From Octopus vulgaris (taxonomy: Eukaryota), in the NCBI GenBank assembly GCA_951406725.2, contig OX597814.1, forward strand, positions 137,764,001-137,828,000: a DNA stretch of 64,000 nucleotides, written 5' to 3'. The notes below the pieces were generated by a model. That model was not told where the DNA came from. It searched no databases and saw only the letters and a program-made list of their open reading frames with translations. Made by a program: the position numbers and the translations under genes. This document shows positions 1-64,000 of the stretch, piece by piece; positions within the stretch are counted from its first letter, which is position 1; the number at the start of each line of letters is the position of its first letter.

Positions 1-574
1 GTATGTAAAGAAACCAACACCAGTTGCCAAATAGCAATGATCAATAAGCACTAACATAGAGACAAACACACACACACACACTCAAGATGAGCTTCTTTCA
101 GTTTCTGTCTACAAACTCCAGCCTGACACTATAGTAGAAGACATTTGTCCAAGGTACCATGAACCCAAAATCATATGGCTGGGAAGCAAATTTCTTACTG
201 CACTTCCACACCTGTGTCTATGTTGAATGTAAAATGTACATTTTTAATAAAATTTCCTTTAAATTCAACAGCTACTCTAAATGTAATTGATTTTGTTTTA
301 AATATCTAAACTGATTGTTTCCTTGCAGTTGTCTCACATTGATAGAGTAGAGAACAAACTGAAAGTGATGACTTTCATGGGACAATACCCAGATATTGTC
401 AACAACCTGAAACCAGTAAGTAACTGCTTTAATATTAAATGTAAAATAACCTATACATTTGACACATTCTGACTTCATTTGCATCTTCTTTGTTATTTCT
501 ATATTTCAAATTTGAACTCCTAATTCCACTAAAAATTATGAGATTATTATATTACCCCCTGTACAAACTATCTG

Positions 575-862
575 CTAGGGCAGATGGCTGTCAACTACTA
601 GGCTGTAAATCAGATGTGGATCATTTGGTACCAGACCGCATAGAAAGAATAAACTTTAAAATTTTATTTCTATTTTAGTGACTATTGCATTCTGCAGTGT
701 GTTTTTGCATTATATATGTAATATATATGCATTATATATGTAATAATTAAATTATATATTATGCACTCTATTGTGTTTAGTTATGTTCATGATCCCTGTT
801 CTGTGGAAAAATTGTCTTGCCTAAATCAAGTCCGTGGAGCAAAAAATGATTGGGAACCACTG
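575..862. mobile_element. hAT-Charlie/MER1-like non-autonomous DNA transposon remnant
   Basis: 3' end TGTGGAAAAATTGTCTTG..GTCCGTGG..AAAAAATGATTGGGAACCACTG resembles MER1-type termini. The 5' end is degenerate. Confidence 0.5.
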
Positions 863-1151
863 TACTTGGGGACTCCTCAGTAGTCATTAAGTTTTCTGTT
901 AATCATAAACAGACCAGTAACATTACAAAAAAATATTAAGTAATAATCATGTAATGTACTAAATGAATTTTTCAGCTTATTTTCTTATTCAAACTGAGCA
1001 AATTCAGTTTCATTAAGCTATCAAGTATTAAGATGATACCCTATTCAAATATTTCATTATATGTGTACCATCTTTAGAATATGATAAATTTATGATATAG
1101 TGTATATAACAGTTACTTCTAACTCTAGTAAGAGCCTTAGATACTAAAGAA

Positions 1152-1380
1152 TTAACCCTTTAGCATTCAGATTACTCTGTCAAATGTAATACTTATTTAT
1201 TCACATTGTTTTGAATTAATCATGCATTATCTTGTAACTTCGAGATTTCAATGATGTGACTGATTATTTTTACAATGACATTATCAAGTAGGTTTTTGAG
1301 AGGCTGGGTCTTGCTGGTCTTGAATATAAAACAGATAGAATATTTAGACCTAATATGCCTGGTTAAGATGTTAGAGTTAA
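1152..1380. mobile_element. TTAA-flanked ~200-bp MITE (piggyBac-like termini); further copies at 12218-12430, 12460-12658, 39796-40022, 53769-53953
   Basis: TTAA-CCCTTTAGCATT ... AATGCTAAAGGG-TTAA terminal inverted repeats with shared internal sequence in five copies. Confidence 0.75.
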
Positions 1381-1561
1381 ATATGGATTAATGAGCCAAA
1401 AACTAATGTAAACTTAGAATGTCCTAGGAGTAATGAATTTAAAAAAATATTCTGTTTGATTTGTATCAACTCTAAACTCCAGTTTCTTTTGTATATTGAA
1501 ACCCAGATGCAATATAGTGAAACATGACACAATATAATGAAAACTGCATGTTTTTTTTTAG

Positions 1562-1780
1562 CAAATTACCAAAATCACTGAATGCTCAAAATCTCTAGCA
1601 GATAATGCAGAACTGAAGAAAATTTTTGAGGTATTTAAAATTTTTTTTTTTTGCTTTTTTATGTGGATCAATTATAACACATGAAGTATAACATAATTAG
1701 GATTTATATTAGATGAGAAATCACTTAAACTGTAAATAAACCTAATACCTCAAATACTTGTATTTTCTGTTGGACAAAAT

Positions 1781-1851
<71 letters not shown>

Positions 1852-2247
1852 AGAGTTACAGAATAGAGTAGATAAGATCCAGGCTACATATGTTTCATAG
1901 TGAGCAGAACCTCAGAAGTGATAAATATCCAGGCGGGGTGTATACCTCAGGCTACTCTTCAGGCCAAAGATATCTTGATTAAGTGGATATTCTTTATTCT
2001 TTATTCGTACACCCGGCAACCCTGGTCACCTACTGTGAAATATATTTTCAGTTTATTGTACTTTGATATGTAAAAAATCCACAACTTTCTGCCTCAATAA
2101 ACCACTATTGTCCCTGAAAATTATTTTTTTATATTTACTACGAATTGCTTGAAGCAAACTTTCTTCCTACACCTTGATCCCTGGATCTTACATTTATATA
2201 TATGTATATGTGTATGATACTATGGAAAATGGACATTAAATGATGAC

Positions 2248-2279
<32 letters not shown>

Positions 2280-5200
2280 GAACTGATCTAAATGTTTGTT
2301 TACTTGCAACGCTGCACTATATTAAACTAAAAGTGAAGCAATTGTATGTCTCACTAAGTTATTGTGATATGAAGGAGGAAAAGACAGAAGCAGAGAGAGA
2401 ATTACAGTAATCTTACCTGTCTATCTGGAAGGGTCACTCACAACATCCACATGCTCTGTCTGCCGCCGTATCATCTATCTATGTGGAAGCAATTGCTCAC
2501 AACGTCCACATGCTCTGTCTGCTGTCATATCATCTAACAGGTCTGCTCTTGTATGCTGTCCACTGCCAACTGACCACTCTCACCTTGGTGACCCCGCATG
2601 CCTACCGTGGCCCTTCCAGTGGGACCCACAGGTCCCACTTCCAACAGGACATATGTACTCCCTCACTTCCAGTCCTTCCCTACACCACAGCCTGGCTCAT
2701 AACACCACAGTTATTACAAAAATTCTGGTTTCACACAAAAAATTTCTGTAATAACTTAGTGTGAATGATACACCATTTGTCCAATTTTGGTAAGGTTTTT
2801 TGGTCTTTCATGTATGCATGTTTGCATAAATATGTATGTTAGTTTATGCATTTATTCATAATGTATTTAGTATTTTAATAATAATAATAATAATAATAAT
2901 TGTGTACAGTGCTCAGGTGCACTACAACTCATCTAAAGTGTATATATAATCAGGTGTAGTTTCGGCGGATTTTGGAAAGCATGAGGGCCTTAAAGGATGC
3001 AGTGTCATGGCAGTCAACAACTGATGCAGGCAGTTTATTCCATGCTTCAGCAACTCTGAGCGTGAAAAAATGTTTCCGAAAGTCATGGGAGCTGTGTTGT
3101 TTTCTGACTTTGTAGGCATGTCCACGTGTGTTAGACACATGGAGATCAAAAAGGTGTTCAGTGTTGTTGTTGGTGAGGTGGTTGATAACTTTGTGGGCGT
3201 TTACCAAGTCCGTCGCCAGACGCCGGAGCTTCAGTGAATCTATGCCCAGGGAAACAAGGAGTTTAAATCTTTGTTTTCGAGTATTCAGTTTACCTAATGT
3301 TGTCCAAACAAGACCGCTGTCTTTTGAATTAACCAATCAGTTGATTTTTATATTTATCATTATGCATTAGTTTCTTAAAAAAGAGTTTATTTTATCACCA
3401 AAATAGATACCTTTCTGCTTGTTATGATTTAAAAAAAATAATCGTTTTACTTATATTCTCATAACTTATTAATTAAAAGTTTATAATATTGTTCTTTTAC
3501 ATAAATAGATTATTTTGGCATTTGGTAACTACATGAACAGTTCCAAGAGAGGTTGTATTAATGGTTTTAAACTGGAATCATTAACAAAAGTAAGTTGAAA
3601 GATGTTTTTCCAGTCCTTTTCTTTCCTCTGAAATTAGAGATACTTGTACCAGTCAAAGATTGGGTTATGATAGGTGTCATATAGCTTGTTTGAAAGTTAA
3701 GTTTATTTCATTTCTAGCTAACAGTTTACTTAGTGTGTGTGTGTGTCTGTATATTTTATCTGCAGTGCCTTTGATATTTTTAATAAACTTATTACTTTAT
3801 TTTGCAGTTGTGTCAGATAAAATCCAAGGACAACAATCAAACACTCCTGGAATATCTTGTTGATATCATTTGTTGCTATTATCCAGCATTAATATTCTGG
3901 TATGATGATATTGACTTGCACATAAAGAGATCAGGTGAGCTTTATATGTTCTGATTAGAAAGATAATAAATATTTTAGGGAATAAATATTAAGACTTGAG
4001 AGCTTTAATGAATTTTTGCATATGATTATTTTTATAAGAGTTTAATAAAATAGAAGTAGCACAGATACTGATTTCAAATTTTGGCACAAGGTTGGTAATT
4101 TTTAGTTGAGGGGTAAGTCGATTACATCAACCACAGTGTTCAACTGGTACTTATTTTATCGACCCTGAAAGAGTGACAGGCAAAGTGGGCCTCTGCAGAA
4201 TTTGAACACAGATATTATGAGACGAATCAGCTACTGTAAAATGATACCAGACATTATAAAAGTTATAAGAAATTTACTGAAGTTCAGTGTCCCAAACACA
4301 CCCATGCAAAATTGCAAAATGATAGCCTTTGTACTGCATCTATTTTTATTTTATGTTGTAAACGTTATTCTGTTACGACATGCGTTCGAATGTTACGGTT
4401 TCGAAGGGAAATAACTTCGTCTTCATCTCGATTGTTATTGCTATTAGTTGAAATCAAGACAGGCAGATGATAGTACAAGAGTAATGAACAGGGAAGATGT
4501 AATATGTGTTAACTGGGTGGGAGCCGACTGTTATAGAAAAGAGAAAGTAAAACAATGAAGAAATACTGGAAATTCTAGATTTCTGGAAGCTGGATAAGAG
4601 GTCCAGTATTGTATATTATGTTCATAAAATGATTATAAAGTAAAAGTAAATACTATGGTCTAGGTTTGTTGTTATAATTATAAGACATTCTACCACGAGG
4701 CAATTGTTTTAGATCCAACACACATTCTCAGGTTAGATCACTTGGCAAATAAATGCACCCACCCCCCAAAAAAAATTTAATGTTTTTATATATTTTTTTC
4801 TTTTATATATTTCAGCTTCATATCAATCCATTGCTGTTGATATATTTACCTTGAGAAAAGGAATTGATCTGTTGAAGTTTGAGAGGGAGAAAAATACATC
4901 TATCAATGAATCACTTGAAATATCCTTTTTGGCAAAAACGTGTGTGTGTGGTGTATGTTTCAAATTTTAGTTCAATGTTTTCTTAGCATCAAATACATAA
5001 TGAGACCTCAGTGTAGCCAATCTGTTGTATTATCTATGTTTAAGAAACAAGTTCTGCTCATTACAGCCACTTCATATCATTTAGTTCAGTTTCATTCAGA
5101 GTTGTATGAAAAATATTTTACTTCATCCCAACATATTCCTATAGACAACATTCTCTAAGTTATTTCAGACAAACCAACTAGATATCTATGCACATCAATC

Positions 5201-8200
5201 AAAATAATAATCATTTTCTAGCAAAAGATCCTTACATAAATTTATGACAGAAGGTTTAAATTTAAATTTGAACTCTACAAACTGACATAATTTTGTATCT
5301 TGAAACTAGTTATTGTTTTAAGTGAACTGGTTTAAGAGAAATTAAAATTCACAAGACGAAAATATATAAGTAGTCACTATACGTTATAAAACCATGTAGT
5401 TGGTTAGGTACTTGTTACTGCAAAGAAACCATTAAATAATGCACTTGAAAATGTTAGCAAATGTACAGAAGTTTTTCTACTGTTGATTTTGCTTCAAATA
5501 TTTGGGAAGGCTTGTGTTCATCTTTATAATTTTGACATAAGACCAGCAATTTTAGAAGAAGGTAAATCAATTCCATCGGCCCCAGTATTTGACTGGTGTT
5601 GGTACTTTATTTTATTGACCCCCAGAAGAATGAAAGGTTAATTGAACCTTGGCAGGATTTGAGCACAGAATCTAAAGCGCGGGAAGAAATGCTTCAAAGC
5701 ATTTTATCTGTTTGGTACCACTTGTTATAATTATGAAGCCTTAACTGTTCATACACATTCTATAACACAGCAACAACAGAGATGCATGCTGTATGGGAAT
5801 CATTTAAATTGATGGAAGATAGTTACAAAGATATCTGTTCCAAATTTGGTGAGAACTACAAGACAATTGATCCGGGTCTGTTTTTTAGTTACTTCAGTGA
5901 TTTTGCCCAGCATTTCAAGGTATGTATCAGAGACTTCTTGATAATATTTTGATTCTAGTGTCACATTCTTTTTTCTTACTTCAGTGTAAACAATACTGAC
6001 TTTAGTTTTGACAATATTGACTAATTACAATTTAGTTGAGTAGTTTACAATCAAACTAAAGGTAACTCGTTACATGGAAACACTAAGGCTTCAGCTGTGT
6101 GTTCAGTAGTAGTAGTAGTAGTAGTAGTAGTTGCAGTAGCAGCAGCAGCAGCATATCTTTTACTTGTTTCAGTCACTTGACTGCAACCATGCCTTGAAAG
6201 GTTTTAGTTGAACAATTTCTAAAATTTTCATTGAAAGGTTTTAGAAAATAAAAATAAGAAATAAGTGGAAATTTTACCGGTGAGTGTGTTAAATAATAAG
6301 GCACTAAAAGAGAATGATTCTCCCCACACACAACAGAATATGAAAATAAATTTGTGAGAAAGTATCCTATCTGCATTAATATTGAAGAAATGTAAAAATA
6401 GCAAAAAGAAATCTCTCTTGAATACATATAATCAATTTATTAACTTTTTAGCTTGTTTTCTTTCATGTTGTCTAGATTATTTCTCTATTTTCATATAAAT
6501 CGATGTAAATAAATGTTCTCGTTATTTTTGGCCTCTGATAGAATTTATATTTTAAAAATGGTTTCCAATTTTCTTTTATATTATTAGAAAGCTCTGGAGA
6601 AGTCATTTGGCAGCAACCAATTAACAGCCGAATCTAAATCTCTCTCAACGGGTGCCATTTACCAGCAGACAGATTCTGATTCTACATCATCTGGTGGATT
6701 AAATGCTCAGAAATCTTCCCAAACTAGAAGATCTTACACCAAGTTTAAACAAGGAGCCTTTCCTGCAGGATCTCGATATGGAAGTAAGTTCTATCTTTCG
6801 GTCATTTCAACTTGTATTGATTCTTAATGACTGTGTGTGCAGTACCAGACCAGTTATCCAGCAAACTTAGGACCAAAAGTGTCTCAGATTTCTGGATTTT
6901 TTTTTCTTTTTGGCGATAGTCTCAATATATACTTAAAATATAAAAAATAGACTATTGAAAAGTAAATAGCTAAATTGTATTTAACAGATTCAAACTAATA
7001 TACTTCTAAACCAAGGTCTGTTTGATATTTATTAATACACTTGACATCTTTTAAATATACCATGCTGTATCAAGCAAAGAAAAGTAAAGAACATGATTTT
7101 ATTTAACAGGTACAGATACAAATTAATATACTTCTAAAACAGAGTATGTCTAGTCATTATCAATTCACTTAAAACAGTAAAGAATAAAACTATTTTTAAT
7201 ACATTGTATGCAAATTAGCCAACTTCAGAAATGGTCTGTTTACTAAATAGAGGGTATTGAATATTGCACAATATTGCACAGTATTCCTGGATTTCTGGAA
7301 ACCTGATAAGGAGCTGAGTACTGTATAAACACACATTAAGGTATTGATATTACTAAAATAATGTATCGATCAATACTAAGAATTTCAAATATAGCAGGGT
7401 TTATCACCTCTAAATATTGGTAAACTTCAGCATCATTTTTTTTTATTACTATTTTGTCCTGGTTTAGGGTGGTAGATAGTCATCAGTGATAGAGCATTGA
7501 GCAAAATGCATTTCAGTATTTACTTATAACTATTTATATTCTGAGTTCAGATCCCATAGGGGTAATGGTTGCTTTTCATCCTTCTTTGATAAGATAAGAT
7601 AAGTTGGTAAGATAAGAATCAGTCAAGTAGGTTAAGCATTAGTATGCGCATAATATACTATATTGATCCTCCAAATTTGAGGCCTTGTGTTTACATTAGA
7701 AACTAATAGTCTATTTAGCTAAAATACAATTTCTGGAGTATGTATTGCAATGATGTTCACTTTTGTTGAGCAAATATTCTGGGATTATTATTGTTATTAT
7801 TACTATTCTTCTTCTTCTTCTTATTATTATTATTAAAGTAGCGAGGTGACAGAATCATTAGCATGCAAGACAAAATGCTTAGCAGCATTTCATTCATATT
7901 TACATTCTGAGTTCAAATTCCGACAAGGTTGACTTTGCCTTTCATCCTTTTGGGGTTGATAAAATAAGTAGCAGCTGAAAACTGGGGTCAAAGTAATCAA
8001 CTTACTCCTTCCCCCAAATTGCTAGCCTTGTGCCTATTATAGAAATAATAATAATCCTTTCTACTAAAGGTACAAGGCCTGAAACTTTTGGGGAGGGGAC
8101 TAGTCGATTACATCGACCCCAGTGTTTCATTGGTACTTAATTTATTGATCCTGAAAGGATGAAAGGCAAAGTCAACCTCAGTGGAATTTGAACTCAGAAC

Positions 8201-8980
8201 GTAGAGACAGACGAAATGCTGCTAAGCAGTTTTCACAGCGTGCTAATGATTCCGCCAGCTTGCCGCCTTAATAATAATAATAATAATGATAATAATAATA
8301 ATAATAATAATAATTATTATTATTATTATTTATATGAAAACCAAAATAATCTTCACAGCTATACATTTTTCTCATCTTATTGTCAGTTTGATTACTATTC
8401 TGATGCCCTTTCATGCCCATTTACCCAAAATTGCTTTTTGTATTAAAATATTTAAATGGAAATAAAATCTTGACAGAAATTTCATTGTTACATGAATGAT
8501 TAGAAACATTTTCCGTTTTCTCAAGTTATGCTCTCAGTAGAGATTCTTCCTAGTTTATTAAATTTTATTTAATTTTGTAAATTATGACCGTTTTTTGTTA
8601 TAGGTAAAAGATATATCAACTCTAATGACAGAAGAAAAGACGAGAAGAGGAGAAGCTTAAGACGAGAGATTCCCGTTTTAACAAACAGCAGTAATACAAA
8701 GCAATACCATTCAGTTCGCTCAACAAGAGAATTGCAGAACTTAATGGCTAAAGGCCTTCGAAGTTATAAGTCTCTGTCTTGTCTTGCAGATGTAAACCTT
8801 TCAAAAACAGTAAACATCAAAGAACAATATGCTAACAGATTTAATAATGACTTGTCTTCTCAACACATCTTGCCAGTCCAATATGATTACAAAGGCATAG
8901 GTAACAAAATAACATATATACATTTCACAGACAAGCAGATGCAAAAAGACTCAGATAGTGATGAAGTGACTTGTCTATAG
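1562..8980 (+). CDS. Formin, FMNL-like FH2 domain plus C-terminal tail (5'-partial; upstream exons lie outside the window)
   Basis: Exons 1562-1630 (QITKITECSKSLADNAELKKIFE), 3509-3589 (IILAFGNYMNSSKRGCINGFKLESLTK), 3808-3934 (LCQIKSKDNNQTLLEYLV..), 4816-4919, 5755-5919 (..FGENYKTIDPGLFFSYFSDF..), 6588-6783 and 8604-8980 join in frame (1119 nt, 372 aa + stop). All introns are GT-AG except one AT-AC. GNYMNSSKRG, KSxDxxxTLLxYL and FGExxKxxxPxxFF are FH2 motifs closest to the FMNL type. Confidence 0.9.
2878..3260 (-). mobile_element. 5'-truncated CR1-clade LINE (ORF2 C-terminus, 3' UTR, (ATT)n tail)
   Basis: SLKLRRLATDL..TRGHAYKV..RKHFFTLRVAEAWNKLP is the typical CR1/L2 ORF2 terminus, followed by a simple-repeat tail at 2878-2900. 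Confidence 0.85.
4920..5754 (+). other. U12-type (minor spliceosome) AT-AC intron in the formin gene
   Basis: 5' splice site ATATCCTTT at 4920, branch site CCTTAAC at 5739-5745, terminal AC at 5753-5754. The junction ..SLE|TFYN.. restores the FH2 reading frame in phase 0. Confidence 0.92.
6840..7323. mobile_element. Possible Tc1/mariner-Tigger-type non-autonomous element
   Basis: CAGTAC..TTATCCAG at the start and CTGATAA..GTACTG-TA at the end form degenerate TIRs. Confidence 0.3.
7836..8270. mobile_element. Two tail-to-tail copies of an abundant tRNA-derived SINE with a Meta-like central domain; other copies ~4075-4215, 5535-5710, 21070-21285, 26252-26683, 32145-32270, 43580-43755, 44100-44330, 44720-45300, 49010-49610
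   Basis: Recurrent GGCGAGCTGGCAGAA..GAGTTCAAATTCC (Pol III A/B-box-like head) followed by GCCTTTCATCCTTTCGGGGTCGATAAA.TAAGTACCAG. Confidence 0.85.
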
Positions 8981-11900
8981 TTTACTTTCTTTTCTGACAT
9001 CAATAAACTCTACAGTAGTCTCCACATTTTCTTTCACTGTAAAGTATATGTGCTGCTATAACACCAATACAAATGTTTACATGCACATAATGCTTAAAAA
9101 AGAAGAAAAAAAATTGTATATATTTGTAAAATTCTGTATATTTTTGCGTCAAGTTGTACATGTATAGTTTTCATATATCTTTATGTATGTGTTTGTGTGT
9201 GTATTTAATGTATGTGTTTGTGTGTGTGTGTGTATCATCATTTTCCATCTACAGGTTTTTTCCACTTGGATCATTTCACACTTTTACCCAACAGTCATCC
9301 TTTATAAGCTTCACATGTTTGTATTTGTGTAGTCTTCTCTATTACACACTACAGCTAATTCCCAGTTTTTCTCAAAGTGCACTTTTGCTCTGTTATTCAT
9401 ATGCTGTTAGTGTATGTCTAACAAAATATGCTCATCTAATGTGGTATACTATACATAGATAAGACTCATGCATTTCCTTTAAAAAGGTCAATGAAAGCAA
9501 GAGTTGAAAGATGCTTGTGTTTTATTGACATTCTTTGAGAAAAGGCAAAGGAAATGTTGCTCTCTATTCCTTGTGAATATAGTTAGTATAAATGTATAAT
9601 TACTAACCAGTTTGTAATTAATTCCTCTTATAGTGTAAATTTTATAGACATTCAGTAATATATCAAGCTACATATTTTTGCTTGGTTATGTTTATAAAAA
9701 AATATAGATACCTTCATCGCAAACCAATTTTTACAGCCTACATTTTCGTTTTTTATATCTAACAACCTGACCATGAGTAACTAAATCTTGACATTTTTGA
9801 AGCATTAAATTGAGCTATTGACTATCTTTTATCTTTTACTTGTTTCAGTCGTTGGACTGTGGCCATGCCTTGAAGGGATTTTATTCAAACAAATTGACCT
9901 CAGTTCTAAATTATTTATATCTGATATTTATTCTATTGGTCTTTTTTGCCAAACCACTAAGTTACAAGGATGTAAACAAACCAACACTAGTTGGCGAGCT
10001 GTGGTGGGGAACATAAGCACAAACACATATTTATATATCTTTCAGTTTCCATCTACGATATCTACTCTTGATATCTTGCTTAAAGTGCCACACAGTGACA
10101 CTGAACCCAGAACCATGTAGTTGGGAAGCAAATTCCTTACCACAAAGCTACACCTGTTAAATTAAAGAATAAAACTTCCAATTTGTGGAAATTAATAATT
10201 ATTGGAATTAGGTGAAATAATGGTGATGTGATGTATCAAAAATGTTAGATCTCAGTATTTAGTTTCAACCCATCAAGCTCTGAATTCAAATTCCACTGAG
10301 GCTGACTTTTCGTTTTTTATCCCTATGGGATTACGAAATCATGTACAATGCCAATATACTGATGGCTAATTCATTCATGTTATTACATGTCATATGAAAA
10401 TAAAACTGTTATAGCATCATCAGTTATTAACTTAAGTGTATTGACCTTTTGAATCCACAAATACATTTGATTATACTTCAGAAAATGCAGAAGTAATGGG
10501 CCAGATGGATTTGTGTTTATAGCTGAAAATAATATTTCTGCTAATTAGTAAACTGTAAACACAAAACCATGTGGCCATGTAATTTTGTGTCTTTCTGGGG
10601 GTACAGTCTAAATATGCTGAAGCATATTTATAGGTTCAAAGGGTTAAAAGGTACCAAAAACATTTATAGCCTTGTTCTCTTATAAAACAAACAAGTAAAA
10701 ATTTAAATGGTCAGGAATTCCAGTCAACAATTAGTAGCTTCATTGATTATTCTTTTTACTTAAATTTCATTATTTTAATTAATGGGCTGTCTGATATAGA
10801 GGTTTCGATATTTTGCATGTAGGTTGCAAAGCAATGTTGGTACTTGCTTTTTTGGGGAAATAATATCCTTTGTATTCAATTGAAATTATTTCAACTATAA
10901 ATGTTTGAAATGAAAAAGTTGGAGACAGAGATTTTAAATTTTATATAAATAACATAAAAACTTTTGTCGTTATTATATACTTCATATTTATATTATTTCC
11001 CAAGTATACCATTAAAATTTGCATATGATAGGAGAAATATAATCAAAAAGGTCATAGGAGCTAAGAAATGTAAACTTTTATAAATAATATTCATAGCTGA
11101 ATTATGACCTTTAATGGGTTAAATTCTAAAGGCTATTTTATCCTCATTCTGAATAGGTTACACTTTAACTTAAAGATCAGTGTTGACATCACTATCATAA
11201 GAACATAAGTTCAAGTCCTAGATCAGGTAGCACATATCTTTACTTCAAATTGCTCATCTACTCAGGTAAAACTGAGTACCAACCTAGACCTAGTGCAACC
11301 CTTTCTGTCTTTCTGGAGAGTCAAGGGGTGAGAGGGTCAAAAGGGAGCCTGTGTCTACTTGCAACTTCATAGGAATGTAAAACAATCAGCAAAAGCAAGG
11401 TACATGTAAGCTGGTCATATTTGCTTGTGTGAAGGCTATGGGAATAAAGGTTACATATTTTCAAACACCTAATCCCTAAATTCTCTTTTGAAAAGCGAGA
11501 GAAAATACAAATTTCTAAGTGATGCTTTGAAGTAGGTTAAAAGTTTATCTTTCTAAATTAATATCAACCCTCATATTCCAACAGGTTTTCCCCATCTTTC
11601 ATTGATTAGCTAGAGTGATTAATTTTTCTGTGAAATTTATCCATTTGGAATATCGTATTAGATATTTCAATCCATTTCTTTTCAGATTATTTATCTCTGC
11701 AATAACTCTTACTTTGAAAAAAATCACCTTCATTTCTTTAACTCATATTTTTCTATATTGGCACATAGGTGTGCAATACAGCATCTCTATGTATTTTGAT
11801 CCTAATATCTCATCAGTGAAACCCAGCATTCTCAGGTTTAACTACTCCCTGTGTCTTCCTTAATCTACCTCTAGCACAGGTACTTCCCACTAACTACTTA

Positions 11901-13894
11901 TAGTACTATGTTTTTTTTTAAACCCAACATGATCATCTGTATCAATTAATTATATGACTATCTGTGTCCTCACTTCTCTTATATATTGGTGCTCAATTAC
12001 TTTCTTAATTTGTTTGCACACATACTATATAAGAACAAATATTTACTTTAATTTTCCAATCTATTTACAGTACTAACAGATTTTTATTTCCAATTTACTG
12101 TAAAATATTGAGCCAGTCATTTGTATAAAAATTGTATAAAGAAAAACCAACTGTATTGAATAAAAAAATGATTAAGTTAAATGTTTTCTTTGCATTATTC
12201 TATAAAATATACTTTATTTAATCCCTTAACATTCAAATTACTCTGCCAAATCTAATACTTATTCAGTTTTTTAATTAATCATGCATTATCTCATAGCTTT
12301 GAAATTTCAATGATGTAATTGTTTATTTTTAATATGACATTATAGCATGTGAGAGGCTGCAGCTGGCCACTAAACCAGGTTGAATAGGTATGTGGACCTG
12401 ATATGACTGGTTTAAATGCTAAAGGGTTAATAGGAACAATTTAAGATTTTAATTTTGGTTTAATCCTTTACCATTTAAACTAGCTATATGCAGCACAAAT
12501 AGTCTACTTGTTTTATGTTCACCACCTCCACTACAATGTCACTTGAAAAATAAACAATTGTATCATCTAAATCTTGAAACTATAAGCTAATGCATGCTTA
12601 ATTCAAAATAATGTTAATGATTAGGTTTAACAGAGTAATCTGAATGCTAAAGGGTTAAATGTATTTGTCAAGATAAAATGAAAATGAGATATACTGGTAT
12701 GAAACAGTTTCTGCGAAGAGTTTATCATCATTGTTTAACCTCCGTTTTCCATGCTGGCATGGGTTAGATGGTTCGACTGGGGTCTGGGAAGCCAGGAGGC
12801 TGCAGCAGGTTCCAGTCTGATCTGGCAGCTGGATGCCCTTCCTAATGCCAATCACTCCGAGAATGTAATGGATGCTTTTTTACATGCCATCGGCACAGGG
12901 GCCAGAGGGGGCTGGCATCAACCAAGATTGGATGGTGCTTTTTACATTCCACTGGCACAGAAGGCAGTCAAAACGGCACTGGCATCGGCCACGTTTGGAT
13001 GGTGCTTTTCATGTGCCACCAGCACAGAAGCCAATCAAAGTGGTGCTTTTTATGTGCCACCGGCACGAGGATCACAACTATAATTTCCATTTGATTGTGA
13101 TTTGGTTTTAATGCACTTGACTCTGTTACTTGTTTCAGTCATTGGACTGTGACCACTCTGAGGCACCAACTTGAAGGGCTTTTTTAATCGAAAAGATCAA
13201 CCCTTGTACTTGTTCTATTGGTCTCTTACTGAATCGCTGAGTTATGGGGACATAAACAAACCAACACCAATTATCAGGCAGTGGTAGGACAAACAGAGAG
13301 ACAGATTTATATACACACACACACAATGGGCTTTCACACAAGATTTACTCACAAGATGTTGGTTGGCCTGGGGCTATAGTAATATACACTGGCTTTGTTT
13401 GAGTTAATTTTGAAAACAATGAAGAATTTAGTGAAATCACTTTGTCATTATTTAGCTGGTGTTTGGAACATGAATTAAAAAATGAATTTTTATAGATTTT
13501 AATTTAGATCACTTTAAATCAGGTTGTTTGATTGATAGAACACCAGGGCAGTCTAAGGCAGGCTGGCATCAAATGGGTTAAATTTGATTTTAAAATTCTC
13601 TAAATAATAATATATCTACTTAAAAAGAACACTTAGCACTGTTTCTTTGAAATTTTCCTTTATTTCTTAACATATTTTATTTTTTATGAAAGTTTAGCTG
13701 TTTCAGTGGTCTGAAGTGAATATTCAGCAGGTACTTTCTAACTGATAATTCCAATGTAGTACTCTAAAAAGCTTGTTATGTAATATACACAATATTTTGA
13801 GTTAAGCTTGGGTTTTAACAGTCATTAGAATCCTGAAATCCTCATGAAAAATAAATAAGAATCATAATAATGAATAACTCACTGTGTAACAAAG

Positions 13895-14750
13895 TTATTA
13901 TTATTATTATTATTATTGAGTGAGAGAGCAGTGCATGCCATCAAAGTGACACTGGGGTAAAATATACGAAGCCCAGTATACCCATCATGACACCAGGCAC
14001 ATGCATCACAACCATATGTGTGCAACGTGGTGATCTCATATCAAGATAAACAGCGCATGACCTTGCAGGTGGGGCCCAGTTAGAATTTTCTTCTGGCTGA
14101 GTAACCTATCCCGCTCAAAAGGTCCCTGAATAAGGATTGTTGAATGAAACACCTATGTTTCCAGAGGTGAATCATTCAAACCCCAAAGAATTCCTCTCAA
14201 CACATGGCTATGATGCTCCCCCACTACTTCTGCTAGTGATCAGAGATGCACATATTGTCAGCCACTAAGGGACATGCTCAACTGGTTAAGGTCAAACAAT
14301 TGACAAGCAAATCTGTGGTATTGAGCAGAATATTTACTGTAGCCCATCTTTTATTGGTCAGTAAGTATTATTTCCTATTTGTTTCTGTCTAGAAATCAAA
14401 GGAAATGACTACTATTCCCGTCCCTTCAAACTTTTGCTTTTATGACCTAGGCATCAAATGTTTTGAAACTGACTTATTTTCCATTGCATTTCAAACAGAT
14501 TCAGCACCGAGTTGCTGAAGTAGAAATATTATTATAGCAAATATTCTGTTCGATAACACAGATTTGCCTGTTAGTTGCTTGACCTTAGCCACTTGAGCAT
14601 GTCCTTTAGTGGCTAACAATATGTGCATCTTTGATCATGAGCTGGAGTAGTCGGGGAGCATCATAACCATGTATTAAGAGGGATTCTTTGGGATTTGAAT
14701 AAATGTAACAAAAGCAAACTTTGAAGGAAATAACCATTTTTCATACTTTC
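13895..14750. repeat. Two interspersed repeats sharing a ~170-bp domain in inverted orientation; the second element recurs at ~37613-37980
   Basis: 14170-14343 is the approximate reverse complement of 14534-14703. The first element has an (ATT)n-type tail at 13895-13918. Confidence 0.75.
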
Positions 14751-17700
14751 TAGGGATAAGCAAATGGGAAATAACAGTTGCTACCCATGGACAAAAATTG
14801 TTACACAGTGTAACTTGTATTGTATTAACTTAGCTATAGACCACAGATGAAATTAAATTTCATCATATAAAAAACCCATGATGATTGCATTATGATACAA
14901 AGTCCTGACCTATGAACTCAACTCCATATTTTAACCATTCAGCTATTTCAACATTTTTACTATTATCTTTAGGTGATCTACCACAGAAAGAAATACAAGA
15001 CAAATTTTTGTTATAAAAGCAAAGATTTGTGTGTATGTATAATGTGTTTCTGCATATTGGAGAAAAAGCTATCTTAGCAAAAGTTATATATTGAGCATAT
15101 TTGGGTGAGTGTGTTCACAAACAAATACACCTATGTTTGTATATTGTCTACAATAACATGATGTTAAAATGAAGACAAAAAAGGCAATATTTCTTAAATT
15201 TCCAGAGTATTTTTATTAAAAGCTTTAATAAAATTTAATGACTAGGAAAAAAAAAACATTAAAAGGATTTTAAAATTTAATAAAACATTTGGTAAAATGG
15301 TTTATAAATAAGACAATAAATATAGAAAGCAAAACAAAACTTGGCCATAAATTTCTGCAAATCTCATTAGATATATTCAATCTCATGGGGCAGAATCCTT
15401 AAGAAAGAAACTTAAAGAACTAATGGACTAGACATGCAAGCACCTCATTAAGATCCAGATTACCTCACTAACAGTATACACAAGGTGTAAGTTACAACGA
15501 GCAATGATATTTTGCAAAACTTGTTTCATTTATTGTATGTGTGTGTGTATTTATATATAATGGTAACATTCAGACCAACAGATGTTGTTATACATTGCTG
15601 GTCATAATGCACTTCATAATGTTTTAGCTTTCAAATGATACCACCCCACTGGCTAGGTAAGCAGGTCAATATTTTCACCTGAATGGAATGCCAGTCTGTC
15701 ACTGAGTTACCCATTTACAGCTGAATGAACTGGAACAATGTAAAATGAAGTGTTTTGCTCAAGAACGCAGCTGGTCTGGGAATCTCATGATTGTGAGTGC
15801 AACATCCTAACCACCAGGTCACATGCCTTCACAGACATGCGTGCATGTGTGTGTGCGAGAATTATGAATAAATCAGCAAATATTTTCAGTAAAGCTATTA
15901 TTTTATACATAGTAGTCTTTGGATTAACTCATGTCATATTCCTGGCAATTAATGTCTGTTAACAAAATTATGTCAAAAATATAATGAAAAAGTAAAAGCC
16001 CTCAATGTATTGCACAAATAACTTGATAAATATTAAAATCCAGGATAAAAAAGCAATGAAATAAAAATATCTTCCAGTTCAAATATCTACTAAAATCGTT
16101 TTGTTTTGTTGTTCTTCATTTTAGTTACGACTAAATATTTTACTAATGAAGAAGTTTTCTTGTCAGGATATCTCTAACTAGCTACAAACAAAAATTGGAT
16201 TGTAAGTTTCTAAATTTTTGCACTTTAACTGAAGAAAAAAAAAACAAGGTTCTTAAAACAGAGGGACTATCAAGCAATCCATCCATCATCATCACTGCCA
16301 TCATCTACAGCATTTAACACATGTTTTCCCTGCTGGCATGGATTGGATGGTTTGACTGGAGCTGGCAAACCAGAAAATTGTCCAAGGCTTCGGCATGCAT
16401 TCTACAGCTGGATACCTTTCTTAATGCATTTTATGTGATACAAGTACCAGCGTAAAATGCACATAGTACACCCTGTAAAGTAGTTGATGTTAAGAAGGGC
16501 ATTTAACTAGACAGACAGAGACTGGTTTTATATTTGCATGTGTAAGAGAGTGAAAAGGAAGTCTACATTGAATTTCTCAGTGAACTCGGATTTCACTTGA
16601 ACGTGGAATGTAAGATGTAATGGAAAGCACATACTTTCCCAAAGCAGTTCCACCTGCAAATCAAAACTAGATTGTATCCGTCAGATAATTTGAAGCTTTG
16701 ATATCTTAATCTGTGACATGTTGTTTAAAAATATTTACTAAGTATTTTTGACTAGAATGAGAACTGTTAGGTACTTAAATTGTTGCCCTAACATAAAAAA
16801 AAAATGAAAAAACTACAACAAAAACGAAAAATAACAGACCAGAGCACAGTAACAAACTTGCAACAATATAGTATAGTGAATTTCAATTCAATGAATTTGA
16901 ATCCATAAAATACAAATATAATATTTTGCTTGTTACAGTGTGCTTATGGTTGTGTGTTATGTTTTAAACAATCTTAACAACAGAATGACATCTAACATAA
17001 TCAAAATCTTTGATAAATGAAACAATGTCATGAAGATTTATAAATTCAGAAATCCATGCATTGAAACAGAAAAAGGAAATTTGATGAAATGTGCAATCTC
17101 ACAGGTATGTAATGTTGTATTTAATATAGTATCTACAAACCATTTAATGTGTATATGTATACATTTATGCATGTGTAGATAGGGAAGTATATATGTCTGT
17201 AGGGTTCATAGGAAATGAAATATAATTATAGAATTTAAATAAATAAACTTGGAAAGTCAGATGAAGAAAAAGAAATGTGTTGAAATAACTACATCAAGAC
17301 AATTAGTAACTATTTCTGGTAAAATTAATTTCAAATTAAATACTCAAATGATTAAAAAAAAAAGCAGTTTTACTTTTGAGAAAATATAATTAAAATTAAT
17401 AATTGTAATATATTGTTTTGGAACTTGAAACATCTCCAAAATAATCCTTAGACTTGTGTATTTTAGAGGAAAGTCATGAGGTCTTGTGCTTACACCCTCA
17501 CATGCACCAACAAAATGCATTCTCCAAATAAATATATACATTAAATAAAGGCAATTTTCATCCCCTTTTCAAAGTTAAATGCATAAAAGTGTATAGTTGC
17601 ATTTGCACCAAATTATTGGCCCATTCAGATTTCAATACATGGAGATATTAATGTACACAGCCATTATATTTACTAAAAGCTCCCTCCCACCACTCTCACA

Positions 17701-17829
17701 CACAGAATTAGAGACAGTCAAGAGAAAATATTTTCTTCATTTGAAAAAAGAAAAAAAACCCCCTTAAGTGTAAATTTTTCATATCTACAATGGATCCAGC
17801 TATATGGATACAATGAAGCAAATCAAATT

Positions 17830-19941
17830 CTAATGGATGTTTTCAGGATTGCTAAAAGCACTTGAATCTTGTGTTCTTTCTGCATGACTGGGTAGAACCT
17901 CCCACTGGTCACCAGGGTTAAGAGAAGAGGACGAAGAGGATGATGTATCCCAGTTCAGGCCATCTGAAATGTCATGTGCGTTTACAGCCACAGTGTTGCT
18001 GTCAGAAATCAAGTTTGCTGAGGAATCTAGAGATGATGTCATTACATCATGTGACACTTCTGGCATGGATGCTGTGGGCTGTTGATTACTAGTACTGACC
18101 GGCACACCTGAAGACCGATGGCGGAGATTAGAGTTGTCTACAAAACTTCTGGGTGTCATTGATACAGCATCAGCAAGTCCTCCTAAAAGTTCAACATTTT
18201 CGTTTGTACCTGGAAAACAGAATTTTTTTTTAAAACAATAAAAAAAAACCTCATAATTTACATTTAGAAATTATTTTTATATCATTTATCAAATAAACTA
18301 CTTGCAGATATGGCTGTATGGCCACATTGTGGTACCTTGGATAAAACCTGAGAATGAAATTTGTATGTCAAAAATTGCACTGAAGTCTGCCTAATACATA
18401 TATACATAGATTTTGGTTTCCAAGTGGATTCAATGCCATAGTTCAGTAGAAGAATTCCTTCTTTTATTGGTTATGGTGTTTTTGCAGGGTAAATTGTCAG
18501 ATATAGTATTATTATTAATAACGCTAATAAATTTTTGGAAAGAATAAATAAACTGTTAAGATATTTAGTAAAAGAAGGGTATAAATATGGTAAATTGGTT
18601 AAAACTTTTAATCACTGTTAAGGTGGGAGACTTGAAATTTTAAATAAATATGGGGTAATATCTAGTCTTCAACTTATCAAATATTTGTAAAGATTTGGAA
18701 TTTTTACGATTTAAGTTATTTGCTTACTACATCACCAACATTGTTTGAGACAATTGAGGAAGAAGTAATTACATACTACATCATAAGGTAGTCTTTTAAA
18801 TTCTAGAGGTGATGGAACTATGTGGCTTGAAAAAACATGTAAGTATTAATACTTTGTAGTTTTATTATCTTTTAAACAGTTTTAATTTAGCTTTAATTGT
18901 AGCAACATTTTATAATAATAGTTAATTTACAAGTATACTTTTATCAGTTCTTATTTAATAAATTTAATGCATCCGATCATCGCCGTTCGCCAGCCTCATC
19001 TGGCACCTGTGTCGGTGGCACATAAAAACACCATCCGAGCGTGGCCGTCTGCCAGCCTCGTCTGGCACCTGTTTCGGTGGCACATACAAAAAACACCATC
19101 CGAGCGTGGCCGTTCGCCAGCCTCGTCTGGCACATAAAATCACCCACTACACTCTCGGAGTGGTTGGCGTTAGGAAGGGCATCCAGCTGTAGAAACACTG
19201 CCAGATCTGACTGGTCTGGTGCAGCCCTCGGGCTCCCCAGACCCCAGTTGAACCGTCCAACCCATGCTAGCATGGAAAGCGGACGTTAAATGATGATGAT
19301 GATGTTTCTATTAGTTACTGGTAAGTTTACATTAAAGCTTGTTAGGGTAATATATATTAATGTGTATGTAGTGTTTTTATTATCAACTTTTGAATTATGA
19401 AATAATGTATTTCACTCATAATTATTATATTATTCATTAAATTAAATTCAATCATATTTTGTTTTGGAGAGAATTGAAATAAAGCTTTCATTTTTTTTAT
19501 TATAGTAGTAACTATGGAAGAATGGTAGGATTATTATTTGTATGGATTTAAAGATTGGTTGCTATTTAGTATATAATTTGGTTATTGTAGGTTTATCAAT
19601 AATACTGACACAGATGCACATAGATTTATGTGTTTCTTTGTTGTAGTTTAATCTTGCCTATATTTAGATTGAATGTGGTTATTAAGCTTTCACTTTTATA
19701 TTATACTATAGAAGACTGTAAGGAATAAAATGTATGACTTAAAGGTTTGGTTGCTGTTTAGTTACATATTTAGGAGTTGGTTATAGATTTACTTATTGAA
19801 TTTATTTACCGATACTGTTGTACACAGGGGGAATTTCAAGTCTCCCACCTTAACAGTGATTAAAAGTTTTAACCAATTTACCATAGTTTATCCTGTTCAT
19901 GCTATTGTACTAGCATTATCATGCGTTTGAGAATAACTTAT

Positions 19942-19984
<43 letters not shown>

Positions 19985-22900
19985 AATCTGGAGGATACCC
20001 ACCACCACTACCACCATCTGAACTTGAAGAGAGTCACGAAGAGAAAATTAATCTGGTCTAATCCTCCATTTAACCTAGAAGTTTCAACCAGCATAGCTAG
20101 GAGCTTCCTGATGCTAATCAAGAAACCCTTTCCTAGAATCCAAAAGAATTATAAACTTTTCATCTCCTACAATATTGAGGTTAGTTACTTCTGCTTAGAC
20201 AACACCACTTCTAACATTGCATGCTACAATAGATACAAACACACCTAAGCTGCCAATGTACATCCCAACCTGTAACTCCAGAATCCTACCAACTTCCTGC
20301 TGGAAGGATCCTGCATCATAAGGTCTTTGGTCTATAGAGCCACCTTCACATCATCTGGTAGTATTACAACACACTACATGGACATGACAGCCAATGACTT
20401 CAAGGGAAAGTATACACAGCATATGTATATGCTTCAGTGGATAAAATGCCACTAAGTACTTTGTGGAACTTCCGACTGCCTTGCCGAACTAGGTGCCAGG
20501 AACCATGCATCAGGTTGTGACTCAGTAAAAGAGACAAGTTGTGAAAAGGTGAGTCTGACAAACAGGGAACACAATCACCATGAAGGAAGCACTGGAGATG
20601 TCATAGCCTCAGCATATGTCTGTGCATCATCAGCCATGGCATGCCCAATCTTCCATTCAGTGGGGTTGACAACAAATGGAGTACCTGACCACTGGAATGT
20701 GTCCCTTCAACAGAAAGCAGAAGAGTATGCACTCCAATTTAGTCAGATGTAAACTGAGGCAAGGCACAATGATCAAGTGGTAATATATAACAGAGGTGAT
20801 ATATGCATTTGCCACCTCTGCTCAACCTTTCAGAGATGGTTTTCTCTCGGCCCATTTCTGGATGAGATTGGCTACCCTGTTCATCACCTTATCCCAGTTC
20901 TTCTCCACTAGGTGATCTGGACTAAATCAGACTCCAAGCAATTTAACAGGTCCTTCTGTCCAGCGTGCCACAACATTATTGGAACTTCTTCAAGTTCCAA
21001 GTGGCAGGCCCACTGACTTTTTTTTTGGTTAATTTTTGCTCCTGTCATTTCCTCATGTTCTTTTAGAGCACAAGGCCAGCAGTTTTTTTTGTGGGGGGGG
21101 GGTTGTAGGGGAGGGAGTAAACTAATTACATTGACCCCAGTGCTGAACCGGTACTTATTTTATCGACCCTGAAAAAAATGAAAGGTAAAGTTGACCTTGG
21201 TGGAATTTGAACTCAGAATGTAGAGACAGACAAAATGTTACAAAGCATTTTGTTCAGCATACTAATTCTGCCAGCTTGCCACCATGTTGCTGTTGTTGTT
21301 GTTGTTGCCAGCTCACCATCATGTTGTTGGTTGATGATGATGATGGATGATGATAATGATGATAATAATAAACTACAGTTTTTACTCACTTGGGATTTGG
21401 CTTTCATTGGGTGTATCATGCCTGGCTAACATTTCATGGTCCAGTTCAGTATTTGACACTGATTGTGACTGATTTGATTCTATAATGTTCTCCACATTAT
21501 TTGCCTGGTTATTTGCTGACAGCCCAACTGGAGTTGAAGTTAATACAGTATTTCGGGTCGGAGAAGTGGATGTCAGATTTTCAACAGGTACTGATGATGT
21601 TGTACCCGATGTTGCTAGCTGTGAAGCCAGCGATGGATAGATTGTATTTGTTGGTGAGCTTGTGATAACAGGATTGTTATCTGAAGTGGAATTGTCTGGC
21701 TGAGATGATGGAGCTGATGGAGGAGATGGTGGGTCTGATGGCGGAGATTGTGGTGGAGCTGATGAAGCAGTACGTTGTTGCTGTTGATGGTAGTTGTGAG
21801 CATGCTGGAACTGCTGATGAAAACGATTGAAGACATCAATACTTTTATGAAAGACAAATAAACCAACTGCCACTGAGAGACTGAAGACAATTGATAATAC
21901 ACCCATAAGAATGAGTACTCCTCCTAAGATGATAGTTGCGAATGTTAGGACAGTACCTGAAAATTAATAGGAAATAAAATAAAACTGTAATCAGTGAAGC
22001 CAAAGTATTTATGTAACAAAGTAGAACAATTTCAAACCATTGTTTAGTAGCTATTCTCTATCTCAAAAAGTAATGTGATAAATATCTCCAAGAGCCACCA
22101 AGATTTGTAAAGTAAGTGCTTAGCTCTGGATTCAGTAATGTTAAGTGGATAAGAGAAGAATTTGCCTCTCAATAAAATAGCAGTGGATAAATAGGTAAAG
22201 TTCCTGTAAAACATGGTACATATTCCTGCCTGCTATATGAACTGAATCATATTGAAGTAATTATCTCACACAGATATCTACCACAATATCTTCAGTGGAA
22301 ACGAACAAACAGATGGTATGGTATGATATCTTATCTATTCAGAAGTAACACCCCTAGTAAGTAGAAATCTAATTTCAAATCTTAAAACAAATGTTTATTT
22401 TGCTTACTTTCATTGATCATGCAACATAATCACAATATTTCACTTTTATACTTCAGTTCACAATTTACAAGAATTTAAAACAGAAACTCTCTTTAGTAAT
22501 GATTATAGTTAGCTTGAACAATTAGCATCAATACAGATTTCATAACATAAGATTTAAAAGCAGCATATCTAAGATAACCTAGCAGTCTACATTCAATGAT
22601 CCCATGTACCATGCCTTTTTCAGATTTAGCAAAATTGGGATAATTTTCTATCATAACTTTTGATTTTAAAATATAAAAATTAAATTTTAATTTCAATAAA
22701 TAAAATACACAAGCAGGAATGTTTATGAAACCTAAAACTAGATTCCTTTGAGCACAAAATTAACTAAAAGATTAACAGTATATTGTGTGTAAGAGGGTGA
22801 AAGTTCATTACATTTACATGTTTGGAAATGTAAACTATATTAGAAATTTCTAGAACTGTATCTGAACCTATGTGATAAATGCTAAAAGCCATAATATACT

Positions 22901-25038
22901 TCTGAATTATTTAAAAGATATGATTTCAAAGGACTAAATTTAGTATGTAATCTGGCAGCTATATCTAATAAGATACTGCTGCCTATACAACAAACAGAGA
23001 AAATGATGTTTTTACATAATATTCTGTCTGCAACCATTATACTTATCAATCTGAATAATTTCAATACTATCTGAAAAAAGTTACTTGAACAAAATCAGAT
23101 GATATCATCTGTGCACAATCACATGCAATACCTGCTTGTGATTCATTGAATCCTGTGCTGATGTTTTGTTCAGGATTGTCACTTGACATGGCTTGAGGAC
23201 ATCTGGTCAGCAATTGGAACTGTTCCATTAAATATCGTTCCAGAGAAGAAATGCTGTATTCAGAGCCTGTGAGTCATAGTGTAGAAGGGAGTAGAGTTAG
23301 GAGAAAGTCAAATTAATTCAGTGCAGTTAAATCCTAAGTTAAAACAGAGGAGAAATTATTCTTAGACAGTGCCAAAATAAAGTGGTGAAACAACAGAAAA
23401 AAAATAAGGCTCATTATCTATGACAACTTAAAGGCACAAACTAGTGTATTTACATACGTAGTCTTTATCAACTTATTAACTGTTGGATATAATTTCTGTT
23501 ATATCCCCTATTTCTGGGATGAGGTTTCATTAATATAAAATATATATTACACTTTTCTTCAAAACCTCTTTTGATTGACTGTCTCAGGAATAGTTAAATC
23601 ACTGGCTATCTTCATATTGTTTATAAGACAAAACTAATAACTACTCAGTGAGAATGATTTAGGTATATAGTACATACTAGTCATAATAGCACATCACCTG
23701 GAGGCAACTAAAGATTCAATAAGTTACAGTTTGGAAAAGCAAATAATTCTGAAACATCATGCAACAAAATGTAACTATAACATTAATATTATTTTTATGA
23801 CTCATATCCTTACAGAAGATATTTCTTTTTTTTTTTTATTAGAGGAGGAAGAGCAGCACTATGAGAATTTTACTGTAAAGCCTTTGAGACAGGTAGGAGG
23901 TAAGTATAGAAGTAACAAAGTCTCATCAACTGCTAAAGTATTAATCTATCCTCAAACCTCATTCAAATACTTGTAACTGAACTCATTCTGCCTTCCAAAG
24001 GCTACATGTGGAAATAGAATAGTTTTCCTCATTATTGATACAATATCAGGTTTACATTGCAGTTGAACATATTTGTACAACAGCAAATTTTTATCATTTC
24101 ACTGAATGATGTTTGAAATATTTCTTTATGAGTCATTCATTCATTTTAATGTAAAAGGATTCAATTGCAGTATTGTGTATGATAAAGCCATTTGATATTT
24201 TCCTGTTAGCTTGGGGTCTCATTTCACTGTCATTCTTTCTCTTTTATCATCTGTTCAGCCACAAGGCAAGTATGGGGTGATGAAATTCAGAGCCTTGCCC
24301 TCAACACAATATAATACAACACTGTGCCAGCAGAGATACAAATTCACAAGTCTTCAGCCTAGAGCAGTGATTCTCAATCTTTTGTAATTTCATGGCAGAC
24401 AGAAGATCAAATAAAATTATTGGTGCACTTTGAGCATTAAAAAAATGAAAAATAAAAAATTAGATTTTAACATGAAATATTTAGAATATACACAAAACAA
24501 TTGTGTTATTTAACCACTCATACTAATACATAACAAAATTATGAATCACATTACAATGGATTTAGCAAAGCTTTAAACCATATTTGAGAAAAATCTTTGG
24601 TACACCTAGGTATCTGTTGTGATCCATCAGTGTGCCATGATGTACCATTTCAGAATCACTGGTCTAAAGGCTTACCTAATTAGAGTAATTCATTGTACAA
24701 AAGCAAGCATCACAGTTGCTAAACATGCATCAATCTAGACATTGCTTTCTAAAAAAAAGATATAACATGATTTGAATAAAAATGAAGGAATGTTAAAGAT
24801 ACTTACCTTCAAGAAACATAAACCCACCAAATGTAAGGAAAATACTGAAAAGTGTAAAGGCAAAGAAACAGGCAACAGGCACACTGCATAATACAATAGT
24901 AAAAATTCCAAACATTGTGATGAAAGGATGGTTGGCTGCAAATGTTTTTAGCTTCTCCAAGCGGTTAGTAAGGTCAAAGTTTTCAACCAGATCTTGATAG
25001 ATGTGGGAGAGAATTGTGCTGAAGCTTTCATTCTCCAT
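17830..25038 (-). CDS. LDAF1: Promethin / lipid droplet assembly factor 1 (TMEM159)-like protein with long disordered C-terminal tail
   Basis: Coding exons 25038-24807, 21956-21390 and 18209-17830 with GT-AG phase-1 introns give 1179 nt = 392 aa. An in-frame stop lies upstream of the ATG and there is an acceptor at 25076-25078. HPF..(hydrophobic)..VPVxxF..(hydrophobic)..LEG..(hydrophobic) matches the promethin double-hairpin pattern as I recall it from human TMEM159. Confidence 0.8.
18977..19303 (+). mobile_element. RTE-tail non-autonomous retroelement with (GAT)n tail; other copies ~12723-13100, 41205-41477, 45735-45900, 50230-50480, 52330-52540, 55005-55330, 58275-58578
   Basis: GTGGTTGGCGTTAGGAAGGGCATCCAGCTGTAGAAAC..CCATGCTAGCATGGAAAGCGGACGTTAAA(TGA)n, preceded by short internal repeats. 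The same sequence ends the RTE LINE at 34062-36137. Confidence 0.85.
19990..20475 (+). mobile_element. Penelope-like element (Neptune-type) remnant, linker plus GIY-YIG endonuclease region
   Basis: KRKLIWSNPPF..FLMLIKKPFP..YKLF..IEVSY matches the Neptune RxxIWFNPPxS..FLxLIxKHFP..KVSYSC pattern, followed by a frameshifted VYRAT..HYMDMT..FKGKYTQH GIY-YIG-like stretch. Confidence 0.75.
20480..21070 (-). mobile_element. Tx1/L1-clade LINE ORF2 fragment (decayed)
   Basis: Minus-strand translation EEMTGAKIN.KKS..GPVKLLGV*F..EKNWDKV..QKWAERKPSLKG*AEVAN..ILFCFL with stops is typical of the post-RT region of Tx1 elements. Confidence 0.7.
23132..23266 (-). CDS. Candidate alternative 135-nt cassette exon of the LDAF1-like gene
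   Basis: CTAAC branch motif, pyrimidine tract and CAG acceptor; CAG|GTATTG donor. Phase 1-1 and stop-free in the gene's frame (SEYSISSLERYLMEQFQLLTRCPQAMSSDNPEQNISTGFNESQA). No transcript evidence available. Confidence 0.5.
24365..24661. mobile_element. hAT-Charlie-type MITE
   Basis: TIRs CAGTGATTCT..AGAATCACTG; 8-bp flanks GCCTAGAG / GTCTAAAG (6/8 identical, NTCTAGAN-like target site). Confidence 0.7.
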
Positions 25039-25849
25039 TTTCAGCTGTTGGATGGATTACTTGCAGGTACTTTAACTGTAAAAGAATGGAATATTTGAGT
25101 ATGTGTAGGTCTGTATTTATGTGTATCTTTGTGTGAATGTGTGTTTATGTATGTGTGTATACACACACACAGACACACATGCACACACACACACACACGG
25201 ACACACACACACATTACATGTCATACAAATTGAGACATGATAAAATTATGGATGAAGATCTGTGTCTTGTACTATAATTAGACCAACGACATTACAATCA
25301 GAATATTATAGATAAATAAAAGTATTGATTGTCTGAAATCAAGTGTTACTAATTACTGCCAACAATGTGCTATGACTAACGATACACCAGCAATCTAAGT
25401 GGGCTAGTTAAATGCTATTTCTAGAAGATAAGTTTCTATGGTCACATACCTGTTTAATTAAGATAGGTTAGAATATTTATAAAGCATGTTATCTTGAAAT
25501 TGTGCTAGATTTAAGCAATAAAGTTGTTCAAGACGATTTGTTCTAGATGCTGAACATCCTCAAAGTACATGTCAATTTTGTTTAATATTCAAAGATCAAA
25601 TTCCTTTCCAGCTAGTATATAGACATATCATTCATTTATCTTGGACTGGATAGGCTTAAGTTATCCAAAATACACTGCAGTGAGATGAAGTTTTGGTAGA
25701 ACTCCAATGCATCTATGGGACTCATGTGTCTATAAATTATCTGTAAGGTTAATATGTATAATAAACAGAATCTGCTATTTCTCAAAAAAGAGTACTATAA
25801 GGATACATCTACTCACCCCTAAACTATATCTTATTACCCTTCCCACACC

Positions 25850-26830
25850 TCAATACAGGTCCCGGCAATAATATCGAAGCCACTGGAAAACCATGGATTT
25901 GTTTGGGAAATTAGCTTTAATCAAGGAAAAGGGAGCCAAGGTGGGGAAGGGTACAGGAAGATGAAGGTAGGAAGGAAAACATAAAGTGGTAAAAGATGAG
26001 GACGGAAGTGGAAGGAATAAAGAAAGTTTAAAGGTAAACAACGTCAAATGCCTGTGCATACATCAGGTTCTAAATAGGTGATGATAATGTTTTGAAGTTG
26101 CATGATAGGTACTTCTTAAAATGCCTGAATTTTCTGAATACCTCTGATCTTGTGTTTAAAAGAGGGTTTGGTTATGAATGTTTTGAGGAATTTCCTCTTC
26201 TCTGCCTTGCACACATCACATCTTTTCTTGATAACATCTTAGAAAGGTCCAAGGCAGTGAGCTGGCAAAATCATTACTGTATCAGGAAAAATGCTTAGTG
26301 ACATATCATCCAATTTTACCTTCTGAGTTCAAATGCTACAAGGGTCAACTTTGCCTTTCATCTTTTCAGGATCGATAAAATAAGTACTACTTGAAAACTG
26401 AAGTCAATGTGGTTGACTTGACCCCTGCCTCAAAATTGCTGGCCTTGTGCCAAAATTTGAAACCTAAGTCAGCAAGCTGGCAAAATCATTAGCATTTTGG
26501 GCAAAATGCTTAGTGGCATTTTGTGTGTTGCAACGTTTTGAGTTCAAATTTTGTTGAGGCAGACTTTACCTTTCATTCTTTCAGGGTTAATAAAATTAAT
26601 ACCAGTTCAGCATTAGGGTTGATATAAATAACTTATCCCACTCCCAAAATTGCTGGCCTTGTGCCAAAATTTGAAACCAATACCTTAGAAAGGTCCAGAT
26701 CCAATATGGTATAAAGGAAACCAATCACATTTCTTTTAAGCAAGTCATAGTGAAAATGAGAACAACATATATTGGGATTGAAAATATAAAAGAATGTTGA
26801 AAATTTCCCTCCAAACTGATACAAAGACAC
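25850..26830 (-). mobile_element. Penelope-like (Neptune-type) 3' remnant interrupted by a SINE dimer
   Basis: Minus-strand KRCDVCKAEK..LLNTRSEVFRKFRHFKKYL resembles the Neptune C-terminal CxLCxxEK..LLNxRSE..CRH motif. Confidence 0.6.
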
Positions 26831-28339
26831 ACACATACATAGATTTACCATATAATATATATATATATATATATATATACATACATATGATGGGATTCCA
26901 CGGTTTGTTTACTAATTTCACTCACAAAGCATTGGTTGGTCCAGAGTTATAGTAGAAGACACTTGCCCACAGTACTGTGCAGTGGGACTGAACCCAAAAA
27001 CATGTTGTTGCAAAGCAAGCTTCTTAACCACACAGCCATGCCTGCACTTATGAAAAAGTAAGAATATGGCAGTGTCTAAAACTAGAGGAGGTAAAGATGA
27101 GAACAGAGTAAAAAAATACCTGAAAAAAAGAGTAAGCCTAATAAAATATGAGAATAAATTAGATGAGCAATTGGCTGGAAATGTGACAGTGAGCAATGCA
27201 TAATGGCACAGGGTAAAGTTCTCAAGAGTAGTAAGATTATTAACCAGGGGTCAACTAGTAATGTATGCATAAAGCATACTGTTAAGATAAATATATTAAT
27301 AGTGAAATCAATGATAGATAATGAAAAGAAAGTTTACTAAAGCAGGTGATTAAGGCATCTATAAATAAAGTATGAATAATAACAATAATTGTTTCTGACA
27401 CAAGGCCAGTATATCCTATACACACAGACAAATGTATTTTGTGATAGGATATAATCATAGCCATCACTTACAGGCAAGTTTGACCTGATAGGATGTGCCA
27501 CACTTTTGCTAGTTGTTTTATGTATGCATGTAGTTGTGAGCAGACATAGAAACTCCTTCAGTTCTTCCACTTTCGACTTAGTGGGAAATCCAGTATGTGA
27601 CAGCTGGAGAGAGTGGGGAGGCTGTATAAAAAATTTTTTTTAATGGTTTGTACTCATTTTTCAGCTGTGTTGTTTTCCAAACATAAGTTAATTAAGGGAT
27701 ATTTAACATGTAATGAGAAATTACAATTGTAGTAACTGCTGTAAGTTGGCCAACCAAGGTAGAATGAACCGTTTTGGGAGCAATAATGGGGTATATCCAA
27801 TAGATTTAATAGAAGAATCAATAAAAGGGGAGAAAGAAAAACCTCAAAGAAGTCAAATCTGAAACTAAAACTACAAGCAAAAACACTCCAACCATGACAA
27901 TCCAGTTCTTTCTTTCCATCATAATCTATCCTAGGATACATTTTTTAAATATGCTTTTAGTTACAATGGTAAGGTATGGTATAAGAGAGATTTGGCACTA
28001 TTGTTAGCAAGTTGAGCCAATGTCCTCATTTGGTTGGATGTGGTTGTTAGGAACCTACCATGTGGTTAACTTTTTGTTTTTCTTTTACAAGGTATCTAAA
28101 GAAATAGATTAAAAAGGCAAGACTCTTCTATTTCATTTAAAGAATTCTATAAGCAAACAACTTTTGAACAGATTTGATCAAGTGGATTATCTTTCTCAAA
28201 ATGAAGAGACCAAACTTGAAAGACATTTTCTAATATGGATTGAACATTTTTACCAAGAACTTCTGATCTGAAACTGTCATGATATTGGAGTTGGGTTTCA
28301 AAGTCATGAGAAAATAGTGAAAACAATCAAAGAATTTAT

Positions 28340-28712
28340 AAACAAGAGTACTCAGAGAGAGCAAACCACCGCCAAGGTAACACCAATGTCCTCTCAATGA
28401 TTAGCCGGAGATGATTTTTAAAATAAGAATATCTGAAATAAACTTGACTGCTCTCACAAATGAGAATACTAAAAATTAACCTGACCGCTCTCAAAAATTA
28501 AGTAAAAAAAAAAAAAAAGGAAAAATAATGCAGAATCCTTGTTCAATACCAGACTGATCTCAAGATCTAATCAGTTTGTGCCAGCTACAAGGCCAAATAT
28601 CTCCGAAAGTTTCATCTAAATCCATCCAGTGGTTCTTGAGATATCTTGTCCAAGCAAACAAACAAACACGACTGAAAACAATACCTCCACCTTCACTAAG
28701 GCAGAAGTAATA
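28340..28712 (+). mobile_element. Helentron-associated (HINE-like) non-autonomous element; a related type at ~55985-56229
   Basis: Starts AAACAAGAG with sub-terminal ACCACCGCCAAGG. Ends with an (AAAC)n microsatellite and the terminal hairpin ACCTCCACCTT-CACT-AAGGCAGAAGT followed by AAT. Confidence 0.55.
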
Positions 28713-29364
28713 AAGAAAATGAAACTACTCTAGTCAACTGCAAAAACAATTTACAAACATTTTAATAGGATCCTTTTCTCAGCTAAACATAACCTACATT
28801 TTCTGCTGTGATTAAAATAAGGCTTGCATTCCTCTAAGATTTTCCACTTGATGTTGTACAATTCTCAGAGCATCAGCAGATTTACCTAAACTGCAGGAAC
28901 AAAATTTTCAGCCCATACCCACATGAGAAGATATATATATTATTTTATGTACAGGTCCCACCATGATTATAATCACTAGGTTCTCAACCTCTGGCTCTTC
29001 CAACATCACACTCTGAAAATCCAGCAAAGTCTTTAACCAAAACATACATCAATATACAGACATACATGTGCAACCAAACATAGGCTTAAAAGTTTGGACA
29101 CCAACTCCTGCAAAAAAAACCCTCCCAACATATATATATACCAACCCCTCTCATCCCACTGCATATATTTTCACTCACTGGACTCTTGCTGCTTTACAGT
29201 CACTCCAGATTCTTTAGAAGCCAAGAAATATAACCCTTGATAAACCCCTTGCCTATTAGCCTCCTGCTACTGTGTTTCATCTTTCTTCACAATGACCACA
29301 AGTCCGATGCGACATTTTTTCACCTCCAGTAACAGAGAGCAGTTACCATATTTTTTCCATACCT

Positions 29365-29457
29365 GCCACCTCTGAAGAGAATATGGTGTTAGTTAACCCT
29401 CTGCTCTTTAATATCTGATTATCCGATACCAGTGTGAAACTGATTGGTAAGATTGGC
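29365..29457 (+). ncRNA. Type I hammerhead ribozyme motif (Penelope-like pLTR type), partly decayed
   Basis: CTGAAGA (29372-29378), helix II TGGTGT/ATACCA, GAAA (29436-29439), helix III AC-tgattg-GT, GTA cleavage triplet (29447-29449), imperfect helix I GCCACCT/AGATTGGC. Confidence 0.55.
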
Positions 29458-29704
29458 TGAAATCTATAATACTGTATACTTTCATTGATATATCCATTCT
29501 ACTGAGAAATATATGGGTGCATATTTTTTCTGAATTATGGATTCTTGGACGACACATATTTAATATAAAGAAAGTTGCATTCTAGTGGTTACGACCCTTA
29601 TAATAAACAGTAAGCTAGTATTATCAACAAATATAACTTTTATTATTTTGAGCAAGTCATTTATATACAAACACAAGCATATATTTATATATTGTTTCAA
29701 CTAT

Positions 29705-30390
29705 TAGACCACGTTTGGATAGTGGTTTTTACATGTCACTGGCACGGGGAGCCAGTCAGGTGGATCTGGCAGTGACCCACGTATGAATGGTGCTTACTGC
29801 GTGCTACCAGCACTGGTAATGGCCACAATTACAATTTCCATTTGATTGTGATTTGATTTGATTTTGATTGGCTTGACTCAATAGGTCTCCTCAAGCACAG
29901 CATATCACCCGACAATTCAAAGGTACTTTTTAAATGGGCTGATTATGCGACGCTGGTGTAGGCTACGGCTGTGATCTCACTTTCCTTGCTGGGGCTTCTC
30001 AATCACAGCATATCTCCAGAGGTCTTGGTCTTTTGTAATTGCCTCTGAGGCCCAACGTGCAAAGGTCATGCTTCACCACTTCATCCCATGCTTTCCTGGG
30101 TCTCTCTCTTCCATGGGTTCCTCCCACTGTTAGGGAGTGACACTTCACACAGCTCTCCTCATCCATACATAGCACATGACCATATCAACACAGTCATCTC
30201 TCTTGCACACCACATCTGATGTTTCTTATGTCCAACATTTCTCTCAGGGTGCTTACACTCTGTCGTGTGTTCAGACTGACATTACAACACATCCAGCGGA
30301 TCATACTAGCTTCATTTCCTTCGAGCCTATAAATGTCTTCAGCAGTCACGGCACATGTTTCACTGCCATGTAGCGTGGCAGTTGGCACAC
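29705..30390 (-). mobile_element. RTE-clade LINE 3' fragment
   Basis: LHGSETCAV..EASMIRWMC..YGHVLCMDEE..GRERPRKAWDEVVKHDL, followed by the same 3' UTR family as the 34-36 kb element. Confidence 0.85.
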
Positions 30391-33300
30391 ATGCAATCGG
30401 TCTTTTTTGCCAGACCGGTAAGTTACGGGGACCAACACTAGTATACACTAAGCACCTCTATCGTAACGGAATGAGATAGTGAAAATAAGATAATTTGTTG
30501 ATAAATTACTGTTTCGGTACATGCCATTTAAAACATTTGCGAGAGCTGAGGTGCCGCACGTTCGCGAGGGTGTTTGGCTGTTCCAGTATTTCAACCTCGC
30601 TATCAGACATGGTACAGTGTTTTGGGTTATCTCAAAAACTTTTTTGAAAATGTCATTATTCCCTGGTGCGATGTAAAACAAGGAGGGGGCTGTGCCCGCT
30701 TTCTTATTTTATTTATTTTTCTTTTTACACAATTTTTTTGGGGCATTTTTCTGACTTTTTCTACGGAAATGTATCGTGTTCTTCGATAAATAACTCGTGA
30801 TTTCTTTTTAAAGTTTTGGGGAATCCCTGAAATCACATTAAATTTTTATAACACTTTGTTCCCCACCTAACGTTTACGCTCTGATTACAAAGATTCTAAA
30901 TATTTTACCGGAAATAAATGAAACAATTAAATGAATTTCATCATTTCGCTGCAATATGTACGAAATCAATCTGGTGGTGTAACCTTTGTTAAAAATATAT
31001 TTCATACAATAACAATCTTCAAAAAAAGTAATAAAAATGTATCTTTGAAGTATTGTTTGTTTTTCTTCAGAAGAATTAATGGCGTTCGTGTTTGTATTGT
31101 AGATGTTACTCAGATTAGTTTAATTTTCTTTTAATTTTGTGGCCGTAATATGCAACAAAGGCTGCCGATTGCCAGAACAAATACGAGATAGTCACGCCTG
31201 GAAAGCTTTTGGTCAAATAGTTTGTTCGATTATTGACTAACATCAATAAAATATCTATCCCGTTACCCAAAAGTCTGCATTATGTACGCAGCAACAATAG
31301 GAAATAAACAACGACGCAATTTAATTGAAAACAATTGTTCCTAAATCAACCTGTATTAAGTAGTACTATTTGCACTTTTCTTAATTATGACATATCATTA
31401 TCAACAAAGGAACAGTTAATTTCTGATTTAGAATATATATTTTAACGGTAGTAAGATTATTTTGATTAAATGTATGAAGGAAAGTGTGTTTTAAATAGGA
31501 TCCAAGAACTATTTGTGTACTTCTGTTATCAGAAAATCAAAATACATAATTTATCTCAATTTACGTTGAAAACAATAGGAAAATACCCCGAAACCCTCAC
31601 CCATGTGTCAAATATATATAAGGCGAGCTTATCAAATAATACCTATATATTTATCAAATAAGAGATACGATGCCTATAAACATCTGCAATCCACCTCTGC
31701 TCTTCAAATTCAAATAAAATGTCTGCGTCTCTCGGCGACTATTAATTAAAAGGAGGCTTCTATGGGGTCGCTCGACTTGCTAATAGACCCAAATTATTCC
31801 TCTTATACCATATCGTCTGAAACAAAACATGAGTTACAGTATACCAGGGGCTATATTATCCAATTCTCCGACATAAGATGGATGGCTACGGCTGGAATGC
31901 CTCTGATCTTAGATCAGCTCCATTAGTGTTGACTTGCGACAAAAAAATGTCCATTGTTTTCATGAAGTAACACTACAGAATTTAGATGGCAAGTATAGGT
32001 GATGTAGTGTTTATTATTAACATAGTACAATTTCCTACCGCGATGCTCATACACAAACACACATATACAGAGCAGAGTAAACAGATACACAAACATGCGG
32101 AGCCGAGTAGACATGTGTAAACAAGTTTTATTATTAAAGTACAATTCCGCCGATGTCGACCTTGATTTTCATCCTTTTGGGGTCGAAAAAATAAGTACTA
32201 GTTGAGCATTGGAGTCGATGTAATCGACTTATAGCTACCCCCAATATTTCAGGCTCTGTGCCTATAAGAGAAAAGATTATTATCATCATTACGGTACAAC
32301 GAGCAATAAAATGTCCAGATAATAAAAAAACAAAAACAAAAAGATATAGATAACTCACGATAAAAACAATTCAGATATAATATTATTACTGAATTGAAAT
32401 TTCGACGTTGGTAAACGATAATTTATAAAGCTGCTCCTGATCCAAAAGTGAAGTTAATTAATTCTACAAGATGTGAAAGTCGCTATTCAAGGCAAATGTG
32501 TCGTAGTTTTCACAACACAGATTAAGAAAGAAAACAAAAGCAGTAAATTAGAAACGCAGCGGAGGAAAGTAAAAATGGCCTATCTCTTTTGTTTTATAAA
32601 TAAACTTAAGTCCTTCAACTGTTGAAGAAGCCTGCTTTTGTTTTGATTACAGGCCACAAACAATTGTTGAATTATTATTAAAGAACACAAGACAGATCGG
32701 GCTTTTTTTCATGTCTAAAGCTTCAGTAGTTTAATACTCTAACCTAGTCTTGTTCTTTAACTACAGAGTTAAACGTCTATTCCAAGGACAATATTGCATT
32801 GGACATTTTATTATTTGTTTTTATTACTGTAGTTACAAACTACTATAGAAATTGGTTCTTTTTTTAATTATTAATATTTTTTAAATTGTGTTCCAATATT
32901 AAAAATATTAATCACTTACCTAATGTTTTCTTTTTCTTTTTTAATTCGTTCAAAATGATTCTTCACAGATGTTGCGGAAGATTCCTAATAAAAACTAATA
33001 ATTTCTACGAAAAACTAAATCGCTAAATTAATAATTCGAGAATTCGTTTATAATTTAAACGACATATGTCTATAATCTACTTTATAAACGTTTCGTGGAA
33101 AATAGTAGAAATTTAGTCTTTAGTCATTGATAAATCTTCGCTAAAGACGTTTGAATGCAATTTGGAAACTCCGAACAAAAAACTTTATATTTTTGATTTA
33201 TTTATCTTCTTATTTTTGTTTTAGTTATTGGACTGCCGCCATGTTATTGCTCTTGGGCATTACCTTAAAGAATTTAGTTAGGAAAATCGACTCCCAGAAC

Positions 33301-33610
33301 TTATTTTCAAAGTCTGGTACTTGTTCTGTCGGTTTCTGTTGCCAAACAGTTACGGGTACGCAAACAAATCAATACCACTTGTCATGCAATAGTGGGAGAC
33401 AACTACAATACATACACACTCGTGTGTGTGTGTATATATATATATACACACACACACATAAATTTGACACAGGCGATTATTTCTTGTCTTGGGATTCACG
33501 GTCAAACGGCTGGGTGGAATTGCGCGAAAAATTACACAGATGTGTATACTGATCCGGTGGTGATGCTGGACTTTGTATTTTTTTTTTCATAGCTCCCATG
33601 GTTACCGAGA
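30390..33610. promoter_or_regulatory. CpG-retaining region, probable promoter / 5' non-coding exon region of the LDAF1-like gene
   Basis: CG dinucleotides are visibly more frequent here than in the flanking CpG-depleted gene bodies. A strong minus-strand donor TAG|GTAAGTG sits at 32920/32919, and the first coding exon has an unexplained acceptor at 25076. Confidence 0.45.
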
Positions 33611-34061
33611 TAATCTACTATAATAATACTCTTGTGTTTATGAATGAGAAAGGAAGGAAGGAAGGGGGTGATGTCATACTTGGTAGTAGGATGATGAAAA
33701 TTGTACGCTGAAACAAATAAATCAAACAGCGTTTCAACTCTGTGAATATATGTGCGTGTTTGTAAAAGGAGGTATGTGAATGTATGTGTGTGTGCCTAGT
33801 ACTTATTCTGTGAGTGACTTGCTGAACCACTAAGTTACCTAGATGTCAAGCAGTGGTGGGGGACAAACACAGACAAAATGACACACACATACACACACAC
33901 ACATATACGACGAGCTTCTTTCAGTTTCCATCTACCAAATCCATTCGCAAGGCTTTGGTTAGCTCAAGGCTATAATAGAAGACACTTGCCCAAAGTGCCA
34001 AGCAGTGGGACTAAACCCTGAACTACGCCTGTGCATATATATATATATATATATATGTCTT

Positions 34062-36133
34062 CATATCTGGCGGTGTGAGTTATGGTTTAGTCACCTGTAT
34101 TGTAAATTAGGTAGTTCATGAAGGAGTCATACTCAATGACAGGTGTAGCAGCACCATAGTCAACTGCTACAAAGGTAAAGGTGATGCCTTAGATAGAAAT
34201 AATTACAGAGGTATCAAATTGTTGGATCAGGTGATGAAAGTTACGGAGAGAGTCATAGCCCAACTAATTAGGGGGGAATTAGTCTAGATGAGATGCAGTT
34301 TGGTTTTGTAGCAGGGAAAAGCACCATTGATGTTATATTTCTGGTAAGGCAGCTGCAGGAGAAATACCTAGCCAAAGATAAACCTCTGTACTTGGCTTCT
34401 GTTGACTTGGAGAAAGCTTTTGACAAGGTCCCCTGATCCCTTATCTGGTGGTCAATGCAGAAACTAGGGATAGACAAGTGGTTGGGGAGAGCCGTACAAG
34501 CCTTGTAGAGGGACGCTACCAGTAATATGAGGGTAGGCAACAAGTACAGCAAAGAATTCAGGGTGCAAGTAGAAGTTCACCAAGGATCGGTGCTCAGCCC
34601 CCTCTTATTCATTATAGTCCTCCAGGCAATAACAGACAAATTCAAGACAAGCTACACCTGAGATCTCCTCTATGCTGATGACCTTACTCTTATAGCTGAA
34701 TCACTACCTGAACTAGAGAAGTTTTAGGTATGGAAGCAAGGTCTAGAATCAAAGGGCCTTAGAGTCAACCTAGCAAAAACAAAGTCATAGTAAGTAGGAA
34801 GGCAGACAAATCACAAATCCCTTCAGGTAGATGGCCCTGCTCAATCTGTAGAAAAGTTGTAGGTAGAAACTCCATAAGATGCACCCAGTGTAAGCTTTAG
34901 ACACATAAAAGGTGCAACAATATCAGAGAAACTAACTTTTGTGTGTGGATGGTGCAGTTACAATAAATGCTGAAAATGCACAGAAAAATACACTCCATCA
35001 ACTGCCAATGGGGAAAGCTAGCGATAGTAGATAGCTTCTGTTATCTAGGTGATCAAGTTAGTAGTGGAGGTGGAAGCTCTGAGAGCATAGCTGTGAGAAT
35101 AAGATTAGGCTGGGCAAAGTTCAGATAACTCCTACCCCTGCTGGCAACAAAGGGCCTCTCTCTCAGAGTGAAAAGCAGATTGTTTCATGTCAGTATGCAA
35201 ACAGCTATGCTGCATGGCAGTAAAACATGGGCTATGACAGCCAAGGGCATGCATAGGCTTGAAAGCTAGTATGCTTTGGTGGGTGTGCATGTCCAACAGT
35301 GTAAGCATCTTAAAAGAAAAGTTAGGCATAAGAGAAGTCGGATGTGGTGTGTAAGAGAGCTGACTGCGCTGGTATGATCATGTGGGGCATATGGATGAGG
35401 ACAGCTGTGTAAAGAAGTGCTGATCTCTAACTGTAGAGGGAACCTATGATAGAGGTAGACCCAGGAAGACATGGGACAAGGTGGTGAAACATGATCTTTG
35501 AACTTTGAGCCTCGCAGAGGCAATGACCGGTGACTAAGACTGTTGGCGATGTGTTGTGCTTGAGAGGATCTGTCAAGCCAAGTGCACCCATACTGGTGGC
35601 ATGTAAAGAACATCATTTGAACATTGGGCCTCACAGAGGCAAAGTGACTGAGTTCCTCTCAAGCATTGGGCCTCAGAGGCAAAGTGGCTGAGTTCCTTTC
35701 AAGTGTTGGGCTTCACGGAGGCAAAGTGGCTGAGTTCCTTTCAAGTGTTGGGCTTCACGGAGGCAAAGTGGCTGACTTCCTTTTAAGTATTGGGCCTCAT
35801 GGAGGCAATGACCAAGACATTTGATGTTATGTAATGCTTGAGAAGAAGACCCATCAAGCTGATCAGAATCACAGTCTTGGCAGATACTGGTGTCACGCAA
35901 ATTGGCACCCATGCCGGTGACACGTAAACACACTCTGTTATCACACAAATGGCACCTGTGCTGGTGGCACATAAAAGTCCCACTACACTCTCAGAGTGGT
36001 TGGCGTTAGGAAGGGCATCCAGCCATAGAAAACCATGCCAAATGAGACTGGAGTCTGGTGCAGCCTTCCAGTGTGCCAGTCCAGTCAAACCATCAAACCC
36101 ATGCCAGCATGGACAATAGATATTAAATGATGA

Positions 36134-36137
<4 letters not shown>
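34062..36137 (+). mobile_element. 5'-truncated, decayed RTE-clade LINE (RT domain to 3' tail)
   Basis: YKGKGDALDRNNYRGIKLL, QFGF..STID, VDLEKAFDKVP, HQGSVLSPLLF, LLYADDL and GLRVNLAKTK motifs with several stops and frameshifts. The 3' UTR ends in (TGA)n. Confidence 0.93.
35623..35810 (+). repeat. 42-bp minisatellite (~4.5 units) in the RTE 3' UTR
   Basis: Unit GAGGCAAAGTGGCTGAGTTCCTTTCAAGTGTTGGGCTTCACG, tandem with no spacers. Confidence 0.85.
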
Positions 36138-36186
<49 letters not shown>

Positions 36187-39174
36187 TATACATACATAGG
36201 GGCATACTTACATAAGTGTGCCTCTTCACCAACTTTATTTCCTCATGACTTTAAGATAAATGGATATCTTTTAATGAAATTTTCTGCAAATACCTTTCAG
36301 AGCATGTAGATTATGATTATATTAGAATTTGATATGGAAAAAAATAGAAAGATTGTTTTGATGAATCATGATACATTTTACACCATGCAGATCAATTTAG
36401 GCCATAACTTTCCCAAAATGTCAAATTAAGCTCTAGAGACTTTAGTGATTGCTCCAACTGACCCTTATAATAAGGATGGGTCTTCCTTTACTGTGGTATC
36501 CCTCTTCTTGTTGGCCATACATTTTTTTCCTTTAAATCCTCTCCTTGAAAAACACTCATACATCATAACAACAGGAGTGACCATCATGTAACACACATGA
36601 ATATATATATATAACACAAATCCACATAAAATACAAATCCAAAAAAGACACAAACATGAGCGAAGAGAGAAAAAAGAAGAAAGAAAATATGAATTCAACA
36701 CTTAGTGTTTCAATTGGTCACATACCACATATTTCATTGGAACCTACTGAAGCAAGCCAACATGTTCGTGGCATTACTTTGGGTAATGACAAGGCTAAGG
36801 TGTTGGAATAGTAATACTAATAGTGCAATTAGTATATAATAATCTAATTTAGAAATACTTTATGCAATGAAGAAGGGACAAATGTAAGCATCTTGGCAAC
36901 TACAGAAGACAACTCTCAACGTGTTTAGGTATTATTAGACTTCCTCAATGAAGTATATATTCAATTATGCTTAATGAAGTAAAAAAAAAAAAGAGCATTG
37001 CTAAATAAATATACAATATTGTACAGAAGTGGTCATGAAACATGATCATTTTTTCTTTTTTTTAAAGAAAATAGTTAATTAGCGAGATTAATTACTCACA
37101 GATGCTATCGACATGAAAACCAGTAATTTAGTTGGTGTTAACATGATGTAATGACCATCAAAAATTTAATTACAAATATTTGTTTTCAAATGGATGGCAT
37201 CTATGAGAAATTAATCTTGACTATAGCTCGCAACTGCTCTATTTTTATTCATTTGCAGCGGTAGGAAAATCTCTGATGCCAAGAAATTTATTAACAGCTA
37301 TTGCAGTTAGTACCTATAAAAAATGATGGGGATGGGTATATGTCTCTCTCCTTTCAGTAAATCTTATTCTTCTGGTTCTGAGCCTTGCTCCATATTATTG
37401 TTGTTTCATTTGGCCTTTCAGTACTCCTTATTCTTTTTTACCTCTTTGGCATTTAGTTTTGATTTTGTAGCATTTCTCTCTTAAACAAGCATTGACTTAT
37501 TGTGATAATCTTTTCTATCTGCAGTTCAGAGTTGAGTAGTGTCTCTATGAGAGAACTTAATTTGTTAGACCTGCAATTACACAGTGTAACAATATTATTA
37601 TTTTTTTTCGTCTTTGGTCAGTAAGTGTTATTTCCTATTTGCCTCCATCTAGAAATAAAAGGAAATGGATACTATTCCCTTCAAACTTTGCTTTTGTGAC
37701 TGGATGAATATCAATGTTTTCAAACTTACTTATCTTCCATTACATTTCAGACAGATCTAGCACCGAGTTGCTGAAGCAGAAATATTGTTATAGCAAATAT
37801 TCTGCTCAATACCACAGATTTGCTTGTTCTTAACCACTTCAGCATGTCCCTTGGTGGCTAACATCTCTGATCATGTGGAGTGGAGGAGCATCATAGCCAT
37901 GTGTTGAGAGGGATCCTTTGGGGTTTGAATAAATGTAACAAAAGTAAAGTTTGAAGGAAATGTTAGCTATTTTTCATACTTATCATTGCCTCCATGAGAT
38001 CCAATGTTCAAAGGGAGTTTTTTAAATGCCACCAGCCTGGGTGTCTGTTACACGACACTGGTATCGGCTATGACCAATTTCACTTGGTTTGACAGGTCTT
38101 CTCAAGCATGGCATGTTGCCAAAGGTCTCAGTCACTTGTCATTGCCTCCACGAGGCTCACTGTTTGAAGATCATGCTTTTCCACTTAGGGCCTAAGTCTT
38201 CATTTGATTTATTTTAATATAAATATATCACAGAAAGGTTAAGCAAATTCAGTCTTTCTCACATCTTAATATAGTCATGCATAACTGTTTTGTCTCATTT
38301 TATTTTGTCTTTTAACAACTCTAAAAAATGTTTTGAATGATCTTGAACAATTTGGTAAGCTGTGACACCATGAGAAAGAAAAAAAAATTAAACTTAAGTT
38401 GAATTAAAATAAACAACAATTAAATAAAACAAAAACAAAACACTGCAAAGAATGTGATCAATTTATTTGCTTCTAAAAATGAAACTGGAAATAAAATACC
38501 AATGAAAATGTTTACTCTTTCTGAGAAGTATATCACATCTTTTTTCTAACCCTCACGTTCAGTCTAATTGAGCAGGCCTCTAATCAAAGGCCTTTCAGCC
38601 AGAGCCATCAGATCTCTTTGTTTATACACTGTCCAGTGTATCCTTTCTGCTTTATATATGATGATAGAATGTGATTTGAGGAAGATTTAGCTGCTATTTC
38701 TACCAGGCTGAGGAACTACATAGACACATACTTAAGCTACTGCTGCTGCTGCTGCTGCTGTTGTTGTTAATGATGTTGATAATGATTTAGTTATTGTTTT
38801 ACATCTGTTGGAACAAACCTGTTAAACAATTTCAGTTTGCCAGCAGTTTGGGGCACAATTCCACCTTTATTATGGGGGGATAAGATGATGAACTAAAAAT
38901 TCAAGACAAAACACATGGTCTCTGTTTTAAAGAATTTGATGGCAACGCTGAGCAGCTTACATAGCTATATACAAGCCACCTTATTGGCTCATGATGGTAT
39001 TCGCAATGGTGGTGGTGGTGGTGGTGTTGTTTGGAAGGTAGTTTGGAGAGTTAAGGATTGATACTTCTAGAATATAAATGGCTACTAAAAAGAGAACAGA
39101 AAAATAATTGGAACATCCAGTATCCATTACAGCCACTAATTTCATTTGTGATGGACAAATATGAATAGTAACTT

Positions 39175-60166
<20,992 letters not shown>

Positions 60167-60364
60167 TACTGTTCTTTATAAATCTGAAGAACAAAAATAG
60201 AAACAAATATGTTTCAACCATAAAAATATTGAAAAAAAAAAAAACAAACAAACAAAAGAAAAACAGCATGCCTTATTTTTATATTCACATCTGTAAAAGA
60301 GAAAAAAAGGAAAGGGTTGTGATGATGATGTTGATGATAATGACAATGATGATGATGATGATGA

Positions 60365-61264
60365 TGGTCGTAATCAATTTTACCTTGTCCTTATTCTTAG
60401 TGCAAGTTTTGAAGAGTGCAGTTCGATTTTAACAGCTATTTATTCAAAGCTATAATGGAAGTGACAAAGGAGCATATTTGCCATATTTTGCTTTATGAGT
60501 TCAATAAAGGCAACAACACAATTGAAAGTGCAAGGAATATTAATGCAGTATATGGGGATCAGACAATAAGCGTAAGCTAGTATCAACAGTGGTTCCAGAA
60601 ATTCCGAGCTGGAAACTAAAGCCTAGAAGATGAGCCTTGTCATGAAAGATCTGTAGAGCTCAACGAGGATGTCCTGCAAACCATGGTGGAATAAAATCCC
60701 ATCGTAACTGTTGAGGAACTAGTAGAAAAGCTTGGATTTGATCCTTCAACCATTCATCAACAACTACATGCTATCGGAAAAGTCAGTAAATTGGGTCAAT
60801 GGGTTCTTCACAAAATTTCCAAGTTTAATCATGTACAGTGAGTGAATGTGCACTCTTCTTTGTTGCCATGTCTCACAAACGAACCTTTTTTGGATTGAAT
60901 AGTGACAGGTGACAAGAAATAGGTTCTCTATAAAAATGTCAAGTGCCGAAGATAGTGGGTAGGAAAAGGAGAGACATTGGCACCCCAGGTTAAAGAAGGT
61001 CTTCATCCATGTAAGGTGTTATCTGTTTGGTGGGATATGAAAGGTTTAGTCCACTTTGAACATTTAAACCCAAACCTAATGATAACAAAGGAGATCTACT
61101 GCAAGCAGCTTCAGTGGCTTAAGTTAGTAATAGAAGAAAAACAACCATCTTTGGTTTCAAGACAGCAAGTGTTCTTCCATCAGGATAATGTTCGGCCACA
61201 TACAGCGAGGATAACATTCCAAAGGCTGGAGAAGTTTGAATGGGGAACAATGTCCCAACCACCA
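60365..61264 (+). mobile_element. Mariner transposase pseudogene (3'-truncated)
   Basis: ATG at 60455: ..HILLYEFNKG..WFQKFRAG..GKVSKLGQWVLH..IVTGDKK*VLY..LHPCKVLSVWWD..FHQDNVRPH..QPP. Multiple in-frame stops; ends before the YSPDL motif and the third catalytic Asp. Confidence 0.92.
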
Positions 61265-63231
61265 AACACACATAATCATATACATATATATTTAGAATGG
61301 TATATGGTCTGGCAGTCATGCTGTTTGGTTCATGGTCAGCAGTTCAATTCCTGGAATGGGTAGTTCTTTGTATATCCTTGTGTATGACATTTCATTTCAC
61401 GCACTCCTGTGTACTCAGCCACAAACAAATACCAGCCTGTTGGCAGTGCAGCTCCCTTGCTCTCTCTCTCTTTCCCACCAGGTTCAATTGCTGAGGCCAC
61501 ATTTACTAGTCAAGGACAAAAGAGCCAAGCGGTTGTTCACTTCCTCTTTCTTCAATGATAGTATATATAGAGAGATATAGAATGAGAAACACATATTACA
61601 AAGGAGACAAAAAAATATAGGTTGAAGAGCAATGCAATTGTATGACATCAAACTTTGCTTTCCTTGTTTTTTATCTTTCATTCTTTCTTTCTCCGGGACA
61701 GTGAAAGAGAGGTTCAGGATGAGAGAAGTGCAATGAGAGAGAGAGAGAGAGAGACACACACACACAGAGTTAGAGAGGGAAAGCGAGGTGAGAATGATGA
61801 TGATGATGATATTGGTGGTTTGAAAACTGGGTCACAAGTGACAATAATAGTCTATTGCTGCATTCTTTTAAATGAATATAGATTTCTGCTTGTTATCTCA
61901 ATTTCACTGTACAATGGCAAGAAAGATTATTCATATTCACACACGCCAACATATGTTTATACAAATTGGCTTCTAATTTTCTATGCATGACTGTGTAGTT
62001 ATGAAGTATCAACTGCATGGTTTCAAATTCAGCTCCAATATGTGTCACCTGAGGCAAGGGGGTTCTCTTACAGCCTGGGCCAACCTGTGTGAATTTGGGC
62101 GACAGAAACCAAAAGAAGCCTGTTTTATCATGTTCATCATCATTTTAATGTCCACTTCTCCATGCTTACAAAGCTCAGGTATAATTTATTGAAGCAGATT
62201 ATCTATGGCTTGTATGCCCTTCCTGATGTCAACCTTCTCCCATTTCCAAGCCAGGTAATATAGCCTCATATTTTCACAGAATATTGGGGAAATGAATAAC
62301 TGCTTCTATGACAGTGACACTCATTTACAACTATCACACTATGCCACACCACAAAGAGCCACACACACATGCATGCATGCACACACATACACATGCACTC
62401 ACTCACTCACAATGGAGATCTTTCAGTTCCCATTACCAAATTCACTCACATGGCTTTGGCTGGGGCTATAGTAGAAGGCAGTAGAACCTAGTTAATAACT
62501 GAACAGGATTCACTTACAGACCATTTCTGACAAATATATTCAGTTAATTAATTCTTCTCCAGGCCTTCTTTTAATGAAAAGTGGGGGTTCAGGGGGGTTT
62601 CGCAGAGAAAATGAAAAGCGTCACTTTTCTCAATTAAAATGTTATATCAACAGTTGAAAAACTTACTCTTGTGTAACTGATACCCTTGACAAAGGCATGA
62701 ATATCACAAAATCCAACTGTATCTGCATATTCTGATAGTTCTTATACTGTATCAAACACTAGTCAAACCATCACACGTTGCTTGTATCACAAGCCTGAGA
62801 TATTCAGTGACATTCAATCGTCATAGAGAAGGACAAGATGACTTTTCTTTGGCACATGATGTGGAAACTATTTATTTTGATGAGGGCCTACTATATATGC
62901 GTTTTCACAGATAATGCTTTAAAGAGGTGTATATAGCAATGGTAAAAAAAAAAAAGAAAAGAAAAAAGAACATGTCACCAACCTCTACTTACTGAAATGA
63001 ATGAAATACCAATGTGTGTAGGTAGCTGCAACAGTTTGCTGTCTCTTGAGAATGTAAGTAACTGTAATATGAAACTATCTCTCTGAAATTTAAGATAACA
63101 TTAAATATTTAAAACAGTTGAGTTATGACATAAAATTCAAGTCAGATAAATTATGAATTTGAATCAAACTGTTCTGATCCATACATGTAACTCCCAATAA
63201 ATTGGTTGAGTGTCCTTCTTTTGCTTGTCTA

Positions 63232-63296
<65 letters not shown>

Positions 63297-63703
63297 TTTG
63301 CCTGTACGGCTGATAATTCGCTTACCACTTGTGATGGTCTTTTAATAATACCATCACTATATATATATATATATATGTGTATATATATATTGTGTGTGTG
63401 TGTGTGTGTGTGGAGGCGCAATGGCCCAATGGTTAGGGTAGCGGACTCACGGTTTCGATTCCCAGGCCGGGCGTTGTGAGTGTTTATTGAGCGAAAACAC
63501 CTAAAGCTCTACGAGGCTCCGGCAGGGGGTGGTGGCGATCCCTACTGTACTCTTTCGCCACAACTTTCTCTCATTCTTTCTTCTGTTGGCCTGCTCGCAT
63601 AGCCCGCGGGGTGGTGTCATTTGAAGGCTAAAACAATGCGAAGCACATTGTGACCAGCGATGTGTAGCAACATCTGATAGCCTGGTCAGTCATGGTAATC
63701 ACG

Positions 63704-63762
<59 letters not shown>

Positions 63763-64000
63763 GTATATATACTTTGGGTATGGTAGATGAGTTCAGTAAA
63801 AATTTAGATTCAGATGAATATGGTACTTAAGTTGAGGCACCAGAATTTAGTACGGTATTATCCATTTCAAAGTAAGGTGATTAAAATCAAAATAAGCTAC
63901 AAGGATATCCAGAGGTAATGCAGTACGATCGTTTCATGAAACTCCATTTAATTGAACAATGCAACCATTACATCAATTTAAACCTGGATTTAAAACACTG

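Follow-up and report, generated by a model that had tools for sequence, protein, structure and literature searches.

The closest described relatives of the gene analysed here are human LDAF1/promethin (TMEM159) and fly dmLDAF1, which share with it the PF16015 domain. The octopus hydrophobic domain is likewise central and 76 residues long, and a seipin gene is present in the genome. The 76-residue domain of human and mouse LDAF1 has hydrophilic ends (PMC6468817), and LDAF1 was described with two hairpins (PMC7967230). The yeast proteins Ldo16/Ldo45 (vCLIP tether with Vac8; receptor for Ldm1-Myo2) are remote LDAF1 homologs. It is already known that Ldo16 links droplets to lipophagy by a disordered tail, and its C-terminal disordered region serves lipophagy and contacts via Vac8 (PMC11664512; bioRxiv 2023.04.21.537797). 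With its 93 residues, the cytosolic part of Ldo16 serves microautophagy by binding Vac8, and the sections consulted of the Ldo16 papers report no ATG8-binding motif.

A second group of comparable systems is the organellophagy receptors TEX264, FAM134B/C, SEC62 and FUNDC1. The octopus protein resembles them in its membrane anchor, net-negative disordered region, distal LIR candidate and upstream Ser residues. There is no homology to these receptors; the cephalopod anchor is a droplet-assembly domain, and the receptor role is predicted from layout. Few animal lipophagy receptors are known. One of them is ORP8, an ER/droplet protein doubling as a kinase-regulated LC3/GABARAP receptor with two Trp-type LIRs (PMC10501187). 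Unlike LDAF1, ORP8 is a lipid-transfer protein outside the seipin assembly complex. The molecular basis of mammalian droplet-lysosome tethering is incompletely understood (PMC11664512). Compared with human and fly LDAF1, the cephalopod protein adds an acidic tail of 231–291 residues with a terminal island, and in octopods a cassette exon splits the hydrophobic domain.

Gene structure and membrane domain

The window analysed is a stretch of 64,000 nucleotides of Octopus vulgaris DNA (contig OX597814.1), and all features described lie on its minus strand. Three coding exons (25038–24807, 21956–21390 and 18209–17830) join at GT-AG junctions and together encode 392 aa in a single open frame. The translation is identical, in every letter, to the database protein P0006 (Octopus vulgaris). 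Both introns (2,850 and 3,180 nt) are in phase 1. Coding exon 1 (24807..25038, donor GTAAGT) encodes residues 1–77, with the N-terminal helices and the first half of the hydrophobic domain (38–77), and by itself matches Pfam Promethin with an E-value of 7.3e-10. Coding exon 2 (21390..21956, acceptor TTTCAG, donor GTGAGT) encodes residues 78–267, with the second hydrophobic half, the amphipathic helix and the start of the disordered tail; unspliced read-through from it meets a stop two codons on, at 21382. Coding exon 3 (17830..18209, acceptor TTCCAG) encodes residues 267–392, with the distal tail, the conserved motifs and the stop codon, and matches P0001/P0002 at 100% and Argonauta at 62%. 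An acceptor-like site 5′ of the ATG points to a probable further exon upstream that is non-coding. RefSeq misnames the gene 'cell wall protein RBR3'.

The proposed splicing of exon 3 to the hairpin exons held up in the protein models examined. The database models of Octopus and Argonauta join them, and the corresponding parts are joined in Sepia proteins from contigs shorter than 2.9 kb. The full-length Sepia proteins (404 aa) come from 17, 53, 5 and 2 contigs, the longest below 2.9 kb. Since these contigs are shorter than the two octopus introns combined, the Sepia proteins likely derive from spliced transcripts. The WEVL end is missing from one Sepia genome model (P0012); P0015 and P0017 terminate where exon 2 ends. 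P0012 equals P0020, which has the WEVL end, across the 302 residues preceding the P0012 break.

By its profile match, the gene is octopus LDAF1/promethin, as the sequence-only reading had proposed. Pfam Promethin (PF16015) matches residues 16–114 (profile positions 5–103 of 106) with 55.2 bits against a cut-off of 27 (E 6.9e-15). The locus gave the only Promethin match in the Octopus genome searched and is the single LDAF1/promethin copy found; a seipin gene and several ATG8 genes were found in the same genome. The hydrophobic hairpin region, previously put at about residues 40–113, was located at 38–113 (76 residues), with E77 as its sole charged residue. Over 48 sequences, P38, P54, F58 and F61 were invariant and H37, F73, E77 and G78 near-invariant, and the family-conserved HP, P, FxxF and FxxxEG positions are present in the octopus protein. 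The AlphaFold2 model showed two long helices (38–75 and 80–142) with no hairpin kinks. With two hairpins or two long passes, the N and C termini would lie on the same side either way. A predicted amphipathic helix (21808..21852, about residues 113–127) lies just past the membrane domain, where Ldo16 has its cationic amphipathic helix (bioRxiv 2023.04.21.537797), and is helical in the AlphaFold2 model; its hydrophobic moment is 0.73 in Octopus and 0.73 in Sepia.

Searches of solved structures gave no match by sequence, nor by Foldseek with a first, low-confidence model. The ESM Atlas search with the whole protein returned promethin clusters at 0.80–0.85, which are leads only; they include one arthropod cluster of 236 aa and fungal clusters of 243 and 275 aa.

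The earlier three-exon mRNA stood as far as the three coding exons join in frame, but more exons exist, and a conserved 45-aa cassette within the membrane domain had been overlooked. This cassette exon (23132..23266, 135 nt) has AG/GT ends, preserves the frame and differs from P0002 at one position. Its 45 residues, mostly hydrophilic, would separate E77 from G78 and with them the two hydrophobic halves of the promethin domain, giving a 437-aa isoform. The cassette residues were found in proteins of O. sinensis, O. bimaculoides and Argonauta, with 41/45 identical between Octopus and Argonauta. The cassette was absent from the eight Sepia-cluster proteins examined and from P0011.

The cephalopod tail and its conserved island

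The tail comprises residues 114–392 (279 aa; S 20%, N 10%, P 9%, T 9%) with a net charge of −19. AlphaFold2, with the 48-sequence alignment, gave no secondary structure past residue 142 and a pLDDT mostly below 50. The long disordered region claimed to follow the membrane anchor was thus recovered as an acidic, predicted disordered tail. The comparison among cephalopods covered three independent lineages. The tails of Octopus, Argonauta and Sepia measure 279, 231 and 291 residues, carry net charges of −19, −21 and −10, and contain 1, 1 and 2 lysines. The tail is likely cytosolic, judging from family precedent and an even number of membrane passes, which speaks against a luminal tail.

The ortholog searches yielded 3 of 311 candidates with the exon 3 query and 4 of 313 with the promethin domain query (lengths 215–686). 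The Sepia tail-end query at short lengths gave no match among four candidates. No ortholog from squid, vampire squid or Nautilus was recovered in these protein searches. Eighteen non-cephalopod homologs with both hydrophobic halves have tails of 0–80 residues, and the tail was absent in all six of the named non-cephalopod molluscs. The long tail is therefore taken as a cephalopod addition, confined to cephalopods among the homologs found. It has little bearing on human LDAF1 for this reason, and the scope of the finding is the evolution of droplet biology and cephalopod physiology.

Near the end of the tail lies a conserved island (17890..17967, residues 348–373). Its identity is 25/26 between Octopus and Argonauta and 22/26 between Octopus and Sepia. 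The preceding tail (residues 115–347) is identical at only 64/233 positions between Octopus and Sepia, and the best other 26-residue window reaches 11/26. The longest exact word common to the tails has 13 residues, compared with at most 8 in 2,000 shuffles. By these comparisons, the conservation of the island is beyond chance. It is perfect over residues 362–373 between Octopus and Sepia and reaches 16–21 residues upstream of W369. The substitutions seen are D/E, T/S, S/T, G/V and G/A; these changes, together with mixed Ser codons, point to selection on the island at the protein level. A search of the Octopus genome for a second copy (paralog or donor) of the island found only the locus itself. 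Residues 280–392 had no usable match in the ESM Atlas, where a blank is uninformative.

The island holds three parts. The first Trp motif, LNW[DE] (17947..17958, residues 351–354), is W-acidic-like and also resembles a shuffled AIM; it is kept in 14/14 cephalopod proteins examined. A run of seven serines (17923..17943, residues 356–362), at −13 to −7 from W369 and preceded by an acidic residue, is a candidate phosphorylation tract. The Sepia Ser/Thr run is equally long. An origin of the Ser run as a microsatellite was ruled out, for its codons are mixed and there is no triplet repeat. The third part is WEVL (17893..17904, residues 369–372), the core LIR/AIM candidate and second Trp-acidic site. 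Its W and L are kept in 13/14 of the cephalopod proteins examined, which bears out the suggestion that WEVL might form a conserved island in a divergent tail. The motif stands 256, 214 and 271 residues from the membrane domain in Octopus, Argonauta and Sepia.

A second small conserved spot of the tail is LR[HQ]R (18115..18126, residues 295–298). It is the only 4-mer common to the three tails outside the island, and the pattern occurred in 2.5% of shuffles. We take it to resemble a di-arginine ER-retention signal. An octopod YPxL-like word near residue 184 was considered as a second lineage-wide LIR and rejected, being absent in Sepia.

WEVL as a candidate ATG8-binding motif

The sequence-only reading took WEVL as an LIR at the end of a receptor-type layout. 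The layout was confirmed: the disordered region is longer than 47 residues and net negative, and the W and L are conserved. Disordered regions of mammalian receptors span 47–250 residues; the Octopus (279) and Sepia (291) tails are longer. The motif itself fared less well. In 20,000 shuffles of residues 141–392, W-x-x-[LIV] arose in 30%, the broader [WFY]-x-x-[LIV] in 59%, and the motif with an acid at −1/−2 in 6.5%, so the WEVL core alone is within chance expectation. The flank has Gln at −1 and Asp at −2, with one acid only within −1 to −3. The xLIR pattern (taken from PMC5079668) fails at −1 (Gln), the FIR pattern is also broken by Gln, and the GIM pattern fails, W-E-V-L differing from W-[VI]-x-V. 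These three patterns enrich for LIRs without defining them. LC3B binders are enriched in W at 0, E at +1 and an upstream acid (bioRxiv 2026.01.05.697675), and the octopus site has all three.

The Ser residues do not directly precede WEVL, as had been stated, for the run sits at −7 to −13. The activating serines of TEX264, by comparison, adjoin the LIR core. Distal phosphorylation at −12, −11 and −7 inhibits FAM134C, whereas OPTN was still helped by sites up to −8 (PMC7615515). Nor does the LIR alone account for the conserved patch, which is much wider and holds a second Trp. So wide a conserved stretch exceeds the needs of a degenerate LIR and hints at a further partner.

The co-fold with GABARAP gave a weak pass. 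Residues 343–385 with a GABARAP stand-in scored 0.36 against 0.02 for the best of three controls, which is weak and barely at the mark. The runs agreed in at least 67% of contacts and the partner pLDDT was 48; the co-fold returned no contacts, so the binding Trp is not indicated. The mark was reached by 51/78 solved pairs and 2/108 mismatched pairs, while passes at 0.60 or below comprised only 5/78 solved pairs and all four passing mismatches. The calibration set consists of pairs without peptides or disordered chains, and LIR-ATG8 complexes have already been solved, so a pass may reflect likeness. In a published benchmark, AlphaFold2 docked 8/8 non-functional LIRs (PMC12582063). ATG8 binding via WEVL is a plausible hypothesis. 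ATG8 binding by itself would not establish a receptor role. Among the papers listed on LDAF1, LC3 and autophagy, no title or abstract opening reports an LDAF1 LIR, and proteomic tables of ATG8 or droplet interactors could bear on this. The match found for literature joining promethin and octopus concerned diatom seipin.

We consider it quite possible, if short of probable, that the predicted disordered and likely cytosolic tail of cephalopod LDAF1 binds ATG8 through WEVL in its end patch and so couples droplets or their ER birth sites to autophagy. The membrane domain would work with seipin at droplet birth sites and then move onto droplets, to judge by the homologs in human, fly and yeast. 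The spacer of about 250 residues would keep the patch at a distance from the membrane, in the manner of organellophagy receptors. W369 and L372 may enter the two pockets of GABARAP/LC3, as the models weakly predict. Phosphorylation of the Ser run may act as a binding switch, hypothetically, and its distal position would allow an effect in either direction. The upstream LNW[DE] is likely a second contact or the site of a second partner.

Should ATG8 binding by WEVL hold true, an animal LDAF1 would tie the assembly of droplets directly to autophagy, arriving by a different route at what yeast Ldo16 achieves through Vac8, and the same protein would assist in making fat droplets and in recycling them. 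As a self-contained module, the tail could be grafted onto human LDAF1, which makes the idea cheap to test.

Other readings of the island

The two Trp sites may instead form a tandem W-acidic motif that recruits kinesin-1 light chain, which would make the protein a droplet transport adaptor. In W-acidic motifs, D/E flanks a Trp and position −2 is often L/M; SKIP has a WD and WE pair (PMC5450233). SKIP/PLEKHM2, calsyntenin and nesprin resemble the octopus protein in tandem Trp-acidic sites, an unstructured acidic region and attachment to an organelle (PMC5450233). The tail contains this loose form, with LNW[DE] and QWE, a WD then a WE, 16 residues apart; L at −2 and the acid at +1 of LNW[DE] occur in 14/14 proteins examined. 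This reading accounts for the conservation of both Trp residues of the Octopus tail, and on yeast droplets Ldo16 acts as the receptor for a motor adaptor (bioRxiv 2025.02.21.639583). However, the octopus residues at −1 are Asn and Gln, and the strict consensus L/M-D/E-W-D/E (bioRxiv 2020.06.17.157255) has no match in the three tails, so that neither Trp site fits and Thr/Ser phosphorylation would have to supply the missing acid. The conservation of V371-L372-P373 is left unexplained, and the yeast motor link maps beside the membrane domain, away from the distal tail (bioRxiv 2025.02.21.639583). Searches of the Octopus genome for kinesin light chain with PF13424 and PF09311 found mostly other TPR/coiled-coil genes and one short exon (L109), which we take to be kinesin-light-chain-like. 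We regard kinesin recruitment as unlikely.

It is likewise improbable, in our judgement, that the island serves as an extended peptide on which another folded partner (armadillo, TPR or WD40) docks, with the tail tethering droplets to lysosomes or another organelle and the LIR match being incidental. The model here is Ldo16-Vac8. The order of parts is as in Ldo16, with a hydrophobic domain, an amphipathic helix and a disordered tail, and the 26-residue footprint would suit a groove-binding extended peptide like the Vac8 binders (bioRxiv 2023.04.21.537797). The likeness is one of layout; the cephalopod tail is three times as long as the cytosolic part of Ldo16 and ends in an LIR-like and W-acidic-like patch. 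Against docking, no candidate partner emerged, and the tail end is without a usable ESM Atlas look-alike, although that blank is uninformative. Ldo and LDAF1 are remote homologs, and a tail is absent from the intervening animals found, so inheritance from an Ldo-like ancestor is not supported.

ATG8 binding and kinesin recruitment may also be combined. The protein would then be a phospho-switched droplet hub in coleoids, in which WEVL as the ATG8 site and LNW[DE] as the kinesin-1 site flank the Ser run and choose between autophagy and transport, with the cassette exon setting action at the ER or on droplets. Such a hub seems very unlikely to us.

Kinases typically use Ser/Thr runs after an acidic residue as relay sites, and RxR serves to retain proteins in the ER. 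The fixed-length Ser/Thr run behind an acidic residue, with the conserved LR[HQ]R upstream, could accordingly be read as a degron or sorting signal under kinase control, setting LDAF1 lifetime or ER retention, with droplets not being cargo. The scarcity of lysines in the three tails would leave few ubiquitin acceptors, and a 250-residue spacer is superfluous for a degron, which makes this reading highly improbable.

Finally, we give hardly any credence to exon 3 being minor or mis-joined, or to the tail being neutral low-complexity growth with a chance motif: exon 2 can run on to a stop within the intron, P0012, P0015 and P0017 lack the WEVL end, and the WEVL core is common in shuffles, but the 404-aa Sepia proteins likely represent spliced transcripts, P0012 matches the WEVL-bearing P0020 up to its break, and the conservation of the island lies far beyond chance.

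Gene model and family membership

The gene on the minus strand has three coding exons at 25038-24807, 21956-21390 and 18209-17830, all with canonical ends, which join in a single frame of 392 aa. The translation is identical to the database protein P0006, labelled Octopus vulgaris by its source. Near-identical LDAF1 models in O. sinensis and O. bimaculoides carry unhelpful names. P0001, P0002, P0003 and P0009 are LDAF1 proteins labelled "cell wall protein RBR3" in RefSeq/GenBank, a label that apparently stems from the low-complexity tail. Four Sepia-cluster proteins of 404 aa were built from 17, 53, 5 and 2 contigs, each shorter than 2.9 kb, so they are likely spliced transcripts and good indirect backing for the exon joining. 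Against this joining, P0015 and P0017 end where exon 2 ends. The deviant C-terminal end of the Sepia genome model P0012 is read as a model or assembly error, because P0020, whose end is normal, is identical to P0012 throughout the 302 residues that precede the break.

The three-exon gene of the sequence-only reading overlooked a cassette exon of 135 nt (23266-23132, minus strand), which places 45 extra residues after E77 and ahead of G78; the resulting isoform has 437 aa. The cassette separates the two hydrophobic halves of the membrane domain. Its peptide is identical at 41 of 45 positions in Octopus and Argonauta, far above the tail (106/233). The start of the peptide is moderately amphipathic (hydrophobic moment 0.54), and a Pfam search with it gave no match. 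Cassette use could shift LDAF1 between ER and droplet.

With the cut-off at 27 bits, the Pfam Promethin profile scored 55.2, which upheld the proposed LDAF1/promethin identity; judged by sequence, the protein is an LDAF1 family member. The hydrophobic domain (residues 38-113) has 76 residues, one of them charged, and the available text of PMC6468817 also gives 76 residues for human and mouse LDAF1. The octopus genome search returned one promethin match and eight ATG8 exon matches. The same genome carries seipin, whose entire domain lies inside one 473-codon open frame (1192-2613 of locus L114), so that its coding region appears intronless. By analogy with homologs (available parts of PMC11484260 and PMC7967230), octopus LDAF1 would bind seipin and locate to droplets.

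The AlphaFold2 model (48-sequence alignment) showed helices at residues 4-21, 23-36, 38-75 and 80-142 and no structure thereafter, which agrees with the long disordered tail claimed earlier. The model lacks the two hairpins that PMC7967230, in its accessible part, proposes for human LDAF1. Two hairpins or two long passes would both place the tail and the N-terminus on the same side; the cassette loop would lie on a different side in each case. PMC6468817 (available text) takes the N-terminal side in this family as cytosolic, so the tail is likely cytosolic as well.

Distribution and conservation of the tail

Exon 1 as the query against 1.84 billion representative proteins gave 45 matches, of which two were cephalopod (389 and 404 aa) and 43 had 82-253 aa. 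A filter for both hydrophobic halves kept 18 of these 43; the 25 others were first-exon fragments or did not match. In the 18 non-cephalopod proteins kept, the tails had 0-80 residues and net charges of -6 to +5; none contained W-[DE], and some core [WFY]-x-x-[LIV] occurred in five. Six of ten homologs looked up were named (Solemya, Haliotis, Liolophura, Lottia, Pinctada and Sinanodonta). The exon-1 set is part of the promethin family; the ESM Atlas also lists promethin-like clusters from arthropods and fungi, with lengths of 236-275 aa. Since the tail is confined to cephalopods among the exon-1 homologs, the sequences place its gain between the parting of cephalopods from the remaining molluscs and the divergence of octopods from cuttlefish. 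The latter split dates to roughly 270-300 million years.

The tails contain almost no lysine: 1 in 279 residues in Octopus (residues 114-392; 21850-17833, minus strand), 1 in 231 in Argonauta and 2 in 291 in Sepia. This may shield them from ubiquitination. An [IL]YPxL word at residues 183-187 (about 21642-21625, minus strand), present in Octopus and Argonauta and absent from Sepia, resembles an ALIX-binding motif.

The ortholog alignment suggested earlier did place WEVL in a conserved island of a divergent tail. Octopus and Sepia share 98 of 114 residues in the promethin part, 64 of 233 in the tail, 22 of 26 in residues 348-373 and 2 of 19 after this island; the best other 26-residue tail window has 11 identities. 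The island was picked after the alignment was inspected, hence an additional alignment-free word test: the longest exact word common to both tails runs to 13 residues, and none of 2,000 shuffles gave one longer than 8. LNW[DE] (residues 351-354) is kept in 14 of 14 and WEVL (369-372) in 13 of 14 cephalopod proteins examined, representing only three independent lineages. This island very likely constitutes a region of functional linear motifs. LRHR is the sole other word common to all three tails. It belongs to a conserved LR[HQ]R (18126-18115, minus strand), and the octopus seipin frame has LRQR near its C-terminus; both resemble di-arginine ER signals.

Proposed ATG8 binding and competing readings

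We tentatively favor, at slightly under an even chance, a reading in which the promethin domain, together with seipin, would act at droplet birth sites and then move onto droplets. The acidic tail would hold the island out into the cytosol, WEVL would bind ATG8 on nascent autophagosomes, and this contact would be tuned by kinases that target the serine run (356-362). The tail has the traits common to organellophagy receptors in the available text of PMC12431859, which bears out the ER-phagy-receptor layout noted earlier. The likeness is one of layout, as membership among these receptors depends on binding and turnover.

The proposed LIR consensus with nearby serines stood in part. WEVL is present, and its Trp at position 0, Glu at +1 and Asp at -2 match features enriched among LC3B binders (bioRxiv 2026.01.05.697675, in part). 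The site does not fit the xLIR pattern (PMC5079668) or the GIM and FIR patterns (PMC7615515), as given in the accessible portions, and shuffled tails carry a W-x-x-[LIV] core in 30% of cases. The serine run occupies positions -7 to -13 from the Trp; phosphorylation at such distal positions inhibits FAM134C, yet still helps OPTN up to -8 (PMC7615515, available part). Residues 343-385 were co-folded with a substitute GABARAP, which came from a metagenome locus and shares 97% identity with the octopus GABARAP exon across 66 residues. The score was 0.36 (best control 0.02), with contact agreement between runs of at least 67% and a partner pLDDT of 48; peptides lie outside the method's benchmark. 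There, 51 of 78 solved pairs attained the mark, as did 2 of 108 mismatched ones; among eukaryotic pairs the figures were 71 of 105 for solved and 2 of 126 for unrelated. Passes with a score of 0.60 or below comprised only 5 of the 78 solved pairs but all four passing mismatches. The pass may reflect likeness, because LIR-ATG8 complexes are already solved, and AlphaFold2 also docked 8 of 8 non-functional LIRs in one benchmark (PMC12582063, in part). The co-fold raises the odds of ATG8 binding only slightly.

It is unlikely that the island is a kinesin-1 adaptor site. W-acidic motifs have a Trp with acidic flanks, often with Leu/Met at -2, and SKIP carries them as WD and WE pairs (PMC5450233, PMC9365671, available text); LNW[DE] and QWE match this loose form but not the strict consensus as seen in part of bioRxiv 2020.06.17.157255. 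LNWD is similar, too, to the shuffled AIM in C53 (PMC7615515, in part). Docking of another groove-type partner, with the tail as a tether, has precedent in Ldo16 and Vac8 (bioRxiv 2023.04.21.537797, PMC11664512, in part), and is likewise improbable here. A degron or sorting signal seems quite improbable, and an artefactual or neutral tail or exon 3 is very improbable.

In yeast, the LDAF1 family is already tied to lipophagy, and Ldo16 has a part in motility as well (bioRxiv 2025.02.21.639583, in part); mammals have lipophagy receptors such as ORP8 (PMC10501187, in part). No published account of the cephalopod tail was found among the titles and abstract openings listed by a literature search of incomplete coverage.

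Mobile-element traces

SINE/LINE-like remnants were seen by eye at about 18960-19300 and 20300-21160, in the intron before exon 3, and at 2950-3336; they gave no Pfam match in the three frames tried. A transposase fragment lies at 60956-61363 on the plus strand (Pfam Transposase_1, E 1.4e-15).
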